Shown here: positions 1 through 64,000 of the stretch, piece by piece | How positions within the stretch are numbered: position 1 is the stretch's first letter | Layout: the number at the start of each line of letters is the position of its first letter | Sequence record: NC_000866.4 | DNA length: 64,000 nt | Strand: one strand, 5' to 3' | Source: Escherichia phage T4 | The notes under the pieces: generated by a model | Databases searched by the model: none | Told to the model about the DNA's origin: nothing | Seen by the model: only the letters and a program-made list of their open reading frames with translations | Position numbers and translations under genes: made by a program

Positions 1-11
1 AATTTTCCTTA

Positions 12-2189
12 TTAGGCCGCAAGGGCCTTCATAGTTTTAGCGATTTGGGAAACTTCATCATCACTTAAAGAGTTGCGATAACCGATGAAGTCGGAAACAA
101 TACGGAATTTCTTGGTAAACTCAGCAACCATTTTATCACTGTTTTTTGAAGCATTATTTGATAATACATCAAAAAGATTAGTTACTGTCCAAATGTCATG
201 ACCGATGGTATCTTTTCCACCATTAAAATATACACCCTGTAATGAACTAACCATATTAGCGAGTCGTGTATATTCTTCAGAAACTTCATCTATACTGAAG
301 TACTTCATCATAAAATCTAACTCAGGATACTTGATAATTTTATCAATATATCGTTTAGCTGAACTTGAATAACCTACATACTTATCATAATCTACATCAT
401 CAAAAGCATCTACATATAAATCACGCAAAGCTTCAAAAATACATTGGCACTGACCGAGTTCTTTTACCTTTTTCTGTAAAAGCGGACGAATAACATAAAA
501 TTCATTAATGCCAATAAGATTAGCCATACGAATCAAAATATTCATAGATGGATGACAAAGAGATGTAGTACCATCCATAGAGAAAATATCAGAACGATGC
601 ATATACGCTACATAACCAGTAATTTCATCTGCTTCTGATGTGAGGCGTAAATAATTCCTCTTTTCCCAGCGCCCGTCTTTAATTTCAAACTTAAACGCTG
701 TAGCAGCTTTAGGACGAGGAGCTTTACTTTTAACTACCTTTGGAATATAACTTTTTACTAAAGCTTCAATTTCTGACAAATAATGAATGTTAACTTCATC
801 ACTTTCAAACATCGCCATAATATCAGGAAGCAAATCAATCTGCGATTCTACTTCTGGATTAATAAACAGAAGACGTTCGTTATGATGAATATTCAAAGTG
901 TTATTAAATTCACTATCATCTAACGCACGTGCTAATCCACGGACAATATTAACACGATTTTTAATATTATCAATAACGATATTAATTTTTGTTGTATTAA
1001 TACCAAACAGACGATAACTTGATGCAACGGCTGAAGTTTCATGACTTTGCTTAATGCGCTTCAGTCGAGGGTCAAGATTTACTTCATACACAACTCCCGC
1101 GTTGCATAACTTACTGTCAGGTTCAAACATGCTCTGCATCTTTTTATATGACAGATTTTTAGTCGTGAATTTGACTGAATTACTAATCATATAATCTCGA
1201 GCAGAATACCCCATCTTCATCAATTCACGATATGTGTGACGAGGAGATGTAGATTCTTTAAATCGTTTTACATCTTCATTAAATGCTTTCTCACTGAGTT
1301 CTTTAACTCGTTCAATAATATTTTTACGAGTGCGATCATCCAGTGAAAGAGCCTCGCGAGATGGAGCAATATCAAGTGAACCCATTGGAAACTTAATGTA
1401 ATTCACTTCATTGCGAATGCTTAGCCAGTTACGGTCTCTAATAACACCATCGATAGGATAAACAATACCACCGTAGATAGCATATAATCCACCACGATCA
1501 GGCCAGTATCTTTCTGGATTTACACCGTAATAGTCATCAAAATCCGGAAAATAATCAATTTCGCGGTCAAGACCATTAATGATAGCCAAATCTTTGAACG
1601 GTCGCATGATATAAGAAACTTCATAAGCAAAGTTTCTAAAGTCTTTTTCTTCAACTGGAACTACGATTTCAATACCAGTTTTATCATCTGGACCCATTTC
1701 TTTTACGAATGTAGGTTTAATCTGTGGACCATCACCATCCATGTAAGCTACATAACCACGAATTTCACCTTTATGATACGAAGTAATACTAAACGTATCA
1801 GTATAACTAAACGGAGATTTAGAACCTAAACCAAATCCGCCAATAAAGTCATTAGATTCAGCTTTAGATGAACTGAAGTATGAATTATACAACCCAGGAG
1901 AATTATCATCACCTTGAATATCAAAATCACTCATACCCGGACCAAAATCTCGACAAACAAATCGTGGGTCTAAACGTCCAGGAACTTGTATGATAAATTT
2001 TTCAGGATTTCCATTAAGTGCATGAGCATCAATCATGTTAGTAATCAATTCACGGACTACTGCGCGAATCTTGTTTGTATACAAATCAGATGACAGAATT
2101 TTAAATACTTTAGGAGATGCTGTGATGCTAAATGCTTTTGATTTAGAACCATTACCAAGAATTGTTTCTTTTTCAGTGGTGATAATCAT
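12..2189 (-). CDS. rIIA: rIIA protein, 725 aa, GHKL-type ATPase-like N-terminal region
   Basis: 725-aa [11 protein letters not shown]..., ATG at 2187-2189; length and sequence match T4-type rIIA; motif [10 protein letters not shown]. Confidence 0.93.
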
Positions 2190-2199
2190 AATTTCCTCA

Positions 2200-2403
2200 T
2201 TAATTCATATTACGCTTAATAACTTCAGCAACTTCTAGTAGTTCATCTTTAGTTGCGGTGTCGGATTGAATTTTATCTCTAATATCTTTAAAGCGGGTTT
2301 TAAATTCTTCGGCTTCTCCCATATCGAAAAAGCGTTGAATGATTCTATATTCTCGATGAACTGCTTTATCAAAAAGTTCTAAATTTACTTTATATGATTT
2401 CAT
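2200..2403 (-). CDS. hypothetical small protein (rIIA.1 position)
   Basis: 67-aa ORF packed between rIIA and gene 60. Confidence 0.6.
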
Positions 2404-2457
2404 TTCAATATCCTCATTTGCCCAATTAATTATACCACATCCTTGTGGTAAAGTAAA

Positions 2458-2990
2458 CTACTGGCTCATCCATTCTTTACGAAGGTCAGCATTATCTCCC
2501 ATGAGCATTTCAAAAAGCTCTTTCCAGTTCTCAGGAAGTTTAACAACATCATATACTGGGTTTTGAATCATCTCACGATATTCAGATTTTTCCAAAGAGC
2601 CAAGTCCCTTAATATAACGGATGCTATGTTTAGGTAGAGCATCTTTGGCACTCTCATATTCAGCGACTGTATAAAACCATTCTTGTTTTTTACCGACCTG
2701 AGCGATGATTACAGGAGTTTTGACAAAGCGAATTCGTCCTTGCTCAAACAATTCTGGCCAATTACTAAAAAATCCGAGCAGAGAAGGATAAATAGAACCT
2801 AATCCAATAATCTCTTAATTATGAGGTATTTCTATAGATAGCCCGAAGGCTATCCATCGTGATCTGCGTCTGTCATAATAGCGACATTCGCATAGTTCAT
2901 TGAAGAGGATTTAATAGAACGACGAACATTGTTCTGCAATTTATATTTTTTCATATCAACGCTAGAAGAATCAATTTTTACAAATTTCAT
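2458..2990 (-). CDS. 60: DNA topoisomerase II subunit gp60, translated across a 50-nt coding gap
   Basis: Two ORF-track pieces (2850..3041 holding MKFVKIDSS...MTDADHDG then stop; 2458..2751 holding the C-terminal part) separated by the classic bypass sequence; ATG at 2988-2990. Confidence 0.9.
2803..2855 (-). other. translational bypass (hop) element: take-off GGA, UAG stop, UUCG-loop hairpin, landing GGA
   Basis: Minus-strand sequence GGA UAG CCUUCGGGCUAUCUAUAGAAAUACCUCAUAAUUAAGAGAUUAUU GGA read directly; take-off GGA at 2853-2855, stop at 2850-2852, landing GGA at 2803-2805. Confidence 0.88.
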
Positions 2991-3351
2991 TATACACCTC
3001 ATAGAACTTTTCATCAGGAATCCAACCGCGTTTAAATTCATTAAATGCTCGGCCGAATAATTTTGAATTCACAGTTATATTATTAACTGATTTCCATTTA
3101 GCAACTCCCGTTCGTTTATAATGATCGGGGTCATATTTCGTGACGTACCATTCATATAAATTTGGTATTAATTTTACAGCCTCTGGATTTGTCGCTGATT
3201 TATTATACCATGGTTTCGCTTTTTCAAGTTCAGCTGCTTTTGCAGTAGCAGCAACAGTATTTCCAACACCAACTAATTTTTCAGTTTTAATGCGTGGATC
3301 ATTAACATGAAGACGAAAAACTTCGCCCTTTTCATTTTTAAAGCATGTCAT
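2971..3351 (-). pseudogene. mobA: mobA-like truncated homing-endonuclease remnant
   Basis: 126-aa ORF between genes 60 and 39; upstream 3352-3777 has no intact ORF on either strand. Confidence 0.45.
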
Positions 3352-3777
3352 GCCTTTAATTCCAGGAAGCTTAACACCTTTATTAACACCGCATCATTCC
3401 TTTGGGTTAAATGATCCTTTAATTAATAAGGCGCATTTACCCGATTTAACTACTTCTCATTCAACAACTTTATCTTTCATAACGTTTTTTGACCATTCAG
3501 ATACTGCTCTTTGATGGCTAAATTCTAGCAATTTCACTATAATTTGCACTAGAACGTAAACTATTTTTCAGTGTTTCAACATTCTATTCATCGCATATGC
3601 CATTTCACGATTACGATGAATTTTATATAGTAGAAAATAGTGCTAAAAAGTGTTCACGAAAAGTCATGTTTCACCAAATTTTCGTTATCATCAGAACCTC
3701 CCATTGATCTTGGAAGGATATGATGAATTTCACCCTTAAATTTAGAAACGCGGGTTTTACCCCGCACTATTAAGTCA

Positions 3778-5328
3778 TTATAGATTTTTTCGTAATTCAC
3801 CTACTGTTATCCATTTACCATTAATCTGTACTTCATCATTTTCATTTACGATAATTGTATCGCCATTTAGCTCGAAAGTAAACCACTCGCCATCTTCTTT
3901 TTCTTCAAACGCTTTTTCACCGAGAACTAGACCAGTGATTGCGCAAATATCAAATAGTTCTTTGTTTTTAAGCATATCTGCATAAGACATACCCCAACTG
4001 TTGAGAACTTTACCACGCAATGGATAACCACCGTGAAGTTCTTTATCACGAACATCAATAAGATATCCGATAGCCGAATCACCCTCAGTCAAGAAAAGAG
4101 TAGTATCAGCATCTTTACCGCAAAGATTCGCTTTGATATGTTTATGAACCTTAGCTTTAGAAGCCTTTTTAGCTGCTTTAGTTTCTGCTGCTTTTTCTGC
4201 CGCCAATTTACGAGCCAAAGCAGCTTCAATAATCGGCATTAGAATTGCTTCATTATTTAGAATATCACGTGAAATCTTTTTAGCATCAAGTTGAATATGA
4301 CTACGAATTTCGCCAAATGGAGAAGTCAAACGCTCTTTAGTTTGACGAATCAATCGCATGTTTTTCATATCACGAACAAACATAACGATAGTCAAACATT
4401 CTTTGACACGTGCTTTAGTCACATCAATTTTGAACTTACGTTTGATTTGTGGAATAAGGTCTTCACAAATATCATCCATAGCGCAGTCAATGTGATGGCC
4501 ACCATTCTTAGTATGAATGTTATTGACGTATGTTAATTGACGAAAACCATCCGGTGAACGACCAACCGCAATAGAACAATTTTCTTGCTCTTGAACAATA
4601 GCATGTTCATCATACTGCCGTGCATATTTCTTAAAATTGCCCTGAACCTTTTTACCATTAAAGGTAAATTGAATATCAGGATAAACTACAGCAAGTGTCT
4701 GGAGACGATCCAGTGTAATGTCAAGATAAACTTGGGACAGCTCATTAGTTTCAAATGACATAAAATCAGGAATGAAAGTAACACGAGTTCCTTTCCATTT
4801 TCCAGGAATATCTTCCCATGATTTATTTTCCATGCCATTTGAACAACGAACTACAATATTATTTTGACCGTCGCCAGTTTCACCGACAAACATCACAGAA
4901 AAAATGTTTGTCAAACTAGAACCAACACCGTTCATACCGCCGGTGACGCGTTCTTTATCATCACCAAAGTTACCACCTGCTTTTGGAATAGTCCATGCGG
5001 CAACAGGACCAGGAATTTCTTCACCGGTAGGTGTTTTAACCATCGCTTGTGGAATACCGCGACCGTTATCTTCAACTGTTACTTGATTGTTTTTAATAGT
5101 AACATTAATTTTATTCGCGAATTTAAACTTAGTACGAATACCTTCATCTACTGAGTTATCGATAATTTCATCAATAAGCTTAACAAGACCAGGTACATAC
5201 TGAACACTTTCCCATTTACCAAACATAAAGCGCTCATGCGTTTCATTAGCAGAAGAGCCAATGTACATGCCACTACGCTTTTTGATATGTTCAATATCGC
5301 TCAGAATTTTAATTTCATTCTTAATCAT
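3778..5328 (-). CDS. 39: DNA topoisomerase II large subunit gp39 (GyrB-like ATPase)
   Basis: ORF MIKNEIKILSDIEHIKKRSGMYIGSS..., GHKL ATPase motifs; ORF-track start is GTG at 5329-5331, ATG at 5326-5328 gives 516 aa. Confidence 0.94.
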   Translation of the reverse strand: MIKNEIKILSDIEHIKKRSGMYIGSSANETHERFMFGKWESVQYVPGLVKLIDEIIDNSVDEGIRTKFKFANKINVTIKNNQVTVEDNGRGIPQAMVKTPTGEEIPGPVAAWTIPKAGGNFGDDKERVTGGMNGVGSSLTNIFSVMFVGETGDGQNNIVVRCSNGMENKSWEDIPGKWKGTRVTFIPDFMSFETNELSQVYLDITLDRLQTLAVVYPDIQFTFNGKKVQGNFKKYARQYDEHAIVQEQENCSIAVGRSPDGFRQLTYVNNIHTKNGGHHIDCAMDDICEDLIPQIKRKFKIDVTKARVKECLTIVMFVRDMKNMRLIRQTKERLTSPFGEIRSHIQLDAKKISRDILNNEAILMPIIEAALARKLAAEKAAETKAAKKASKAKVHKHIKANLCGKDADTTLFLTEGDSAIGYLIDVRDKELHGGYPLRGKVLNSWGMSYADMLKNKELFDICAITGLVLGEKAFEEKEDGEWFTFELNGDTIIVNENDEVQINGKWITVGELRKNL

Positions 5329-5397
5329 CACTTATCCTCGTTTGGTTTCGGGAATATTATACTCCGGTAATCATAAAGCTAAAGGCCCGAAGGCCTT

Positions 5398-5595
5398 TTA
5401 TTTAAAACGAATAGTTGAATCCTTAAAGAACAGCCCAGAACATACTGTTCCTTCTACTTTCTGCCCGGTAGGTCCAATAGCACGAAATCCAGTATGCTGG
5501 AAATCATTTTCAGAGCAACCGAACCAATTATATCCAGTGATTTCAATATTAGTAAAACCACTTGAAGACAAAACTTTGGTTGCATTAATCAGCAT
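5398..5595 (-). CDS. hypothetical protein (39.1 position)
   Basis: 65-aa ORF followed by a UUCG-loop hairpin. Confidence 0.5.
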   Translation of the reverse strand: MLINATKVLSSSGFTNIEITGYNWFGCSENDFQHTGFRAIGPTGQKVEGTVCSGLFFKDSTIRFK

Positions 5596-5701
5596 CAGTA
5601 CTATTAATTAAAGACACTGCTAATACTAATGCTGCAATTGAACGACTAATATATTTCATAACTACCCTTTAAGCAAGTCGTAAAATCCATTATTCCCATG
5701 C

Positions 5702-5839
5702 TTAGGAAGCGGAAACTAACCGAACAGCCAGCCGATGACAATCAGGACATACACCAGTATCTCTTCCAGAAATTTTCTTGATTTTTTCGTATTCTTTTGC
5801 ACAGTCTTTGGATTGACATTTATAATCATAAAGCGGCAT
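5702..5839 (-). CDS. possible 45-aa zinc-ribbon protein (CxxC...CxxC)
   Basis: Translation gives MPLYDYKCQSKDCAKEYEKIKKISGRDTGVCPDCHRLAVR... only if one extra T is read in a T-run near 5820; the goF ORF-track coordinates imply my reading is 1 nt short in this interval. Confidence 0.35.
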   Translation of the reverse strand: MPLYDYKCQSKDCAKEYEKIKKISGRDTGVCPDCHRLAVRLVSAS

Positions 5840-5841
5840 AA

Positions 5842-6267
5842 TTATTCCTTAAAGTAAGCTTTCAACATCTGATATAAAGACCACGCCTGATCATTATTTT
5901 CAATAGTAACTTTCATGACTGGGAATTCTGTGAAATCTTCTATTTGTTCTTGCTCTTTCTCTTCCTGCTCTTGCTCTTCAACCGCCTGATATGGATTTTC
6001 CACTTCATCAAAGAACCCAGCTTCGTTAGTAGAGAGCCAGATAAAGTTTTCGTCAAGGATATCACCGCCGGCACAACGTTTGAGTACACCTATGGATGTC
6101 ATAATTTTAGTAGGACGCCCAAGATAATCAGCATCTAAAATTTTAAAAGGCTCCATACCTAAACGTCGTGCATAGATTCCGTTATCAGTATGGTCTTTAA
6201 TAAAATTTTCTTGAGCTTGTTTATTTTTAAATTGATACCATTTATTAACTTCAAATTTAATAGCCAT
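5842..6267 (-). CDS. goF: 141-aa protein, probably goF
   Basis: 141-aa [15 protein letters not shown]... at the goF position and length. Confidence 0.6.
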
Positions 6268-6482
6268 TAATAAATTTCCTTCCAGTAAGTTGTGCCGTCT
6301 TCAGTAATTTCACGAAATACACCATAAATTGGCTGTTTATCACCGACTTTCTCATACACATAAACAGAAGTCAAGTGAGTAAACTTGCTAGTATGTTCCT
6401 TTTGAACTACTACCAAATTTGGATCAAATAATACATCTTCAAATTCATCATTAGTGCAATTCTGAACAATTTTACGTTTCAT
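6267..6482 (-). CDS. cef: 71-aa protein, probably cef
   Basis: 71-aa ORF whose stop overlaps the goF start; synteny. Confidence 0.5.
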
Positions 6483-6652
6483 TACAATTTCCTCATTAAT
6501 TGAACAGTGGAGCGATACGTTTCAGAAGAGTATCAACACCTTTAGCGAATTTTCCATTTTATTCTCCAAGTTGTTTTCTGTATCAGTAGTTGATATTGAT
6601 ATAGTACCATAATCAACTACTGATGTATATAGTTTTATGAAAAATTTAAACT

Positions 6653-7141
6653 TTATGCATAGAGAGCATTGCTATAGTGTTTAATCCAACTTTCAGGAAT
6701 GACTTTGTATGTTCCTAAAAATACCACGTTGTACAACTTAACACCATCTTCTACCCATTGATCGGTAATGTATCCACACATAGCGCGAGTATAAACAACC
6801 CTTCCATCATCTTTAATAAAGTTAAATTCACAAGGAGCAATGAACTTGATAGCCTGACCGAGTTTCCACTTAAAGTCTACACCTACATGCGAAGTATCAA
6901 TCGTTTCAATTCCTTTAGCAGGAACAGCTTTTAAAAACGCAGACTCAAGAAATTTCGCACGAACATAGCCAAACTGGGGTTTAGACTTTCCATCTTTAGG
7001 AATGATACGCACTTTTACTTCAGAATCTTCATCTTTAACACCATGCTTAAGCTGAATGCTTACAACTTCGACCAATTTTCCTGCTGCTTTAGAACGGGAT
7101 TTATCAGATACACGAGCTAATTCACCAATATTAATAATCAT
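6653..7141 (-). CDS. motB: 162-aa protein, probably MotB
   Basis: 162-aa ORF with an early promoter upstream; synteny. Confidence 0.6.
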   Translation of the reverse strand: MIINIGELARVSDKSRSKAAGKLVEVVSIQLKHGVKDEDSEVKVRIIPKDGKSKPQFGYVRAKFLESAFLKAVPAKGIETIDTSHVGVDFKWKLGQAIKFIAPCEFNFIKDDGRVVYTRAMCGYITDQWVEDGVKLYNVVFLGTYKVIPESWIKHYSNALYA

Positions 7142-7185
7142 AGTTATCTCTCACTTGTTAAAAAGATTTTATACTCCACGGGACC

Positions 7186-7216
7186 ATTATACTCTGGTCC
7201 CAAGAGTTTGTAAACT
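7186..7216 (-). promoter_or_regulatory. early sigma70-type promoter (GTTTAC -35, TATAAT -10)
   Basis: Minus strand reads GTTTACaaactcttgggaccagagTATAAT upstream of 6653..7141. Confidence 0.6.
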
Positions 7217-7290
7217 ATTAATTCAAAATAGCTACCACTGCACTACGAGGAACTACGGAGTACTCTCCAGCATGAACTACGTTCAGAAGT

Positions 7291-7650
7291 TCAACGCCAT
7301 CTTCCAATCCATTGGTCAGTTACCCAACCACCAATCGGATTCGCAAATGGACGACGAATGTAAACTGCCTTACACAACAAATCAGTCGGGTCTTCAGGTT
7401 TTTCAATTTCTGTCAATAGATTAAAATCTTCTTCATAGATGATGAATGATGATACCCTTCCATAATAGTTTCTAATTTCCATGTACACTGTACCAATGAG
7501 AATTCCACTATTAACACTAATGACAGTAAAAGGATATCCGCCAGTTGTACCAAGAAGTTCCCAAAATTTGCTATCAGTCGTATTCGACATTGTCTGAAAA
7601 TCAATTTCAGATGGTTTTTTCATTTGATACGCAGTATTAATTTTAATCAT
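7291..7650 (-). CDS. hypothetical protein
   Basis: 119-aa ORF in the minus-strand array. Confidence 0.55.
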   Translation of the reverse strand: MIKINTAYQMKKPSEIDFQTMSNTTDSKFWELLGTTGGYPFTVISVNSGILIGTVYMEIRNYYGRVSSFIIYEEDFNLLTEIEKPEDPTDLLCKAVYIRRPFANPIGGWVTDQWIGRWR

Positions 7651-7660
7651 AATTTTCTCT

Positions 7661-8200
7661 TTAGTTTAAGGTAATAAAGCCTTTTAGTTCGGCATAGGAT
7701 TTACGGAACATTACTTGATGCCCGCCAATGATAACTTGGTCATCTGGTACTTCGTATACAGCAAGATAAAATCCTTTCGAAGCTAATTCTTCACGCTCTT
7801 CTCGTGTGAACCATTTCATCATATCATATTCGCTAGCAAAAGCAAAATGATAAAGAGCTACAAACCATCCGGGAATATGATATTCTACTCCAACATAATC
7901 TTTCTTGAACTTAGTATTAATTACGATATTAGCATTTTTAACTAATAGTTTGTCTTCGTGCGGCACAGGAATTCTTTTATTATCATTACTATGATGCATA
8001 AAATTAGGTCTGTCATAACCTACATGTAATAACCACTCTTCACTCCATGAATCTATTATACTTCTATACGGCGTTATTTGAACACAAAGATCTCGGCGTA
8101 TTGTTATAGCGTCTTCATAATTAAGAATACTAAACGATGATTCAACACGATAAATTTTCATTTTATTATCCTCAGTAGCTATGGTGTTATAGTACCACAA
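7661..8200 (-). CDS. hypothetical protein
   Basis: 179-aa ORF in the minus-strand array; true start may be an internal Met. Confidence 0.55.
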   Translation of the reverse strand: MWYYNTIATEDNKMKIYRVESSFSILNYEDAITIRRDLCVQITPYRSIIDSWSEEWLLHVGYDRPNFMHHSNDNKRIPVPHEDKLLVKNANIVINTKFKKDYVGVEYHIPGWFVALYHFAFASEYDMMKWFTREEREELASKGFYLAVYEVPDDQVIIGGHQVMFRKSYAELKGFITLN

Positions 8201-8224
8201 CTAACCGAGGAAGTAAACAACTTT

Positions 8225-8908
8225 TTATCGTTTTGTTGGAAGAGATAGAGGATCGCATTCTTCCTCTGATGGAGCATCTTCAAGACCCATAGCATATCGC
8301 AAAGCATACTTCATCATCAGGATGTCTTTCGCACAGTCATGAATAGAATCATGTGCAACGAATCCATCTAAAGTTCCCTTTGGAAGAGGACACGTTGTCA
8401 TATCACGAACAAGCAGAAGTGCTTCAATTCTAGTACGAATATCACGCTGATTCCAAAATTTACAAGGTTCTAACTTAAATGTATCAAGCTCATTCTCGGA
8501 AACGCCGTTAAGACGTTGAATATCGCGAATAAGATCGACTAAAATTGGAAAATCAAACGACATTCCACGGCACCAGCCTTGAGATTTCCAAGGATCGATA
8601 TTATGTGCATTGATGTAATCATTAAATTTTGCAATACCGTCGATAGTGCTTACATCTTCATCGGATGGTGCAATATTTTTTCGAGCTTCAGGAGATTGAT
8701 TCTTCCACCATTCGATAGTACTTTTAGTAAAAAGACGGTGTCCTTTTTGGCTTTTTAAATCAAATTTGATTTTAATGCCACGTGAAACTAATTCATCGAA
8801 TGTTTCAACTACTTCTGGATTAGGGTCAAAAGCAATTACAGCCAAATCAATAACCGCTGCTTTTTCACCACTTCCCATTGTTTCAAAATCTATAATAAAA
8901 TCAAACAT
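8225..8908 (-). CDS. dexA: exonuclease A (DnaQ-like 3'-5' exonuclease)
   Basis: 227-aa ORF MFDFIIDFETMG... with DxE exonuclease motif. Confidence 0.88.
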   Translation of the reverse strand: MFDFIIDFETMGSGEKAAVIDLAVIAFDPNPEVVETFDELVSRGIKIKFDLKSQKGHRLFTKSTIEWWKNQSPEARKNIAPSDEDVSTIDGIAKFNDYINAHNIDPWKSQGWCRGMSFDFPILVDLIRDIQRLNGVSENELDTFKLEPCKFWNQRDIRTRIEALLLVRDMTTCPLPKGTLDGFVAHDSIHDCAKDILMMKYALRYAMGLEDAPSEEECDPLSLPTKR

Positions 8909-9165
8909 TAAATTTTCCTCGCTAAATCACGAATTTGACCTACAGTATAGTCTTGAATATAAACTTTATTAATAGGCTCATCAATAAATTTTGCCATAGA
9001 TTCAATATCTTTTTGTATTTCTTCAAGACTGTATACTATCTTTGAAGCTTTTTCGCGAATAGTGATATTTTCAGGACCCGGATTTTCTTGAATGACAACT
9101 TTAACATTTGTCATAAGAGATTTAAACTGGTACCAACTTAATTCAATCATTAATAATCGCCTCAT
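8908..9165 (-). CDS. hypothetical protein
   Basis: 85-aa ORF, start overlaps upstream stop. Confidence 0.55.
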   Translation of the reverse strand: MRRLLMIELSWYQFKSLMTNVKVVIQENPGPENITIREKASKIVYSLEEIQKDIESMAKFIDEPINKVYIQDYTVGQIRDLARKI

Positions 9166-9403
9166 AAAGATAGCTAATTTCGCCTAAAACATAATCATTG
9201 ATTGTAACAGTTTTAACTTCACCGCAAAAGAATTCTAACGCAATTAAATCTCGTTCAATTTCTTCTAATTGAAGCATCAACTTACTAGATTCAATTTTTA
9301 CAGTTTCACGATTTTTGCTATAAGCTATTTCATAAATTTCGCTTACTTTATCTTGAAGAAGATAAAACTGATCTTTAGTTATTTCCACGAATAGCTTCCT
9401 CAA
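9143..9403 (-). CDS. hypothetical protein
   Basis: 86-aa ORF. Confidence 0.55.
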   Translation of the reverse strand: MRKLFVEITKDQFYLLQDKVSEIYEIAYSKNRETVKIESSKLMLQLEEIERDLIALEFFCGEVKTVTINDYVLGEISYLYEAIIND

Positions 9404-9409
9404 ATTTAA

Positions 9410-10729
9410 TCATACATAAAACACATCATAACGACCACGGGTGACACCAACATAAAGAAGTTGTTGAGCTAATTCAACATCTGCATAATGAATACAAGGC
9501 GTATAAATGAAAGCACGGTCTACAGACATACCCTGCGCTTTATGGAATGTTGATGCAGGAAGTGCTTTCACTTTACTAAACTGTGATTTAGCATCCCAAA
9601 AATCACTCCACGGAGCTTTTCCGCCTTTGTTCCAATTTTTATAAGTTTCTGCTGTTTTAGCTAAAAATAGGTTAAACTTATACAATTCTTCGTCAGATGA
9701 AATTATTTTAATCTTTTCACGATAATATTCATCATCGCCATAAGTTTCTACTGTTAAATCCCAATGACGAATTAGATATTCTCCAGGAACACCACGGGCT
9801 TTAACAAACGTTGATGTATACTCTGCTTCTATAATACGAACTAATTGTCCGTTATTAAAAATAATTTCTGACACAGGCTTTCCATCAATTTTATATGTTT
9901 TAAATAATGGTTCCTGCATTACAATAATTTCACCGACAATAAAATCTTTATCAGTTTCAAAAATCTTTTTACGAATAATGCTATTTAACTTGTCAACAGA
10001 TTTATTCGTAAATGCCATTACGCGATTTTCAAACAAATCATCTAGTGATTTGACGATTGAAAAATAATTTACCATAAAATCGCGTAAAGCGGTATCACCA
10101 GTAAATCCACGTACTCCATGCCCGTCAACAACTTTATCATAATTCCACTTACCGTTGCGAACGTCAGTAGCTACATCAATAATAGGAGCATTACTGCGTT
10201 TAACTTCAGTGAGTTCACACTGATAAAAATCTTTATGTGTAAAGAATGGACTGATATAAGCAGTATTTTCTCCTGGTTCAACAGGTCTGATTTGCTTATT
10301 ATCCCCTATTCCAATTATAGTACACCAAGGTGGAATAGTTGAAAGCAGAATTTTAAATAGCTTTCTATCATACATTGACACTTCGTCGCAGATTAATACT
10401 CTGCATTTGGCTAAATCAGGTACTTCTTTTTGTTCAAAAAGAACATTTTCTTCATATGTTACTGGGTTAATTTTAAGAATACTATGAATAGTACTCGCTT
10501 CTTTCCCTGATAGTTTTGAAAGAATCTTTTTAGCTGCATGTGTAGGAGCTGCTAAAATAATACCAGTTCCACCCGTAGATATTAAAGCTTCAATGATGAA
10601 CTTAGTAAGAGTAGTCTTACCGGTACCAGCAGGTCCATTAATAGTTACATGATGTTTCTTTTCTTTAATAGCCTTCATAACAATGTTAAAGGCATTTTTC
10701 TGGCCTTCGGTCAAATCATCAAATGTCAT
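9410..10729 (-). CDS. dda: Dda DNA helicase (SF1)
   Basis: 439-aa ORF, Walker A GPAGTGKT. Confidence 0.94.
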   Translation of the reverse strand: MTFDDLTEGQKNAFNIVMKAIKEKKHHVTINGPAGTGKTTLTKFIIEALISTGGTGIILAAPTHAAKKILSKLSGKEASTIHSILKINPVTYEENVLFEQKEVPDLAKCRVLICDEVSMYDRKLFKILLSTIPPWCTIIGIGDNKQIRPVEPGENTAYISPFFTHKDFYQCELTEVKRSNAPIIDVATDVRNGKWNYDKVVDGHGVRGFTGDTALRDFMVNYFSIVKSLDDLFENRVMAFTNKSVDKLNSIIRKKIFETDKDFIVGEIIVMQEPLFKTYKIDGKPVSEIIFNNGQLVRIIEAEYTSTFVKARGVPGEYLIRHWDLTVETYGDDEYYREKIKIISSDEELYKFNLFLAKTAETYKNWNKGGKAPWSDFWDAKSQFSKVKALPASTFHKAQGMSVDRAFIYTPCIHYADVELAQQLLYVGVTRGRYDVFYV

Positions 10730-11037
10730 CGTAAATTCCCTGCAATTGGTATACTAACAATACGCCCAGTATCTAAAATTCGCTGATATAATCTTTGCGT
10801 GTCTACGTCAGGCTTAACATGTTTAACTTCTATTTTATTAAACCAAAATTTACGTGGAGTCTCAACTAATCTTGGAATTCCCTTACCTAAAGCTAATCGA
10901 TACTGCTCTTTAAGAGTGGTAAATACTTTATCAGCAATCTTCCATTCAAAAAATACAGCAGGACGATGTTCATCAAGCGGAACTGGCGCTGTAAATCCGT
11001 CTTTGTCTCGGTAAACTATCGCATATACATAAACCAT
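10726..11037 (-). CDS. hypothetical protein
   Basis: 103-aa ORF. Confidence 0.6.
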   Translation of the reverse strand: MVYVYAIVYRDKDGFTAPVPLDEHRPAVFFEWKIADKVFTTLKEQYRLALGKGIPRLVETPRKFWFNKIEVKHVKPDVDTQRLYQRILDTGRIVSIPIAGNLR

Positions 11038-11038
11038 A

Positions 11039-11785
11039 TTATCCTCGGATAAGTTTAAAAATTGAACAATTTAGCGGATATCCTCTTTTCAGTTTAAGTT
11101 TATCAATAAAAGACAAATTTTGATACCGCTCTACACCTTGAATAATTTTATCACACATATCATATTGCATTTCTGCTTCTGACAACTTTTTCACAATTTT
11201 CCAATCCGAGCCTTTAAGAAGAACGTTCAATTTAACAACTTCAGCGCCTTCTGCTATGCGAGAACCATCAATACGTGCTTTAAGTGCTATAATTCTCAGC
11301 TTAATGTCAGAGGTCTGTTTTGATTTAGAAAGCTGAGAAATGTGTTCAATTCGATTTTCACGTTTTTTCTGTATAGCTTTAATTTGATTATAAGTCTTTT
11401 TGATTTTAGCCCATTTCTTTTCATCTAAATTTAGTTTATGAACTTTTTTCGCAGATGAACGACCAATTCGCAAAGCAAATAAATCACGCTTTTCAATCAA
11501 CTCTTCTAAAGTATAATCAGAACGAAATGTATTATACTTTTTCTTTACTGCAATAACATTCCCTTTAATGTATCCAACGTTATTATCAAAACGTTCTAAT
11601 GATAATTTCTCTCCTTCAATACGATTATCAAAAGGTTCTCCCGAGTAAGCACAAACTTTTTGATCTAAAATGTTCTTAATGTAATTGAAGTCTAAGTTAA
11701 AATCTTTAGAACGTCTTTTTGCAGATGCCTGAGTATGCTCTAAACGACGTTTAATTTTACGAATTTGGTTATTAGACAGCTTCAT
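11039..11785 (-). CDS. srd: 248-aa basic protein, probably Srd
   Basis: 248-aa lysine/arginine-rich ORF at the srd position. Confidence 0.55.
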   Translation of the reverse strand: MKLSNNQIRKIKRRLEHTQASAKRRSKDFNLDFNYIKNILDQKVCAYSGEPFDNRIEGEKLSLERFDNNVGYIKGNVIAVKKKYNTFRSDYTLEELIEKRDLFALRIGRSSAKKVHKLNLDEKKWAKIKKTYNQIKAIQKKRENRIEHISQLSKSKQTSDIKLRIIALKARIDGSRIAEGAEVVKLNVLLKGSDWKIVKKLSEAEMQYDMCDKIIQGVERYQNLSFIDKLKLKRGYPLNCSIFKLIRG

Positions 11786-11907
11786 ATTTTTCTCACATCT
11801 TACGGACGGTTAACTACTTATACTATAACATTTTTACTTTAACTTGTAAACAACTTTATGAAAAATGCTTTAAAACTTTCATGGTATAATGAATCTAAGT
11901 CCTTCCA

Positions 11908-12510
11908 TTATAGATTAAATCCTTCAAAATCAAGAGTATAGATAGTGTATGTTGAACACTTTTTATACTCATATCTATCTGCAATTCTAAATACACTTCC
12001 AGCTGGTATCATTACTTCTTGTTCATCTGAAACTAATTCCATATTACGATAACGATGACTATCCGGAAACTTAAAGTTTGGATTGTATTCTTTACAGCGT
12101 AGAGCTTTTATAGCATACTCCTGGAAATTGAATACCATAGGAGCTTTGAATTCAAAAATAACTTGTGTGTTATACTCTAAACCAGAAGCAAAATGTAGAG
12201 CTATATTTTTATCATATGAAGCTGATACGACTTTATCAAATGTAATAATATCAATTCCTTGATTTAATACTTGTTTAGTCTCAGCTGGAACACCTCTCCA
12301 AAGAGGTTTATCGTTTGGAACCAAACGAGATTTGATTATTTCATTTAACCAAGAATGGTCATCTGGTTTATTAGTAATACAATGAATTAAAAGTTCAATT
12401 TCAGATAAATTAAACCCTTCAGAAAGTAATTCTTCACGAATAGAAGCACGCACCGATGCATCCATTGATTTTATTTTAAAATCTTTTAGTTGCATTACTG
12501 AGTATTTCAT
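11908..12510 (-). CDS. modA: ADP-ribosyltransferase ModA
   Basis: 200-aa ORF, paralogous to the adjacent 207-aa ORF; synteny and length. Confidence 0.78.
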   Translation of the reverse strand: MKYSVMQLKDFKIKSMDASVRASIREELLSEGFNLSEIELLIHCITNKPDDHSWLNEIIKSRLVPNDKPLWRGVPAETKQVLNQGIDIITFDKVVSASYDKNIALHFASGLEYNTQVIFEFKAPMVFNFQEYAIKALRCKEYNPNFKFPDSHRYRNMELVSDEQEVMIPAGSVFRIADRYEYKKCSTYTIYTLDFEGFNL

Positions 12511-13130
12511 TCAACTACCTCAATATCATAAACTTTAAATGTTCCAAATGAATCGTGTAATTTTTCTTTTGAAATAGAAGTTATTTTATACTTTCCAATT
12601 GGAATCATCCATTCTTGTTCACGCACAATCATCATTAAGTTATCAGTACGCTCTGAATCTAATCCATCAGTATCTTCATACGTGTACTTAAACTCAGTAT
12701 TAGGAGAAGAAAGTATAATATCGCTGATATGGTCAGAATAATTAAAAGCTTTATCAGTTTTTAAACGAAGTATTGTTTCAGTGAAATATTCAGCATAAGA
12801 AAAAGAACACGCTGTATGCAAACTAGTAGTAAATGAATCTACCCTGTTCGTTGAAAACACTTCTCCAACTTGTAAATCTTTAATGAGTTCTTTTGTCGAT
12901 TTTGATATACCACGATATAATTGATAAGGCGATTTAGTTAAATGCTTTTTAATGATTTCATTTAAATGCTTATGAAGAGCTTCATTCTTTTTGGCTTCCA
13001 TACATTGCCAAAGAACAGACTGCTCAAAGTCAGTAAATTTTTCACAGACCTTTTTATACATATCATATTGAAAATCAACGCTTTCAGCTTTTATAGATAA
13101 CTGTTCAACATCTGCAAGATTAATAATCAT
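12507..13130 (-). CDS. modB: ADP-ribosyltransferase ModB
   Basis: 207-aa ORF, stop overlaps the modA start. Confidence 0.78.
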   Translation of the reverse strand: MIINLADVEQLSIKAESVDFQYDMYKKVCEKFTDFEQSVLWQCMEAKKNEALHKHLNEIIKKHLTKSPYQLYRGISKSTKELIKDLQVGEVFSTNRVDSFTTSLHTACSFSYAEYFTETILRLKTDKAFNYSDHISDIILSSPNTEFKYTYEDTDGLDSERTDNLMMIVREQEWMIPIGKYKITSISKEKLHDSFGTFKVYDIEVVE

Positions 13131-13197
13131 GATAGCCTCCGTATACTTCAGAAGCTATCATATCATCGTTAGAAAGGAAAGTAAACAACTTTTTGAA

Positions 13198-13380
13198 TTA
13201 TTTTGCCCAGGGAGCCCAAGGCGGAGGGTCAAGATGGTATGAAGCTAGTTCTTCTAGAAGAGCATCTGGGGCTTCAATTCCATAATTCTGTAATACTATA
13301 CGGTACTCTTTCTTATAATCACTAGAATCATTCTGGTTATTCGTAGAATGATTATCTTCTAACATCTCAAATAAATCCAT
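13198..13380 (-). CDS. hypothetical small protein
   Basis: 60-aa ORF. Confidence 0.5.
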   Translation of the reverse strand: MDLFEMLEDNHSTNNQNDSSDYKKEYRIVLQNYGIEAPDALLEELASYHLDPPPWAPWAK

Positions 13381-13388
13381 ATTAATTC

Positions 13389-13859
13389 CTAGCGATAAAA
13401 ACCAAATTTACGATTAGTTTCAATGATCTTTCTTTCTTCTTCGGACATTCTCCAGCGTAGTCCAACATCAAAATGAGCCCAGACCATCCTAACAAATGCA
13501 TTTATATCTTTAATATCTTCAATAATGAATGTTTTACTTTTAGAAGGTTGACTCGCTAATTTAACTTTATCGTCTTCAAACATGTCAAAAAGACCATATT
13601 CATGAGCTCTTTTATAGCCTTTAATAGTTAAAGCTTCAGAAGAAGAAAATGGTGAATCTGTATTCTGCAAAATATCTTCAGTATGCTTTATAATTAGAAT
13701 AATATTTTCTGGATATTTTCTTTCTTTTATATCTTTAATTAAAAAATCCGGATTTTCTGCTAAAGGAATAATTAATGAGCAATTTTTATCAAGTGTATTT
13801 ACTGATTTACCTTCTTTAGACATAAATTCTATTGAATATAATTTTGCTACTTCAATCAT
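13389..13859 (-). CDS. hypothetical protein
   Basis: 156-aa ORF. Confidence 0.6.
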
Positions 13860-14017
13860 GTGATTTCCTTTTGCCTACTAATGGACCGTCAGGAATTTTA
13901 TTTTCCTGGATATATTTCTCATTTTCTTCCATCATTTTACTGCCAATTTTAAGAAGCAAATCCATTGCTTCATTTGCTTTTGCTTTAGCTTCTTCTAACG
14001 TCATATCTTTGTTCATG
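13857..14017 (-). CDS. hypothetical small protein (about 54 aa)
   Basis: By-eye translation [42 protein letters not shown]...; stop overlaps next ATG (ATGA); below the ORF-track size cutoff. Confidence 0.4.
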
Positions 14018-14216
14018 ATTTATCACCATAGATGTCTCTCATCAATTTAAGCGCTGAGCGTTCTAGTTTCTTTTCTTTCTCAGCACTAATCATTGATTTC
14101 ATCCATTCTTCTGATTCATTCTGCATTTCTTTATTTGCTTGTTCAACCCAACCGTCATCAATATACATTGAGTTTGGTCTATTGAACCATTCAAGCATCT
14201 TCTTCAGAACTTTCAT
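14013..14216 (-). CDS. hypothetical small protein
   Basis: 67-aa ORF. Confidence 0.5.
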
Positions 14217-14688
14217 TCGTTTTACCTAAAACAATAGTAGGAGCATCGTCAAATTTATGAATTTTTAGCAAATTTGGATTTAAATTATTCCATAAAGAGG
14301 TAATAAAATATGATAGCGCACTTTCGTCCGTAATTATAAATTTATTTCCTTTATCTATTTTCCAATCATATATTGAATCATATGAATAGAAGGATAACGG
14401 TTTATTATTATAATATGCTTCAGCAACATCAATATAGTTAGATTTAGTAAATGCTTGAATTGCCATAAATGGAGAATTTTGTACAGTTTCAATAATTCCG
14501 ATCTTTTTAAGTTTTATTTCAACATCTTCTGGAATTGGCATTGAAATAAAATCTTCTACTAGATACATATTATTGTCATATCTTTTATCAATCATTACTG
14601 CTACAGTAATTGGAACATCCTTGACAAACGCCATACTAATACTATTGATAGACATTTCAAACAAAATTGCTTCCATAATTTTCCTCAA
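14191..14688 (-). CDS. hypothetical protein
   Basis: 165-aa ORF. Confidence 0.6.
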
Positions 14689-15026
14689 TCACAAGATGTA
14701 GATGAACAACTAGAATCACAAGAACTTCCACATGAATCACCTGCCCATACATGAACAGGAACATTAGTATCATATGAATCAGAACTAGACTGTGTATTCT
14801 GTGTGTTAGATGATGTAGTAGGTGTTGACCAGCGCCAAGGATTTTTATAATATTCTTGGGCTTCTTCATAAGTCATAGTAACTGCTTCTACTGTTCCATC
14901 TCCCATATAAACATATTCAACTACAGTTAAAGGAAGGTAGTCATTTGAAATAGGAACTACACCTTCCCCAGGAGTTGTAGAGAAAAAATCCGTAAAGAAA
15001 CTTTTAAACCAATTAAAGATAAACAT
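14685..15026 (-). CDS. hypothetical protein with Cys/Ser-rich C-terminus
   Basis: 113-aa ORF ending ...[18 protein letters not shown]. Confidence 0.55.
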
Positions 15027-15232
15027 TACAAAAAGCCTCTTTTGAATTCGACTTGCTTCTCACCATAATCATATCGAATCTCTACATTAAATTCGACAGA
15101 ACCATCTGCGTACATCATAAATGAATGCACAACAACTTCTGTAGACCATGGTTGTAGTTCATATTTCTTCATTACATGTCGTGAAATGATAATATCTAAA
15201 TCTTCATTTGGTTTAATCCAACGATTTAACAT
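15026..15232 (-). CDS. hypothetical small protein
   Basis: 68-aa ORF. Confidence 0.55.
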   Translation of the reverse strand: MLNRWIKPNEDLDIIISRHVMKKYELQPWSTEVVVHSFMMYADGSVEFNVEIRYDYGEKQVEFKRGFL

Positions 15233-15258
15233 AGTACTCTCCTCTATAAGATAATTCT

Positions 15259-15288
15259 ATTATACCATACTCATTTTGGAAAGTAAAC
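15259..15288 (-). promoter_or_regulatory. early sigma70-type promoter
   Basis: Minus strand GTTTACtttccaaaatgagtatggTATAAT. Confidence 0.6.
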
Positions 15289-15304
15289 CATTTAAATGAA
15301 AAAA

Positions 15305-15322
15305 GGACTCCCGAAGGAGTCC
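15305..15322 (-). terminator. GC-rich hairpin with UUCG tetraloop downstream of soc
   Basis: ggactcc-cgaa-ggagtcc inverted repeat directly after the soc stop. Confidence 0.6.
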
Positions 15323-15330
15323 TTGAGTTA

Positions 15331-15573
15331 TTAACCAGTTACTTTCCACAAATCTTCATTTGCAGCAATCCATTCAGTACGTTGATTTTCTTCATATACT
15401 GTAGAATATGCTGCTTTTTCTGAAGGGAATGTCTGGTAATGAGCGCCAGAAATTTTGTGAACGTCAGAATAAAGAGGGAAAGCTACAGAAATTTCCTTTC
15501 CTTCAATTTTCTTATTTCCATCTAATTTCTGCTCAAATGTTTTGATATTAACATAACCGCGAGTACTAGCCAT
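15331..15573 (-). CDS. soc: small outer capsid protein Soc
   Basis: 80-aa ORF MASTRGYVNIKTFEQKLDGNKK... Confidence 0.93.
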   Translation of the reverse strand: MASTRGYVNIKTFEQKLDGNKKIEGKEISVAFPLYSDVHKISGAHYQTFPSEKAAYSTVYEENQRTEWIAANEDLWKVTG

Positions 15574-15603
15574 GTAATTCTCCTTTATTTAAATTACATG
15601 ATT

Positions 15604-15611
15604 ATTTATAC
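15604..15611 (-). promoter_or_regulatory. late promoter motif TATAAATA upstream of soc
   Basis: Minus strand TATAAATA about 25 nt upstream of the soc SD/ATG, inside the 3' end of the segF ORF. Confidence 0.55.
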
Positions 15612-16295
15612 ATCTTCTTTTCTGAATAAGTAAATTAAATTCTTAAGAGCCGAACTTGTTACATCATATTTTCCTTTAAGCGCCTTTACAACCGGGCCTG
15701 TTGCTGGTTTACCTAAAGAAACCCATAACTCGTGTATTTCGCTTTTAAGTGGTTCATGCCAATGCGGTGCTTTTCTTTGCGCCCTTGAAGTTCCTTCTGA
15801 AATCTTTTTATTTCCGCCATTCGAATAAAACTTTTTCATTACTTCAGATTGCCGAGCTTTTCTTTCTGCCCTATTTTGGGCTATACGTTGTGAATTCTTC
15901 ATCCGAGTTTTTGTTTCAGGATTGTTTAATCTAAGTTTATGTTCTAATCGTTGTTGCTCAGTCCATTTTCTTCCTTCTCCACCCTGACCACCAGGAGAAA
16001 TATTAATGCAAGTATCTGGGTGTTTACGTTTTAATGCAGATATTAGCTCACGTTCAACTTCATATGATTTTTCTCTAGAACCATGGCATTTTGACCATCG
16101 TATTTTATAATTAAATCCATACTTACGATATATGTTCCATAGTATTTTACCTGAACCCGGATATTTATCATTATATGGATTTACAATAAATGATTCATGT
16201 TTCCCAGCGTACCAAAAGACGCCTTTCGGCGTCCTAACTTTTACTATATATGTTCTATAAAATTTTTGTTTAATATCCATTATCTTGACGTTCAA
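15606..16295 (-). CDS. segF: GIY-YIG-type homing endonuclease SegF
   Basis: 229-aa ORF with an N-terminal GIY-YIG-like region (YIVKV...YAGKH); sits between 56 and soc. Confidence 0.75.
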   Translation of the reverse strand: MNVKIMDIKQKFYRTYIVKVRTPKGVFWYAGKHESFIVNPYNDKYPGSGKILWNIYRKYGFNYKIRWSKCHGSREKSYEVERELISALKRKHPDTCINISPGGQGGEGRKWTEQQRLEHKLRLNNPETKTRMKNSQRIAQNRAERKARQSEVMKKFYSNGGNKKISEGTSRAQRKAPHWHEPLKSEIHELWVSLGKPATGPVVKALKGKYDVTSSALKNLIYLFRKEDV

Positions 16296-16785
16296 AATTA
16301 TGTTTGTTCTTCAGATAATAAAGTTTAAAGATTTCTTCCGCATTCATTCCAAGGCCAACAAACATATTTAATACGAAATGAAATATATCCACAAGCTCAA
16401 ATTTAATTTCGAGCTGGTCTTCGGGGGACATTTCATCAATGCGTTTTTCTTGCGCTTCAATATAACGTGCTTTCCATTTTTTCCATACAGCAGAAGCTTC
16501 TTTTTCACCACGTGACATTTCACCAAGAGAAGTCAGAAGTTCGCGGAATTCATCATCAATACAGTCTTTTTGTTCACGCATCCAAGAAACAACATCACCG
16601 GCAGTTTCTAATTTATCTGGATGATAGCAGTATTCGCGGACATTAGCCAAACGAATCTGTAAAAACCGCTGCATATCAAGCATAACTTGCAGCGGATCTT
16701 TTTCATCACCGAGAATATCCCAGTATTCATTTTGAGCTTTATCAACACCTTCGATCAAATGAGCACATTCATTAAAGTGAGCCAT
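16270..16785 (-). CDS. 56: dCTP pyrophosphatase gp56 (MazG-like)
   Basis: ORF MAHFNECAHLIEG...; ORF-track start is TTG, ATG at 16783-16785 gives 171 aa; stop overlaps the segF start by 26 nt. Confidence 0.88.
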   Translation of the reverse strand: MAHFNECAHLIEGVDKAQNEYWDILGDEKDPLQVMLDMQRFLQIRLANVREYCYHPDKLETAGDVVSWMREQKDCIDDEFRELLTSLGEMSRGEKEASAVWKKWKARYIEAQEKRIDEMSPEDQLEIKFELVDIFHFVLNMFVGLGMNAEEIFKLYYLKNKHNFERQDNGY

Positions 16786-16845
16786 TAGTTTTCCTTTCAA
16801 TTCATTAATAAGTTAAATAATTATATCATTTGAGTATGTAAGCAA

Positions 16846-17634
<789 letters not shown>

Positions 17635-17737
17635 TCATTTATTGCAGCAAAAATGAATTATACAATTCTTCATCATATGTATTTGATAGTAATACTAACA
17701 CGTTTTGCGATAAATATTAATTTAAAGGAGGATATAT

Positions 17738-17938
17738 ATGGTACAAAAATTAATGGCACTTGTTAATGCCATAAAAGGTAATAAGAAACGTATAGCTTTT
17801 ACTATTTCTACTATGGTAGGAATTTTACTCTGGAACTTTATTTTATCACCTGTTGCAATTGCACATGGTGTTAATATTCCAGTAGTTACTCTTGATACAT
17901 TCGTAGATTTAGCATTTGCTTTAGTTGGGTTAATTTAA
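17738..17938 (+). CDS. hypothetical small hydrophobic protein, 66 aa, opposite strand to all neighbours
   Basis: ORF-track plus-strand ORF in a 309-nt intergenic gap; strong SD (AAAGGAGG) 6-8 nt before the ATG; late-promoter-like GATAAATA about 20 nt upstream; two hydrophobic segments. Confidence 0.45.
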   Translation: MVQKLMALVNAIKGNKKRIAFTISTMVGILLWNFILSPVAIAHGVNIPVVTLDTFVDLAFALVGLI

Positions 17939-18963
17939 ATCTTAGCATATTTAGATAGCCGCATTTTAGCCATTAACCCCTGGGCAATATTATTTTTCAT
18001 ATATTCCATAATTTGTTCAGGGGTTGCACCTTCCTTTCTAATCATATCATTAACATCTTTTGATTTCCAGGGAGATTTATCCCAAAACATAACCCTTTCT
18101 CCTGCATCAACTAATTTAGTCATTCGTTTAATAGTGTCAGGGTGACGAGGTTCATTATCTAAGACCCACACACGTCTATCTTTAAATGGAACAACTTCTA
18201 GGTCTAATTGACCGCCCGTAATAGCTATACCATTTTCAATAAAAAGTGAATCTATAGGTCCTTCTAGAACATATACATCACCATCTTTAACTCGTTCGAC
18301 TCCATAGATTTTTGTTGCCTCAGGATAAGCTTCGATGGTGATATATTTTTGAGGAGCATCTTTCTTTAATGCACGTCCTTGAAAAGACTCAGCTTTTCCA
18401 TTAGCATTATAAATTGGAATAACAAGACGAGGCTCAGAAATTTCCTTTTTGTATGTTCCCGGTGCTATGCTATTAACTAATTTAGGCCATTCGGTTGTAA
18501 ACCAAAGATATTTCCATTTATCCTTTGGAATACAACGAGCTTTTACGTATTTTATAATTGGATGGTCTTCCGCCAGTTTATCTAATCTAACACATGACGG
18601 AAGAGATTTAATTATTTTCTTCTCGGGTTGTTTAGGAAGTTCTTTAGGTTTTTCTATTGGACGACTTTTACCTTTTTCTTTTCTTATTTCAAAGATATAC
18701 TCACGATATAAATCGGGTTCAAACTCCTTTAAATATATTCCGATTGGTGCATGATAGTTACAGTTATAACAATGAATATTTCCTTCATTATTATCACCAT
18801 AATACCATCCACGGGCTTTATTCTGGTCGGTTTTTGAATCTCCACAAACAGGGCATCTAAACCGTAATTTAAAAGTTGAACTATTATTTACTTGTGTGAA
18901 TTTAGGTAAATGAGCTAATGCACGGTATGCAAACTCATTATCAATCCAAGGTATTGATGACAT
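17935..18963 (-). CDS. 61: DNA primase gp61
   Basis: 342-aa ORF with an N-terminal zinc-ribbon (CPVCG...CYNC) and TOPRIM-like region. Confidence 0.93.
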   Translation of the reverse strand: MSSIPWIDNEFAYRALAHLPKFTQVNNSSTFKLRFRCPVCGDSKTDQNKARGWYYGDNNEGNIHCYNCNYHAPIGIYLKEFEPDLYREYIFEIRKEKGKSRPIEKPKELPKQPEKKIIKSLPSCVRLDKLAEDHPIIKYVKARCIPKDKWKYLWFTTEWPKLVNSIAPGTYKKEISEPRLVIPIYNANGKAESFQGRALKKDAPQKYITIEAYPEATKIYGVERVKDGDVYVLEGPIDSLFIENGIAITGGQLDLEVVPFKDRRVWVLDNEPRHPDTIKRMTKLVDAGERVMFWDKSPWKSKDVNDMIRKEGATPEQIMEYMKNNIAQGLMAKMRLSKYAKI

Positions 18964-18965
18964 TT

Positions 18966-19130
18966 TTACTCTTCTTTTTCTTTAGATTCCTCTTTTTTCT
19001 TTTTAGGAATCTGTTCAGGACCTTTATTTACTACAGCGCCTGATGTTGTTCCAATAGAGATATTTTCAGGATTACCACCTGAATCTCCAGCGACCATATC
19101 TTCTTTGATAAATTCTTTAAATGTTTTCAT
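18966..19130 (-). CDS. hypothetical small acidic/basic protein (about 54 aa)
   Basis: By-eye translation MKTFKEFIKEDMVAGDSGGNPENISIG...KKKKEESKEKEE; stop sits 2 nt before the gene 61 ATG. Confidence 0.4.
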   Translation of the reverse strand: MKTFKEFIKEDMVAGDSGGNPENISIGTTSGAVVNKGPEQIPKKKKEESKEKEE

Positions 19131-19131
19131 A

Positions 19132-19758
19132 TTAACCTCTATTCATAAAAGCATTAAAAATTTGGTCATCAATAGAAACATTTACTTTAGGCTGTTTTTC
19201 AGATGGCAATTCATATCCACATATTACAATTTTATGATCAATATCAAAATACACAGAAGCAATATGATTAATGATATTTTCAGTAAAGTCTAAATCAACA
19301 TCAATATCTTTTTGACCAAAGCCCAAAGGATAAATAATGCGAGTAATTCGATTATCTTTAACAAAGATTCCACCGACATACTCTGTGCTGCGTTTAAAGT
19401 CTACACGCCGACGAAATGAAAAATATTCAGGCTCTTTATGAGCTCGGCTCATAGGACACAACGAATAACTAGAATAAGAGATGTCAAATCCTACGCCTTC
19501 AATATGAACTAAATTGTCATGATTAAACCAATTATAATCATATGCCAAGTCCATTAGATTGTCATATGTGAAAAGCACCGGATTAACATCATTGGTCACA
19601 AGCATATAATTAGCAACTGCTATAATTTCATTATTTTTAACGAATACAAACCGTGATTGATGCGAATGGCCTGGACCTGCGTTTTCACGATTAATGATAT
19701 AACACTGGGCACCTTTATATTTGTACGTGTCTTTACACTTGTGCATTTGATAAAGCAT
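19132..19758 (-). CDS. hypothetical protein at the 61.2 position (possibly the anti-DarT factor AdfA)
   Basis: 208-aa ORF; assignment by synteny and from memory only. Confidence 0.55.
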   Translation of the reverse strand: MLYQMHKCKDTYKYKGAQCYIINRENAGPGHSHQSRFVFVKNNEIIAVANYMLVTNDVNPVLFTYDNLMDLAYDYNWFNHDNLVHIEGVGFDISYSSYSLCPMSRAHKEPEYFSFRRRVDFKRSTEYVGGIFVKDNRITRIIYPLGFGQKDIDVDLDFTENIINHIASVYFDIDHKIVICGYELPSEKQPKVNVSIDDQIFNAFMNRG

Positions 19759-20051
19759 TATTCACCTACCACTTCAGCGATGATATTTTTGTTATTAAAG
19801 TTTTTATCGCAATACAGAACATAATTATACTGCATTACACCACCAGACTTAAGCTGTTTTTGCACTTCAGCTTTCATTTCAGGACGATCACGCTTAACGA
19901 TATTCATAATATCTGCTTCAATTTGAGTTTCAACCTCAGTCTGATCCGCAGTCATAGACCATTCGCACAAATCTTTATCATAACCTGCCATAGCAGGCTG
20001 AGCAGCACAAGAAGCTAAAGCAAAAATTGTAGCAAAGATGAATTTTTTCAT
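19758..20051 (-). CDS. predicted lipoprotein
   Basis: 97-aa ORF with signal peptide and lipobox (MKKFIFATIFALASCAAQ...). Confidence 0.65.
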   Translation of the reverse strand: MKKFIFATIFALASCAAQPAMAGYDKDLCEWSMTADQTEVETQIEADIMNIVKRDRPEMKAEVQKQLKSGGVMQYNYVLYCDKNFNNKNIIAEVVGE

Positions 20052-20111
20052 GATAATCTCCTCAGTAGTTTATGTTTATATAGTATCTCAATTTCCAACA
20101 AAAGTAAACAG

Positions 20112-20411
20112 TTATTTTAAAATTTCTGCGTAATCACATGTTACAAACTGTTTCTCTAACTTGACGATTTTACGAAAGTATCTTTTGCATTGGCGAATCT
20201 GCCTCTTCGTAGGGCGAACAGCAAACTTAATAAATTCCACTCGACCAAATGGAGGGCTTTCTTCTGCTGGAATATCTAACACCAATTCCCACGTATCTGC
20301 AATAAGTGCTTTGAATTGCGTATTTTTCCTGACGTTATACGGAGTAGGTTTAAATAAAACAATATGCATATTATCCTCGGCAATCCACTTCACATACTTT
20401 CTTGTCATCAA
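20112..20411 (-). CDS. small basic protein at the 61.4 position (possibly TifA)
   Basis: 99-aa ORF with a basic C-terminal region (KRQIRQCKRYFRKIVKLEKQ); assignment from memory. Confidence 0.55.
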   Translation of the reverse strand: MMTRKYVKWIAEDNMHIVLFKPTPYNVRKNTQFKALIADTWELVLDIPAEESPPFGRVEFIKFAVRPTKRQIRQCKRYFRKIVKLEKQFVTCDYAEILK

Positions 20412-20553
20412 TGAAAGCTTTAACTAATGCTTTATTAACTTCAGCATATTGAGTAGTAGCCCATTGAACGTCATCTTTCATCATTGTGATTTCTTTAGTA
20501 AACATGCTTTCATTCTTAAACCACCCCATAAAAACTACCTTTACCAATTCCAT
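20371..20553 (-). CDS. dmd: Dmd, antitoxin against RnlA/LsoA
   Basis: 60-aa ORF MELVKVVFMGWFKNESMFTKEITMMKDD... matches Dmd. Confidence 0.88.
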   Translation of the reverse strand: MELVKVVFMGWFKNESMFTKEITMMKDDVQWATTQYAEVNKALVKAFIDDKKVCEVDCRG

Positions 20554-20582
20554 AACAATCTCCTCATTTAACCGACAAGACT

Positions 20583-20611
20583 ACTATACCATAGTCTTGT
20601 CAGCTTGTAAA
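20583..20611 (-). promoter_or_regulatory. early sigma70-type promoter upstream of dmd
   Basis: Minus strand GTTTACaagctgacaagactatggTATAGT within a 13-bp inverted repeat. Confidence 0.55.
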
Positions 20612-22039
20612 CTAAAATTTTAATTCATTCGCCAAAGCATCTAACTGAGCTCGAGTCGATTCATTTCTTTGATAGCGATTCTGCTCAGCCTGAATCTGTT
20701 GTGAACCTGCTACTTCGTTCACTTCAGTTGGAGTAGAATCTTGTTCAATTTCTACCCATTTTTGATTTCCTTTTTGAACACCCATCAAAAACTTATTCCA
20801 CTTATTCTTATCACCATATCGTGATTTGATTTGCTTAATGAGTTGTTGTTCAGCAGCTGCTAGCTCCTCGGTTTCAATGACCGCAAGCATAAAATCGGCT
20901 GTTGCTGGAAGACCGGCAGATTCTGCAATATCGCTCATGTTAACATCGGAAGAGTCCCAAGCTTGTTTACCAACCTGTGCTGCAGTCCAAAGAACAGTTT
21001 CGGTTTCAACAGCCAGAGCACGTAATTCCTCTGCAATAGCTTTAACAGTTGTGTAACTATTTTCTGAATAAACTCTAATGCGGCAAGATTTACAAATACC
21101 TAGATAGTCGACAATAATGATTGTTGGAACAAAATTCTTCTTGAGCTTCAATTCGTTTAAAAGTGATCGAAATGTATTAGCGTCTGCTCCACCAGTAGGA
21201 TACTGTTTAACGATTAAACGACCAAGAGTAGATTTCTCACGCCATTTTTCCATTTTTCCTTTATACTCAGCGTAAGAAATATGCCCATCATCAATGTCAT
21301 CAAGAGAAACATCAAGCATATTAGCGTCAATACGTTTAGCACAGACTTCTTCTGCCATTTCCATGGAAATGTAAAGAACATTATGTCCGAGCTGTAAATA
21401 ATCTGCCGCTAATGAACACAATCCTAATGATTTACCAACGTTAACGCCAGCCATTAAAACGTTCAGTGTTCCAGTTTCAGCTCCGCCTTTCGTAATTTTG
21501 TTCAGAATTCTGAGTTTAAATGGAACCTTACGAGCTTTATTCATATAAGATAGCCAACGTGCTTCGTAGTCATCCATCCAATCATGACCAACGTAACTAT
21601 CAAATGAAATTGATAATGCCTGGCGCATGATGTCAGGAATAGCACCAACATCCGGCATTTTCTTATTTCGTTTTTCCGGAGGAAGCTCAGCATTAGTTTG
21701 AATTTCGATTATTTTAGACGTAGCATTAAACATCGCCCTTTGCTGAACATATTTTTCTGTTTCTTTTACTAACCAGCTGTGGTCTTCCGGAGAATCAGCC
21801 AGTTTTGAAATAAGTGTTTTTACACCAGAATATTCTGTTTCAGTAAATGAACTATTTTCTAATGCAACATTTAACGCATTAATAGATGGAACGCTATGGT
21901 ACTCATTAACATGAGATTTAATTAATTTGAATGTATTTTTAGCTGGACCACTTTCAAAATATTCTGAATCCATATATGGCCAAACTTTTGAAAAATAAGC
22001 TTGATCAAATATGAGATGAGAAAGAATAATTTCTACCAC
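20612..22039 (-). CDS. 41: replicative DNA helicase gp41 (DnaB-like)
   Basis: 475-aa ORF, Walker A GVNVGKS. Confidence 0.94.
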   Translation of the reverse strand: MVEIILSHLIFDQAYFSKVWPYMDSEYFESGPAKNTFKLIKSHVNEYHSVPSINALNVALENSSFTETEYSGVKTLISKLADSPEDHSWLVKETEKYVQQRAMFNATSKIIEIQTNAELPPEKRNKKMPDVGAIPDIMRQALSISFDSYVGHDWMDDYEARWLSYMNKARKVPFKLRILNKITKGGAETGTLNVLMAGVNVGKSLGLCSLAADYLQLGHNVLYISMEMAEEVCAKRIDANMLDVSLDDIDDGHISYAEYKGKMEKWREKSTLGRLIVKQYPTGGADANTFRSLLNELKLKKNFVPTIIIVDYLGICKSCRIRVYSENSYTTVKAIAEELRALAVETETVLWTAAQVGKQAWDSSDVNMSDIAESAGLPATADFMLAVIETEELAAAEQQLIKQIKSRYGDKNKWNKFLMGVQKGNQKWVEIEQDSTPTEVNEVAGSQQIQAEQNRYQRNESTRAQLDALANELKF

Positions 22040-22048
22040 ACTTACTCC

Positions 22049-22411
22049 TTAAAAGAATTTAAATTTTTTCTTTGACCTTTTATTAAATGCATCTTGCAGT
22101 TGCATTGTAATACATTTTTCTACATGAGGAGCTAACTCAGCTTTTCTTTCTTGGTCAAGAACAGCAAAGTCCATTACAACCTTTCCATCAACCCAATCCA
22201 GTTTAGTTACATACACTATATGCGTAGAACCATCTTCTAGTTTAATGACAATCTCCTGGATAACATTTTCCATAGCAGATTTAATTATCTTAAGAGACTC
22301 ATTAAAAAGACGTTCTTTTCTTTCTTCTTCCCCCTCCGAAGAGGGGGATTCATCGATAATTTCTAGATCTAAATCTAAATCATCTTTATTCATTAAATTC
22401 TTCCATATCAC
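22049..22411 (-). CDS. 40: gp40-like protein
   Basis: 120-aa ORF between 41 and uvsX; synteny. Confidence 0.65.
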   Translation of the reverse strand: MIWKNLMNKDDLDLDLEIIDESPSSEGEEERKERLFNESLKIIKSAMENVIQEIVIKLEDGSTHIVYVTKLDWVDGKVVMDFAVLDQERKAELAPHVEKCITMQLQDAFNKRSKKKFKFF

Positions 22412-23561
22412 TTAGCTGTTCGAGGTCAGTTTCTAAATCAGCAGCTGATTTACTTTTACTTTCTGGAGATTTAAATTTTTCAACCTTTGAGTTAATCAAT
22501 TCATCAACTTCAGCTTCAACAATTTCATTACTATCAATAGCACCTAACTGATAAGCACGTTTAATAGCATCTCGGAATGGTTGATGCTTAAATAAAGGAC
22601 CCCAGAATGTAGTGCAGTTGGTATCTTTTGCACGCCAAGATTTTTCTTCGCGAATCATCTCGCCAGTTTCTTCGTCAAGAAATTCACGAGCATACCAGCC
22701 ATTTTTAGGTTTTACCACGAATCCTAATTCTAGAGCCATATCTAACAATCCAGAATAAGGATCGATACCACCGTCAAATTTAACATCAATAAAGAATTTA
22801 CTTTTTTCTTTAACGGTACGAGATTTTTCTACATTTAGAACAAATTGATACCCCTGAAGATCAGAACCATCTTTAATCTGGCGTTTACCGATAATGAATA
22901 CGGTATCAGCCGAATACATCGGTCCAGTACCACCTCCCATAACTGTTTTACTAAACATTTCTTGTGTTTCGTATGTATGGTTAATAGCAATACATGGAAT
23001 ATTTTTAGTACTAAAATAGGGAGTTACGATACGAAATAAGCTTTTCATTGTTTTAGCTCTAGTCATATCACTAACAACTTTTTCATTTAAAGCATCTTCA
23101 GTTTCTTTCTTAGAAGCTAAGTTACCAAGTGAATCGATAAAAACGACTACCTTTTCGCCGCGTTCAATTGCATCCAATTGATTAACCATGTCAATACGTA
23201 ATTGCTCAAGTGATTGAACCGGAGTATGAATTACTCGTTCTGGATCGACTCCCATAGACCGCAAATAAGCAGGAGTAATACCAAATTCACTATCATAAAA
23301 CAAACATACTGCATCAGGATATTGACGCATGTAAGATGACACCATTGTTAATCCAAAGTTTGATTTAAATGATTTTGATGGACCTGCCAAAATTAACAGA
23401 CCAGATTGCATACCACCAGTAATTTCACCAGAAAGTGCAATATTCATCATAGGAATTTTTGTTCGAACTACATCTTTTTCATTAAAGAATTTAGATGCTG
23501 TTAATTCTGCAGTCAATTTAGAAGTAGAAGCTTTAATCAAACGAGATTTTAAATCAGACAT
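22386..23561 (-). CDS. uvsX: UvsX recombinase (RecA-like)
   Basis: 391-aa ORF, Walker A GPSKSFKS. Confidence 0.94.
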   Translation of the reverse strand: MSDLKSRLIKASTSKLTAELTASKFFNEKDVVRTKIPMMNIALSGEITGGMQSGLLILAGPSKSFKSNFGLTMVSSYMRQYPDAVCLFYDSEFGITPAYLRSMGVDPERVIHTPVQSLEQLRIDMVNQLDAIERGEKVVVFIDSLGNLASKKETEDALNEKVVSDMTRAKTMKSLFRIVTPYFSTKNIPCIAINHTYETQEMFSKTVMGGGTGPMYSADTVFIIGKRQIKDGSDLQGYQFVLNVEKSRTVKEKSKFFIDVKFDGGIDPYSGLLDMALELGFVVKPKNGWYAREFLDEETGEMIREEKSWRAKDTNCTTFWGPLFKHQPFRDAIKRAYQLGAIDSNEIVEAEVDELINSKVEKFKSPESKSKSAADLETDLEQLSDMEEFNE

Positions 23562-23569
23562 ATAATACC

Positions 23570-24235
23570 TTATAGTAGTGTTCTTGTTCCACGAAATACT
23601 TCGAGCATTCTTGCATAAGATTTATTTGGAAATCCAGCTTCAATTGCTAATTTTTTAAGCTTAATAGCACCGGATTTTCCAGAGTTTTCCCATATTTCTT
23701 TAATCTTTTCAATGTTATCCCACATTATTGGGTCACGTTTATGTGATGGTTTATTTCTATTATAACCATATGGATTATTAAGCAAAGCTTCTTTTCGTTT
23801 TGCTTTAGTTTCTTCTGACTGCTTTTTGCCTAGCTGGGCTTTCCGGCAAACATCACTAAATCCAAGATGTTTTGGTTTTCCTTTTTGAGCTTTTGAAATT
23901 TTTTCTTTGGTTTCTGATGAAACTCTATAACCAATTCTTCTACCACCCTCTCCACCAATTTTTAAATTATAAGTCATAGGATCATTTACCACATCTATTG
24001 TTACTAATTCTCTTTCAGCATCACGGGCTGATTTAAAATCTTTATAAAACCCAAGAATGCTTAAATTAAAATTTTTCTTACCATACTTTTTCTTGGCTTG
24101 TGCTAATAAAGTTCCTGATCCCATATAACCATCATTTAAATCATCGGTTGAATGAGTTCCATAGTAAATTTTATTATTAACTAAATTAGTTATAACATAA
24201 GTATAATTATATTTCTTTTCTTTATGTCTTTTCAT
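23570..24235 (-). CDS. segA: GIY-YIG homing endonuclease SegA
   Basis: ORF with GIY-YIG motif (YVITNLVNNKIYYGTH); ATG at 24233-24235 gives 221 aa. Confidence 0.82.
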   Translation of the reverse strand: MKRHKEKKYNYTYVITNLVNNKIYYGTHSTDDLNDGYMGSGTLLAQAKKKYGKKNFNLSILGFYKDFKSARDAERELVTIDVVNDPMTYNLKIGGEGGRRIGYRVSSETKEKISKAQKGKPKHLGFSDVCRKAQLGKKQSEETKAKRKEALLNNPYGYNRNKPSHKRDPIMWDNIEKIKEIWENSGKSGAIKLKKLAIEAGFPNKSYARMLEVFRGTRTLL

Positions 24236-24399
24236 GTCATTAATCAACTGCTATTCGATGAACTTCTCTCTTTTCTAATCAATATAACAAAAGAAGTCCC
24301 AAAAAGCAAACAGACCTAAACCGATAATAAGCAATAAAGGTCCTAACATTTATTCCACCGGTTAAAGATAAATAACTTTCTAATAATAGTTCATAATTT

Positions 24400-25455
24400 T
24401 TATAAATCAATAGCTTTTTTGAACGCATCTTGCCATTCGGCTTTCTTTGCACGGGTTTTATTTAAAATATCATGTTGAATAGAAAGCATCTCTTTACGCA
24501 AAACATCACTGTGTTTTAACTCATTGACTCTATCAATGAGTTCAGCACGATTATTTACATAAAAACGAGCATCATTAATAATTCGATGTTTGGTATCAAA
24601 TTCTTCGTCAATTAGCATCACTGCATCAGATGCCATTGTTTCCCAGACGCGTAAGGTAATAAAGTTGTCATTATAATTCTTGTCACCAATAATTAATGCA
24701 GCAATAGCTTGACTATTCTTTTCAGATACCATGTTCATAGGAATTTTTCCAGTGAACACCGGAGCTTTGGTCCAAGGATATTTAGGATTTTTAAACTGTT
24801 TTTCTCGTGCATTGCCAAAAAACTCAATATTTAAACCGGTGTCAAATAAGAATTCTACCATCTTGGATTCGCGTTGACCGGACCGAAATGAACCGCCATA
24901 AATAACATCCAAAGTTTTCTTGGTAGGCTTAGATAATTGAAAATCGTTCATATGAATTTTATATTGTTCAATAGGAAAATATTCAAATTCAATAACATTA
25001 TCAACTTTCTTATGCGCAGCCTTAGCAATGTCTAAATTTATACCTTGGGAAATCACTTTAATTGGTGATTTAATTAATAGCTCTTCTTCAGTGTACAAAT
25101 ATGCCCATGGTCTATTTTTAACATTTGGCCAAGACTGCGAAAACGGCAAACGTATATCTGTAAATAAATAATAAATTTTACTTTTGTATTTTGCCATAAA
25201 TTTTTGCGCAGATAAAATTGCTAAATTAGGTTTACCGCCAAAAAAGTTAATAGAAGAATTAACAACTATCAAACGGTCATAATCATTAACATCTACTTCA
25301 TCAAAAGATTTAGTGTAAACACCATTTTTAAGAGAAATAATGTCGACATTAAGACCCATTTCAGAAATAACTTTAAAAAGATAAATAGTTTCAGAAGATG
25401 GAACAGTTTTAAAATTAATAACATTATTACCCATATTAATTATAGCAATTTTCAT
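24400..25455 (-). CDS. bgt: DNA beta-glucosyltransferase
   Basis: 351-aa ORF MKIAIINMGNNVINFKTVPSSETIYLFK... Confidence 0.9.
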   Translation of the reverse strand: MKIAIINMGNNVINFKTVPSSETIYLFKVISEMGLNVDIISLKNGVYTKSFDEVDVNDYDRLIVVNSSINFFGGKPNLAILSAQKFMAKYKSKIYYLFTDIRLPFSQSWPNVKNRPWAYLYTEEELLIKSPIKVISQGINLDIAKAAHKKVDNVIEFEYFPIEQYKIHMNDFQLSKPTKKTLDVIYGGSFRSGQRESKMVEFLFDTGLNIEFFGNAREKQFKNPKYPWTKAPVFTGKIPMNMVSEKNSQAIAALIIGDKNYNDNFITLRVWETMASDAVMLIDEEFDTKHRIINDARFYVNNRAELIDRVNELKHSDVLRKEMLSIQHDILNKTRAKKAEWQDAFKKAIDL

Positions 25456-25478
25456 ATTATTCCTTTTATGTTAAACGA

Positions 25479-26219
25479 TTAAGCGTATTTTCCTACATAA
25501 TCTTTTTTCGAAATATGTGTTTCGCCAGTTTTCCACCAATGATCAACCAAATAAAAATGACGAGAATACACATGTAGGCTTCCAACATTCCATATAATGG
25601 AACCTGCTTTATACTGGCGAGTTGAATCACCTGCATTCAAATCAGATACTAATTTATCTAATACGTATTTTTGCCATGCATAATCATTACGGAATCCGAA
25701 GACCACGTCATTTGAGCGCATGTTAACAACCGCATTGATTTTCTTGTCACGAATCAGGTATTGTACTGTATTCGTGCACATGAAATCTGACATACCATCT
25801 TTATTATAGTCAAACTGCATAGATGGACGAGTATAAATCATGATACCACGTCGAGAATCAGGATTTTGACCAAGTTCAGCTAAACACATGTCATACTGAG
25901 CATAGTTATCTTCTGACCAGATAGCCCAACCATAATTCGAGTTAATTTCACCTTTAGAAGATGCTACTTGTTGCCAAATCTTCGGTGTTTCACCCGGAAT
26001 ATCTTTAACGAACAAGCTTTTAGATTTATACCATTCAAGTTCACGCTGAATGTATTCATCATTAAGAGCGCCAAAAATAAACGGTTCATCTGCTACAAAT
26101 GATGCGCCAATAATTTCAATAGTTTTAACACCTGTTTTATCAACTACGAAATCTTTTTCTTTTAATGCAAGCCCCAAATGAAGACGGATTTCTTCAACTG
26201 TCATAGAGTCACTAATCAT
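25479..26219 (-). CDS. 42: dCMP hydroxymethylase gp42
   Basis: 246-aa ORF, thymidylate-synthase-like fold. Confidence 0.93.
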   Translation of the reverse strand: MISDSMTVEEIRLHLGLALKEKDFVVDKTGVKTIEIIGASFVADEPFIFGALNDEYIQRELEWYKSKSLFVKDIPGETPKIWQQVASSKGEINSNYGWAIWSEDNYAQYDMCLAELGQNPDSRRGIMIYTRPSMQFDYNKDGMSDFMCTNTVQYLIRDKKINAVVNMRSNDVVFGFRNDYAWQKYVLDKLVSDLNAGDSTRQYKAGSIIWNVGSLHVYSRHFYLVDHWWKTGETHISKKDYVGKYA

Positions 26220-26227
26220 TTAAACCT

Positions 26228-26376
26228 CAATTGATACATTCATATTTAACTTGTAACAGTAATAAACTCCAACCTAAAATAATAGTTGGAATCATAAGAG
26301 GAACCGTTACACTATAGTATATACTTATTATAATCATCAAGATTAAAAGCAATGCTGCTATAATTTTGCTTTTCAT
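26228..26376 (-). CDS. possible 49-aa membrane peptide
   Basis: By-eye ORF MKSKIIAALLLILMIIISIYY...; its ATG overlaps the upstream stop (ATGA). Confidence 0.35.
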
Positions 26377-26624
26377 TCCTTCTCTCTGATGATAATTACC
26401 TGATTTGGCTGCGCAGACTTTTTAGTTTCACCTGCAATTGACCAAATAAATGTAATAAACCAACCAATAATTGACCAGTTAAACAGTAAAGATGCGAAAA
26501 AGATTCCTACTGTCGATTTTGACCCACGCATCAAGGCGATAAACCATGGAAGCATGTATATAATAATAGCCAACACGCCTGAAACTAAAACCATAAAAAT
26601 TGAACCTGCTACTAAAGTTTCCAT
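26373..26624 (-). CDS. imm: two-TM membrane protein, probably Imm
   Basis: ORF METLVAGSIFMVLVSGVLAIIIYMLPWF... with two hydrophobic helices; ATG at 26622-26624 gives 83 aa. Confidence 0.6.
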   Translation of the reverse strand: METLVAGSIFMVLVSGVLAIIIYMLPWFIALMRGSKSTVGIFFASLLFNWSIIGWFITFIWSIAGETKKSAQPNQVIIIREKE

Positions 26625-26635
26625 GTTTTCCTCAC

Positions 26636-27025
26636 TTAGGTCAAATTTTTTACACATGAATTATAAGAATTCACTACATACTCCATCGGAGCGTTTTTAC
26701 CTGTACGCCACTGGTAATTATTAGCCCAATTTGCCCAAAGCTCAGCGCAGTAGTTTTCAATTTTTTCTTCGCGTGTAATTACATCTGAATTACGATATGC
26801 TTGAGCAGATTCATCTGGACGAATAGCTTCGTCAAAATTCGCCTGCATTTGTTCTACTGTCTGTTTTGGAGCTTCTTTATAACACTTGACATTAGGATTA
26901 TAAAATTTGCTTGAACAGTTTACAATTTTTCCTACATCAGACTGATTTACTACCGGTCCTTGAGCTACACAACCAGCAAGACCTAATGCAATAACCAAAA
27001 TAGCGATTTTCATTTCATTCTCCAA
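26636..27025 (-). CDS. predicted lipoprotein (imm.1 position)
   Basis: 129-aa ORF with signal peptide and lipobox (LGLAGC). Confidence 0.6.
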   Translation of the reverse strand: MENEMKIAILVIALGLAGCVAQGPVVNQSDVGKIVNCSSKFYNPNVKCYKEAPKQTVEQMQANFDEAIRPDESAQAYRNSDVITREEKIENYCAELWANWANNYQWRTGKNAPMEYVVNSYNSCVKNLT

Positions 27026-27048
27026 ATCCGTATCAGTAGTTGATAGTT

Positions 27049-27080
27049 GTATAGTACCATGGAAGAACAGTCTTGTAAAC
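27049..27080 (-). promoter_or_regulatory. early sigma70-type promoter
   Basis: Minus strand GTTTAC -35 with AT-rich UP-like tract, just upstream of 26636..27025. Confidence 0.55.
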
Positions 27081-27167
27081 AGTTTTGTGAAAAAATTTTT
27101 AGGGAATCCAAAGGGTCCAGAATCATCTCTTTTTCATAAGTATAGATTTATATTACTTGTATGAAAA

Positions 27168-27185
27168 AGGGACCTGGAGGTCCTA
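27168..27185 (-). terminator. hairpin downstream of gene 43
   Basis: gggacc-tgg-aggtcc inverted repeat after the gene 43 stop. Confidence 0.5.
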
Positions 27186-27196
27186 GATTTATTCTA

Positions 27197-29893
27197 TCAG
27201 CCAAACAGGAAGTCTAACGAAGCTTTTTCTTCATAGTCCATGCCAGCCGATTCACACATACCCGCAAGCGGTTTAACAAACGATTTTTGGAACAAAGTTG
27301 AGTGGTCAATCCAAGATAGCACATCAGAACGAATTTCTTTTGGAAGTTCTGTACCCGATGGCCAAGCAATGCACTTGTCACCAAATGGATTTCCTTCACG
27401 TAATGGAAGAACCATTACTTTATTTCCATCCAAAATTGGAGCTACACCTAAACCGCTAACAGCTCGACGATAAGTTAGCACACCACGAATATGGAACGGG
27501 CATTTAAATCCTGGCCAACCTTTATCATCATATTTCGCTATATCGTTCGCAGTTTTTACTTCAGCAATAACTTTATAGTCAAGTTGACGATATTCTTTCT
27601 CGAAGTTCTTGTAGTATTCTTGGACAGACTCTTCACCTTCCTGAAGAATACGACGAATACTTTCTTCGAGAGCTTCTTGCACTGCTTTTGGTGTTGAACT
27701 CTGCTGAGTTTCCATACCCATGATTTTTAGATGCGGTTCAGCAAATCGCTTATCTTCCATATCATAAACGTTCAGAGCATAACGCTTTTTCGCTTTCCAA
27801 AATCCACCAACGCCCTTTGAACCAAGCGGAGGGCAAGAAATAGCTTCACGGTCCATATGCATCAGATGCTCGCGGTTATTCATATAATCACATAACTCAC
27901 GATATGCAACATCAATCATAGGTTCCATCTTTTTCTTACCGAACTGATTCATGAATTCAACCAAATCGTTCTGCTCTTTGAATCGGTCAAGACCAACTTT
28001 TTCAATAACTTTATCTACGCAAACATATACCGAATCAGTATCACCTGCTGCAATGAAATCTTCATCATTAGTTCCGCATACTTTATTCAGATATTCATTA
28101 ATTTTACGAGCAATCCACTGAATACCGACTTGGCCGAAAATTGTGATAGCAGTAGCATTTCGCAAATCATAGTAACGGAAATGAATATTACCAAGAGCAC
28201 CATAAAGACTGTTAATGAGAATTTTACGGTTCAGCTGATTTGTATTAGCAAGTGTAGCTGCTTTTTCACATTCTTCAATCAGACTATTGAGAACAGATTC
28301 GGTGTAATTCGATAGTTCATTTAAGAAATCATCACTGAACTTAACATATCGTTCAACTTCTGGTTTAGTTGAACAAGACCCTGCGCCTTTCATAATAATC
28401 TTTTTAATAGCTTCGGCATTCATTTCTTCAGCGAACATTTTCTTTTTCCAGTCTTTACGCTGGAAAAATACTTTAGCGATTTCCTTTGGAATGATACCTT
28501 CTTGATGTTTATCATACATCCATCCATTCGGAGAACAAGAATATTCATCACTCGGTTTAGGAGCTGTTCCTGCGATATATTCATGAATTGGATGAACTTT
28601 AAACTGACCACGAATAGTTTCAGGACTAATGTTAACCTGGCGAATAATGCTCGGATACAGAGACGTCAAGTCAAAACTCATAATGTATCGACGTGCAATT
28701 GGTTTAGGTTCAAACACAAATGCACCCGGAAAACTCTGTTTAACGTGCGAACCTTGTTGAGGAATAACCTTATGTTCACCTTTCAATGAGTTAAAAATAA
28801 TAGCATCCCAAGTTTTAATAGGACTCATTACACCAGAAAAAGGCATTTTAGCGTAATAAGACATACTTAAAACTAGATCGATAAACCCACGAATTTTATC
28901 GATTGCTTGAACTGATTCTACGTCAATGATGTTATAACTAATGTATCGTTGATGATTAGTCTCACGAAGTTTATTAATAGGACCGTCGTATGGTAATTTA
29001 CCTTTTTTGGTTTCATGTTGAGCAACTGATTCCAAAGAGAATGACGGCAAATTAGTAAAAGCGAATTTCTTGTACAAATCTAAATAATCAAGAATAGATA
29101 CGCCATCAATAGAATAAATTTCTTTGCTACCGTACATATTTTGAATTAGTTTAGATTTTACCCGACCGATTGGAGAGAAACGTTTCATACTACGTTCACC
29201 CAGAATCATTTTAACACGATTCATGATATACGGAACGTCAAACCCCTCAATATTCCAACCAGTAAAAATAGCAGGTCGTTTCTGTTCCCAAAGATTGATA
29301 TATTCCATGAGCATATCACGCTCATTATCGAATGGCATATAAATTACTCGGTCAAGAATTTCTTGAGGAACTTCATCACCACCTTCACAGTCAAGCTTAG
29401 CAGCTAACTTTGCATCCCATTTTGATACTGAACCGTACATTGAATTCAAAAGGTCGAAAACATAAAAACGATCGTCAATTGAATCGTAATGAGTGATAGC
29501 ATCAATTTCATATTCTGCTTTCATTGGGTCAGGAAATTTATCACCAGTAACCTCAATGTCACAGTTAGCTACACGAACAAATTTTCGGTCATAAACAATT
29601 TCTGAACCATATGTATCACTTATATAAGCGAGTTTAAAATCGTTCATACCGAGAGCTTCGAGACCGATGTCTTCCATTCGCTTCATCCAATCTCGAGCAT
29701 CTTTCATTGATGGAAATTTTTGAGGAGCGCAGTTTTTACCATAGATGTCTTTGTATTTTGACTCTTCCTTACAATGCCTAAACATAGTTGGAAGATATTC
29801 TACTTCACGGGTACGTTCCTTTCCATTTTCATCAATATAACGTTCAACAATGTTATTTCCGACTGTTTCAATAGAGATATAAAATTCTTTCAT
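27197..29893 (-). CDS. 43: DNA polymerase gp43 (family B)
   Basis: 898-aa ORF MKEFYISIETVGNNIVERYIDENGKER... Confidence 0.96.
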   Translation of the reverse strand: MKEFYISIETVGNNIVERYIDENGKERTREVEYLPTMFRHCKEESKYKDIYGKNCAPQKFPSMKDARDWMKRMEDIGLEALGMNDFKLAYISDTYGSEIVYDRKFVRVANCDIEVTGDKFPDPMKAEYEIDAITHYDSIDDRFYVFDLLNSMYGSVSKWDAKLAAKLDCEGGDEVPQEILDRVIYMPFDNERDMLMEYINLWEQKRPAIFTGWNIEGFDVPYIMNRVKMILGERSMKRFSPIGRVKSKLIQNMYGSKEIYSIDGVSILDYLDLYKKFAFTNLPSFSLESVAQHETKKGKLPYDGPINKLRETNHQRYISYNIIDVESVQAIDKIRGFIDLVLSMSYYAKMPFSGVMSPIKTWDAIIFNSLKGEHKVIPQQGSHVKQSFPGAFVFEPKPIARRYIMSFDLTSLYPSIIRQVNISPETIRGQFKVHPIHEYIAGTAPKPSDEYSCSPNGWMYDKHQEGIIPKEIAKVFFQRKDWKKKMFAEEMNAEAIKKIIMKGAGSCSTKPEVERYVKFSDDFLNELSNYTESVLNSLIEECEKAATLANTNQLNRKILINSLYGALGNIHFRYYDLRNATAITIFGQVGIQWIARKINEYLNKVCGTNDEDFIAAGDTDSVYVCVDKVIEKVGLDRFKEQNDLVEFMNQFGKKKMEPMIDVAYRELCDYMNNREHLMHMDREAISCPPLGSKGVGGFWKAKKRYALNVYDMEDKRFAEPHLKIMGMETQQSSTPKAVQEALEESIRRILQEGEESVQEYYKNFEKEYRQLDYKVIAEVKTANDIAKYDDKGWPGFKCPFHIRGVLTYRRAVSGLGVAPILDGNKVMVLPLREGNPFGDKCIAWPSGTELPKEIRSDVLSWIDHSTLFQKSFVKPLAGMCESAGMDYEEKASLDFLFG

Positions 29894-29951
29894 AGATATT
29901 CCTTAGTTTATAGCCCGAGTTATTAGGCTCTTGATATATTATACTCCAAAT

Positions 29952-29969
29952 AAGGGGCCGAAGCCCCTT
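29952..29969 (-). terminator. UUCG-tetraloop hairpin between regA and 43
   Basis: aaggggc-cgaa-gcccctt inverted repeat. Confidence 0.5.
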
Positions 29970-29971
29970 GC

Positions 29972-30340
29972 TTAATTACCAATCGTATATTTAGGAACGA
30001 GCTTCCATTCATGTTTTTGTTTAAAAGAAATAACTCGGAAGTTATTAGTTAAATCTTTCATAAAAGTTCTTTGACCAGGAACGATTTCAATTAGTCCCCA
30101 ATCTTCTAATAGCCATGCAATCGAATCACGACGAACTTCATCTTCTTCTGTCATTTCAACTTGACGACCATCCATACGAAGCATTTCTTTAAAATGAACG
30201 ATATAGTATAGTCCTTTTTTCTGAAGAATATGACAGGACTGATATAGAACTTTATCTTTATTATTAGCAATTCCCATACGAGTCAAAGTTTCTTTTACTT
30301 TCAGAAAATCTTCAGGTTTTTTAAGAGTAATTTCAATCAT
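29972..30340 (-). CDS. regA: translational repressor RegA
   Basis: 122-aa ORF MIEITLKKPEDFLKVKETLTRMG... Confidence 0.9.
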   Translation of the reverse strand: MIEITLKKPEDFLKVKETLTRMGIANNKDKVLYQSCHILQKKGLYYIVHFKEMLRMDGRQVEMTEEDEVRRDSIAWLLEDWGLIEIVPGQRTFMKDLTNNFRVISFKQKHEWKLVPKYTIGN

Positions 30341-30341
30341 T

Positions 30342-30905
30342 TTACCATTCCAATGCTAGTTTTTTGAGTTGTTTCTGTTCTTTTACGTTCTTAGTCACTT
30401 CTTTCAAAAAATCATCCGTGACTAAACCTTTTAGTTCTTTTAATACTAAAGGAAGTTTTCCATTTTTAGTAAGAATTGATTTATAGTTAATTGCATCATT
30501 TGTATTAACTTGATACCGCTTAGCAAGTAACTTAATAATCAATACTTCGGTGGAATCTTCAACCAGTTTTGCCCATTTACCATATCTTTTACCACGAGGA
30601 ACTGCAGCCATTAGATAATTAAAATGAGCTTCATCACTTAAGCCTGATCCAATTAAATTCATAGCATATACAGCTGGCATACACTCTGGAAATTGTGATA
30701 ATGCATTTTCAACCATGAATTTTGAATAATCTTTTTGAGCAATAGAGCATTTAGTTTTATTATTAATAGCTCCAATTATTTCAAAAAATTCATTTTCTGC
30801 TTTTTCTTTAAAAGAATCAGCAGCGGATTGGACAGCTGTCCAATCTTTTGAATACCAAGCAACTTGATGCTCGTTTAATTGAATATCATCTTTAAATAAG
30901 CTCAT
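30342..30905 (-). CDS. 62: clamp loader small subunit gp62
   Basis: 187-aa ORF directly downstream of 44. Confidence 0.88.
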
Positions 30906-30906
30906 A

Positions 30907-31866
30907 TCACTTCCACTGCATTTCGCATGCTAATTGAATGAAAAGATAAGCTAAATGCAATTCAGTATTAGCTGCAATACCATGATACTGATTATTTTCG
31001 CCGACAATTTCGTACATACGAATAATACTTTGTGGAGTTACACGTGAATAGATTTCTTCGGCAAGTTTACCCACGAACCACGAATAATCAGCCGCATATT
31101 TTGGTGCTAAAGCTCTGAGTTGTTTAACATCTTTATTTTTGAGAGACTCAAGAACATCATCAATAGCACCACGATCGTTAGTAACCAGTGATAAAATACC
31201 AGCATCCAAAACACCTTTAGACGAATAACTATCGAGCTCGCCAATAGTTTTACGAAAATCAGGAAAATTCTTTTTAACCAAAGCTGCTACAACTTTCATA
31301 TCAGCTATAGCAATTCCTTCATGCTTGCAGATTTCAGTCAATCGACGAATCATCTGCTTCATCATTTCAATTTTATCTTCATCAGTTGGTTGACCGAATG
31401 TAATAACTCGGCAGCGTGACTGAAGCGGTTTAATAATACCATCAATATTATTAGCAGTAATAATAATACTACAGTTTGAACTATAAGCTTCCATAAAGGA
31501 ACGAAGATGTCGCTGAGACTCTGCTAACCCTGAACGGTCAAATTCATCAATAACGATTACTTTTTGACGACCATCAAATGAAGCGGCGCTGGCAAAATTA
31601 GTCAAAGGACCACGAACGAAATCAATTTTACAATCTGACCCATTCACAAACATCATATCAGCATTTACATCATGACATAATGCTTTTGCTACAGTTGTTT
31701 TACCTGTTCCTGGAGAAGGAGAATGAAGAATAATATGTGGAATCTTACCTTTACTTGTAATAGATTTAAAGGTTTCTTTATCAAAAGCGGGAAGAATACA
31801 TTCATCGATAGTAGATGGACGATATTTCTGTTCAAGAATGTGTTCTTTTTCATTTACAGTAATCAT
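30907..31866 (-). CDS. 44: clamp loader large subunit gp44 (AAA+)
   Basis: ORF-track start is TTG; ATG at 31864-31866 gives 319 aa; Walker A GTGKTT. Confidence 0.92.
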
Positions 31867-31916
31867 AATTTCCTCATTCAAGTTTTAGTGTAAATTATAA
31901 AGGCCGAAGCCCTCTA

Positions 31917-32603
31917 TTAAAAATCGTGGGTAGAATCAGCTTCAAGAGCTACCACATAATTCGCGTGTTCACCTTCAAATTTAGCAGCACCTTGTTTACC
32001 TTTTGCCCAAAGCAGAAGTTTATAATTTCCTGGTTGCATTTTCATATTTGCCATATTGATAATGAAATTAAATGTATTTTCACCATCATAATCACCAAGA
32101 GTCAAAGAATATTTAACACGGGTCAGAGCAGAATCTTCTACTTTATTAAAACCGTTAATTACGATTTTACCTTCTTTTACCGTGATAGCAATTGTATCAA
32201 TTTGCAGACCACGAGATACACGCAACAGCTGTTGAAGGTCTTCAGCTTTAATTTCAGTAACAGCAGATGCTACCGGGAATGGAATTGGTTTATTAGGAGC
32301 AACTACTGTACTCGGATCGGCTGCTGGCCAAAAAATTGTTGAGCGGGCATCAGCAATTTTAATATTTCCATCTTCTGACTGGGAAATTTCTGCATCATCA
32401 TTAACTAAAGACAGAATACCGAGAAAACCGTTCAAATCGTAAATTGCTACATCAAAATCAATAACGTCAGAAATATTTGCTTCCGCATAAGTTGTACCAT
32501 TAACTGCGCGAGTCATAATAAATTGACCGGATTTAAGCATAATACCAGAGTTAATAGTAGCGAAATTTTTAAGCAGAGCAGTAGTATCTTTAGACAGTTT
32601 CAT
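31917..32603 (-). CDS. 45: sliding clamp gp45
   Basis: 228-aa ORF MKLSKDTTALLKNFATINSGIMLK... Confidence 0.94.
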   Translation of the reverse strand: MKLSKDTTALLKNFATINSGIMLKSGQFIMTRAVNGTTYAEANISDVIDFDVAIYDLNGFLGILSLVNDDAEISQSEDGNIKIADARSTIFWPAADPSTVVAPNKPIPFPVASAVTEIKAEDLQQLLRVSRGLQIDTIAITVKEGKIVINGFNKVEDSALTRVKYSLTLGDYDGENTFNFIINMANMKMQPGNYKLLLWAKGKQGAAKFEGEHANYVVALEADSTHDF

Positions 32604-32658
32604 GTAATTTCCTTCAATTCAAATGAGATTTAATTTTATAACTAATTTAATAAAGCAA

Positions 32659-33048
32659 TTAACGATTAAAATCAGCCGCAATTGTTTCCGCAACAATTTG
32701 AGCAGCAACAATTAGACGTTCATCTGCATTACCGCAATAATCATCTTCAAGGCGTTCACCACATGAAGTCATAATAAATTTAGCACCGGCGTTTAGGGAT
32801 TCTGTAGTATGTTTGCGCATTAGTTCAATCCATTTATTACTTACTTCACGATCGATAGCTTCATAATACGCATGACGAGCAGGTGCAGATTTAATTTTGT
32901 TCTGAATAACTTCCATTGCGTTATCAGAAAGAGACAAAACCCATGCTCGACGAATTTTATTTTGGTTTTGTGGATTTGATTCAGAACGCACGTGTTTTGG
33001 CTGAATATCTTTTACATCAACAGTATAATTCACAGTAATTTTAGTCAT
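32659..33048 (-). CDS. rpbA: RNA polymerase-binding protein RpbA
   Basis: 129-aa ORF at the rpbA position; synteny and length. Confidence 0.65.
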
Positions 33049-33057
33049 AATACACCT

Positions 33058-33246
33058 TTAGTCATAATAATCAGTAACAGTCCAAGCTTCATTTCTATTG
33101 GACATTATTTTTGTATATTCTGCTTTAAATGCATTCCTAAGCATAGATTCAGTAACTATATGCTCTTCATTAGAAAAATTATTTCTCAGAATATATCGTT
33201 TTATTTCAGGAATAGTTAATAGATGCTGTCCAGTTGAATATTCCAT
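33058..33246 (-). CDS. hypothetical small protein
   Basis: 62-aa ORF. Confidence 0.5.
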   Translation of the reverse strand: MEYSTGQHLLTIPEIKRYILRNNFSNEEHIVTESMLRNAFKAEYTKIMSNRNEAWTVTDYYD

Positions 33247-33301
33247 GTTTTTCCTCCATAGAGATTATACTCTAATAAATTAAAGCATAATCTCTTATAA
33301 A

Positions 33302-34984
33302 TTAAACCATTACAGTAAATCGACCAACTTTCTTCATTTGAAGATGCTGACCATATTCTTGCGGGTCATGGTCTTTATGCGAAATTATAAAAACGTTAGT
33401 GTTTTTCATTGAATTTATAATATTAGCTACACCTTTAATACCTTCGGCATCAAATGACCCATCAAACACTTCATCAAGAATTAATGTACTAATACTAACA
33501 CCAGATACGATAGAAGCAATATCACGCCAAGTAAATAAAAGAGCAATATCGATTCGTGCCTTTTCACCTTCACTAAATGAAGCATAACTAAAATCTTCAC
33601 GACCACGGGATTTAATTGTCTCATTAAATTCTTCATCTAATGTAAACACATAATCCGCTTCCATTATTTTAAGATAATGGTTAATCTGCTTATTAAATAA
33701 TGGAATGTACTTTTTAATAATAGCACCTTTAATACCAGAATCTTTGAGCATATCAGTCAAAATTCCTCGGTGGTATTTTTCCATTACTAAATTAGTTTTT
33801 GTCTTAACAATTTTATCAAGTTCTTCTTGAAGCAGTGCTATTTCATCAGCATGGTCAATAAACTCAGAAGATGCTTTTTCTATAGCCGCTTTAACTTTTT
33901 TAGCTTTATCTACTGCTGCGATCAGAGATTGCTTTTTATTGCGAATATCATTTGCCAACGACTGCTGGGTTTTAATATTATCTCGGTATTCATCAACAAG
34001 AACTTTTAAATTATCACGATGTGTTGAAAGCTGTTCAAACGAATGTGTGCATTCAGAAACTTTATCTTTAATTTTAGAAACAACTTTATCACCGGAACTC
34101 AATTGTGACAAACAGGTTGGACATAATCCACCTTCGTGATACATATTAATGACTTTATTATACGAGTCAATTTTTGATTTAATTAAAAATGCTTCTTGAC
34201 CGATTTTATTAAATGCATCAGTCGGGTCTTCGTCCAAAACAATATTAACTAATCTTTCGTTAGCTTCTTCTATTTCCGATTTTAGCGTTCTAGCTTCTTT
34301 TGCCAAATCATCATACATATTTTGTAGACGAGTAAGGTTGTCACCCGTTAATTTTTTCTGGCGTTCAACATTATCATTATATATTTTAATTTGTTGGATA
34401 ATACTATCTTTTTTAACATCAAGCACTTGGTTCTGCGAATTTAATTCACGTATTAGTGCTTTATTAAGCTTATCCATTTCAGCTAATGTTCCTACCTCAA
34501 GCAGGTCTTCCACAAGCTTTCTTCGCGCAGGGGTCGACAAACCCATGAAAGGGGTATACCCTGCTGTACCAAGGACAACAATCTGCTTGAAACTGGCATA
34601 TGACATTCCGATAAGCTGTTCAAATTCTGCTTGGAAATCTTTACTGCTGGCAGATTCATTAAGACGTGTACCGTTAACGGTGATTTCGAAAACGTTTGGT
34701 TTTTGTCCTCTTTTGATATAGTACTTTTTCTCATCATATTCCATCCACAGTTCAACTAAAAGTTCTTTCTTATTTGTGCTGTTTATTAATTGACCTTTCT
34801 TTACATCGCGAAATGGCTTACCAAAAAGCCCAAATGTGATGGCTTCTAGCATAGTAGACTTACCACCGCCATTTCGTCCAGTAATAAGAGTTTTTTGAAC
34901 CTTATCTAATTGAATGTCAATCCCATTTTGACCAACTGACATTATATTTTTATATTTTACTCTATTAAGTTTAAAATTCTTCAC
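33302..34984 (-). CDS. 46: recombination nuclease subunit gp46 (Rad50/SbcC-like ATPase)
   Basis: 560-aa ORF, Walker A GRNGGGKST, coiled-coil middle. Confidence 0.92.
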   Translation of the reverse strand: MKNFKLNRVKYKNIMSVGQNGIDIQLDKVQKTLITGRNGGGKSTMLEAITFGLFGKPFRDVKKGQLINSTNKKELLVELWMEYDEKKYYIKRGQKPNVFEITVNGTRLNESASSKDFQAEFEQLIGMSYASFKQIVVLGTAGYTPFMGLSTPARRKLVEDLLEVGTLAEMDKLNKALIRELNSQNQVLDVKKDSIIQQIKIYNDNVERQKKLTGDNLTRLQNMYDDLAKEARTLKSEIEEANERLVNIVLDEDPTDAFNKIGQEAFLIKSKIDSYNKVINMYHEGGLCPTCLSQLSSGDKVVSKIKDKVSECTHSFEQLSTHRDNLKVLVDEYRDNIKTQQSLANDIRNKKQSLIAAVDKAKKVKAAIEKASSEFIDHADEIALLQEELDKIVKTKTNLVMEKYHRGILTDMLKDSGIKGAIIKKYIPLFNKQINHYLKIMEADYVFTLDEEFNETIKSRGREDFSYASFSEGEKARIDIALLFTWRDIASIVSGVSISTLILDEVFDGSFDAEGIKGVANIINSMKNTNVFIISHKDHDPQEYGQHLQMKKVGRFTVMV

Positions 34985-35244
34985 AAAAGATTCCTTTTAA
35001 TGTATCTTTTAGACCATTCTATCATATCATCATAATCTAAAAAGTATTCATCAAATTCAGCCATGCAAACAACGCCTTGTGCTGTTTTTGATGTGATATA
35101 AATTATTCCAACATATCTAGAATCTTCTTCGGTATAATCAATATTTGCTATGAATTCATCATTAATGTCAAATGTCGAAAACTTCACAGTATGCATCCTT
35201 AATACAAGATACAGCCATATCTCGTAATGATTTAGGTGTGTCAT
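34981..35244 (-). CDS. hypothetical protein
   Basis: 87-aa ORF. Confidence 0.55.
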   Translation of the reverse strand: MTHLNHYEIWLYLVLRMHTVKFSTFDINDEFIANIDYTEEDSRYVGIIYITSKTAQGVVCMAEFDEYFLDYDDMIEWSKRYIKRNLL

Positions 35245-35431
35245 TATCTAAAATGTTGAAGTTAAAAGATACAGCCCAGTCAGTGCAGACAGTAACCTTT
35301 TTAATACAATTATCTTCAACCTCTAACGGTTCAAACCAGTATTCAATAATTTCTTTATGACCAATATCATCTTTTACTTCACATTTAAAATGCTGACTCA
35401 TCATAACATTTTTAAATTCATCAAAAGTCAT
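35168..35431 (-). CDS. hypothetical protein
   Basis: 87-aa ORF, start likely at an internal Met. Confidence 0.5.
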   Translation of the reverse strand: MTFDEFKNVMMSQHFKCEVKDDIGHKEIIEYWFEPLEVEDNCIKKVTVCTDWAVSFNFNILDNDTPKSLRDMAVSCIKDAYCEVFDI

Positions 35432-36447
35432 TGTGTTGCCTCTACATATAGCTGATTTGCATATTGAATAAGTGCTTCACGGTCAGAATCAGTGATGTCT
35501 GGAATTGCATTAATATACTCTTCCATTAATGTCTGAAGCGATTGAACTTCAACTTCTTCACTGTCATCTGACTCGACAGAGTTATCAATCTTTGACACAA
35601 CTCGTAATGAATGCACAACTTTTTCTAGTTCAGATTCGAACTTCGTCAGATTTTTGTCTACTTCAGTTACTATAACACGTACTGATAGATTTGTAAAATC
35701 TTTATAGTCAATTTTTCCTTTAAATGGATAATGAATTCTACGATGCCAGGTAGTATTGTTTGGAATAAATTCCGTTCGTTCTGTTTCTGTATCAAACATC
35801 CAGAACCCACGAGGGTCATTCTCGTCACCTGCGGTTAGTGTCCATGGTGTCCCAATATATCTGACGTTTGCAGCCTCAGAAATAGTATGGAAGTGACCAG
35901 ACCACACTTCTTTATAAGTCTTAAGGAAATCGGGTTCAAGACCATGAGATTTCATTCCTTTATAAAAATAAAATCCATTCAGTTCCCAGTGACCAACACA
36001 AAAAGAAGCAGATGAAGTTTTGATATGCTCAAGAATTTCACCAGTATTTTCTTCGCACATCCAAGGAATCAAATCAATCAAACACCCGTCAAAATCTACT
36101 GTAGTAGGCTTATCATACACTTTAACATTAGGATATTTAGCCAAAAGCTCAGTAGAAGCATTTGGATGCATTACATTTTTATAGTGGAGATCGTGATTTC
36201 CTACAATAGTGTGTAATGTAATTCCAGCATCATCAAGCGTTTGAACTATTTCACGGGCAAACTCCATAGTTTTATGTGTGATCGCTTTTCGCACATCAAA
36301 AATATCACCGTATTGAATCCAGGTAGTAATTCCATTTTTCTTAGAATATTCTATCGCTTGCTTAATTCCATCAATTTGAATACCGCGAATCCACTCATCA
36401 TCAGCTTTAACGCCTAAATGCCAATCACCTAAATTTAAAATTTTCAT
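35428..36447 (-). CDS. 47: recombination nuclease subunit gp47 (Mre11/SbcD-like)
   Basis: 339-aa ORF with calcineurin-like phosphoesterase motifs (GDWH, GNHD). Confidence 0.92.
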   Translation of the reverse strand: MKILNLGDWHLGVKADDEWIRGIQIDGIKQAIEYSKKNGITTWIQYGDIFDVRKAITHKTMEFAREIVQTLDDAGITLHTIVGNHDLHYKNVMHPNASTELLAKYPNVKVYDKPTTVDFDGCLIDLIPWMCEENTGEILEHIKTSSASFCVGHWELNGFYFYKGMKSHGLEPDFLKTYKEVWSGHFHTISEAANVRYIGTPWTLTAGDENDPRGFWMFDTETERTEFIPNNTTWHRRIHYPFKGKIDYKDFTNLSVRVIVTEVDKNLTKFESELEKVVHSLRVVSKIDNSVESDDSEEVEVQSLQTLMEEYINAIPDITDSDREALIQYANQLYVEATQ

Positions 36448-36607
36448 ATATCAAGAACCGTCATTGAAATGCAAAATAAAATTATTGAAATAAATCCATC
36501 TGGAGTGCTAAAGAACCCAATCCAACATGCTCTAGTGAATAGATAAAATGCAAGAAAAAGTATCACATATCCAAGAAATATCATTATATCAAACTCCGTA
36601 TAAAGCT

Positions 36608-36622
36608 AAAGGGCCGAAGCCC
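36608..36622 (-). terminator. UUCG-tetraloop hairpin after the alpha-glucosyltransferase gene
   Basis: aaagggc-cgaa-gcccttt inverted repeat. Confidence 0.5.
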
Positions 36623-36623
36623 T

Positions 36624-37826
36624 TTATTTTGTAATAATGTCAAACTGTTCTTTAAAGCAGAAGCTTGAATCTTGATGCTGATACAAAAATTCATATGCTT
36701 TTTCTCGCTCACGGTCATAAAGAGCTCGGTCAGATGACAGTTCTTTAATACGTTCAAATGTTGATTCCATATCATTTTCATCAAACCAAATGATACCGCT
36801 ATCATGCGAGGTCAAAGGAGTATTATCAACACGGAATTTTAAATTTTCGCCAGTAGATTTCCAAAATACCGGAATTGTTCCACATGCACCAAGCTCGAGA
36901 TGAGTATATTCGAGTGAGCGTTGTAAGTATTTCTGGTTAAGTTTACTCAACTGATATCCAAAGCCAGATTTACTCATTCGTTCAAGCATTTCACTATTAA
37001 TATAACAATCTAGGATTTGTGCCGGTTGATTCGGCGCGAGATTCATTTTATCAATCTCACGATTACCGTAATATTCATACGGAATACCTTTTTCCTTAAT
37101 TGCAATAAAAGCAGGGGAACGTTCCAGACCTTCCATTACAGTGGATTTACCAGCAGGTTTTAAGAATTTTTCATGAAAATCAAACATCTGGTAAAAACCT
37201 TTCCATGTAGTCGTACGACCAATCCAACGGTTGATATTCATGTTAATTTCAGAAACATCTTTCCAATAAGTTGACCGAACCTTCACAATATCCATAGGAG
37301 GCTGAAAATTATATACTGTCGGTGCTTCTTCAATATCATCAAACAGAGAAACAGTTTCTGGATACCATTCTTTCATCAGAACTTTATTAAAATCACCATT
37401 ATCAGAATGGCTAAAAATAACATCAGCTCGACGAACAGTTTCTTCTAATCCCAAATTTCGACGCAAAGAAAGAACAGAATGATCATGCTGATAAACTACA
37501 ACACGAATAGAAGGTTTAATATTATCTAAAAGTTTTTTATAGTTATTAATCGTAGCTTCTTGAACGGAAGTAGCAGGAACAGAATTAATAATTAGAATAT
37601 CACAATCATTTACTAGCTTAAGTGCTTTATCGTATTCTTTAGCTAAAATAACTGGAATTGAAAATGATTTGTGGTCATGAGAACTTGTACGAGTAAATGA
37701 TTTATCTTTAGCATAAACCAAAGTTACTTCATGACCATTTTTAATAAACCAATCACGTTGCTCGAGTGAGAATTTTGTTACACCACAACCTTCAAGACCT
37801 CGAGCCATAAAAATGCAAATACGCAT
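36624..37826 (-). CDS. agt: DNA alpha-glucosyltransferase
   Basis: 400-aa ORF MRICIFMARGLEGCGVTKF... Confidence 0.9.
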   Translation of the reverse strand: MRICIFMARGLEGCGVTKFSLEQRDWFIKNGHEVTLVYAKDKSFTRTSSHDHKSFSIPVILAKEYDKALKLVNDCDILIINSVPATSVQEATINNYKKLLDNIKPSIRVVVYQHDHSVLSLRRNLGLEETVRRADVIFSHSDNGDFNKVLMKEWYPETVSLFDDIEEAPTVYNFQPPMDIVKVRSTYWKDVSEINMNINRWIGRTTTWKGFYQMFDFHEKFLKPAGKSTVMEGLERSPAFIAIKEKGIPYEYYGNREIDKMNLAPNQPAQILDCYINSEMLERMSKSGFGYQLSKLNQKYLQRSLEYTHLELGACGTIPVFWKSTGENLKFRVDNTPLTSHDSGIIWFDENDMESTFERIKELSSDRALYDREREKAYEFLYQHQDSSFCFKEQFDIITK

Positions 37827-37884
37827 AGTTTTCCTCTTTTCATTTAATAAATCATGTAAATAATATTTTATTTTCTATAAAACG

Positions 37885-38679
37885 CTACGAATAGGCCCAA
37901 ACATATCCATAAGCAATTTTGCTTTTTCCAGATATGCACTTTTTAATATTAGACATGCATCCTTTAACGGATACAGCTGCGTCTTTAATTCTAGGAAATA
38001 CTCGTAATAATTTTCCAGTAGTATCATATTGAAATACTGGCACATTTCTTTTCTGAGTTATCCCACGTTTAGATTTAGACATTTTTTGTTTAGTTGCATT
38101 AGACATCCTAGAGGGCTTTCCTATGTTATCAGAATAATAATATTTCCATTGAAATCCTCCAGCGGTTTTCCTTTTACCATCTACACATTGTTTAATTGAA
38201 GTTGAACAGCTATATGACATATCTTCTGCAGCATCTGTAATACATCTATATTTGCGAATAAAATTTCCATTTAAATCATATTGATAAATTGGTTTTCCAG
38301 CATTTCGTCTAGCGTTAGACATGTATTTTTTATTATCATCATCTTTCCAGAACTCTTTCATGCTTTCCGATATTGAAGAAGATACAGCTGTTTTAATCCA
38401 TCCATACATTTTATTATTTAGTCTTGTTCCGTCAGAACTATAACACATCATACGAATAGCTAAAGCCAATTTAGGAAGTCTATAAATTTTAAATAATAAT
38501 AAATGCGCGGTAAAATGTTCTTCTGGTGTCAAAAGAACTAAATTAGTTTTATCATCTGTACCACCCATACATCTAGGAATTATATGATGTGTTTCAGTAT
38601 AGTATGTCAAAAGACTTTTATCATTGCCTCTGTTTAGTCCTTTTTCGATCAGTAAATTATATATGTTTAAATAATTCAT
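37885..38679 (-). CDS. mobB: HNH homing endonuclease MobB
   Basis: 264-aa ORF with HNH motif (HHIIPRCMGGTDDKTNLVLLTPEEH). Confidence 0.8.
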   Translation of the reverse strand: MNYLNIYNLLIEKGLNRGNDKSLLTYYTETHHIIPRCMGGTDDKTNLVLLTPEEHFTAHLLLFKIYRLPKLALAIRMMCYSSDGTRLNNKMYGWIKTAVSSSISESMKEFWKDDDNKKYMSNARRNAGKPIYQYDLNGNFIRKYRCITDAAEDMSYSCSTSIKQCVDGKRKTAGGFQWKYYYSDNIGKPSRMSNATKQKMSKSKRGITQKRNVPVFQYDTTGKLLRVFPRIKDAAVSVKGCMSNIKKCISGKSKIAYGYVWAYS

Positions 38680-38730
38680 TTTAGTTTATTTTACCAAAAA
38701 ATTTATAAAGCAATATAGGAGCCGAAGCTC

Positions 38731-38922
38731 CTATCCACATAATACGCCATACAGAGGCTCGTTAGAACTTTTAAATTTTATGCGCTTATATGTTATAGTT
38801 CCTTCTGCTTTAGCTTTATCATGAGCCTCTTTAAAGCGTCTCATCATTTCCTCTCTAGAGGAACGAATTTTATTATAATCTATTTCAGAAGTCGGATGTT
38901 CATCTTTCACAGTTGCCACCAT
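38731..38922 (-). CDS. hypothetical small protein
   Basis: 63-aa ORF. Confidence 0.5.
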   Translation of the reverse strand: MVATVKDEHPTSEIDYNKIRSSREEMMRRFKEAHDKAKAEGTITYKRIKFKSSNEPLYGVLCG

Positions 38923-39113
38923 TTTTTGACTTGATAAGAATCAACCCACACTTTCATATTAGGGTCTGCTCTTACAATAGGAGGATTAACTTCTTTGATT
39001 GAACTATCACGGTATTCTTTTTCAGAAATTTTCACGCAAAGATGACCATTCAAAGATTCAGTAAATCCTGCATTAATTTTAAGACGCTTGAATTTTACGT
39101 GTGTAAGCATCAA
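38907..39113 (-). CDS. hypothetical small protein
   Basis: 68-aa ORF. Confidence 0.5.
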   Translation of the reverse strand: MMLTHVKFKRLKINAGFTESLNGHLCVKISEKEYRDSSIKEVNPPIVRADPNMKVWVDSYQVKKWWQL

Positions 39114-39396
39114 TCATATCCTCAATCTGCGATCTAGTAGTCTTCCAAAGAATACTGATGAGTTCATCGTTATATGGCTGTTTTAGAATATCCCGACTTT
39201 TCTTGATAGCATATTCGTATTGAGCAAAATTATTATTTTCAGCTGCGATCTGAGCGTGCTTATAAAGACGATTCAGTTCGCGTTTGTTTTTAGACAATAA
39301 CTTATTTGCTTTTCTTTCTGCTTCAAGACGGTTCTTTTCTTCAATAGAAGAAATAAGCTTTTCCACTTCATCATTAATTTCGGGTTTATCAGTCAT
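39079..39396 (-). CDS. hypothetical coiled-coil protein
   Basis: 105-aa ORF. Confidence 0.5.
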   Translation of the reverse strand: MTDKPEINDEVEKLISSIEEKNRLEAERKANKLLSKNKRELNRLYKHAQIAAENNNFAQYEYAIKKSRDILKQPYNDELISILWKTTRSQIEDMIDAYTRKIQAS

Positions 39397-39397
39397 A

Positions 39398-39643
39398 TTA
39401 TTTCTCTAATATAAAATAAAAATCATCATCTGTTAAATGATACCGATAGTTTAATTCTACACCATTAGATTTAAAAGCGGTATCATACGGATTTTCTGGA
39501 TCAATATCAATGTCAAGAGCTAAAACTTCCCTGAGATACATTTTAAGTAAATAGGGAATAGCTTCAACTTCAGGTATTTCTTCCAAGAATCCGGAGAGGT
39601 TAATCGTTAGCCTCATATAAAAAATCCAAACTAGGAGAATCAT
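39398..39643 (-). CDS. hypothetical small protein
   Basis: 81-aa ORF, start likely internal. Confidence 0.45.
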
Positions 39644-40157
39644 CTACAACACTTTTCTTTTCAGCCCCCGGTGTTCTATAGGTTGATTCTTCGTAATGCG
39701 TCATTTTATCATAGATGTCTTGAATAAAAGTTTCATCTACTAACGCAACCATATCGTCGTCACGGCTGTCATAGACATTGTGAACGAAGTAACTATATTT
39801 CTTTGCAACTTCCTTACGTTCTTTTTTAATACGTTGGACGAATGCATTAAAACAAGCTTGAGTTATATACGCATGTGGGTTTTTATATTTCGTTTCATCA
39901 AAATTGTGAAGCCCCTTAATAGAAGCTTCTATACCATCTGCAATCATTTCTTGTTTCCAAGACTGGGTGTATCCTGAAAAGTTGAAACGTTTAGATAAGC
40001 CTTCTGCAATAAGCATAATGGCTAATCCGATAGTATCATTCTGACGAACTACTTTATTTGGGTCTTTATTATTTGCTAATTCTGTTTTCCAATCAATAAT
40101 AGCTTGTAAAAGCTCTTTATTGTTTACGTAATTATATTTAGGCTTAGTTTCTGACAT
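39600..40157 (-). CDS. 55: late sigma factor gp55
   Basis: [26 protein letters not shown]...; ORF-track start is GTG, ATG at 40155-40157 gives 185 aa. Confidence 0.9.
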
Positions 40158-40192
40158 TTTCACCTCTTAGCTCAATTCATAGATCTATTATA

Positions 40193-40456
40193 TCATAATA
40201 TTTGAAGACCTATCTTAAAGCATAGAGGATGAATCAATTTCAAGCACTTCATCAGATTAGCCGCTCCAAGAGCTGCATCTAGTGAATCAAATTGGTCAAC
40301 ATATTCAATTAATTCGCCGTAATTAGCGTATAACCACCATTGGCTAAATTCATACTCAAGGATGAATCCATTTCCTTCAATTTGAGTTAAACCAATGCCA
40401 TTTGTATTTACTTCATACCCAGCGAGACGTAAATCGTTAATAAGAGCTTCGTTCAT
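40193..40456 (-). CDS. hypothetical protein
   Basis: 87-aa ORF. Confidence 0.5.
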   Translation of the reverse strand: MNEALINDLRLAGYEVNTNGIGLTQIEGNGFILEYEFSQWWLYANYGELIEYVDQFDSLDAALGAANLMKCLKLIHPLCFKIGLQIL

Positions 40457-40458
40457 AA

Positions 40459-40785
40459 TTATACCTTAGTAATTTTCAGGTCTGCAAATTTTTTCTTGCG
40501 TTGATTTTTCATGCGACGAATAGTTTTATCGGAAATTTCATGCTTTTGATAAGCTTTAGATTCTACACCAAAAGCTTTAACATCAAATTCTGACAAGATA
40601 TATTGAACCAACAATTCACGGACAGTATTGCGTCCAATCTTCTGATCATTCTGTTTCATCGTTTGATGAAGCTCTTTTTCCCATTTATCCAAAATTTGAG
40701 GAGTTACAATATCGCCTTTTTCTAGCAAAGAAACTACTTTATCATATGCGTAAGAATTGATGGCGTTTTTAATTTGAATAGTCAT
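40459..40785 (-). CDS. hypothetical protein
   Basis: 108-aa ORF. Confidence 0.55.
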   Translation of the reverse strand: MTIQIKNAINSYAYDKVVSLLEKGDIVTPQILDKWEKELHQTMKQNDQKIGRNTVRELLVQYILSEFDVKAFGVESKAYQKHEISDKTIRRMKNQRKKKFADLKITKV

Positions 40786-40798
40786 ACATTATCCTCAA

Positions 40799-41038
40799 TT
40801 ACGTTAAAATTTTATTATCCAAAAAGGCCGAAGCCCTTAGGCTAAACTTTTTGGCACCCTTCCAGCCTTCGTACATCATTGCGACTGACAATGACAAAGC
40901 TCCTTCACATGCTGCATACTTATTATTCCAGAACCAATTTAGAAAAACTTCATCCTCAATACCGTTGTGTTTCATGTTCTGGAAAAATTTGGCGCGTTCT
41001 TCAGCAATTCGCTGCGATAATTTAGATTCAGGATTCAT
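40799..41038 (-). CDS. hypothetical protein
   Basis: 79-aa ORF; a UUCG-loop hairpin is embedded in its 3' end. Confidence 0.5.
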   Translation of the reverse strand: MNPESKLSQRIAEERAKFFQNMKHNGIEDEVFLNWFWNNKYAACEGALSLSVAMMYEGWKGAKKFSLRASAFLDNKILT

Positions 41039-41254
41039 TTAAATTTCCCAATTGCCATTTTCATCAATAAATTTAATCCAGTCATTTACTGACCACTTGG
41101 TCGTATCGCCTTTTGGAGTAACATTTAAAGTGTATAGCCCTTGCTTAAAAAGCATGCGTTTGATATTCATATTTTCCTCAGCTGTAACGATAACACTCGT
41201 TTGATTTACGTTTAGCAACTCGTTGAGAAGTATTATAATCAAAATCATCATCAA
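41039..41254 (-). CDS. hypothetical small protein
   Basis: 71-aa ORF. Confidence 0.5.
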   Translation of the reverse strand: MMMILIIILLNELLNVNQTSVIVTAEENMNIKRMLFKQGLYTLNVTPKGDTTKWSVNDWIKFIDENGNWEI

Positions 41255-41516
41255 TGTAAACTGATTTTTTCAACTTTCTTACTTCACCGCGTAATTGACG
41301 ATTTAACTCATCTTTAACTTCTGAATCAATACCTTTCATTCTACGCCATTTATCTGAGCGAAAAATGTTTTCAACCATATCTTTATGACTTACCCCATCA
41401 GGAGCTTTACGCTTTCCGAAATAGTCATAATCACGCACTTTTAAGTCTTTACGACGATACGTTTTACCCATGGAGTTTAATTTCCTTAGCAACTGAACTA
41501 AATACAGCACGATCAC
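41178..41516 (-). CDS. hypothetical basic protein
   Basis: 112-aa ORF, start likely internal. Confidence 0.45.
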   Translation of the reverse strand: MIVLYLVQLLRKLNSMGKTYRRKDLKVRDYDYFGKRKAPDGVSHKDMVENIFRSDKWRRMKGIDSEVKDELNRQLRGEVRKLKKSVYIDDDFDYNTSQRVAKRKSNECYRYS

Positions 41517-41646
41517 AAATCATACGTTTATGTAACTTGAGTATAAGATAGTAAACATCAAAACCATTTACATAAGTAACACGAACAACATTACCATTCA
41601 CGAGATAATACTGTCCCTTTTTAATCTCTTTATCAACCACAACCAT
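41464..41646 (-). CDS. hypothetical small protein
   Basis: 60-aa ORF downstream of an early promoter. Confidence 0.5.
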   Translation of the reverse strand: MVVVDKEIKKGQYYLVNGNVVRVTYVNGFDVYYLILKLHKRMICDRAVFSSVAKEIKLHG

Positions 41647-41676
41647 ATCAATTCCTCAAAGGTAATTCATATGTTA

Positions 41677-41706
41677 ATAATACCACGGTTTGAACTTGTT
41701 GTAAAC
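41677..41706 (-). promoter_or_regulatory. early sigma70-type promoter
   Basis: Minus strand GTTTACaacaagttcaaaccgtgGTATTAT. Confidence 0.5.
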
Positions 41707-41786
41707 AACTTTGTGAAAAATATTTTAGGGAATGATAAGAAAGGAACGATAGCTTAGAATGGTAATATACAGAATGTGAGAAAGAA

Positions 41787-41803
41787 AGGCCCAGAGGGCC
41801 CGT
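41787..41803 (-). terminator. GC-rich hairpin after nrdH
   Basis: ggccc-aga-gggcc inverted repeat directly after the nrdH stop. Confidence 0.5.
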
Positions 41804-41804
41804 C

Positions 41805-42113
41805 TTAATCTTCTATGATATCTCTATCATATCCAAGTGAAATGAGAGTTTCTTTGAAGTGTTTAATGTTCTTTTGTCTAGAATCATTAATGAAAATGAC
41901 TGGATAACGAATGTTAAGAGATGTGAATCCAGCGCGTTTAGCAAGAGATACAATCAGCGGACGATCATACTCAATCTTACCATTATTTGTAAGAACTTTA
42001 TAGAAAGTAAAAGGAGCATTGAGCTCCTTTAGAAGTTTTGTAACTGATTGACATCCAGGACAACGACCTACTTCATCTGGAATTCCATAGACTTCAATCT
42101 TATTTTGTTTCAC
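41805..42113 (-). CDS. nrdH: glutaredoxin-like protein (CPGC active site)
   Basis: 102-aa ORF with CPGC redox motif. Confidence 0.72.
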   Translation of the reverse strand: MKQNKIEVYGIPDEVGRCPGCQSVTKLLKELNAPFTFYKVLTNNGKIEYDRPLIVSLAKRAGFTSLNIRYPVIFINDSRQKNIKHFKETLISLGYDRDIIED

Positions 42114-42115
42114 AA

Positions 42116-42328
42116 CTATTCCTTACTAAGAGCAGCATTCAGCTTGTTAGTAATTTTATCCAGACGCTCATTGAATTCACTAGAAGATAAGCCCTTTTCT
42201 GGAGAAATCAAACTAATCACGAAAAATATAGCAATAAAAGGAATAAGGAAAATAGCTCCAACTGCCATAAACAGAAAGAATGTTACAGTTGTAAGAAAAT
42301 CAGCTAAACCTTTACGAAATTTATACAT
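42116..42328 (-). CDS. hypothetical small membrane protein
   Basis: 70-aa ORF with one hydrophobic helix. Confidence 0.5.
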   Translation of the reverse strand: MYKFRKGLADFLTTVTFFLFMAVGAIFLIPFIAIFFVISLISPEKGLSSSEFNERLDKITNKLNAALSKE

Positions 42329-42445
42329 TTACATTTACCTTTAATTGATTAACCAAGCATTGATAAGCACTAAACTATACTGCGAATAAAATTCTGGACC
42401 AAAATGAAAATCATATCATTTATAGTATCCATAATGTAATTCAAT

Positions 42446-42916
42446 TTAATCATGTTTCCACACCCCATCGGTATTTGACCAAAGTCGCTGATTATCTGAT
42501 CCTCGCCACAGCTTTTTGGTCGGAAGATTTTTCTCATACTTCCCATCAATAATAACATCAACATATTTAAGCATTTCTAGTTGTTTAATATCTTCAAACT
42601 TATATCCTGTCCACAACCAGATATCTTTCTCCGGAAATCTTGCTTTAACCCAAGAAACTAAATTTGAAATCTCTTCTCGGTTCTGTGGATAAAGTGGGTC
42701 ACCGCCGGTTAAGGTAAGGCCTTGGATATACGATTTGCTTAAATGGGACGCAAGTTCTTTAACGGTATTCATAGTGAATAACTGTCCGTTACGAGCATTC
42801 CAAGTACTACGATTATAACAACCTTCGCATTTATGCAAACATCCAGTGACGAAGAGAACGACCCTACATCCAGGGCCGTTAACGAAATCGCATGGATAAA
42901 TTCTATCATAATTCAT
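42446..42916 (-). CDS. nrdG: anaerobic ribonucleotide reductase activating protein NrdG (radical SAM)
   Basis: ORF MNYDRIYPCDFVNGPGCRVVLFVTGCLHKCEGC... with CxxxCxxC cluster; ATG at 42914-42916 gives 156 aa. Confidence 0.9.
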   Translation of the reverse strand: MNYDRIYPCDFVNGPGCRVVLFVTGCLHKCEGCYNRSTWNARNGQLFTMNTVKELASHLSKSYIQGLTLTGGDPLYPQNREEISNLVSWVKARFPEKDIWLWTGYKFEDIKQLEMLKYVDVIIDGKYEKNLPTKKLWRGSDNQRLWSNTDGVWKHD

Positions 42917-43538
42917 CTTTATATTTCCAAGTATATCCCTTATGAATAGATTGAATTCCTTTGCAACATTTATAAACAGCAGAATGAAAAAATCCTGCAT
43001 TTCTTATTTCAGTTGCTCCAGTTAGTTCTATTGTATTTCCGTCTGGTGAATAGCCAATAACCGTTTTGGTGTTAAAGCGATTTCTAGAACTATTTTTGAT
43101 ATGCTCTTTATGATTAGTAGACAAAGTTCTTCCTGTTAGCCCATCAGATATCCTTTTTCCAAAATCATCAGGAAGAGTTACTTTAGACCTAGCTATGCTC
43201 ATTAGCTTCTTAGTTTTATCGCTTCTTTTTGCGCCACGCTGATTTTCAAATTTCTTAGCTTTTGCATACGCGTATTGTGAAGAAGTAACTTTTCTATGCT
43301 TACTATTACTCATTATCCAATATGCATCATACATCTTTCCACCATATATTTTAGCCAATAAATGGTGAGCAGTATAGTGGGCCTTATAAGTTAAAAATAC
43401 TAAGTTGTCTAAATCATCTGAACCACCCATACTTCTTGGAATTATATGATGAAGTTCATACCCGGCTTTAGTTTGACGGGGCTTAGATGGGTGTTCAGCA
43501 GAATTAACTAGATTTGAATAGATTCTGTCATAATTCAT
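42906..43538 (-). CDS. mobC: HNH homing endonuclease MobC
   Basis: 210-aa ORF with HNH motif (HHIIPRSMGGSDDLDNLVFLTYKAH); paralogous to mobB and mobD. Confidence 0.8.
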   Translation of the reverse strand: MNYDRIYSNLVNSAEHPSKPRQTKAGYELHHIIPRSMGGSDDLDNLVFLTYKAHYTAHHLLAKIYGGKMYDAYWIMSNSKHRKVTSSQYAYAKAKKFENQRGAKRSDKTKKLMSIARSKVTLPDDFGKRISDGLTGRTLSTNHKEHIKNSSRNRFNTKTVIGYSPDGNTIELTGATEIRNAGFFHSAVYKCCKGIQSIHKGYTWKYKDEL

Positions 43539-44809
43539 TGGTGCTTAACCCTATGCATGATTTCTTTATTTTTACCGAGATTAAATCCGCGTTCGTTCGG
43601 ATTTCCCAAATAACCACATGTTCTTCTTATGGTATTCATCTTTTTAGGATCAGTTTCTCCACAAATAGAACAAACAAATCCGTTTTCAGTAGGAGTCATT
43701 TCATGGGTACTTCCACATGTAAAACATTTATCTACTGGCATATTAACACCAAAATAATCTAAATGCTGTGCAGCATAATCCCACACGGCCTCAAGACCTT
43801 TTAAGTTATTTTTCATATCAGGAAGTTCAACATAAGAAATGTGACCACCTGTCGCAATGAAATGATATGGCGCTTCACGAGAAATCTTTTCAAACGGAGT
43901 AATATTTTCTTCTACTGAAACATGGAAACTGTTAGTGTACCAGCCTTTATCGGTAACATCTTTTACGCTTCCATATTTTTCTGTATCGAGTTTACAGAAG
44001 CGATAACACAGGTTTTCAGCAGGAGTCGAATATAAACTAAAAGCAAATCCGGTTCTTTCAGTCCACTGTTTAAGATGAGCATTCATTTTAGTTAAAATTT
44101 CTCGTCCAATATCACGACCGACAAGAATATTCAATTCGTGAATACCAATGTATCCTAAAGACACTGAACTTCTACCGTTTTTAAATAACTCAATTATGTC
44201 GTCATCAGGTTTAAGACGAACCCCGAATGCACCTTCTTGGTAAAGAATAGGAGCAACAGTAGCTTTAACTCCTTTTAAGGAACTAATTCTACACATCAAA
44301 GCTTCAAAACATAAATCCATTCGTTCATTAAATAGCTCAACAAATTTCTGTTCATTGAACTGTGTTCCAATATAAGAATCTAACGCGATGCGAGGAAGAT
44401 TCAGTGTTACAACACCAAGATTATTGCGTCCATCAAGAATTTCATTGCCAGTCGAATCTTTCCATACGCTCAAGAAACTACGGCAACCCATCGGAGAAAC
44501 AGGAACAGATGAACCAGTGATAGCTTTATTGTTCTTAGCTGAAATAATATCAGGATACATCCTTTTGCTTGCGCACTCTAGAGCAAGCTGTTTAATATCA
44601 TAGTTCGGATCGTCTTTATAAAGATTAACACCTTCTTCAACGAACATAACAAGCTTAGGGAAAATAGGAGTTATCCCATCACGACCAAGACCTTTAATAC
44701 GATTTTTCAGAATTGCTTTCTGAATCATTCGTTCAGTCCAGTCAGTTCCCGTACCAAATGTAATTGTTACAAAAGGAGTCTGTCCGTTTGAACTGAATAA
44801 CGTGTTCAC
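43535..44809 (-). CDS. nrdD: anaerobic ribonucleotide reductase NrdD, exon 2 (glycyl-radical C-terminus)
   Basis: 424-aa ORF ending ...RTCGYLGNPNERGFNLGKNKEIMHRVKHQ; ORF-track start is GTG, the true exon boundary lies upstream within 44810-44851. Confidence 0.9.
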   Translation of the reverse strand: MNTLFSSNGQTPFVTITFGTGTDWTERMIQKAILKNRIKGLGRDGITPIFPKLVMFVEEGVNLYKDDPNYDIKQLALECASKRMYPDIISAKNNKAITGSSVPVSPMGCRSFLSVWKDSTGNEILDGRNNLGVVTLNLPRIALDSYIGTQFNEQKFVELFNERMDLCFEALMCRISSLKGVKATVAPILYQEGAFGVRLKPDDDIIELFKNGRSSVSLGYIGIHELNILVGRDIGREILTKMNAHLKQWTERTGFAFSLYSTPAENLCYRFCKLDTEKYGSVKDVTDKGWYTNSFHVSVEENITPFEKISREAPYHFIATGGHISYVELPDMKNNLKGLEAVWDYAAQHLDYFGVNMPVDKCFTCGSTHEMTPTENGFVCSICGETDPKKMNTIRRTCGYLGNPNERGFNLGKNKEIMHRVKHQ

Positions 44810-45845
44810 TTCATCAATGTGTTCAGTAGAGTTCGCTACTTCTCTACCCGTTTATATGAAACAATGTAATTTGGATAATTGTCATCTAAACACAAATCTT
44901 TAATACGACTTGGGTGGAGTTTTAAATCTTTAGCAGCATCCACAAATGATTTATAGATATTGTCATTTATTTTAACATATTCTGGGACGGGATGAATTGT
45001 TATTTTTATATCTATAACATTTGGATGATTACTAACCTGTTCTTCAGAGCATTTAAGAAATTTTGCAGCTGATTTAAAACTTCTAAATTTATTTCCGGAT
45101 TTTAAAGCTATAGAAACAGTCTTTTTAGCCGTTCTACTACCAATATTATTTTTAACATGAGCTTCACTTCTACTATTATTTTTATAATGCTCAATCAATT
45201 TCTCTCGTATCTTATCTTTATGTTTTAAAGATAAGATTTTACCTTTATGGGCATTACTAAGTTTTTGCTTATGTTCTTCTGAATCCGGATATTTGTTAAA
45301 TTTATATCCACCTATAGATTTATTAAGAATAAATTCGTTATTAAAATATTTCCTAATAAGCATTTCTTCATGTTTAAGGGCCGATTCATAAGAATCAAAA
45401 ACTTGAAGAATTATCCACTTAGCTTTATAATCTTTAAGCTTTTCTTTAACAAGCTTAGATGACGAATTGTATTCTTTCCAATTTGTATCTTTACCATATA
45501 TAGTTTTGAATTTTTTAAAACCTATATAAAAAGACTTATCAGGAAATCTTACCATATAGGTAAATGCTACAGAATTGGCAATTTTTAAGCTTTTTCTTAA
45601 TTTCCATTTCATCGTTTCACCTCGTATTCATATTTATACGAGGATAAACAGCTGCATGTCACCATGCAGTTCAGACTATATCTTCAACTCTTAGAGTTGT
45701 CTGCCGTTTCGGGTCGCTTGACCCTACTCCCTTACATTCATCAGGGATAGTCGTTGGGCATTTACAGCTACTGCTGATTTAGCAACGGATTGTCTCAGTG
45801 AGAGTTTCCCGTTTTAGGCAGATTTTACATGAGCTTGACTTACGT
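44810..45845 (-). ncRNA. group I self-splicing intron in nrdD, carrying the I-TevII ORF
   Basis: About 1 kb between the two nrdD exons; minus strand contains the conserved group I element AAGAUAUAGUC (about 45700-45725) and an intron-encoded GIY-YIG ORF. Confidence 0.8.
44836..45612 (-). CDS. intron-encoded GIY-YIG homing endonuclease I-TevII
   Basis: 258-aa ORF MKWKLRKSLKIANSVAFTYMVRFPDKSFYIGFKKF... with GIY-YIG motif. Confidence 0.88.
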   Translation of the reverse strand: MKWKLRKSLKIANSVAFTYMVRFPDKSFYIGFKKFKTIYGKDTNWKEYNSSSKLVKEKLKDYKAKWIILQVFDSYESALKHEEMLIRKYFNNEFILNKSIGGYKFNKYPDSEEHKQKLSNAHKGKILSLKHKDKIREKLIEHYKNNSRSEAHVKNNIGSRTAKKTVSIALKSGNKFRSFKSAAKFLKCSEEQVSNHPNVIDIKITIHPVPEYVKINDNIYKSFVDAAKDLKLHPSRIKDLCLDDNYPNYIVSYKRVEK

Positions 45846-46385
45846 TAACTCATAAGCTTGGAATGCATCGTATACGTCTTTTTCTGTTTTAGATTGAGCA
45901 TAATTCAACGCATCAGCGATTTGCCATTTTTCTGCATCCTCAATATGTTTTGCATAGGTGCGTTTAACATAAGGAGAAAGTACTTTATCTACATTCGCAA
46001 AAGTCGTTCCGCCGTATTGGTGAGAAGCAACTTGCGCAGTAATTTGTGCCATAATTGCAGTAGCAACTCCAATTGATTTAGGAGTTTCAATCTGCGCATT
46101 ACCAAGCTTAAATCCGTTTTCAAGCATTCCTTTTAAATCTACTAAACAGCAATTAGTAAATGGAAGAGCAGGGGAATAATCAATATCATGCACGTGAATA
46201 ATTCCGCTTTCATGCGCTTTCATAATAAAAGACGGGACCATATTTTTGGCAATGTGTTTAGACACAATACCAGCCATAAGGTCCCGTTGAGTTGGAAAAA
46301 CACGAGAATCTTTATTAGCATTCTCGTTTAAAAGGTCTTTATTAGTTTTATGAATTAATCCTTCAATTTCTTTTTCAATTGTCAT
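45840..46385 (-). CDS. nrdD: anaerobic ribonucleotide reductase NrdD, exon 1
   Basis: 181-aa ORF with NrdD N-terminus; the ORF reads a few codons into the intron before the stop. Confidence 0.88.
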   Translation of the reverse strand: MTIEKEIEGLIHKTNKDLLNENANKDSRVFPTQRDLMAGIVSKHIAKNMVPSFIMKAHESGIIHVHDIDYSPALPFTNCCLVDLKGMLENGFKLGNAQIETPKSIGVATAIMAQITAQVASHQYGGTTFANVDKVLSPYVKRTYAKHIEDAEKWQIADALNYAQSKTEKDVYDAFQAYELT

Positions 46386-46855
46386 TTTAAACTCTTTCTA
46401 AGCTGCTTCTTGAATGAAGCTATTAATTGTGTTTTGGTGTCAGATTCATTATATTCAAATCCTCTTTGAAGCATCTCGGCCATCATTTCCTCTTTTCCTA
46501 AACGAGAAAATTCCTTTGATTTATCTCCAACAAAGTTAGGGTGAATATTATTTTGGGTGTAATCGGATTTTAAATAAGTAAGTAAATTTTCTAACCATTC
46601 AAGATAATCAACACCTTGTCCCTTTAAGCCAGAACGATTAAATTTATGCTTCATTTGACCTTCTGCAGCATTGCATAGATTACAAAGCAATCCACGCACC
46701 TTTCCTGCTTTTGGTCCATTTAATTCATGGTCATGGTCGAGGTGATTAGCTTGAACATCAGGATTTAGTTCTCGTTGGCAAATTAAGCATTTACCGTTTT
46801 GTGCATCATAAAATTTCTGTTTTTCTTCTTTGTATAATTTGCCAGTCAATAACAT
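46382..46855 (-). CDS. 49: endonuclease VII (Holliday junction resolvase) gp49
   Basis: 157-aa ORF with zinc-binding CxxC...CxxC and HNH-like region. Confidence 0.92.
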   Translation of the reverse strand: MLLTGKLYKEEKQKFYDAQNGKCLICQRELNPDVQANHLDHDHELNGPKAGKVRGLLCNLCNAAEGQMKHKFNRSGLKGQGVDYLEWLENLLTYLKSDYTQNNIHPNFVGDKSKEFSRLGKEEMMAEMLQRGFEYNESDTKTQLIASFKKQLRKSLK

Positions 46856-46896
46856 AATAAACCCTTACCTTAAATAGATAAGGGTATTTATTATTT

Positions 46897-47382
46897 TCAA
46901 GTATTGTAAAACATTTGATGCAATCGCTTATATTGCTGAATCATTCGGTCAGAAAAAGAAATTTGAGTTTCAAGCCATTCAATGTACTCTGCGGCAGCTT
47001 GCATTAAATTTCCTTCATAGCCATCGTTATTTTCTTGTGCAGCTAATTTAGCTAATGCGTATGAAATACGTTCACCTTGAAAATCGGCTTTAGGCTTCTG
47101 AACAACTTGATTAGTTCGCTCTACAACTTCTTCAATTTCGCCATTTTCTACTGATTCAGTATTCCACAAACACCAATACGTAATTGGCTTATCGTAGATG
47201 TTAATAATCTTTCCATCAGAAAGTTCAATTTCAATAATTCCAGTGTCAGGCTCTATATCATCTTCACATTCTTTTACAAGTTCACGAACTTTAAAGACAG
47301 TACCTGCACTAAGTTCCGGCCAGTAATTACACAGCCCTGTATCAGCACGATTAATTCTAAACCATTTATCTACTGTAATCAT
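46897..47382 (-). CDS. pin: 161-aa protein, probably protease inhibitor Pin
   Basis: ORF MITVDKWFRINRADTGL...; ATG at 47380-47382 gives 161 aa; synteny. Confidence 0.65.
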   Translation of the reverse strand: MITVDKWFRINRADTGLCNYWPELSAGTVFKVRELVKECEDDIEPDTGIIEIELSDGKIINIYDKPITYWCLWNTESVENGEIEEVVERTNQVVQKPKADFQGERISYALAKLAAQENNDGYEGNLMQAAAEYIEWLETQISFSDRMIQQYKRLHQMFYNT

Positions 47383-47505
47383 GTCCCATCTCCATATCAA
47401 TTAAGTCATTTATCGTTGGTTCATTATACACCGTTTCTTCATCAGTGTAAACCGGTTCTTCCGGCTCTGGCTCTACAGTTTCCCATCTAGCCGCCCACCA
47501 AGGTT

Positions 47506-47826
47506 TTATAGCGTAATCCATTCTCGTACTGTCTGAGTTACTACACGTTCTCGAAGCTCAACCAGTTCAACAGTAGGAACTGCATAATACCAGTCAGAAT
47601 GGTAAGAACCTGAGCGAGATTCATTTACAGCCACATGTACATTATGTTTTGGACTAAAATAAACACACTGACGATATTGGCATTTACCATCTTGCACCCA
47701 GTCTTCTATTTCGATAGGTTTAAGATAGTCGGAAAAATCGAAATCATAGTTTTCCGAAAATGCATCATGGTCTTCAATGATTTCGCTCAGAACTGCATCA
47801 ACATCTAATTTATTTTCAATATTCAT
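47506..47826 (-). CDS. hypothetical protein
   Basis: 106-aa ORF. Confidence 0.55.
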   Translation of the reverse strand: MNIENKLDVDAVLSEIIEDHDAFSENYDFDFSDYLKPIEIEDWVQDGKCQYRQCVYFSPKHNVHVAVNESRSGSYHSDWYYAVPTVELVELRERVVTQTVREWITL

Positions 47827-48131
47827 TTTTCACACCACCAACTGCTTACTTCAAAATCGGGTTCGCCATGTTCCCAGAACCAGGGGCCGATAGGAATCCA
47901 CTTACCTTCATCGGTGACGTCATATTCTTCGGATTTAAGCCCAACGTATCGCCATTCGACTTCATAAGCGGTACCACCGATTACAACTGTGTTCTCGCCA
48001 TACGGGTTAGACACAACAAAGTCTATACCTTCTGCTTTAGCTAACCAAATCATGTATTCATAGAGTTTATATTCCAGGTCGCCTTCTGTTCCATCGCCTA
48101 GAAAAATAATTTGTTCATTTAATTCTATCAT
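47823..48131 (-). CDS. hypothetical protein
   Basis: 102-aa ORF. Confidence 0.55.
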   Translation of the reverse strand: MIELNEQIIFLGDGTEGDLEYKLYEYMIWLAKAEGIDFVVSNPYGENTVVIGGTAYEVEWRYVGLKSEEYDVTDEGKWIPIGPWFWEHGEPDFEVSSWWCEK

Positions 48132-48391
48132 TTAAAGTATTCCCGCAATTGGTCAAATCCACCAATATGACTTCCATCAGGAGCAAATACCTGAGGCATT
48201 GTTAAGCCGATTTGAGTATCACGACCTAGTTTAGTCAGAAGCTCAGCAATTTTCTCATCATCAAAAACACCTTTTTCCGGCATAATGTTGATAAATTCAA
48301 ACGGCTGTTTCTTCACAGTCAAAAGACGTTTTGCATTATCGCAATACACACATTTATGAATGTTGCTATCATAACCATATACTTTAAACAT
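48128..48391 (-). CDS. nrdC: thioredoxin/glutaredoxin NrdC
   Basis: 87-aa ORF MFKVYGYDSNIHKCVYCDNAKRLL... with CVYC active site. Confidence 0.9.
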   Translation of the reverse strand: MFKVYGYDSNIHKCVYCDNAKRLLTVKKQPFEFINIMPEKGVFDDEKIAELLTKLGRDTQIGLTMPQVFAPDGSHIGGFDQLREYFK

Positions 48392-48392
48392 A

Positions 48393-48617
48393 TTATTCCT
48401 TAATTCCTAGTACTTGTTTAAAAGTCTCGTCGTAATCAAGACTTTGGCCCGTTTGTTCTTTATGCTTGTATATAATATCACTTACTTCTGATAGCATATT
48501 TTTATATGAACGAGTTAAAGCAGATTTAAGCACGCTGTATCTATCAGGAAATTTACCGTGTTCATTATAATAAGCTATTGCTAATTCACGGACTGCCTTT
48601 TCAGCAGTCTCCATATA
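48393..48617 (-). CDS. hypothetical protein
   Basis: The 48393..48776 ORF overlaps the next gene; an internal ATG near 48617 removes the overlap. Confidence 0.45.
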
Positions 48618-48621
48618 TTCT

Positions 48622-48936
48622 TTACGCTTTGTCATTTTCTTCTCGGTCAAATCGGTGTTTACAATGGCGACATTTATAACGAAGATTATTAGTCTGCCAA
48701 TGGACCAATTGCACCTGTTCAGTTCCACATTCAGGGCAATTAGGAACGTTTTTAGAAGCCCTTTCGCGACGTTCAACCATGACCATTACAGAATCCCAAT
48801 TAACAGGAGGGCTATAATCATCACAACCATAAATCTTTCCACGCATTTCCAGATCGTCTTCTTCACCAGCCATAATAATTTTAATTAGACTAGAATTACT
48901 TGAAGCTGCAATGTCTTCTAATAGACGCTTTTTCAT
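48622..48936 (-). CDS. hypothetical zinc-ribbon protein
   Basis: 104-aa ORF with CPECG...CRHCKH. Confidence 0.55.
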
Positions 48937-49859
48937 TTCAATACCTCAATAGCATTACGTAAACCATTTGCTTTGGCGGTTAAATCCTTAAGAACTTTAG
49001 TATGCTCTTCAATCTGTTTTTCAACTTCAATCAAACGGGTACTGAGATATTCGCGTTCTTCTTTCATAGTATCATTCCCATGATTGGGCTTTGGCGTAGG
49101 TTTAAATTTATTAGGGTCCTTTAACTTAATAACAACTTTAGTTTCAAACAGTGAAAGACCATAATTCGTATTATCATCAAAGGATTCAACTACGTCCATT
49201 TTAGACAATAACGTACGAAGTTTATAAGTCAAAGAACGAATCGTTTTATTATGTTTATTAGCTTCACATGGTTTCATATATGGAAGATTTTTATATATTT
49301 CATGCGGAGCACAAACAATAATTAACAATTCAAATGGTCCATTCTGAGATGATGGAATGAATTTAGCCGTAACCCAATCTTTTACATTTACATTAATAGT
49401 ACGATCATCGCCATGACAAAACAGTCTACGAGAATGCTTAAAAAGCATATTCACATTATTATTAAATTCGTGTGAAAACTCACTGGCAAATTTTTCTTTA
49501 CTATCTTTAGAAAACCATTCTTCTAAATAAGTTCTTTTCACGTCGTTAATAATATTAAATGTAACAACATTATCATTTGATACATTAGTCTCAATGTAGC
49601 TTGGATACATAAATTTTTTAACATTATTAACAGCTATCACAGAAGATAGTAATCGGGAACGTTTGAACCACTCGAGCAAAGAACCAAGAGAATGTGAATA
49701 CGCATTTTGTGTATCTTTACAAATATGGTTTTCCCATCCAATATAGTCTAAAAAATCACGAAGAATATTATTGATTACTTCTCTATGTCCTTTCTGATAA
49801 TCACGATGTTTAGTAATAAGACTGTCAAAATAATCAATATAATGTTTACGAGTTTTCAT
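48933..49859 (-). CDS. hypothetical protein, paralog family with coiled-coil C-terminus
   Basis: 308-aa ORF starting MKTRKHYIDYF..., coiled-coil C-terminus. Confidence 0.6.
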   Translation of the reverse strand: MKTRKHYIDYFDSLITKHRDYQKGHREVINNILRDFLDYIGWENHICKDTQNAYSHSLGSLLEWFKRSRLLSSVIAVNNVKKFMYPSYIETNVSNDNVVTFNIINDVKRTYLEEWFSKDSKEKFASEFSHEFNNNVNMLFKHSRRLFCHGDDRTINVNVKDWVTAKFIPSSQNGPFELLIIVCAPHEIYKNLPYMKPCEANKHNKTIRSLTYKLRTLLSKMDVVESFDDNTNYGLSLFETKVVIKLKDPNKFKPTPKPNHGNDTMKEEREYLSTRLIEVEKQIEEHTKVLKDLTAKANGLRNAIEVLK

Positions 49860-49913
49860 GTTCTTCTCACTTGGTTAATGATTTATACTCCGAGCCATCC
49901 TTGGCTTTAAATT

Positions 49914-50915
49914 TTACTTAATTAACTGCAAAGCTTGTTCTAGACGATCAAGACGATTAACGGATTCTTCCCAAATCTTTTTAGCCTGCTCATATTCTTT
50001 CTGCGCTTTATTAGAAATTTCTAGAACTTCTTTATAAGCTTTTTCTAGTGCAATAACTTCTGGACGAATTTCTATCGGTTCAGGTGAATCATCAAGACAT
50101 TCCATTAGTTCCTCAAGGGTAGTTTCTTCTTTAGGAGTATTCACAATTTCATCACATTTTTGTTGGTAAATTTCTTTACTAGTAGGTGAATAAGCACATT
50201 TCACTTCACGAAGGCTAATTACGAGTTTATATCCTTCCCAACCGCATATATTCTTAAAAGGATATGTATGAATATTTTCTACTGTTTCCATACAAAGTAA
50301 TGCGGTCTCTAATTGACGAGTTATAGTGCTAGCAATTGAGAAAAATTTATTAATATTCTTTTGGTTAGTTTCTGGTGTAAAAAATCCATAATTCACAAAA
50401 ATAGATACTTTATTTTTATCAAGTTCATATTCTTTTATGATAATCATATCAGAAGCCAAAGGATGAATTTGACGATAATCGCCATAACATAATTTAGAAG
50501 CTGATTTTAGAATTTGCTTCTTGAAAAGTCTGAAATTACTAATCCAACGACGAGTAAAAATATTCTCAGGGTCTTCTTTATTATTGAGATGATAAGAATT
50601 AACATCACCGAACCAATTATATCCTACTACATCTTTAGTTCGTTTAATTTCTTTCCCAAAATTACCAAGAATATCCCGATTAACCAAATATGAAAGAAGA
50701 CGAGACTCTTTAAAGGTTTTCTTGATAACATCTTTATCTACACGGCTAGAAATTTTACGAATTTCATGAATAAATTTAGTAGAAGAAACAATACTTGCAT
50801 CAACACTATTGAGCCACTGATTGATAATAGAAAGAACGCTATTTTGGCCAAACATCGGTATAGCTTTATCATCAATAACGCTATTGAATGATTTGATATA
50901 TTCGTTACGAGTCAT
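49914..50915 (-). CDS. hypothetical protein, paralog family with coiled-coil C-terminus
   Basis: ORF MTRNEYIKSF... (ATG at 50913-50915 behind a strong SD GAGGAG). Confidence 0.6.
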   Translation of the reverse strand: MTRNEYIKSFNSVIDDKAIPMFGQNSVLSIINQWLNSVDASIVSSTKFIHEIRKISSRVDKDVIKKTFKESRLLSYLVNRDILGNFGKEIKRTKDVVGYNWFGDVNSYHLNNKEDPENIFTRRWISNFRLFKKQILKSASKLCYGDYRQIHPLASDMIIIKEYELDKNKVSIFVNYGFFTPETNQKNINKFFSIASTITRQLETALLCMETVENIHTYPFKNICGWEGYKLVISLREVKCAYSPTSKEIYQQKCDEIVNTPKEETTLEELMECLDDSPEPIEIRPEVIALEKAYKEVLEISNKAQKEYEQAKKIWEESVNRLDRLEQALQLIK

Positions 50916-50943
50916 ATTAATCTCCTCAGTAGAAAGTAAGAAC

Positions 50944-50973
50944 ATTATACCACATCCTTGTGGCAAAGTAAAC
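50944..50973 (-). promoter_or_regulatory. early sigma70-type promoter
   Basis: Minus strand GTTTACtttgccacaaggatgtgGTATAAT. Confidence 0.6.
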
Positions 50974-51995
50974 TAGTTCAGTGCATTTAGTGCATTGTTC
51001 AGTTTAGAACGTTGCTTTGTCAGATTTTGAACCCTTGACTGAGCTTGTTCTAACGCCTTTTCAGCTTCTAGCACTTCATTGGTCGCTTTAACTAATTCAG
51101 CATCTACTGCCTTAAGAGACTTCTCAATCGCATCCGCGTGCCATTTTTCAACAGGTTTAAGACTTGGATTTTCAACAGGAAGAAAATTCACTTTATTGAA
51201 TTTCCATGCATCTTTATTACCTGAGCTATACATCCAAAATTTAGGATCGTTTGATAAGTAATTAGATAAATTTAAGTTATCTTGCACTTCTTGCTTTTTC
51301 TCTTGTGTGACTTCGTCCTTTCTCAAAAATTCATATTTAAATGAAACGATCATATCAAGTTCATATGATGTTGTATCTAACTTAAATCGTTCAAAACGAG
51401 GTAAAATCTTAGATTGAACAGCAGCAACAACATCCATATACTTAAATGCTTCTGTCAACTGCGATTTAAGGCATTCGCAAATTGAAAGAGAATTTTTTGT
51501 ATTAGGTTTAAAGCTAATTCGTGCAGTTCTATTATTTTCTTTTAACGGTCTTACTTCCATCTGAAGAGTATAACCATCAAATTTCAGATTCTTTAAGTTA
51601 ATGTCAGAGCCTTTTAATCGACTAGCAGTAGACAAAATTTGCTTTAATTGTCTACGGAACAGAGCAATAAATCTCCATTCAATACGATAATGATTTGGAT
51701 TGAAAAATCCAGATGATAAATCGACCTTACTTTGACCAACGCCTTGAACAAATAGAGGATTTTTATAATCAATAGTTTTACAGAAATCGGTGAGCTGTTC
51801 ACGAGCAGTCATTTGAGTAATATACCCTGCTTTACTAAAATTACGCACCCATTCACTGCTATTCGTATACTTAAAGTGATGAATAACACGATTAACTTTA
51901 TCAGGGTCTAAATTATTTTCACACAAAAATGTCATAACATCACGAGTATAGCTGGCATTACGAACCATATCTTCAATTTGAGAACGAGTTTTCAT
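50973..51995 (-). CDS. hypothetical protein, paralog family with coiled-coil C-terminus
   Basis: 340-aa ORF starting MKTRSQIEDM..., coiled-coil C-terminus. Confidence 0.6.
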   Translation of the reverse strand: MKTRSQIEDMVRNASYTRDVMTFLCENNLDPDKVNRVIHHFKYTNSSEWVRNFSKAGYITQMTAREQLTDFCKTIDYKNPLFVQGVGQSKVDLSSGFFNPNHYRIEWRFIALFRRQLKQILSTASRLKGSDINLKNLKFDGYTLQMEVRPLKENNRTARISFKPNTKNSLSICECLKSQLTEAFKYMDVVAAVQSKILPRFERFKLDTTSYELDMIVSFKYEFLRKDEVTQEKKQEVQDNLNLSNYLSNDPKFWMYSSGNKDAWKFNKVNFLPVENPSLKPVEKWHADAIEKSLKAVDAELVKATNEVLEAEKALEQAQSRVQNLTKQRSKLNNALNALN

Positions 51996-52065
51996 GGTGT
52001 TCCTTAAGATTTAAGTAAATCAACAATTTTAATTAACTTTTCACGCTCAGATTTAGCTTTACTAC

Positions 52066-52917
52066 TCAATCCAGATAGTCTGAAAATTTCATCATCATAT
52101 TGTTGAATAGAAATATCAGCTCTTCAATTTGCTTATTAAAATAATCAATTTGTTCAGAATGTTTTTCGTTACTACGAACTGGTACAGGTTTTGTAGGCAA
52201 TTTAGTTGAACTGGATTCATTCGGGCGATAAATTAAAATGCAATTTGAACCAATCGGGCATTTAGCACCAGATGAATATTCTAACGTTCCAGCTTCTTTT
52301 AAAACTTCAAAAGCTAAACAGAGATGATGCCCCATATTAACATAATCAGTAGAGCGAGCTCTGATGTAATAATCATCTCCACGAGTGCTAAATTTAAAGC
52401 ATTTAAGGTCTTCTGTATTATTAGTTTTAAAAATCATTTGTTTATCTAGACCTTTAGCCAATCGAGCACCTAATGCTAATAATCGTCGTTGATTTTCCCA
52501 CAAATCTGCGATCATTTGGTCAAATGATAATTTCGGCATTAGCCGACCATAAAGGTCATATCCTTTATTATAATTGCGAAGGATTTCACTCGCATTAATA
52601 CGAGACAACGCTCCAATTTTATTAAGGGCTTTCATAATACGATTAGATAAACTCATTCCAGACCCGTTTGTTCGCTGTAAATGTTTTTCTAATCCAAATC
52701 CAATATCAACTTTAAATTTATCTAAAATTTCAGCATGAACATCTCTGTCAATAACATTCAAATCCAAAGTTGGGTTAAATCTATGAAAAAATTTATCTGG
52801 CTCTCCACGACGTAAAACAGTCCATTCATTCATCATTTTTTTATTAACTAAAGATTTAATTACTGCGTTGACATTATTAATTACTACTGACATATTTTCC
52901 TCACTCAATTTTACCAA
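52066..52917 (-). CDS. hypothetical protein
   Basis: 283-aa ORF. Confidence 0.55.
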   Translation of the reverse strand: MVKLSEENMSVVINNVNAVIKSLVNKKMMNEWTVLRRGEPDKFFHRFNPTLDLNVIDRDVHAEILDKFKVDIGFGLEKHLQRTNGSGMSLSNRIMKALNKIGALSRINASEILRNYNKGYDLYGRLMPKLSFDQMIADLWENQRRLLALGARLAKGLDKQMIFKTNNTEDLKCFKFSTRGDDYYIRARSTDYVNMGHHLCLAFEVLKEAGTLEYSSGAKCPIGSNCILIYRPNESSSTKLPTKPVPVRSNEKHSEQIDYFNKQIEELIFLFNNMMMKFSDYLD

Positions 52918-53302
52918 TTACGCGGAATAAGATTGAACAGACTATATAAGTACCACATATAGATTGAACTAATGCCATTCCAAAGAACCAAACAATATTA
53001 TCAAACCATGTCTGTTTTACGTCGAAAGGACGTAAACTTACAGTAATATTATCACCTTTTTCTATTGAAGAATACGTCTCTGGGGAAATATATTCACTAA
53101 ATCTATAACCGTCTTTGAGTTCATATACAGCAATAAACGATAAACTAGACCCCTTTCCTTGAGTTCCTGTAAGGGTATTAACTACAGTAACATCATAATC
53201 TTTATAATGCATATAATCATTAATTGCGTAATAACCATATGCAATTACTATACATAAACAACATATCAATAAATTCAATCTTTTAATTATCAACTGTTTC
53301 AT
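52901..53302 (-). CDS. hypothetical membrane protein
   Basis: 133-aa ORF with N-terminal hydrophobic helix. Confidence 0.55.
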   Translation of the reverse strand: MKQLIIKRLNLLICCLCIVIAYGYYAINDYMHYKDYDVTVVNTLTGTQGKGSSLSFIAVYELKDGYRFSEYISPETYSSIEKGDNITVSLRPFDVKQTWFDNIVWFFGMALVQSICGTYIVCSILFRVIGKIE

Positions 53303-53357
53303 AATAATCTCAATTAAAAGGGCTTAGAACCATTATACCATCCTTGGTATAAAGCGG

Positions 53358-53885
53358 TTATGCGAGTACCGTATTTAACCGTTCTTCAAACTTCCGAAGA
53401 GTGTTCTGGCGTTCAGCTCTTTGCTTTTTGTAAGTTTCAATACGCTCTGAAATGAGAGTGTATCGTTCATTTACTGATTCTTTCATAAAATCAGGAATTT
53501 CTCGAGAAGCTTTAATCTCGTCAAATTTATCAATAACAGCTTGCTCTTCAGCAATTAAGTTATCATACATCAAAATATCTTTCTTGATGAACTCAATATC
53601 TTCTTGAGTTACACGAGATAATTTAGATGCTTTATCCTTTTTGTACTGTTCGTTAGTATCACGAGACCAGTGTAATGTACGATTTTTATTCGTATTCTTG
53701 TAAATTTCTACAATACCAATCTCATCGATAATAACGATCCAATTCCAACGGGATTTGTAAATTTGTCCTCCATTAACAGTGATTTCACCTCCGATTGAGA
53801 TGTCATTAAAGAACTTGCTTTGTGCTTCTGATTTAAATTTACCATCGTTGTAATTTACCAGGTTGAAAATATCTTTAGCGTTCAT
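53358..53885 (-). CDS. hypothetical protein
   Basis: ORF MNAKDIFNLVNYNDGKF... (ATG at 53883-53885 behind SD GGAGGAA); the longer ORF-track start would overlap the promoter. Confidence 0.55.
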   Translation of the reverse strand: MNAKDIFNLVNYNDGKFKSEAQSKFFNDISIGGEITVNGGQIYKSRWNWIVIIDEIGIVEIYKNTNKNRTLHWSRDTNEQYKKDKASKLSRVTQEDIEFIKKDILMYDNLIAEEQAVIDKFDEIKASREIPDFMKESVNERYTLISERIETYKKQRAERQNTLRKFEERLNTVLA

Positions 53886-53911
53886 TTTGTGTTCCTCCGT
53901 AGTTGATAGTT

Positions 53912-53943
53912 GTATAGTACCACAGAGGAACGGTCTTGTAAAC
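53912..53943 (-). promoter_or_regulatory. early sigma70-type promoter
   Basis: Minus strand GTTTAC -35 with a TATAC-type -10, same arrangement as the other early promoters here. Confidence 0.5.
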
Positions 53944-53945
53944 AA

Positions 53946-54260
53946 CTAAAAGAAACTTCTTTCACAATTTTTTCCACTGAACCAAGCGCTCACTGCTTTC
54001 TTAGTTTCAGGAGCAGTGTTATCCATAAACCATTCAAAGGCAGCCTTTTTATGATTCTGGAGGGCTTCTCGGGCTTTAATCTGCTCACGGTCTATTAACA
54101 CTAACATATGAGCCTTTCTTGTCACCAGGGGCTTCTTATGATTTTTTGAATACTCCCAATCATTTGTCCATCGCATCGTTGTTGCGAATTGAAATACAGC
54201 TTCTTTAATCTTAGTTTCGTAAATTTCACGAGCCTTTGAGTATAACATCATTACCTCCAT
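53946..54260 (-). CDS. hypothetical protein
   Basis: 104-aa ORF. Confidence 0.5.
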   Translation of the reverse strand: MEVMMLYSKAREIYETKIKEAVFQFATTMRWTNDWEYSKNHKKPLVTRKAHMLVLIDREQIKAREALQNHKKAAFEWFMDNTAPETKKAVSAWFSGKNCERSFF

Positions 54261-54342
54261 TTACCAGTTTAATTCTAGTCATCTTTTTGATGGCAGTCCA
54301 TATAATCTATTTCTGAACTGCCTTTTTGTCTTAGAAGGCCTC

Positions 54343-55332
54343 TTATGAATTTATTTCAGAAGAGTAACCCGTAGCGATTTCTTCCCAACCGTTTTTGTCG
54401 GTCATAATAAAGTCAGCAAGATAAAGTGCAGTACGCAGTGAAACATTACGTAAACGGTTAACATTGACTTTCATCCATGATAATGCTTTATAAGTTTCTT
54501 CATCAGAAAGACCACGCTTTTGCATCATGTCGGTTGAAAGAATAACATCTTCAACCCTGACCATAATTTCTTCATTAGTGTGAACACCCAAATCCAAATA
54601 AACTGAGCGGGACACTAATGCTTGTAAATGTGGAGCAAGTTTAGTACCACGGTCTAATTCGCGGTCAATGTCAACGTTTGTGATAAAAACAATTGTTCCT
54701 TTAAATTCGAGCTCACGCTCAATGCCTTTTTCTTCTAAGTAAGAAGATGCAGTGCTCCAGCAGACTTTACGGGTCTCTCCAGTGTCCAGAGCAGCTTTCA
54801 GAAGATTAAGAATGTCCATATCAGAGAAAACATCCACATCATCAATCAAAAGGACAGAATTCTCTTCACGATTATTCCAAAGCTGTTCATAAAGACCGAT
54901 ACCAGAGATTTTACCGTTAATGCTTTTATACTCAATGTATCCAATATCATTTGCTTTATTCAAAGCTTTATCTAAAGAATATGTTTTACCAATACCCGCC
55001 GCACCAGAGATAATTAATGAACGAATATTTCCGTTAATAATACCATTCGTCATCATTCCCATAACATTAAATCTTTTATTAATGCGGGTTTTCATATCTT
55101 CATATGATTCTTTAACTTCTTCAACTTTTACACCATCATATGAAATGTCTGATTTGTAAACCCAAACACCGCGACGTTTACCGTCAATTTCAACAAAAAC
55201 TTTACCATCTCCTTGTGCATCTACCGGAGCATTATCAGGGAACCATTCACCTAAGAGCTCAAAAGTTCCAGAGATTTCTTTACCGAAGTACATACCCTTA
55301 TTGATAGTTACAGTTTTCATTTTATTCTCCAA
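54343..55332 (-). CDS. predicted P-loop NTPase (AAA-like ATPase)
   Basis: 329-aa ORF with Walker A GAAGIGKT and Walker B LLIDDVD. Confidence 0.65.
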   Translation of the reverse strand: MENKMKTVTINKGMYFGKEISGTFELLGEWFPDNAPVDAQGDGKVFVEIDGKRRGVWVYKSDISYDGVKVEEVKESYEDMKTRINKRFNVMGMMTNGIINGNIRSLIISGAAGIGKTYSLDKALNKANDIGYIEYKSINGKISGIGLYEQLWNNREENSVLLIDDVDVFSDMDILNLLKAALDTGETRKVCWSTASSYLEEKGIERELEFKGTIVFITNVDIDRELDRGTKLAPHLQALVSRSVYLDLGVHTNEEIMVRVEDVILSTDMMQKRGLSDEETYKALSWMKVNVNRLRNVSLRTALYLADFIMTDKNGWEEIATGYSSEINS

Positions 55333-55352
55333 ATCCGTATCAGTTGATAGTT

Positions 55353-55384
55353 GTATAGTACCATAAAGCTTTATGCTTGTAAAC
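55353..55384 (-). promoter_or_regulatory. early sigma70-type promoter
   Basis: Minus strand GTTTAC -35 with an A-rich upstream tract. Confidence 0.5.
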
Positions 55385-55412
55385 CGTTTTGTGAAAAAAT
55401 TTTGAAATAAAA

Positions 55413-55432
55413 AAGGGAGCCCGAAGGCTCCC
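55413..55432 (-). terminator. UUCG-tetraloop hairpin
   Basis: agggagc-ccgaagg-ctccct inverted repeat directly after the 55435 stop. Confidence 0.55.
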
Positions 55433-55434
55433 TA

Positions 55435-56445
55435 TCATTTATAATAACTTCGATGGTTTTCAAGATAAACCCTCTCAAGGAAGTCATCCCAGAAACTCAT
55501 GTCTACTTTTTGCTGCATACCGTTCTTAGAAGCTTCAGTAGATGCTGCTTCTACTTGATCGACCACATCTTCCAAAAACTCTTGAACGGTTTTAAATGGA
55601 TGCTTACCCAACTTCACGTCGAGAATAAATGGAGCATCTTGGAGTGGATAAACCAAGTCACCAGTTTTGTAAATTTCCAATAGTTGAAGTCCACCACGAC
55701 AAGCATGGCTCAGAGCTTTCCAGTCAATGCCTTCATTGGCTTCGGCCTTACGAGCACGTTCGCCGTATTCAGCATCTAATTTGTTCAGTGACTGCTTAAG
55801 CTCAATAAGAGAAAGCGTTGTCTGATATTTACGACCCAACACTGTGTAAAACGTTTGTGGGCCTGTTTTCTCATGATTATGGAACACCCATTCACAGAAT
55901 TCGTTTTCTGGAAGACGATGCTTAATATCTTCAACTTTAGTACGACGCTGCTTAATGGAACCATCTTCTTGGTAATCAACCCATTGCTCAGGGATTTGAT
56001 TAACTACTTTCAATACATCGCGTAATGCAGCCAAACGAGAACCCTTGACGCCGTATTTAGAAGCTTGCTTGCGGACATATCCTAAATATGATTTCATGTT
56101 AGTCGTATAAAAACGAGAACGGTTGTCTTGAATAAACTTCCAAACATCAGGCAAATCGGATTTAACCACTAGTTCAGGTGGAGTGTGAAGCATATCCAAT
56201 GCTACAGGTTCACCATCTGCTGCTAATTTAAAGAAATACTTAAGACTATACAATTCGTGGTCAATATTATCTTTAGTGTTTTTAGATGATGTGTTGTTGG
56301 TATTTTTACTCATGTGCTCTTTGACGTTTCCAATAAGAATATCGCGAGCAGGAGGAACAAAGATTTCTTTAAAATCTACATCAGATTCTGGAGTAGAAGT
56401 TCCATAAAGATGACTACCAAAATAAGACTTAACTACAGTTTTCAT
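55435..56445 (-). CDS. predicted Pol-beta-type nucleotidyltransferase
   Basis: ORF with the minimal NTase motif GSHLYGTSTPESDVD (GS...S/D-x-D); ATG at 56443-56445. Confidence 0.6.
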   Translation of the reverse strand: MKTVVKSYFGSHLYGTSTPESDVDFKEIFVPPARDILIGNVKEHMSKNTNNTSSKNTKDNIDHELYSLKYFFKLAADGEPVALDMLHTPPELVVKSDLPDVWKFIQDNRSRFYTTNMKSYLGYVRKQASKYGVKGSRLAALRDVLKVVNQIPEQWVDYQEDGSIKQRRTKVEDIKHRLPENEFCEWVFHNHEKTGPQTFYTVLGRKYQTTLSLIELKQSLNKLDAEYGERARKAEANEGIDWKALSHACRGGLQLLEIYKTGDLVYPLQDAPFILDVKLGKHPFKTVQEFLEDVVDQVEAASTEASKNGMQQKVDMSFWDDFLERVYLENHRSYYK

Positions 56446-57208
56446 TATTAGACCTTTCATAATCTTCATTAAATTGTACAATCAATCGATGATAATTAGA
56501 TTTTGGATATCCTAATTTACTTATATAAGTTCCGAATGACCCACGTTTAGGTCTATTTAATTTAATCCATAACTTATAAAGTAAGTCATAGTCTTGCCAA
56601 TGTTTACCAGTTCTTTGTCTAATTTTAGATGAATTTGATTGTTTCTTTTTAGCTTCAAAATTATTCAAAGATTTTTTGACTGCAGCAGAGTGTTTTTCTT
56701 TAACTCCCGGTCGTTTAAAAGCAGCTTTCACCCCTTTAGATATTTTTTCTTTAACTTCCGGTTTGTTTTGTGCTTCTAACTGGGATTCTGAAATTTTAGC
56801 CCTTATTTCAGGAAGACTTAATGTTATCGAACGTTTTTCTCTGTATTCATTAGACTTCCACATTTCTTTCATTGTATTAGAATGTATTTTTGAAAATTTT
56901 TCTCTAACTAACTGATATCCTCTTGAAGTTAATTTGAGATTTCTTCCTAAAGAATCTTCTCCAAAATTATAAAATGACCACCATGCATAAATTAATCCAG
57001 GCGAATTGTAATGAATTTTAGCTAAAAGCCAATGGGCTATAAAATGCTCTCTAGCTGTTAATAAAACTAGATTATCAGAATCATCATTACCACCAATACA
57101 AGATGGAATAATATGATGCTTTTCCGTATAAAAATTTAATTTAGATTTATCTAATTTTCTGAGTTTTCCTTTCTTAATTAAATTATTATATACTTTAGTA
57201 TAATTCAT
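56429..57208 (-). CDS. mobD: HNH homing endonuclease MobD
   Basis: 259-aa ORF with HNH motif (HHIIPSCIGGNDDSDNLVLLTAREH). Confidence 0.8.
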   Translation of the reverse strand: MNYTKVYNNLIKKGKLRKLDKSKLNFYTEKHHIIPSCIGGNDDSDNLVLLTAREHFIAHWLLAKIHYNSPGLIYAWWSFYNFGEDSLGRNLKLTSRGYQLVREKFSKIHSNTMKEMWKSNEYREKRSITLSLPEIRAKISESQLEAQNKPEVKEKISKGVKAAFKRPGVKEKHSAAVKKSLNNFEAKKKQSNSSKIRQRTGKHWQDYDLLYKLWIKLNRPKRGSFGTYISKLGYPKSNYHRLIVQFNEDYERSNNENCS

Positions 57209-57282
57209 TGGTTCTTCGTCTCATTTAATTTTGCTTTGCATTTATAACACATGTCTGTTCCACTTGAAATAAACATATTTCC

Positions 57283-57828
57283 TCACTTTGAAATCATAGT
57301 TGGAATAACAGAATCAAGATAAGTCTTTAGTGCAATAGCTTCCTCTTTCTTTAATGTAATGATATGTGATCGAAAATCATCAATTTGACGAATAGATACT
57401 ACATCTCCCTCTTCATAGCATTTTGAAACATTTAAAATAGTTTCATCATTCTGATTACAGGAGTTAGTAATAATAGCATTACATTTTTTAAACCATTTTA
57501 AATTATGTTTTCTTTTAGTAGAATCATAAAAATATTTAATGTTAGTTATAAAATTATCCCAATTATTAATTGATAAGCACATTGACTCGCTTTTAATATT
57601 AAATCCTGGGCATGAAGAATAAAAATGAATTTTATGCTCATCATTAATGCTTACAATTTTATCAGTGTAAGCATATTCAATTTGGGTTAAACGAACAATT
57701 TCGCTAGGCGTAAAATATAACATGTCATCTTCTTGCGTCAAACGATACATGTTATTTACTTTTTCTATAGCCAATTCACCAAAAAGTGGACTAACTTCTA
57801 ATACTAGTCGTTTCGCCTCGCTCATCAT
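57283..57828 (-). CDS. hypothetical protein
   Basis: 181-aa ORF. Confidence 0.55.
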   Translation of the reverse strand: MMSEAKRLVLEVSPLFGELAIEKVNNMYRLTQEDDMLYFTPSEIVRLTQIEYAYTDKIVSINDEHKIHFYSSCPGFNIKSESMCLSINNWDNFITNIKYFYDSTKRKHNLKWFKKCNAIITNSCNQNDETILNVSKCYEEGDVVSIRQIDDFRSHIITLKKEEAIALKTYLDSVIPTMISK

Positions 57829-58154
57829 TACATACTCCTCTGAATCATATTAATAATGTTATTCACCAGATTATAAGTAAACATTGGGTAATTATATTGA
57901 ATCATCACATATATAACAAACAAAACTTTCATTCTCTTCTCCTTGGCAGTTGACAAGATTACTATACCATAATCTTGTCAACTTGTAAACCATTAAATGA
58001 CGTTTTCGATAAAATTTTGAAGCTTTGTATGAGCATCAACCATGATTTTCATTTCTTCCTTGGAAAAGCTGTGCCTCTTTCCCGAGAAGAACATTCATAG
58101 TCAGAAACTGCATTAGCATATTCTTCAATTAGCTTCATTAAAAACATCTGTTTT

Positions 58155-58349
58155 TCAGTTTTCATTATTCCACCTAATCATTTCAAGATATTGAACTAAC
58201 TTAGCTTTGGATTTATCCAAATCCCTTTTAGCTGCTTCTATACCGTCGTATGAATATCCTTCACAATGCTCAACTGCTAATTGATATGAATCTATTTCAA
58301 TATCATGCGCTAATTTAATGATTTTTTCAAACTGTTCGCGTGTTAGCAT
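58155..58349 (-). CDS. hypothetical small protein
   Basis: 64-aa ORF. Confidence 0.5.
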   Translation of the reverse strand: MLTREQFEKIIKLAHDIEIDSYQLAVEHCEGYSYDGIEAAKRDLDKSKAKLVQYLEMIRWNNEN

Positions 58350-58351
58350 AC

Positions 58352-58570
58352 TTAAACTCTCGTATTATGATCGATAATTTCATCAAGAAACATATCTAAC
58401 GCTTCTACAGCATTATTAACTTTAGCTTCAAATTCTTCAATACCTGATAAGGCAAAGTTAATGCGTTCCTCATCTGCTTTACGAATTAAAGCTACCAATT
58501 CCTTAATTTTATCCGCTTGTTCGATACTAATCATTATTCCACCACATATGAAAGAGAGAATATTGCACAC
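58352..58570 (-). CDS. hypothetical small protein
   Basis: 72-aa ORF. Confidence 0.5.
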
Positions 58571-58722
58571 GCCATGTGAGTTGCAACTTCATCACACATA
58601 TTATAACGTTTCTTAAGAAGTTCTACAAGTTCTTCACTAGTAACTTCATCCATGTCGACGAAAAAATCACCATTAATGATGACGTAGATATTTCCTTCTT
58701 GATTGAGTGCTTCAATTTTCAT
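58534..58722 (-). CDS. hypothetical small protein
   Basis: [21 protein letters not shown]... (ATG at 58720-58722 behind SD GAGGAGA). Confidence 0.5.
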
Positions 58723-58748
58723 GATGTTCTCCTCTTTATCCGATGGTT

Positions 58749-58780
58749 GTATAGTACCACAGCTCAAACGGAAAGTAAAC
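58749..58780 (-). promoter_or_regulatory. early sigma70-type promoter
   Basis: Minus strand GTTTAC -35 with a TATAC-type -10. Confidence 0.5.
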
Positions 58781-58795
58781 CGGTAAAATGAAAAA

Positions 58796-58815
58796 AAGTC
58801 TCCCGAAGGAGACTA
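58796..58815 (-). terminator. UUCG-tetraloop hairpin
   Basis: agtctcc-cgaa-ggagact inverted repeat after the 58819 stop. Confidence 0.55.
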
Positions 58816-58818
58816 ATG

Positions 58819-59205
58819 TTATTCGAGGGAAAGAAGATACTTACTCTGGTAAAACATTCCAGTAATATCATCTATCGTGCTTTGGATGGCTGGAGGCATT
58901 TCTTTATAAATGCTGTTAGATTGGTCTAGTATGCGATCAATCATTTTAATTGTGTCGGTAGGAAGTTTACTGGCATCTGGAATTGAAGGCGTGTATTTTC
59001 GACCAGAATACCCCAAATATTGCTCACCAAATTTATCAATCAAATCTGGCAACTCGGAAAAAATAAAATCGTATGCTTTGTGTCTAGCATAACTTTTAGT
59101 TTCAAAATGTGCAGAATGAAAATAAGCTTGTGCAGCCATTAATAAACCTAAGTATTCATCTGCCTTTGAAGGTTTTCCACTTTGTGAAAAGTCGCTGAAT
59201 TTCAT
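58819..59205 (-). CDS. hypothetical protein
   Basis: 128-aa ORF, start overlaps the rI stop. Confidence 0.55.
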   Translation of the reverse strand: MKFSDFSQSGKPSKADEYLGLLMAAQAYFHSAHFETKSYARHKAYDFIFSELPDLIDKFGEQYLGYSGRKYTPSIPDASKLPTDTIKMIDRILDQSNSIYKEMPPAIQSTIDDITGMFYQSKYLLSLE

Positions 59206-59495
59206 TCAGTCTCCAATTTAATGTTCATAATTCTAGCGTATGATTGTGCCATCTCCGCGCCTCGCTCTATACATTCAAAATCAGAAGAGCACGGGTCATT
59301 TTTATAGGTCGTTCTCATAAAACTATAGAATTGTTCAGACGATTCTACGCTTTTATTTTCAAAAAGCATATAAACGTGCCTAATACCAGATTCCATAAAT
59401 TTATCAAAATGAGGATCGACATTCGCTTCAATCGATGGAGATAAAACAAATGACAATCCTAGCATGGCAAAAAGTGCTGTTGCTTTTAAGGCCAT
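59202..59495 (-). CDS. rI: lysis-inhibition regulator rI (periplasmic antiholin)
   Basis: 97-aa ORF MALKATALFAMLGLSFVLSPSIEANVDPHFDKF... with N-terminal signal-anchor. Confidence 0.85.
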   Translation of the reverse strand: MALKATALFAMLGLSFVLSPSIEANVDPHFDKFMESGIRHVYMLFENKSVESSEQFYSFMRTTYKNDPCSSDFECIERGAEMAQSYARIMNIKLETE

Positions 59496-59507
59496 AAAGG
59501 CCTCCTA

Positions 59508-59720
59508 TCATTTTTGTCCTGTATTTACTTTGTGCCGATGCACGGCCTTAACTTTATCAAGGTATTTTTCAAAATTTCGCAATCTAGTATAGTCTGCCGG
59601 AGATTGGTTGAGTGATACTTCTCGACGCAAAGCTGAAATGATATTTCCAACTTCCCTACGAATTTCATCTAATTGAAGAACAGTAAGATTGCGAAGTTGC
59701 TTTTCAGTTAATTGTAGCAT
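59508..59720 (-). CDS. hypothetical small protein
   Basis: 70-aa ORF. Confidence 0.5.
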
Positions 59721-59762
59721 ATATACCCCTTTAGTTAGATAAACCTATTTATAACTTTTGCA

Positions 59763-60344
59763 CTAACCGAGCTTTTTAGTTAATTCATTCCAATGTTTTC
59801 TACACAAAGAAACATAAATTTCATCACCAATACAAATTTGATTACCTTCTTTAACTGGTGTTCCATCTTCCATTAATCGAGCTGTCATAATCGCTTTTTT
59901 ACCACAATGACAAACTGCTTTTAGTTCAATAAGTTTATCTGCAATCGCTAAAAGTTCTTTAGAACCTTCAAATAATTTTCCAGCGAAATCAGTCCTTAGC
60001 CCATAAGCCATAACAGGAACATTATATGTATCAACAATTCGGCTCAATTGATGCACCTGTTCAGTTTTTAAAAACTGAGCTTCATCTACAAATACGCAAT
60101 GAATATCTTTTTGTGCTTCAGCCCATTTATAGAACTCGAAAATATCCATATCATCTGTAATAATATTCGCTTCCTGCTTAATTCCAATGCGAGAAACGAC
60201 TTCACAGACAGAATCGCGAGTATCAATAGCAGGCTTAAGAACTAATACACTCATTCCACGTTCTTTATAATTATGTGCAGCAATCAAAAGAGAAGCAGAT
60301 TTTCCAGCATTCATTGCTGCATAAGTAAAAATTAAACTCGCCAT
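59763..60344 (-). CDS. tk: thymidine kinase
   Basis: 193-aa ORF, P-loop AMNAGKS, C-terminal zinc CxxC. Confidence 0.94.
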   Translation of the reverse strand: MASLIFTYAAMNAGKSASLLIAAHNYKERGMSVLVLKPAIDTRDSVCEVVSRIGIKQEANIITDDMDIFEFYKWAEAQKDIHCVFVDEAQFLKTEQVHQLSRIVDTYNVPVMAYGLRTDFAGKLFEGSKELLAIADKLIELKAVCHCGKKAIMTARLMEDGTPVKEGNQICIGDEIYVSLCRKHWNELTKKLG

Positions 60345-60345
60345 C

Positions 60346-60534
60346 TTAGTCCTTAGTTAAATTTTCTAAATATGTTTCTAAATCATTTTCAGCTTTATCG
60401 ATAGATTTTACTAATTCGTAATATGTTTCGGCATCTCCATATTCAGAAGATATTTCAAAAGACAAATCCTTTTCTAAACTAATAATTTCACCAACTAAAA
60501 ATAATATTTCGTTCTTTTGTTCGCGAGTAATCAT
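60346..60534 (-). CDS. hypothetical small protein
   Basis: 62-aa ORF. Confidence 0.5.
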   Translation of the reverse strand: MITREQKNEILFLVGEIISLEKDLSFEISSEYGDAETYYELVKSIDKAENDLETYLENLTKD

Positions 60535-60722
60535 AAGGAATTTATATAATCAATGAGTTCTTGTTCTTTATTATCGAATTCTTTAGAAAGTTCTTCGTAC
60601 TCGTTTGCGCTAAAAGGACCGCATTCATTACAAACTTTTTCCAATTCACTATTTTTATCCATAACTTCGTGGATAAGAGAAAAGAGTGTGTCTTTTTGTT
60701 CTTTGCTTAAACTCATAACCAT
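60531..60722 (-). CDS. hypothetical small protein
   Basis: 63-aa ORF, paralogous in style to 60346..60534 (...SKEQKDTLFSL / ...TREQKNEILFL). Confidence 0.5.
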   Translation of the reverse strand: MVMSLSKEQKDTLFSLIHEVMDKNSELEKVCNECGPFSANEYEELSKEFDNKEQELIDYINSL

Positions 60723-60940
60723 GTCACCTTTAAGCAGTATTCTTCTACATGCTGTTTACGACCTTTCTTATCAATAAAGGTATATTCAACGAATGTTCCA
60801 ATGTAGTCTTTATCTACATCATGTGGACTATTAATTGGACATTTAGTGCGACAAATGCGTTCCCATTGACGAATAATTACTGCCTTATTCTTTGGGTCAT
60901 ATGGATGTGGATAATGTATATTCATAATAATGGTTCCCAA
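60713..60940 (-). CDS. hypothetical small protein
   Basis: 75-aa ORF. Confidence 0.5.
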   Translation of the reverse strand: MGTIIMNIHYPHPYDPKNKAVIIRQWERICRTKCPINSPHDVDKDYIGTFVEYTFIDKKGRKQHVEEYCLKVTWL

Positions 60941-61389
60941 TCAACAATCACAATTTCTAATTTAGAGGAATATGTATCTAAAATCCCCTCAATAATATCC
61001 CAGTTCCCTTTACCTATGCCTGCACCAATCCTAGGCATATAGATTGTAGGTTTAATCAGTTTATTTTCACCAAACTCATTTAATTCTAACATACAATTCA
61101 TTAAAGCGGAATACTCAAAATTTGGCCCTGGTTGAAATTGAGTATAAAGATTGAAGCAGTAAGCTTTATGAGTCCTAAAGTATTTTTCATAGACTGAGTA
61201 AGAACCGAGTTTAGTTACATCACCCCATTCAGTCTGTAATTTATCAGCTTCCAAAATTTTAGGGAAAGCTTTGGTTAATTGACCCGCTACGCCTGAACCC
61301 ATAGTATGAAAACAATTACATCCATGTGCAATATTTTTACCTTCAGCGAAAAGGGCGACAATATCGCCCTTGATATATTTTACAATCAT
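60922..61389 (-). CDS. macro-domain protein (predicted ADP-ribose binding/hydrolase)
   Basis: 155-aa ORF with macro-domain signatures KGDIV...IAHGCNC..MGSGVAG and PRIGAGIGKG. Confidence 0.72.
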   Translation of the reverse strand: MIVKYIKGDIVALFAEGKNIAHGCNCFHTMGSGVAGQLTKAFPKILEADKLQTEWGDVTKLGSYSVYEKYFRTHKAYCFNLYTQFQPGPNFEYSALMNCMLELNEFGENKLIKPTIYMPRIGAGIGKGNWDIIEGILDTYSSKLEIVIVDWEPLL

Positions 61390-61733
61390 CTAGTACTCAA
61401 TCCTCGATTATAAGAATCTACCAAACGGTCAACCATTGAATGACAAGCGGCTTTATCTTTCTCCTCCGCAACTGAACATTCTAAGGTATTCCACTTTTTA
61501 GCATATCGTTTTAACAATGTATCGTTTTTGTATCTGCTTGATTTATCTCTTTCTCCGTCTTTATATGCATATATTAATTTCTGTGCAAATTCAGCTTGGC
61601 ATGCCTTATTTTTCCCACAATAATCTGCCGCAGTGCGGTTTACATATTCTCTAATTTCAGTATATGATGTATCTGCTGACGCAGAAGCAGAAAATGAAAT
61701 TAATCCTATACATAAAACCAAAATTTTAGTCAT
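61386..61733 (-). CDS. secreted 115-aa protein (vs position)
   Basis: 115-aa ORF with N-terminal signal peptide (MTKILVLCIGLISFSASASA). Confidence 0.6.
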   Translation of the reverse strand: MTKILVLCIGLISFSASASADTSYTEIREYVNRTAADYCGKNKACQAEFAQKLIYAYKDGERDKSSRYKNDTLLKRYAKKWNTLECSVAEEKDKAACHSMVDRLVDSYNRGLSTR

Positions 61734-62271
61734 TTACTATTTCCAAAAGTTTATTATTTTTAAGGTAATTAGCCTTTTCTAGGACTTCAGAAGCATATTT
61801 AGAACCTGCTTTAACATTCCATCCCGAATTATAAGAGGATATTGCTTTTCTTATATCGCCCTTATGTATATTTAACCAATAAGAAAGTTCAATGTACGCC
61901 CAGGAAGCTGAATTGGATCGTTTATTCAACATTCTTTTTATTTCAGCATCGGTCATATTATAACCAAGTTCCTTAACTCTTGCTCGCATAGTAGGCAAAT
62001 AATTTTGGAACATTCCGTAGGCGTGATGCTTTGGTTTAGATTTTAAATTAACTCCGCCAGAGCTTTCTTGCCATAAAATGGCAGCCATTATATGACCTAA
62101 TCCGCTCTTGTGGATATTTTTGTGTGTTTTATATTTTCCATCCTTAGAAAATTGTTCCCCGAATTGATACGCGTAACGCATGTTATCGAGTTGGACATTA
62201 CTGAAAGTATGCTCGGAGCTATGTGCCATCATTGAAATGGCCAATAGACCAGCGAGTAGTGCTTTTCTCAT
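61726..62271 (-). CDS. secreted lytic-transglycosylase-like protein
   Basis: 181-aa ORF with signal peptide and SLT-like motif (AAILWQESSGG). Confidence 0.6.
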   Translation of the reverse strand: MRKALLAGLLAISMMAHSSEHTFSNVQLDNMRYAYQFGEQFSKDGKYKTHKNIHKSGLGHIMAAILWQESSGGVNLKSKPKHHAYGMFQNYLPTMRARVKELGYNMTDAEIKRMLNKRSNSASWAYIELSYWLNIHKGDIRKAISSYNSGWNVKAGSKYASEVLEKANYLKNNKLLEIVND

Positions 62272-62278
62272 GCTTACC

Positions 62279-62740
62279 TCATTGAGTTTTAATTACTGCT
62301 TTAGAAGCCTTTCCTGGTAAACGACGACTGTTGATAATTGCCATCCTACATTGAAGTGACGGGTCTTTGAACTTCTCGTTAGGTTTACAAACTGTAAATC
62401 CAAGCCAAAGATTTCCATCTGTGATTTCTAAACGTCCAGGACGATATTCAACCCCATCAATAAAATCCTCGTCAATGTCAGGACGCGGAGGCATACTCAG
62501 GAATTCATTAACTTCTAAAACATGGTCTTTTATTTTATGGAATAATTCAAAAACGTATGTCTCATCAATCTCCCGTTGAATTGCGCGATCAAGAAGATGT
62601 TGAGAATATTTTAGATGAAACGATGAGACTCCTGCTGCTTTTGATGCCTCACGAATCTCATTGTTAATTTGACGAAACTCCGACTCAAAGTGACGACGAA
62701 GCTTATTTCGACGGATAAAAACTTCTGTATTGATAGTCAT
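62279..62740 (-). CDS. regB: endoribonuclease RegB
   Basis: 153-aa ORF MTINTEVFIRRNKLRRHFESEFRQINNEIREA... Confidence 0.88.
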   Translation of the reverse strand: MTINTEVFIRRNKLRRHFESEFRQINNEIREASKAAGVSSFHLKYSQHLLDRAIQREIDETYVFELFHKIKDHVLEVNEFLSMPPRPDIDEDFIDGVEYRPGRLEITDGNLWLGFTVCKPNEKFKDPSLQCRMAIINSRRLPGKASKAVIKTQ

Positions 62741-62768
62741 GTTATTCTCCTCTTAACTGATAGAAAAA

Positions 62769-62797
62769 TTATACCACAGTCAAGAGGAAAAGTAAAC
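62769..62797 (-). promoter_or_regulatory. early sigma70-type promoter upstream of regB
   Basis: Minus strand GTTTACttttcctcttgactgtgGTATAAT. Confidence 0.6.
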
Positions 62798-62799
62798 AG

Positions 62800-63078
62800 T
62801 TATTCTTTAAATCTAATCAATTTATTCATAGACTTTGAAACTTCGGCACGAACCTCATGTAGATTTTTGAGCTGTTCAAGACGCTGCGTATAGTAAGCAA
62901 TTTCATCTTCTTCGAGACAGTCCTGCGAATCTTCTTTAAGATAACGTGCATAGTCCTGGAAAGCGTTACGGACTACTTCCTGGAAGTCATCAAGACTTTG
63001 AATTTTCTTAGGAGCAACAGATACACGACGAGGGGCAGTATAATACTCATAACCAAACCCTGCGCTTAATTGAGCCAT
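62800..63078 (-). CDS. hypothetical protein (vs.3 position)
   Basis: ORF 62800..63120; likely ATG at 63076-63078 ([14 protein letters not shown]...) overlapping the upstream stop. Confidence 0.5.
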
Positions 63079-63380
63079 TAGTATTTTTCCTCTGGTTGGA
63101 ACACTGCACGACAAGCCCACATACTGGCTTCTTTGAGTTTCGTTTTAGCAATAGTTAACTGATCGAGACTTTCAGCATAATTCTTCGCGAATTCACAGTC
63201 TTCGCAATTATCTAGTGCTTCCCAGAATTCATCATATAAAGCATCAAAGATAAGTCCTAAACGAACTTCAGCGTCTTTAATAGCATTTACTTTACCGATT
63301 TTCTCTTCAGTATGTGGTTTATAACCCTTAATATCTTCAATCATATTTGACTTCCTCACCAGTACATAATACGTATTCAA
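63078..63380 (-). CDS. acb2: probable Acb2-like anti-CBASS cyclic-nucleotide sponge (vs.4 position)
   Basis: ORF-track start is TTG; first in-frame ATG gives about 88 aa ([17 protein letters not shown]...); assignment by synteny and from memory. Confidence 0.55.
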
Positions 63381-63556
63381 CTAAACGAATAGGTTCATGA
63401 ATGCCATAGCCTTGAACAGAAATTTCTGTCGTAGGATAAATTCCATCAATATCACCCATATTCCACGCTTCATTAAATTGCTGTTCGCCTGAGTTACTAA
63501 ACCACTCGCGAAAGCATTTAGCACATCTTCAGAACCTTCAATAATTATCTTTGCCA

Positions 63557-63919
63557 TTACAAACTTTCAGTAAAGGTACGAGCGATAACGTCGCGCTGCT
63601 GTTCCGGAGTCAGAGAGTTAAAGCGAACTGCATAACCGGATACACGGATGGTCAGCTGCGGATATTTTTCCGGATGCTTAACTGCATCTTCCAGAGTTTC
63701 ATGACGCAGAACGTTAACGTTCAGGTGTTGACCACCTTCAATTTTAACTGTAGGTTGTGGCTCAATTTCAATTTCACGGGCATGCAAACCATAGAAAATT
63801 TCTGGGTCTACAAAAGAGTCCTCTTTAAAGGTTTTAGAGACAATAATTCGTGCTTGAATACCATCTTCAAAATAAATAGTACCTTTATGTGTGCCTTCAA
63901 GAATTTGATATGCTTTCAT
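63557..63919 (-). CDS. GrcA/YfiD-like autonomous glycyl-radical cofactor
   Basis: 120-aa ORF ending ...[31 protein letters not shown] with the glycyl-radical motif RVSGY. Confidence 0.85.
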
Positions 63920-64000
63920 ATAAACCTCAATTAGAAAATAAATTTATCCAAGATTGTTCTTTAATTAAAAATGGCTCAGAATCATATGCCATTAAACTTT

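What the first reader, a model, noticed from the sequence alone, without database searches (positions are those of the whole stretch)
60922..61389. Macro-domain protein in a genome that also encodes ADP-ribosyltransferases
A 155-aa ORF carries clear macro-domain motifs (IAHGCNC..MGSGVAG and PRIGAGIGKG). The same window encodes the ADP-ribosyltransferases ModA and ModB (11908-13130). A phage macro domain could erase ADP-ribose marks, either fine-tuning the phage's own modifications or reversing host defences that ADP-ribosylate phage DNA or protein (DarT-type).
Basis: partly seen in the sequence, partly recalled or inferred. Interest (0 to 1): 0.55.

Follow-up and report, generated by a model that had tools for sequence, protein, structure and literature searches.

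The report
T4 tk.4 macrodomain, known anti-DarTG2 factor
The ORF is phage T4 gene tk.4, a real macrodomain protein already annotated as such; a 2025 preprint showed that T4 needs it to resist the bacterial DNA-ADP-ribosylating defence DarTG2, so the finding is correct but not new.

Summary

A 2025 bioRxiv preprint (HIDEN-SEQ) found tk.4 as the only T4 gene conditionally required on DarTG2 hosts. A clean knockout sensitised T4, and the gene was renamed adfM.

The suggested link to ModA/ModB has no support. Tk.4-like macrodomains occur in 2,749 phage records, while ModB-like and Alt-like ARTs occur in about 1,000-1,200, all T4-like.

One detail I did not find stated in the papers read: Tk.4 and all 63 aligned homologues carry Gln84 where DarG, TARG1 and PhiKZ AdfM have the catalytic lysine. 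They keep Asn25. This Asn/Gln pair is that of Streptomyces SCO6735, a proven thymidine-ADP-ribose DNA hydrolase, but Tk.4 lacks SCO6735's longer mobile loop.

Hydrolysis by the T4 protein itself has not been shown. Novelty: already known. Interest: low.

The parts
60922..61389 (-). tk.4 (adfM) coding sequence: 155 aa, a single macrodomain with no extra domain
61282..61332 (-). Loop-1 region IAHGCNCFHTMGSGVAG (residues 20-36). It contains invariant Asn25 (61315-61317), which aligns with SCO6735 N27, Taq DarG N22 and PhiKZ AdfM N23
   Evidence: Coordinates; invariance in 63 homologues; residue map; mutational data for the equivalent Asn in SCO6735, DarG and PhiKZ AdfM
61138..61152 (-). Motif NLYTQ (residues 80-84). 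Invariant Gln84 (61138-61140) occupies the position of the catalytic Lys of TARG1 (K84), Taq DarG (K80) and PhiKZ AdfM (K78), and equals Gln85 of SCO6735
   Evidence: Profile alignment to TARG1 and BT1257; MAFFT residue map that reproduces published numbering; N80, Y82 and Q84 invariant; the same motif in distant phage homologues; SCO6735 Q85A is inactive
61006..61035 (-). Phosphate-binding loop PRIGAGIGKG (residues 119-128). G122 and G124 are invariant. G126 sits where TARG1 has catalytic Asp125
61386..61389 (-). ATGA overlap of the vs stop codon and the tk.4 start codon (probable translational coupling)
   Evidence: Sequence; annotation
60922..60925 (-). ATGA overlap of the tk.4 stop codon and the tk.3 start codon
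   Evidence: Sequence; annotation
62768..62796 (-). Best sigma-70-like promoter match upstream of regB (TTTACT-17-TGnTATAAT). It is a possible start of the regB-vs.1-vs-tk.4-tk.3-tk.2-tk.1-tk transcript. No minus-strand terminator-like site lies between it and tk.4
   Evidence: Consensus scan only, and the number of sites is not above the shuffled expectation. Descriptive, not proof

Best explanation
tk.4 encodes AdfM, a stand-alone early-region macrodomain enzyme that protects T4 from the DarTG2 toxin-antitoxin defence. On infection, DarT2 ADP-ribosylates thymidines in single-stranded DNA and blocks replication. Tk.4 most likely binds the ADP-ribose moiety in its macrodomain cleft and hydrolyses the thymidine-ribose N-glycosidic bond, restoring replicable DNA. 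The chemistry is predicted to be lysine-independent, as in Streptomyces SCO6735. In that model, Gln84, held in place by Asn25, positions the distal ribose and a water-mediated step breaks the bond. This differs from the lysine mechanism of DarG and TARG1. What is shown: the macrodomain identity and fold class, the Asn25/Gln84 active-site composition, and the genetic requirement on DarTG2 hosts (from the literature). What is inferred: catalysis on dT-ADPr DNA by the T4 protein, and the role of Gln84.
Against: No biochemical assay, catalytic mutant or complementation is reported for T4 Tk.4 in the texts I could read. The genetic evidence is a preprint. Tk.4 lacks the catalytic Lys of DarG. It also lacks the five-residue-longer mobile loop and the Lys89 that SCO6735 uses for DNA processing, so the transfer of mechanism from either enzyme is imperfect. 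The residue mapping rests on sequence and profile alignments, because I could not inspect model coordinates. T4 DNA carries glucosyl-hydroxymethylcytosine (background knowledge), and how that affects DarT2 target motifs or Tk.4 access is unknown.
Confidence: 0.75

Rival explanations
1. Tk.4 neutralises DarTG2 mainly by binding and inhibiting the DarT2 toxin stoichiometrically, like AdfA/AdfB or the second function of DarG, rather than by hydrolysing DNA-linked ADP-ribose.
For: Catalytically dead SCO6735 Q85A still inhibits DarT in vitro, more strongly than DarG K80A or TARG1 K84A (PMC9411070). T4 already uses a binding-type inhibitor, AdfA. No enzymatic data exist for Tk.4.
Against: Invariant conservation of the ADP-ribose-binding and catalytic-site residues (N25, G33, Q84, G122, G124) across very diverse phages and hosts fits an enzyme acting on a universal chemical mark, not a binder of one variable toxin. 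Tk.4 has no counterpart of DarG's C-terminal DarT-binding domain; it is a 155-aa single domain.
Confidence: 0.12
2. Tk.4 erases or tunes ADP-ribose (or RNAylation) marks placed on host proteins by T4's own transferases Alt, ModA and ModB.
For: The same genome encodes ModA and ModB and Alt. At least one macrodomain, Legionella MavL, is arginine-specific (title of PMC10951314), so Arg-ADPr cleavage by a macrodomain is not impossible.
Against: Distribution is decoupled. The Tk.4 family occurs in 2,749 phage records, including 184 Pseudomonas and 129 Vibrio phages and roughly 88-kb Felixounaviruses. ModB occurs in 1,014 records and Alt in 1,221, essentially restricted to T4-like phages. Tk.4 belongs to the ALC1/TARG1 class, whose documented substrates are Glu/Asp esters and thymidine-ADPr, whereas Alt and Mod target arginine (background knowledge). 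In HIDEN-SEQ, tk.4 scored only under DarTG2. tk.4 is not adjacent to any ART gene; it lies about 48 kb from modA/modB.
Confidence: 0.05
3. Tk.4 processes a small-molecule ADP-ribose derivative. It would act as an ADP-ribose-1''-phosphate phosphatase (the historical 'A1pp phosphatase' annotation, like yeast Poa1p) or an O-acetyl-ADP-ribose deacetylase, linked to RNA repair or NAD metabolism.
Against: These names are homology transfers, not tests. The T4 Pnkp/Rnl1 repair route leaves no 2'-phosphate and so should make no Appr>p or A1pp (background knowledge). The only phenotype on record is DarTG2 sensitivity. Such an activity could coexist with DNA de-ADP-ribosylation without explaining that phenotype.
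Confidence: 0.06

Closest known systems
T4 Tk.4 / AdfM (anti-DarT factor Macrodomain), HIDEN-SEQ preprint 10.1101/2025.11.20.689424
   Same: It is the same gene. The window is 100% identical to T4 records over 60500-61800.
   Different: Nothing differs. The preprint gives genetics and a structural match to Mtb DarG. In the passages I read it does not comment on the missing catalytic lysine and reports no biochemistry.
Streptomyces coelicolor SCO6735 and Bacteroides BT1257 (ALC1-like subclass; PDB 5E3B, 2FG1/2AFC)
   Different: Identity is only about 26-29%. Tk.4 lacks the five-residue-longer mobile loop and has Gly88 in place of Lys89. It has Gly23 where SCO6735 has Val25. It is phage-encoded.
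DarG macrodomain (antitoxin of DarTG2; PDB 5M31, 5M3I, 7OMU)
   Different: Catalytic Lys80 is replaced by Gln84. There is no C-terminal DarT-binding domain and no adjacent darT gene. The NCBIfam DarG equivalog model scores 30 bits against a cut-off of 250.
PhiKZ gp104 'AdfM' (Cell Rep 2026, PMC13309987)
   Same: It is a phage stand-alone macrodomain that counters DarTG2 and carries the same name. Removal of DarT2 ADP-ribose from DNA is shown in vitro.
   Different: It belongs to a different subfamily. gp104 is DarG-type (E 9e-25 to Mtb DarG, with the FPTK lysine), and BLASTP aligns only 23 residues of it with Tk.4. This indicates independent acquisition.
Human TARG1/OARD1 and yeast Poa1p
   Different: The TARG1 catalytic dyad K84/D125 corresponds to Q84/G126 in Tk.4, and TARG1 has Ser where Tk.4 has Asn25. 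Poa1p is characterised as an ADPr-1''-phosphatase.

Membership tests
Macro domain superfamily (Pfam PF01661) | Profile HMM score above the curated gathering threshold | tested here: met
   27.7 bits against 22, E 2.9e-6, covering residues 22-132
Macro domain superfamily (Pfam PF01661) | Three-layer alpha/beta/alpha fold with a central mixed beta-sheet | tested here: met
Macro domain superfamily (Pfam PF01661) | ADP-ribose binding | not testable with these tools
   The binding-loop glycines G33, G122 and G124 are invariant.
ALC1/TARG1-like macrodomain class | Closest structural and sequence neighbours are class members, clearly separated from the MacroD, viral, PARG and macroH2A classes | tested here: met
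DarG antitoxin (DarTG2) | NCBIfam equivalog model NF048014 above its cut-off | tested here: not met
   30.3 bits against a cut-off of 250; only the macro part matches
DarG antitoxin (DarTG2) | Catalytic lysine (Taq K80) | tested here: not met
   Gln84 is at that column, invariant in 63 homologues
DarG antitoxin (DarTG2) | C-terminal DarT-binding domain and an adjacent darT gene | tested here: not met
   155-aa single domain. The neighbours are vs and tk.3. No darT lies near the two homologues whose contigs were inspected
DarG antitoxin (DarTG2) | Conserved loop-1 Asn (Taq N22) | tested here: met
   Asn25 aligns with it and is invariant
SCO6735/BT1257 subclass | Gln at the catalytic-Lys position together with the stabilising Asn | tested here: met
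   Q84 = Q85 and N25 = N27; functional data for SCO6735
SCO6735/BT1257 subclass | Mobile loop five residues longer than in DarG/TARG1, carrying Lys89 and Lys94 | tested here: not met
   The Tk.4 loop has the DarG/TARG1 length, with Gly88 at the Lys89 column; the feature is defined in PMC9411070
SCO6735/BT1257 subclass | Val/Ile25, whose backbone positions the catalytic water | tested here: inconclusive
   Gly23 is at that column. The role is played by the backbone carbonyl, so side-chain identity may not matter
AdfM (phage anti-DarT factor, macro type; functional class) | Loss of the gene sensitises the phage to DarTG2 | not testable with these tools
   Reported for T4 tk.4: single HIDEN-SEQ hit plus a clean knockout
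AdfM (phage anti-DarT factor, macro type; functional class) | Removes DarT2-made ADP-ribose from DNA in vitro | not tested
   Shown for PhiKZ gp104 and for SCO6735, but not reported for T4 Tk.4
Poa1p-type ADP-ribose-1''-phosphate phosphatase | Residues probed in Poa1p structures (His23, Ser30) and phosphatase activity | tested here: inconclusive
   Tk.4 His22 aligns with Poa1p His23, and Thr29 with Ser30 (mutant entries 6LFS and 6LFT). Activity is not testable here

The most novel reading that the evidence does not exclude
Tk.4 defines a large, phage-specific branch of ALC1-like macrodomains (2,749 phage records). The branch combines the SCO6735/ALC1-type Asn-Gln active site with the short DarG/TARG1-type loop. 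It would therefore use a lysine-independent chemistry that may accept more than thymidine-ADPr, for example ester-linked protein ADP-ribose or marks made by other host ARTs or by the phage's own ARTs. That would make it a broad-spectrum eraser rather than a dedicated DarG mimic.
Probability: 0.15. Interest if true: 0.5.

Novelty: already known. Interest (0 to 1): 0.15.

Why it matters
The result shows that T4 layers three separate counter-measures against one class of defence: AdfA (a binder), AdfN (a NADAR enzyme acting on guanine-ADPr) and AdfM/Tk.4 (a macrodomain acting on thymine-ADPr). It also shows that macrodomains of this type are carried by about 5% of sequenced phage records. This much is already in the literature. 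The residual value of this check has three parts. First, it settles the annotation. Second, it shows that the ModA/ModB association is coincidental. Third, it flags that T4 AdfM is not a DarG-type enzyme at the catalytic residue, which tells experimenters which mutants to make (Q84A and N25A rather than a lysine) and warns that the two proteins named AdfM are not orthologues.

Tried and rejected
1. Membership of the DarG family was rejected. The NCBIfam score is far below its cut-off, the catalytic Lys is absent, and there is no DarT-binding domain and no darT neighbour.

2. Orthology with PhiKZ AdfM was rejected. BLASTP aligns only 23 residues, and gp104 is DarG-type.

3. Full membership of the SCO6735 subclass was rejected because the long mobile loop and Lys89 are absent.

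4. A functional tie to ModA/ModB/Alt was tested by comparing the phage-wide distribution of the three families and found unsupported. This is a coarse test: counts only, and other ART families were not searched.

5. I looked for cellular, possibly darT-linked relatives among hits labelled as bacterial MAG proteins. The two inspected (P0072, P0118) lie on T4-like phage contigs, so they say nothing about a bacterial origin.

6. The promoter and terminator scan gave no enrichment over shuffles, so it is used only descriptively.

7. Pfam has no model that hits ModA or ModB. Their identity rests on matches to the T4 records.

8. I could not inspect AF2 coordinates, so the spatial Asn25-Gln84 contact is inferred from alignment to SCO6735 and was not measured.

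Full report
**What is there.** The window matches phage T4 at 100% identity over 60500-61800. The ORF at 60922-61389 on the minus strand is 155 aa and ATG-started. It is T4 gene tk.4, whose GenBank note already reads "contains A1pp phosphatase motif"; other T4 records call it "macro domain-containing protein" or "phosphatase". The gene sits in a tightly packed minus-strand block: regB, vs.1, vs, tk.4, tk.3, tk.2, tk.1, tk. It has ATGA stop/start overlaps on both sides, with vs at 61386-61389 and with tk.3 at 60922-60925. The best promoter-like match on that strand lies upstream of regB (62768-62796), and no minus-strand terminator-like site follows before tk.4. However, the scan is not enriched over shuffles, so this is only descriptive. 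GC content is that of the window, 0.344 against 0.34.

**Is it a macrodomain?** Yes.
- Pfam Macro scores 27.7 bits against a cut-off of 22.
- An AlphaFold2 model built on 63 homologues has pLDDT 96.1 and pTM 0.91.
- Foldseek ranks the same proteins first.
- A profile of the family finds the same set by sequence, at E 2e-17 to 3e-11.

Tk.4 therefore belongs to the ALC1/TARG1-like class. In that class, reversal of DarT thymidine ADP-ribosylation has been shown for DarG, TARG1 and SCO6735 (PMC5179494, PMC9411070).

**What is already known.**
- The A1pp/macro match of tk.4 orthologues was tabulated in 2006 (PMC1524935).
- In 2025 it was shown that T4 lacking both adfA and adfN remains DarTG2-resistant, which implied a further factor (PMC11825919).
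- The HIDEN-SEQ preprint (10.1101/2025.11.20.689424) screened a T4 transposon library on a DarTG2 host. It found tk.4 as the single significant hit, showed that a clean knockout is sensitised, and renamed the gene adfM. It proposed enzymatic removal of ADP-ribose from DNA, by analogy with DarG.
- Independently, a Cell Reports 2026 paper gave the name AdfM to PhiKZ gp104 and demonstrated DNA de-ADP-ribosylation in vitro (PMC13309987).

I found no biochemistry for the T4 protein itself.

**Active-site anatomy.** I aligned Tk.4 with three distant phage homologues, SCO6735, BT1257, TARG1, Taq and Mtb DarG, and PhiKZ gp104. The alignment reproduces the published residue numbers of every reference: SCO6735 V25/N27/Q85/K89/G128, Taq DarG N22/K80/G119, TARG1 K84/D125, and PhiKZ N23. 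This gives confidence in the register. The mapping for Tk.4 is as follows.
- Asn25 aligns with the conserved Asn whose mutation cripples SCO6735, DarG and PhiKZ AdfM.
- Gln84 sits at the column of the catalytic lysine of TARG1, DarG and PhiKZ AdfM. It is invariant in all 63 homologues, within an N-x-Y-T-Q motif. It is also present in Felixounavirus, Pakpunavirus, Phapecoctavirus, Bacillus-phage and Vequintavirus-classified versions.
- Gly126 replaces TARG1 Asp125.

The independent HMMER profile alignment to TARG1 and BT1257 gives the same pairing. Gln at this position is the hallmark of SCO6735, BT1257 and ALC1. In SCO6735, Q85A abolishes activity and N27S nearly does, and a water-mediated, lysine-independent mechanism has been proposed. 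Tk.4 nevertheless lacks the five-residue-longer mobile loop and the Lys89 that define the SCO6735 subclass. It is thus a separate, phage-borne branch with a Gln-type site and a short loop.

It is not a DarG family member: the NCBIfam score is 30 bits against a cut-off of 250, and it has no catalytic lysine, no DarT-binding domain and no darT neighbour. It is also not an orthologue of PhiKZ AdfM, which matches Mtb DarG at E 9e-25 but aligns with Tk.4 over only 23 residues.

**Most likely mechanism.** Tk.4 is made from the early-region polycistronic message. It binds ADP-ribose attached by DarT2 to thymidines of single-stranded phage DNA and hydrolyses the N-glycosidic bond, using the Asn25/Gln84 arrangement. 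Replication can then proceed. The fold class, the residue composition and the genetic requirement are shown, the last from the literature. The catalytic activity of the T4 protein and the role of Gln84 are inferred. I put this at about 0.75.

**Rivals.**
1. Stoichiometric inhibition of DarT2. This is plausible as an additional activity, because dead SCO6735 still inhibits DarT. However, the invariance of catalytic-site residues across very different phages argues for an enzyme.
2. Erasing T4's own Alt/ModA/ModB marks. The distribution test argues against a functional tie. tblastn finds Tk.4-like genes in 2,749 phage records, including 184 Pseudomonas and 129 Vibrio phages. ModB-like genes occur in 1,014 records and Alt-like genes in 1,221, essentially all T4-like. 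Alt and Mod modify arginine (background knowledge), which is not a known substrate of this macro class. Also, tk.4 scored only under DarTG2.
3. A small-molecule role as an A1pp phosphatase or OAADPr deacetylase. This is the source of the database names. It cannot be excluded as a side activity, since His22 aligns with Poa1p His23. It does not explain the phenotype.

One further limit on substrate range: wild-type T4 is strongly restricted by the mRNA ADP-ribosyltransferase system CmdTAC (PMC11618068). Tk.4 evidently does not neutralise every ADP-ribosylating defence.

**Origin.** Hits labelled as bacterial MAG proteins (P0072, P0118) lie on T4-like phage contigs beside Rnl1, a Dda-like helicase, PNKP and dCMP deaminase, with no darT nearby. 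The retrieved family is thus essentially phage-borne, and its nearest solved relatives are free-standing cellular macrodomains rather than DarG.

**Verdict.** Novelty is "already known". The only increment here is the note that T4 AdfM has a Gln-type rather than DarG-type catalytic site, and that the two proteins named AdfM belong to different subfamilies. Interest is low (0.15).

Noticed in passing
window 19132-19758 (-): This 208-aa ORF corresponds to T4 gene 61.2 (adfA), a binding-type anti-DarT factor. The same window therefore holds two of T4's three anti-DarT genes. The third, adfN (gene 30.3), lies outside the window at about 128 kb of the T4 genome.
   Followed up: partly
window 60346-60534 (-) and 60531-60722 (-): tk.1 and tk.2, immediately downstream of tk.3, are small paralogues; both match Pfam DUF7438. 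tk.3 matches DUF7202. All three have unknown function.
   Followed up: partly
window 60713-60940 (-): The mechanical ORF list starts tk.3 at a TTG (60940, 75 aa). The annotated start is the ATG at 60925 (70 aa), which overlaps the tk.4 stop codon as ATGA.
   Followed up: yes
window 61386-61733 (-) and 61726-62271 (-): Vs ('valyl-tRNA synthetase modifier') and Vs.1 (SLT lytic-transglycosylase domain) both begin with hydrophobic, signal-peptide-like N-termini (MTKILVLCIGLISFSASASA and MRKALLAGLLAISMMAHS). That is odd for a protein said to modify a cytoplasmic synthetase. The HIDEN-SEQ preprint reports vs as the most depleted T4 gene in minimal glucose medium.
   Followed up: no
L010 (T2, LC348380.1) 414-796: T2 carries two extra small ORFs (57 and 70 aa) between tk.2 and tk.3 that T4 lacks, a roughly 373-bp insertion. 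RB18 shows the same extra length in its match.
   Followed up: no
L009 (OL964745.1, mutant T4 clone T4_7t1) 622-997: In this laboratory mutant clone, tk.4 is annotated as two fragments (58 and 61 aa). This is consistent with the gene being dispensable without DarTG2 pressure, or with an assembly error.
   Followed up: no
window 61351-61371: A perfect 8-bp-stem hairpin (AAGGGCGA-CAATA-TCGCCCTT) lies within codons 7-13 of tk.4. The scan flagged it as terminator-like on the plus (antisense) strand. It may be chance.
   Followed up: no
L011 344-3739 and L012 (distant T4-like phage contigs): In distant T4-like phages, the Tk.4 homologue sits between RNA ligase 1 and a Dda-like helicase, with PNKP a few genes away. 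This is a different neighbourhood from T4's vs/tk block.
   Followed up: partly
literature (PMC13309987 and 10.1101/2025.11.20.689424): There is a naming collision. 'AdfM' was coined independently for PhiKZ gp104 (DarG-type, with a catalytic Lys) and for T4 Tk.4 (Gln-type). The two share only a 23-residue BLASTP match.
   Followed up: yes

Follow-up and report, generated by a model that had tools for sequence, protein, structure and literature searches.

Slt70, MltD, MltE and the goose-type lysozymes share an SLT domain with a helical, lysozyme-like fold, and the GH23 family 1 enzymes, which are periplasmic, have a Glu-Ser pair that closes a helix, with GxxQ, YNxG and Tyr motifs after it. The phage T4 protein Vs.1 has the SLT domain, the same fold in its structural model and the same succession of motifs, and its location is predicted to be periplasmic as well. 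It differs from Slt70, MltD and MltE in being a small single domain with an N-terminal extension, phage-encoded and early, and from the solved GH23 enzymes in its very low sequence similarity, with no sequence match in the PDB. Other phages also direct enzymes of the class predicted for Vs.1 against murein: T7 gp16, phi6 P5 and lambda R act at entry from the virion or in late holin-dependent lysis, whereas Vs.1 has a predicted Sec signal of its own, is early and lies outside a lysis cassette.

For Vs, the product of the adjacent gene, the closest comparisons are with small regulators. Spackle inhibits the gp5 lysozyme, that is, it regulates a murein hydrolase; Vs is likewise a small, helical, early T4 protein with a (predicted) Sec signal, but no sequence or fold similarity between the two was detected. 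In architecture only, vs.1-vs resembles the T6SS muramidase-Tsi/Tgi pairs and the systems of Ivy, MliC/PliC and PliG, where a murein-enzyme gene is followed by a small, fast-evolving gene, and Vs resembles periplasmic immunity and inhibitor proteins in its predicted routing by a Sec signal or a lipobox. By contrast, Vs has no homology to Tsi/Tgi, Ivy, MliC/PliC or PliG, and, unlike effector-immunity pairs, both proteins would be exported in the same cell and some Vs.1 homologues occur without Vs. Vs is also the ORF that all records name as the tau factor. Among lytic phages T4 serves as the reference, and for some 50 years its vs gene has figured in textbooks as a curiosity: what purpose is served by modifying one tRNA synthetase? 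Purified tau factor was about 10 kDa, near the 11.0 kDa of mature Vs, yet Vs differs from a cytoplasmic binder of valyl-tRNA synthetase (ValRS) in its export signals, its lipobox variant, its conserved cysteines and its coupling to a periplasmic enzyme. On the whole, we lean towards reading vs.1-vs as a conserved module of a co-exported enzyme and its partner that acts on the host cell wall.

Layout and early expression of the locus

The analysed window is a stretch of 64,000 nt of Escherichia phage T4, with 100% identity to T4 records. It contains the two adjacent, overlapping ORFs of the preliminary description at the positions given there; both are on the minus strand. The 181-aa ORF is vs.1 and the 115-aa ORF is vs, according to the 100% T4 match and the record annotations. 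The main features are as follows.

61726..62271, minus strand: vs.1 CDS, 181 aa, predicted exported SLT/GH23 lytic-transglycosylase-like protein (ORF, T4 identity, Pfam, AF2)
61386..61733, minus strand: vs CDS, 115 aa, predicted exported four-helix, four-cysteine protein (ORF, annotation, phrog_1256, AF2)
61726..61733, minus strand: overlap of the vs.1 stop and the vs start, 8 nt, ATGACTAA (sequence)
62277..62280, minus strand: Shine-Dalgarno GAGG of vs.1, overlapping the regB stop codon (sequence; ribosome-binding site annotated in X04567)
62768..62796, minus strand: strong sigma-70-like promoter upstream of regB, TTTACT-17-TATAAT with TG (10 of 12 matches, extended -10)

The annotated neighbourhood in T4 comprises regB, vs and tk.4, a macro-domain gene that vs overlaps by 4 nt. 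Throughout the records vs is annotated as "valyl-tRNA synthetase modifier", and in X04567 the ORF has no gene name and is labelled ORF 60.9. The SLT similarity of vs.1 was already in print (Nolan 2006), and some GenBank records label the gene as SLT-like; the two genes were thus known before, and the function of the pair is a prediction. The 8-nt overlap makes translational coupling from vs.1 to vs possible. By itself, this overlap is no proof of a link, because T4-like genomes are very compact and overlaps of 4-8 nt are also found between unrelated genes.

Published omics data place both vs.1 and vs in the early RNA class and their products in the middle protein class, in agreement with the early expression initially proposed for the pair. 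The promoter upstream of regB is the likely source of an early transcript of regB, vs.1 and vs, and we infer that the three genes are co-transcribed; no minus-strand terminator-like site was seen between this promoter and vs. Terminator-like hairpins in the region were discounted, as all of them lie on the non-coding strand and are no commoner than in shuffled sequences. No late-promoter TATAAATA box was found nearer than 59746, and Vs.1 showed neither the late expression nor the holin or spanin linkage of an endolysin or lysis cassette.

Linkage of vs.1 and vs across phages

In all of the 51 related loci from IMG/VR, the distance from the vs.1 stop to the vs start was between -8 and +3 nt. 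The two genes were also adjacent in Klebsiella, Acinetobacter and metagenomic T4-like phages, where the flanking genes differ. A third secreted ORF followed vs in 21 of these 51 loci, suggesting a cluster of exported proteins; the family of this ORF, phrog_4957, has no homologue within the T4 window. In several relatives the cluster adjoins the rI antiholin gene. Vs.1 homologues without Vs were found in Aeromonas phage 31, Det7 and Felixounavirus. The numbers of records from tblastn were at least 794 for Vs and 2044 for Vs.1; a frequent absence of Vs, as these counts would imply, was rejected, since a profile search indicated that it is mostly a sensitivity artefact within Straboviridae.

Fold and motifs of Vs.1

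Vs.1 matched the Pfam family SLT (PF01464) over residues 61-154 with 25.1 bits, above the gathering cut-off of 21.3 (E 1.4e-5), and several of its homologues have a precomputed match to the same family. It was assigned to phrog_600, with weaker PHROG matches to lytic tail proteins and endolysins. Searches of the PDB with the Vs.1 sequence gave nothing usable, a profile search of the PDB gave only a weak tail of g-type lysozymes (E 0.33), and NCBIfam gave no meaningful match. The AF2 model of Vs.1 had a pLDDT of 88.9 and a pTM of 0.83. Its best Foldseek matches in the PDB were MltD, a GH23 chitinase, a goose-type lysozyme and Slt, at probabilities of 0.99-1.0, TM scores of 0.42-0.53 and modest E values (best 7e-3), with a sequence identity of 14-20%; the T7 core protein and the phi6 lysin were also among the fold matches. 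Model and matches together describe an all-helical fold of the goose-type lysozyme kind. Two motifs are central to the assignment.

62053..62085, minus strand: motif AAILWQESSGG, Vs.1 residues 63-73, with the putative catalytic Glu69 (codon 62065-62067) and Ser70 directly after it (coordinates, conservation)
61822..61833, minus strand: Y147-N148-S-G150, the 'AYNAG'-type SLT motif of Vs.1 (Y147, N148 and G150 invariant)

Glu69 was invariant and S70 nearly invariant in 32 Vs.1 homologues, and all 44 distinct Vs.1 sequences taken from IMG/VR had the pattern W-x-E-[ST]-[SN]. In the model, the helix of residues 59-70 ends at E69-S70. Further invariant positions in the 32 homologues were G86, F88, Q89, Y147, N148, G150 and Y159; G86-M-F88-Q89 occupies the place of the GLMQ motif, and YN[AS]G was found in all 44 IMG/VR sequences. 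These residues were equated with the catalytic residues of Slt70 from knowledge of the motifs rather than by residue-level superposition. Both the SLT-like motif first noticed in the 181-aa ORF and the structure prediction suggested as its check therefore came out as anticipated: the Pfam match is above cut-off, and a lysozyme-like GH23 fold with an invariant putative catalytic glutamate was found. The mature protein would have 163 residues, about 18.8 kDa and a pI of 9.7, in a single domain preceded by a family-specific N-terminal extension (residues 19-58). Altogether, Vs.1 is very likely an exported SLT-fold protein, and judging from its motifs it is probably catalytically active; a dead enzyme is disfavoured because every catalytic-type motif is conserved.

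Export signals on both proteins

Leaders were called by a simple heuristic, which looks for a positively charged n-region, then 10-15 residues of hydrophobic h-region, and small residues at -3/-1, together with conservation across homologues. By this measure both proteins have the features of Sec signal peptidase I substrates, with cleavage predicted.

62218..62271, minus strand: Vs.1 signal peptide, residues 1-18, MRKALLAGLLAISMMAHS, predicted cut between AHS and SE (heuristic, leader in 32 homologues, pLDDT)
61674..61733, minus strand: Vs signal peptide, residues 1-20, MTKILVLCIGLISFSASASA, predicted cut between ASA and DT (heuristic, family-wide leader)

The hydrophobic cores had mean Kyte-Doolittle values of 2.4 in Vs.1, whose leader precedes SEH, and 3.0 in Vs, whose leader precedes DTS. 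The mature N-termini are predicted to be SEHTFSNVQLDNMR for Vs.1 (residue 19) and DTSYTEIR for Vs (residue 21). In the AF2 model of Vs.1, pLDDT was about 56 across the first 20 residues. Essentially all homologues, the distant member P0094 among them, retained the leader while its sequence drifted, as seen in 45 distinct sequences of Vs and 44 of Vs.1; a hydrophobic leader ran through the alignment of 32 Vs.1 homologues. In one Vs clade a lipoprotein lipobox, LSGC, stands in place of the Sec leader cut (MKKLFVLLVVFALSGC). These variants (L043, L044, L047 and L060) read MKKLFVLLVVFA-LSGC-K, which fits the pattern [LVI][ASTVI][GAS]C, and they still belong to phrog_1256 (E 1.5e-31); T4 Vs itself has no lipobox. 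The signal peptides proposed for both ORFs are thus well supported by the heuristic and by their conservation, and from these sequence features we infer Sec export and leader cleavage of Vs.1 and Vs. A text search of the literature found no mention of a signal peptide of Vs.

Of the 110 minus-strand ORFs in the window that reach 60 aa or more, the heuristic was positive in just 7. Besides Vs.1 and Vs, these positive ORFs include 19758-20051, the exported T4 protein Spackle, and 59202-59495, annotated as rI, the exported T4 protein RI. With Spackle and RI encoded in the same window, early envelope proteins are nothing out of the ordinary for T4, although they had been supposed unusual for a lytic phage.

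Vs as a small four-cysteine protein

Vs matched phrog_1256 with an E value of 1.7e-39. Its homologues carry PF26829 (ValRS_modifier), and T4 Vs is the founding member of both PF26829 and phrog_1256. Mature Vs, with a computed mass of about 11.0 kDa, was modelled by AF2 as four helices with a pLDDT of 91.2. It contains the following cysteines.

61443..61619, minus strand: four conserved Cys of mature Vs (C39 at 61617-61619, C45 at 61599-61601, C86 at 61476-61478, C97 at 61443-61445)

They were invariant or nearly so in the family alignment, and exactly four cysteines past the leader were present in 43 of 45 distinct Vs sequences, the remaining two being truncated. Judging from the helix limits of the model, all four are close to the same end of the predicted bundle. 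They probably form two disulfides, although a zinc site in a cytoplasmic protein could equally be their role. An exhaustive profile search with mature Vs among 1.84 billion representatives returned 6 clusters only, all T4-like, indicating that Vs has no cellular relatives, and a sequence search of the PDB gave nothing usable. Compared with the known lysozyme and transglycosylase inhibitors Ivy, MliC/PliC, PliG and Spackle, Vs showed no similarity in sequence or fold. Between RB69 and T4, the identity was 67% for Vs and about 83% for Vs.1.

Two smaller observations concern the same protein. Full-length His-tagged Vs went into inclusion bodies, as would be expected if the precursor stayed uncleaved. 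The 54-aa 'vs' of phage PEi20 was rejected as a case of gene decay, the full 115-aa ORF and its leader being intact.

Mutant phenotypes and the proposed module

In the published HIDEN-SEQ comparison of LB with M9, vs had a log2 fold change of -2.19 (adjusted p about 0), and in the 2025 screen no other T4 gene was needed as much in minimal medium. The fold change of vs.1 was -0.87 (p 0.0055, adjusted p 0.155), a drop in the same direction that was weaker and non-significant after correction; insertions with polar effects on vs could account for it. In the same data, LB control reads for vs and vs.1 were ~7-30x below those of neighbouring genes. The authors of the screen read the vs defect as a sign that aminoacylation capacity may become limiting in minimal medium.

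In the module that we favour, the regB promoter is the probable origin of the early transcripts of vs.1 and vs, and the two proteins, which appear in the middle period, would be exported by the Sec pathway and have their leaders cleaved. Vs.1 would then be a soluble periplasmic lytic transglycosylase of the GH23/SLT type, with Glu69 as the single catalytic acid, which cuts the glycan strands of the host sacculus and leaves 1,6-anhydro-MurNAc ends. Vs would be its co-exported partner, a four-helix protein probably with two disulfides, which most likely binds or regulates Vs.1 or a murein enzyme, either by restraining or by targeting it. The pair would in this way condition the wall of the infected cell, with effects on sacculus growth, lysis timing or lysis efficiency, and this conditioning would matter most in slow-growing cells in minimal medium. 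The parts of the proposal are not equally firm: that Vs acts in the envelope is likely, and we say so with good confidence; that it works with Vs.1 has about an even chance; and peptidoglycan remodelling by the pair is plausible. More tentatively, and with somewhat less than an even chance, vs may not be, or not only be, the gene of a cytoplasmic ValRS modifier, and may encode a periplasmic partner of Vs.1, probably an inhibitor or regulator, in a wall-remodelling module that would be conserved among T4-like phages and required in nutrient-poor hosts. A periplasmic partner of this kind would imply either that the vs locus of the 1970s was placed on the wrong ORF or that ValRS binding is secondary or occurs after lysis.

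Alternative explanations

We next weigh the possibility that the annotation is correct, Vs being a cytoplasmic tau factor that binds host ValRS, with its hydrophobic N-terminus unused or its pool partly exported, its adjacency to vs.1 a product of the compact genome and Vs.1 alone in the periplasm. The annotation and the family names are universal, Neidhardt, Marchin and McClain reportedly found ValRS stabilisation in vivo to depend on the vs locus, and the size of tau agrees with that of mature Vs. The knockout defect is specific to minimal medium, where aminoacylation capacity could limit, and overlaps between unrelated neighbours are common among T4 genes. However, the label sits badly with the export signals read from the protein: the predicted cleavable leader is family-wide, a lipobox as in one clade would be senseless for a cytoplasmic protein, and T4 Vs has methionines at M1 and M100 only, leaving no internal Met for a cytoplasmic isoform. 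The four conserved cysteines also speak against it, as does the retention of vs beside the gene of an exported enzyme across genera while the flanks change. Furthermore, Vs diverges faster than Vs.1 even though ValRS is conserved, which counts against a ValRS-modifier role. Finally, the ORF is unnamed in X04567, and a literature text search, with Miller 2003 and Muller & Marchin 1975/1977 outside its scope, turned up no account of the assignment of vs to this ORF. We consider this explanation rather unlikely as a whole.

Improbable, in our view, is a role of Vs.1 as an auxiliary lysis enzyme or non-catalytic murein binder that aids endolysin E late, with Vs an unrelated small protein. In T4, e, t and the spanins account for lysis, and the early RNA, without a late promoter nearby, and a Sec signal that would place the enzyme in the periplasm long before lysis fit such a helper poorly; the conservation of all catalytic-type motifs opposes the non-catalytic version, and nothing would then explain the strict pairing with vs. 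Felixounavirus homologues are nevertheless annotated as 'lysin' and lie near spanin genes, PHROG matches include endolysin domains, and a lysis role of the vs.1 product was suggested by Nolan et al.

The superinfection exclusion of the preliminary description, or resistance to lysis from without, through an altered wall or the binding of incoming phage components, has similarly little chance and no specific pointer: early expression with periplasmic targeting recalls T4 Sp in the same window and the cluster lies beside rI, a superinfection sensor, in several relatives, but the one hint, the match of a lipobox-bearing Vs variant to the Cor exclusion family (phrog_1119, E 0.0013, residues 1-76 including the leader), is weak and mostly leader, T4 Vs had no Cor match among the PHROGs, Vs shows no relation to Spackle in sequence or fold, imm and sp already explain exclusion in T4, and what is known of the phenotype concerns growth that depends on the medium in single-phage assays rather than exclusion. 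What stands of the early picture is the exported look of the pair, the SLT/GH23 type and the early expression; the unusual nature of early envelope proteins does not, and the exclusion role is improbable.

Implications for T4 and its relatives

If the ValRS annotation is correct, the conserved leader and the lipobox would point to an unusual dual-location protein. If Vs is instead exported and works with a wall-cutting enzyme, the minimal-medium phenotype of the screen needs a different explanation, and the family name would be misleading across the at least 794 records that contain the family, many of them so annotated. The vs.1-vs module would then represent a new phage function, in which the host wall is remodelled early by a Sec-delivered enzyme that a small partner protein controls.

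Gene identity and layout

The genes considered here lie in a region to which T4 records are 100% identical, and whose coordinates are those of the T4 reference in the published omics study:

61726-62271, minus strand: vs.1, ORF of 181 aa
61386-61733, minus strand: vs, ORF of 115 aa, annotated "valyl-tRNA synthetase modifier"
60922-61389, minus strand: tk.4, macro-domain protein (Pfam Macro, 27.7 bits)
63078-63344, minus strand: vs.4, early region

As genes, vs.1 and vs are already known; the original sequence entry of 1986 lists them as ORF 61.4 and ORF 60.9, both without a gene name. In T4 the pair is flanked by regB upstream and the macro-domain gene tk.4 downstream, with overlaps of 8 nt between vs.1 and vs (ATGACTAA) and 4 nt between vs and tk.4. 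Because vs.4, whose product we take to be a cGAMP-binding anti-CBASS protein, sits there, the early region holds counter-defence genes as well as the pair predicted to be exported. The name vs.4 occurs 56 times in a CBASS paper published in Nature in 2023, and a 2025 preprint names tk.4 AdfM, an anti-DarTG2 factor.

Export signals of Vs.1 and Vs

The preliminary description had proposed two adjacent, overlapping ORFs with N-terminal signal peptides, and the leaders are borne out by both a simple leader heuristic and conservation. By the heuristic, Sec signal peptide anatomy is present at the N-termini of Vs.1 (MRKALLAGLLAISMMAHS/SEH) and Vs (MTKILVLCIGLISFSASASA/DTS). Seven of the 110 minus-strand ORFs in the window are positive; two of the other five are Spackle and RI (its ORF annotated rI), which we take to be exported T4 proteins. 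The same heuristic was passed by a 125-aa ORF with a lipoprotein-type leader and lipobox (26636-27013, minus strand, start MKIAILVIALGLAGC), and by minus-strand ORFs at 52901-53302 (133 aa) and 42116-42328 (70 aa), whose strongly hydrophobic N-termini may be membrane anchors and not cleaved signals.

Both leaders are present across essentially all homologues, with sequences that drift and residues that are gained and lost, the usual behaviour of signal peptides. Every Vs member carries an export leader, including distant ones from Klebsiella, Acinetobacter and metagenomic T4-like phages. In one clade, still in the same PHROG, a canonical lipoprotein lipobox MKKLFVLLVVFALSGC replaces the Sec-type leader (LSGC instead of a signal-peptidase-I site):

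3049-3375 in each of the IMG/VR loci L043, L047 and L060: lipobox Vs
2495-2821 in the IMG/VR locus L044: lipobox Vs

That a single family uses two different export devices is strong evidence, at the sequence level, for Vs working in the envelope. Vs has no internal Met able to yield a cytoplasmic isoform. Tagged full-length Vs is insoluble in E. coli, which would suit an uncleaved precursor and proves little.

Fold and conserved residues

The SLT-like motif of the preliminary description, AAILWQESSGG, occupies residues 63-73 of Vs.1, and Pfam SLT scores 25.1 bits, above its curated cut-off of 21.3; PHROG lytic tail protein and endolysin families match more weakly. Structure prediction upheld this similarity. 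The confident AlphaFold model (pLDDT 88.9, 32 homologues as input) has GH23 enzymes as its top PDB matches, namely MltD, Slt, goose-type lysozyme and a GH23 chitinase (probability ~1, TM 0.42-0.53, modest E-values); sequence and profile searches found no sequence-level match among solved structures. E69 is invariant and S70 nearly so, both at the end of predicted helix 59-70, and G86-x-F88-Q89, Y147-N148-x-G150 and Y159 are also conserved. These are the residues marking family 1 lytic transglycosylases, and Vs.1 is a putative enzyme. The similarity itself had been published before: Nolan et al. 2006 described it, citing earlier PSI-BLAST results, and some GenBank records name the product "transglycosylase SLT domain-containing protein".

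Mature Vs is a predicted four-helix protein (pLDDT 91) with four conserved cysteines (C39, C45, C86 and C97), which, judging from the helix limits, probably cluster towards one end of the bundle. Among 1.84 billion representatives, the relatives of Vs came to 6 clusters, none of them beyond its own family; a BFVD search returned the family only, and comparison with Spackle gave no relation.

Linkage of vs.1 and vs

In all 51 IMG/VR loci gathered by the Vs.1 profile, a Vs-family ORF starts -8 to +3 nt from the vs.1 stop. The pair is kept though flanks differ, as in Acinetobacter phages without an upstream regB. Overlap between unrelated genes is frequent in compact T4 genomes; it is the conserved adjacency, not the overlap, that carries weight for linkage. 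Between vs and tk.4, 21 of the 51 loci have a third ORF with an export leader (phrog_4957, 130-152 aa). In many non-T4 Straboviridae it overlaps the preceding vs by 4 nt, and its product has a leader ending A/W, two conserved Cys and a NEYATYKI-like motif at the C-terminus. The family is absent from the T4 window; beyond the 21 loci it occurs in four related phage loci:

L011, 2363-2755: phrog_4957 ORF
L008, 2324-2749: phrog_4957 ORF
L005, 4836-5246: phrog_4957 ORF
L003, 778-1185: phrog_4957 ORF

By tblastn, 794 records contain Vs and 2044 Vs.1, the Vs count being too low because Vs diverges faster. Aeromonas phage 31, in which other small genes follow vs.1, is a true exception to pairing, and the more distant homologues of Vs.1 outside Straboviridae, in Ackermannviridae and Felixounavirus, occur without Vs:

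L010, 1501-2049: Escherichia phage garuso, Felixounavirus, ~31% identity, without vs
L009, 1453-2070: Salmonella phage Det7, ~31% identity, without vs

At times vs is truncated or split beside an intact vs.1 (85 aa in L028; 65 + 61 aa in L046). The 54-aa 'vs' of Edwardsiella phage PEi20 (L012, 2236-2400) is an annotation error; a 115-aa ORF with a leader lies at 2053-2400.

Expression and fitness

Published omics place vs.1 and vs in the early RNA class, in agreement with the early expression proposed in the preliminary description, and in the middle protein class; both proteins were therefore detected. regB is preceded by a strong sigma-70-like promoter. The HIDEN-SEQ preprint, an insertion screen of T4 genes, reports both as non-essential in LB. 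In M9 glucose no T4 gene is more depleted than vs, and a clean vs knockout plates poorly there.

Table. Fitness values, LB vs M9 (HIDEN-SEQ supplementary table Data S8): gene; log2FC; p; adjusted p; mean reads in LB control
vs; -2.19; <0.00001; about 0; 26.6
vs.1; -0.87; 0.0055; 0.155; 22.6
regB; +1.17; 0.049; 0.80; 178.6
tk.4; -0.07; 0.86; 1.0; 289.6
vs.3; -0.06; 0.91; 1.0; 652.1

The values for vs and vs.1 therefore amount to a common fitness footprint, which could reflect one pathway or polarity on vs of the insertions in vs.1. In the same data, insertions in regB (+1.17), td (+1.44), nrdA (+1.51) and nrdB (+1.67) are relatively enriched in M9 vs LB, opposite to vs.

Discussion

On balance we favour an exported pair in which Vs.1 cuts murein with Vs as its partner. 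Both proteins would be synthesized early and exported; Vs.1 would cleave murein glycan strands from inside the periplasm, and Vs would act jointly with Vs.1, most likely binding it to restrain or direct it. Periplasmic enzyme-immunity pairs are similarly built: directly downstream of the enzyme gene is one for a small protein that evolves quickly and has a Sec signal or lipobox for export. The larger M9 defect of vs than of vs.1 would fit lost restraint.

The gene vs owes its name to classical studies of a T4 factor binding the host valyl-tRNA synthetase (ValRS). These studies reportedly included the rescue, in vivo, of a ValRS that was temperature-sensitive, an effect for which the protein must be cytoplasmic. 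The universal leader, the lipobox variant, the four cysteines and the coupling to an exported enzyme point against a cytoplasmic Vs; that the annotation is correct and the adjacency incidental is a possibility we regard as unlikely. The preliminary interpretation stands as to the leaders and the SLT/GH23 likeness of Vs.1; its suggestion of superinfection exclusion, to which the lipobox clade adds a weak match (E 0.0013) to the PHROG of the superinfection-exclusion protein Cor, seems improbable. We give equally little credence to an auxiliary lysis role of Vs.1 alone. In its favour, the Felixounavirus homologue carries the annotation 'putative lysin' and has rIIB and a polynucleotide kinase as neighbours, with an i-spanin nearby; against it, the window scan found no late promoter box near the pair.

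Our literature search, outside which the older key papers fall, found no description of the uniform export tag of the 'ValRS modifier' family or of its lock to vs.1, and this description seems new. With these two features, an old T4 question becomes directly testable.

Follow-up and report, generated by a model that had tools for sequence, protein, structure and literature searches.

The window analysed here, a 64,000-nt stretch of the Escherichia phage T4 genome (NC_000866.4), contains a 120-aa open reading frame ending in a glycyl-radical motif, and the locus raises the question of which enzyme this small protein serves and how the phage acquired it. The original prediction, made from the sequence, held that the C-terminal half is nearly identical to enterobacterial GrcA (YfiD), that the gene was recently captured from a host, and that, together with the phage nrdD/nrdG genes, it suggests protection or repair of glycyl-radical enzymes during infection. 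The reading frame was found exactly at 63557-63919, with an ATG start in the list of open reading frames; its strand, left unstated before, is the minus strand. The radical glycine is present, as translation of 63626-63646 on the minus strand gives RVSGYAV. This interval is bacteriophage T4 vs.6, encoding Y06I, and both the gene and its function in the repair of pyruvate formate-lyase (PFL) are already known.

The 1 kb around vs.6 (63000-64000) was 100% identical to X04567, a clone-based T4 record from the 1980s in which the gene is ORF 63.1, and 99.6% identical to complete T4 genomes. At position 63702 (gene nt 218, codon 73), the window carries A (CAT, His73), and the re-sequenced T4 genome (T4T, HM137666), E. 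coli grcA and most relatives carry G (CGT, Arg). Since the window agrees fully with X04567 but only at 99.6% with modern T4 genomes, the reference may here carry a strain variant, or a sequencing mistake of long standing. In the denV-regB interval, the T4T annotation has vs.6 flanked by vs.7 and vs.5. Its Shine-Dalgarno sequence is placed 6 nt upstream of the gene, its stop codon shares bases with the vs.5 ATG (TAATG), and the three genes form a tightly packed co-directional array. A promoter and terminator scan around vs.6 in T4T gave counts equal to those of shuffled controls. An antisense frame of 127 aa with a TTG start (63551-63934, plus strand; "pot. alternative ORF 63.4" in X04567) is open and had no further support, and it was treated as a shadow of vs.6. 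The homologues of vs.6 are named "autonomous glycyl radical cofactor GrcA" in many related phage records. The features discussed below are collected in Table 1.

Table 1. Coordinates, strand and supporting evidence of the features in the window.
Feature	Position	Strand	Evidence
nrdG, radical-SAM activase of the phage anaerobic ribonucleotide reductase	42446..42919	-	Pfam Fer4_12 2e-50, Radical_SAM
nrdD, two exons (ORFs 43535-44809, 45840-46385)	43535..46385	-	Pfam NRDD 2.7e-122 + Gly_radical; NRDD 1.5e-40
vs.6 (Y06I; formerly ORF 63.1), autonomous glycyl-radical cofactor, GrcA/YfiD homologue	63557..63919	-	ORF; X04567; T4T; Pfam, NCBIfam, PDB
Host-derived patch, gene nt 179-356, residues 60-119	63564..63741	-	Identity to E. 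coli grcA; GC/GC3
Gly95 codon, predicted radical glycine (= GrcA G102, PFL G734)	63635..63637	-	Translation RVSGYAV; alignment offsets to 6OWR and PFL 697-759
Sole patch difference from E. coli grcA: CAT His73 vs CGT Arg	63702	-	Comparison of window, T4T and E. coli
Phage-type 5' half (residues 1-59), AT-rich and diverged; homologous to the disordered N-half of GrcA	63742..63919	-	Profile-profile match; motif
GAGG, the vs.6 Shine-Dalgarno sequence; overlaps the stop codon of vs.7	63925..63928	-	Sequence reading; T4T annotation of vs.7/vs.6/vs.5

We compared Y06I with family, structure and protein sequences. The results showed matches to Pfam Gly_radical (PF01228; E 9.6e-18), to the NCBIfam GrcA model TIGR04365 (E 1.7e-44, 151.1 bits, model positions 25-126 only) and to PDB 6OWR, which is E. 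coli GrcA/YfiD (E 4.5e-41), and residues 58-120 aligned without a gap to PFL 697-759 among the PDB sequences (E 2.8e-25). These scores put the family matches well outside anything that chance would give. In BLASTP, identity to E. coli GrcA was 73% over residues 22-120. The predicted likeness of the C-terminal half to enterobacterial GrcA was borne out, and the alignment proposed as a check yielded anything but low identity: 59 of the last 60 residues in the window, and all 60 in T4T, are those of E. coli GrcA. Y06I also has the stand-alone organisation of GrcA/YfiD (TIGR04365; InterPro IPR011140), being a 120-aa product with its own Shine-Dalgarno sequence, start and stop among unrelated small neighbours. 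Its C-terminal Gly_radical domain is of the PFL type, as indicated by the PF01228 match, by the 59/60 identity to GrcA 68-127, and by the RVSGYAV loop with G95. The TIGR04365 score lies below the equivalog cut-off (151.1 vs 170 bits) because the N-terminus has diverged, indicating that Y06I belongs by that criterion to a divergent phage subfamily (PHROG 1209, labelled "unknown function") rather than to the strict equivalogs.

To the N-terminal half, DNA comparison was blind: the first 178 nt of vs.6 showed no similarity to E. coli grcA and were essentially unalignable with it, and the T4 N-half alone matched no NCBIfam family. Homology appeared only when profiles were used. Comparison of 11 phage N-halves with 20 bacterial GrcA N-halves by hhalign gave a probability of 93% and an E-value of 3.3e-7, with 27% identity over 59 collinear columns, a result that extends the homology to GrcA residues 1-60 as well; the motif ARxIVSKxFxED is conserved in the phage-type N-half. 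This collinear match argues that vs.6 is neither a fresh capture of a whole gene nor a fusion to an unrelated N-terminus.

Homologues of vs.6 were found in 1587 phage records, among them Tequatrovirus, Mosigvirus, Jiaodavirus, Karamvirus, Slopekvirus, Pseudotevenvirus, Krischvirus, Aeromonas T4-like phages, T5-like Tequintavirus and a jumbo Yersinia phage. Leaving aside the T-even groups of E. coli and Klebsiella, identity of the 3' half to E. coli grcA was 63-84% (~0.3-0.57 at third positions). Full-length homologues whose 3' halves have diverged (72-84% nt identity, ~50% at third positions) occur in Karamvirus, Slopekvirus, Pseudotevenvirus, Krischvirus, Aeromonas T4-like and T5-like phages. 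Among the grcA genes of 80 species, there was no close donor for CC31, leB, Miller, Matisse, Cognac, the Aeromonas phages, the T5-like phages or fHe-Yen9-04, and the third-position identity of these phages to the 80 species was ~0.5-0.7. On these figures their genes look unconverted or anciently converted. In the Aeromonas phage 44RR2.8t and the T5-like phages HildyBeyeler and Spc35, the homologue lies in or beside a tRNA cluster, with tRNA-Ile and tRNA-Met immediately upstream, a neighbourhood unlike that of T4.

The 3' half of T4 vs.6 has a different composition from the 5' half. GC and GC3 rise from 0.33 and 0.18 in the 5' half to 0.48 and 0.41 in the 3' half, compared with 0.49 and 0.43 in E. 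coli grcA. The 178-nt patch is identical to E. coli grcA at 177 positions in the window and at all 178 in T4T. From nt 179 to the stop codon, 182 of 185 nt are identical, and the differences are at nt 218 and at nt 357-358, in the last two sense codons. The E. coli grcA allele that matches the T4T patch is present at ≥99% identity in 5156 of 5426 complete E. coli genomes. When positions 43001-64000 were searched against the 5426 genomes by megablast, the sole matches were the vs.6 patch and a weaker echo in pflB; pflB was rejected as the donor, being ~79-83% identical vs 100% for grcA. The patch codes for the portion of the protein that docks into PFL, namely beta-strand y-beta1 with the glycine loop and C-terminal helix.

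The T4 patch has an identity of 0.978-0.983 to E. coli grcA, and E. albertii grcA has 0.956 (0.867 at third positions). The patch is thus nearer to E. coli grcA than the E. albertii gene is, indicating that the transfer is younger than the split between the two species and ran from host to phage. The claim of a recent capture therefore holds for the 3' half, where the patch is 99.4-100% identical to E. coli grcA at the DNA level, but not for the gene as a whole, whose 5' half is old and diverged. Judged from sequence comparison, vs.6 is a full-length, anciently diverged grcA homologue with a recently overwritten 3' half.

We then compared the patch across phage genera. Between T4 and Mosigvirus, the flanks are 63-70% identical and the vs.6 5' half differs by 11%, and the patch is 97-98% identical; this low divergence relative to the flanks indicates that the patch post-dates the split of the two genera or has spread since. 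A copy of E. coli grcA nt 199/200-384 at ≥95% identity was found in 637 phage records, and a copy of K. pneumoniae grcA nt 202-~370 at ≥90% in 134 records, mostly of Klebsiella phages (106 of them at 95-99%). All patch matches start within grcA nt 199-202, leaving the 5' half uncovered; across the collection, the first 199 nt of E. coli and of K. pneumoniae grcA found no match in any phage record. Enterobacter cloacae grcA had no phage match above 95%.

The Klebsiella phage Shinkou (Jiaodavirus) illustrates the second type of patch. With a GC3 of 0.59, its 3' half shares no more than 84.7% identity with E. coli grcA; 124 of 126 nt (alignment columns 201-326) are identical to K. pneumoniae grcA. 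Within these columns the K. pneumoniae and E. coli genes differ at 19 sites. Shinkou has the K. pneumoniae base at 18 of them and the E. coli base at one (neither at none), T4 has the E. coli base at all 19 (K. pneumoniae 0, neither 0), and Matisse (Slopekvirus) is mixed, with 7 K. pneumoniae bases, 9 E. coli bases and 3 sites with neither. The Klebsiella patch of Shinkou stops near column 326 and is shorter than the E. coli patch of T4. Over the last ~55 nt of Shinkou vs.6, 44/55 are identical to K. pneumoniae and 46/55 to E. coli, and the protein ends in ...TEAL, not ...TESL, the distal 3' end coming from another source. The K. pneumoniae grcA used here came from a 5.37-Mb chromosome mis-filed as "plasmid unnamed2" in PLSDB (CP125156.1). 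PLSDB also files as "plasmid 2" a chromosomal K. aerogenes NCTC10006 sequence (LR134122.1), in which grcA is annotated as truncated and is frameshifted after ...HPEK, probably through an assembly error.

The E. coli-type and Klebsiella-type patches share the same 5' junction, at the start of the codons for a universally conserved 10-residue stretch. Measured against the structured half of YfiD (PMC8683613), this junction falls six residues in, and it would be where homologous recombination between diverged copies resolves. With a Klebsiella-type patch at the same 5' junction, the phage gene has thus been overwritten by the host gene on at least two occasions.

The nrdD/nrdG block named in the original prediction (42446-46385) is real. 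It comprises nrdG (radical-SAM), mobE (HNH), the nrdD 3' exon (NRDD and Gly_radical), the I-TevII reading frame and the nrdD 5' exon. The nrdD gene is split by a segment carrying a 258-aa GIY-YIG/NUMOD1-like reading frame at 44836-45612 (I-TevII), which marks the classic T4 nrdD (sunY) group I intron. Both nrdG and mobE start with MNYDRIY, and their first 24 nt are identical at 21 of 24 positions (ATGAATTATGAYAGAATYTATYCA; 42896-42919 and 43515-43538, minus strand); the insertion of mobE seems to have duplicated or borrowed the 5' end of nrdG. In the ORF finder, the nrdG frame runs upstream to 43000, into mobE.

In T4, vs.6 and nrdD/nrdG are ~17 kb apart. Among a few sampled records, EC105, CC31, RCIP0020 and kp20 each have both a vs.6-like gene and nrdD. 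The Aeromonas phage ZPAH1 has a grcA-like gene directly after nrdD-nrdG, followed by thioredoxin and glutaredoxin genes, and the jumbo Yersinia phage fHe-Yen9-04 has a vs.6-like gene downstream of nrdD with one unannotated reading frame between them. The ZPAH1 protein carries a 9-residue basic C-terminal extension (YPKQKGKNK).

Published biochemistry bears directly on the target of Y06I. E. coli YfiD and T4 Y06I have been reported as ~14-kDa spare parts that restore O2-cleaved PFL (Wagner et al. 2001, BBRC 285:456, Knappe group, as cited in PMC8683613), indicating that the restoration experiment proposed by the original prediction has, on that citation, already been done for PFL. Rescue is described as needing radical installation by PFL-AE and a complex with the cleaved PFL (PMC8683613; J Biol Chem 2021). 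YfiD and Y06I are the only validated spare parts (PMC8683613). In YfiD, residues 61-127 are structured and substitute for the PFL C-terminus, and the disordered residues 1-60 aid binding and activation; truncated YfiD showed ~four-fold lower activation, and its binding was not measurable by ITC (PMC8683613). Among T4 reading frames of unknown function, vs.6 is one of only 11 conserved in all 5 T4-like genomes studied by Nolan et al. (2006). For mutants of T4 vs.6, no phenotype in vivo was found in the literature.

Several other explanations were weighed against these data. That Y06I is a spare part for the phage NrdD, activated by NrdG and repairing the O2-cleaved anaerobic ribonucleotide reductase, would fit the presence of nrdD/nrdG and vs.6 in one T4 window, the gene order in ZPAH1 and fHe-Yen9-04, the nucleotide-metabolism role guessed for vs.6 by Nolan et al. 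(2006), and the speculation in PMC8683613 about spare parts for other glycyl-radical enzymes. However, BLASTP of Y06I against the product of the T4 NrdD C-terminal exon (exon 2) gave a best E-value of 2.5, that is, no pairwise similarity, and the RRTCGYLG loop of NrdD is preceded by a segment rich in cysteine (CFTCG...CSICG); a replacement for this segment and RRxCGY loop could hardly come from Y06I, which has no cysteine at all. The alignments of Y06I to PFL 697-759 and to GrcA also speak against an NrdD target, and PFL is the sole Y06I target to have been demonstrated (PMC8683613). We consider an NrdD spare part very unlikely and rejected it on the exon comparison and the cysteine content. 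Of the predicted protection or repair of glycyl-radical enzymes, the PFL part thus stands, backed by the biochemistry cited from PMC8683613, but the NrdD part does not. It is equally hard to credit that Y06I is a decoy or modulator, whose phage N-terminus titrates the host PFL-activating enzyme or occupies damaged PFL and so redirects fermentation. The N-terminal half does govern binding and activation of YfiD (PMC8683613), and the phage N-half, strongly diverged from GrcA yet conserved among phages, could change partner preference or regulation; but Y06I shares its radical glycine, loop and entire docking half unchanged with the functional host protein, and the assay cited from PMC8683613 reported restored activity, not inhibition.

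Concerning the origin of the gene, a recent capture of the whole host grcA would account for a C-terminal half that is 98-100% identical to E. coli grcA at the DNA level and host-like in GC. It is highly improbable given a 5' segment of 178 nt with no grcA similarity, a GC3 of 0.18 and a product sharing just 27% identity with the GrcA N-half, and given that the 5' 199 nt of the two host genes are matched nowhere in the phage records and that many phage groups have full-length homologues with diverged 3' halves; DNA alignment, GC3 and the profile comparison led us to reject it. The host-identical stretch could instead be an artefact, stemming from host DNA contamination, from a chimeric assembly or from conversion while T4 was passaged for decades on E. 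coli in the laboratory; contamination would look like the 178/178 match of T4T to the commonest E. coli allele. Yet the same junction and patch occur in X04567 and in the 637 phage records, which were sequenced independently and come from many countries and hosts, the copies carry scattered private substitutions, Klebsiella phages have a parallel patch of Klebsiella origin, and the vs.6 reading frame is seamless, which leaves the chance of an artefact close to nil.

PFL is the source of formate, and T4 shuts off host gene expression. The reductant of class III ribonucleotide reductase, T4 NrdD included, is formate (PMC4493059). Since PFL yields this reductant, the association of vs.6 with nrdD/nrdG is plausibly better read as a metabolic one, through formate supply. 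Following the published mechanism, O2 would cleave the activated host PFL at Gly734, and Y06I would bind the truncated PFL. A radical-SAM protein of the host, the PFL-activating enzyme, would then place the glycyl radical on Y06I, at Gly95 by homology, and Y06I's structured C-terminal half would stand in for the lost PFL C-terminus, restarting the conversion of pyruvate and CoA to acetyl-CoA and formate. With host gene expression stopped, a phage-made spare part may sustain PFL in microaerobic or anaerobic hosts, and a running PFL could in turn sustain ATP, acetyl-CoA and formate, the last as the reductant for the phage NrdD/NrdG. At sequence level, the comparisons show an old phage grcA homologue whose PFL-docking 3' half was overwritten recently by a host allele, through homologous recombination; Tequatrovirus and Mosigvirus took theirs from the grcA of E. 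coli, the Klebsiella Jiaodavirus phages from that of Klebsiella. Taken together, Y06I is very probably a GrcA/YfiD-type spare part for PFL, with a formate-to-NrdD role that we infer from the above, encoded by an old gene with a host-overwritten 3' half. The adaptive value of the patch, like the formate-supply rationale, is put forward in the same spirit.

On balance, we lean slightly towards a recurrent host-to-phage conversion in T4-like phages, in which a ~125-178-nt segment that docks into PFL and is recognised by the activase is overwritten by grcA of the current host genus, and the phage N-half is retained. The gene itself adds nothing new, as it encodes a validated spare part (PMC8683613) and is annotated as GrcA in many phage records. 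What is added, at sequence level, is that only the PFL-docking half is host-derived, and from different hosts in different phage lineages; an incomplete literature search found no description of a mosaic structure or a host-derived patch in vs.6. If the conversion is ongoing and selected, it would be a clear natural case of a virulent, host-DNA-degrading phage matching an auxiliary metabolic protein to the host enzyme, and the matching would work through homologous recombination with the host chromosome. The host-specific, DNA-identical patches document in compact form how virulent T4-like phages have recombined with host chromosomes in nature, and could serve to measure the frequency of phage/host exchange. 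The path from PFL through formate to the phage NrdD offers an explanation, open to testing, for the presence of the gene in phages whose hosts are facultative anaerobes.

Among known systems, Y06I most resembles E. coli GrcA (YfiD). Both are stand-alone proteins of ~14 kDa with the RVSGYAV loop, residues 61-120 of Y06I corresponding to GrcA 68-127; the N-terminal halves are collinear, homologous at the profile level and share the motif ARxIVxKxxFxED; and activity on O2-cleaved PFL is reported for both (PMC8683613). However, Y06I is 7 residues shorter and lacks the bacterial invariant NSFWLLD segment and Cys31, its AT-rich N-half is only ~27% identical, and grcA occupies the chromosomal ung-grcA locus, whereas vs.6 sits in an early-region gene array of the phage. 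The C-terminal glycyl-radical domain of PFL PflB (693-759; PDB 1H16, 2PFL) is the piece for which Y06I substitutes, but there it is the tail of a 759-aa enzyme, while Y06I is a separate polypeptide. The T4 NrdD domain of the NrdG-activated class III ribonucleotide reductase matches PF01228 as Y06I does and is encoded in the same genome, yet it differs in its Cys-rich segment, its RRTCGYLG loop and its activase, and has no detectable pairwise similarity to Y06I. The C-terminal 60 residues of Y06I also match the short GrcA2 and GrcA3 proteins (NCBIfam NF008341, NF038360; 78-80 aa) with E-values of 1e-26 to 2e-30; these proteins lack the ~60-aa N-terminal half that Y06I has kept, and Y06I scores under their cut-offs.
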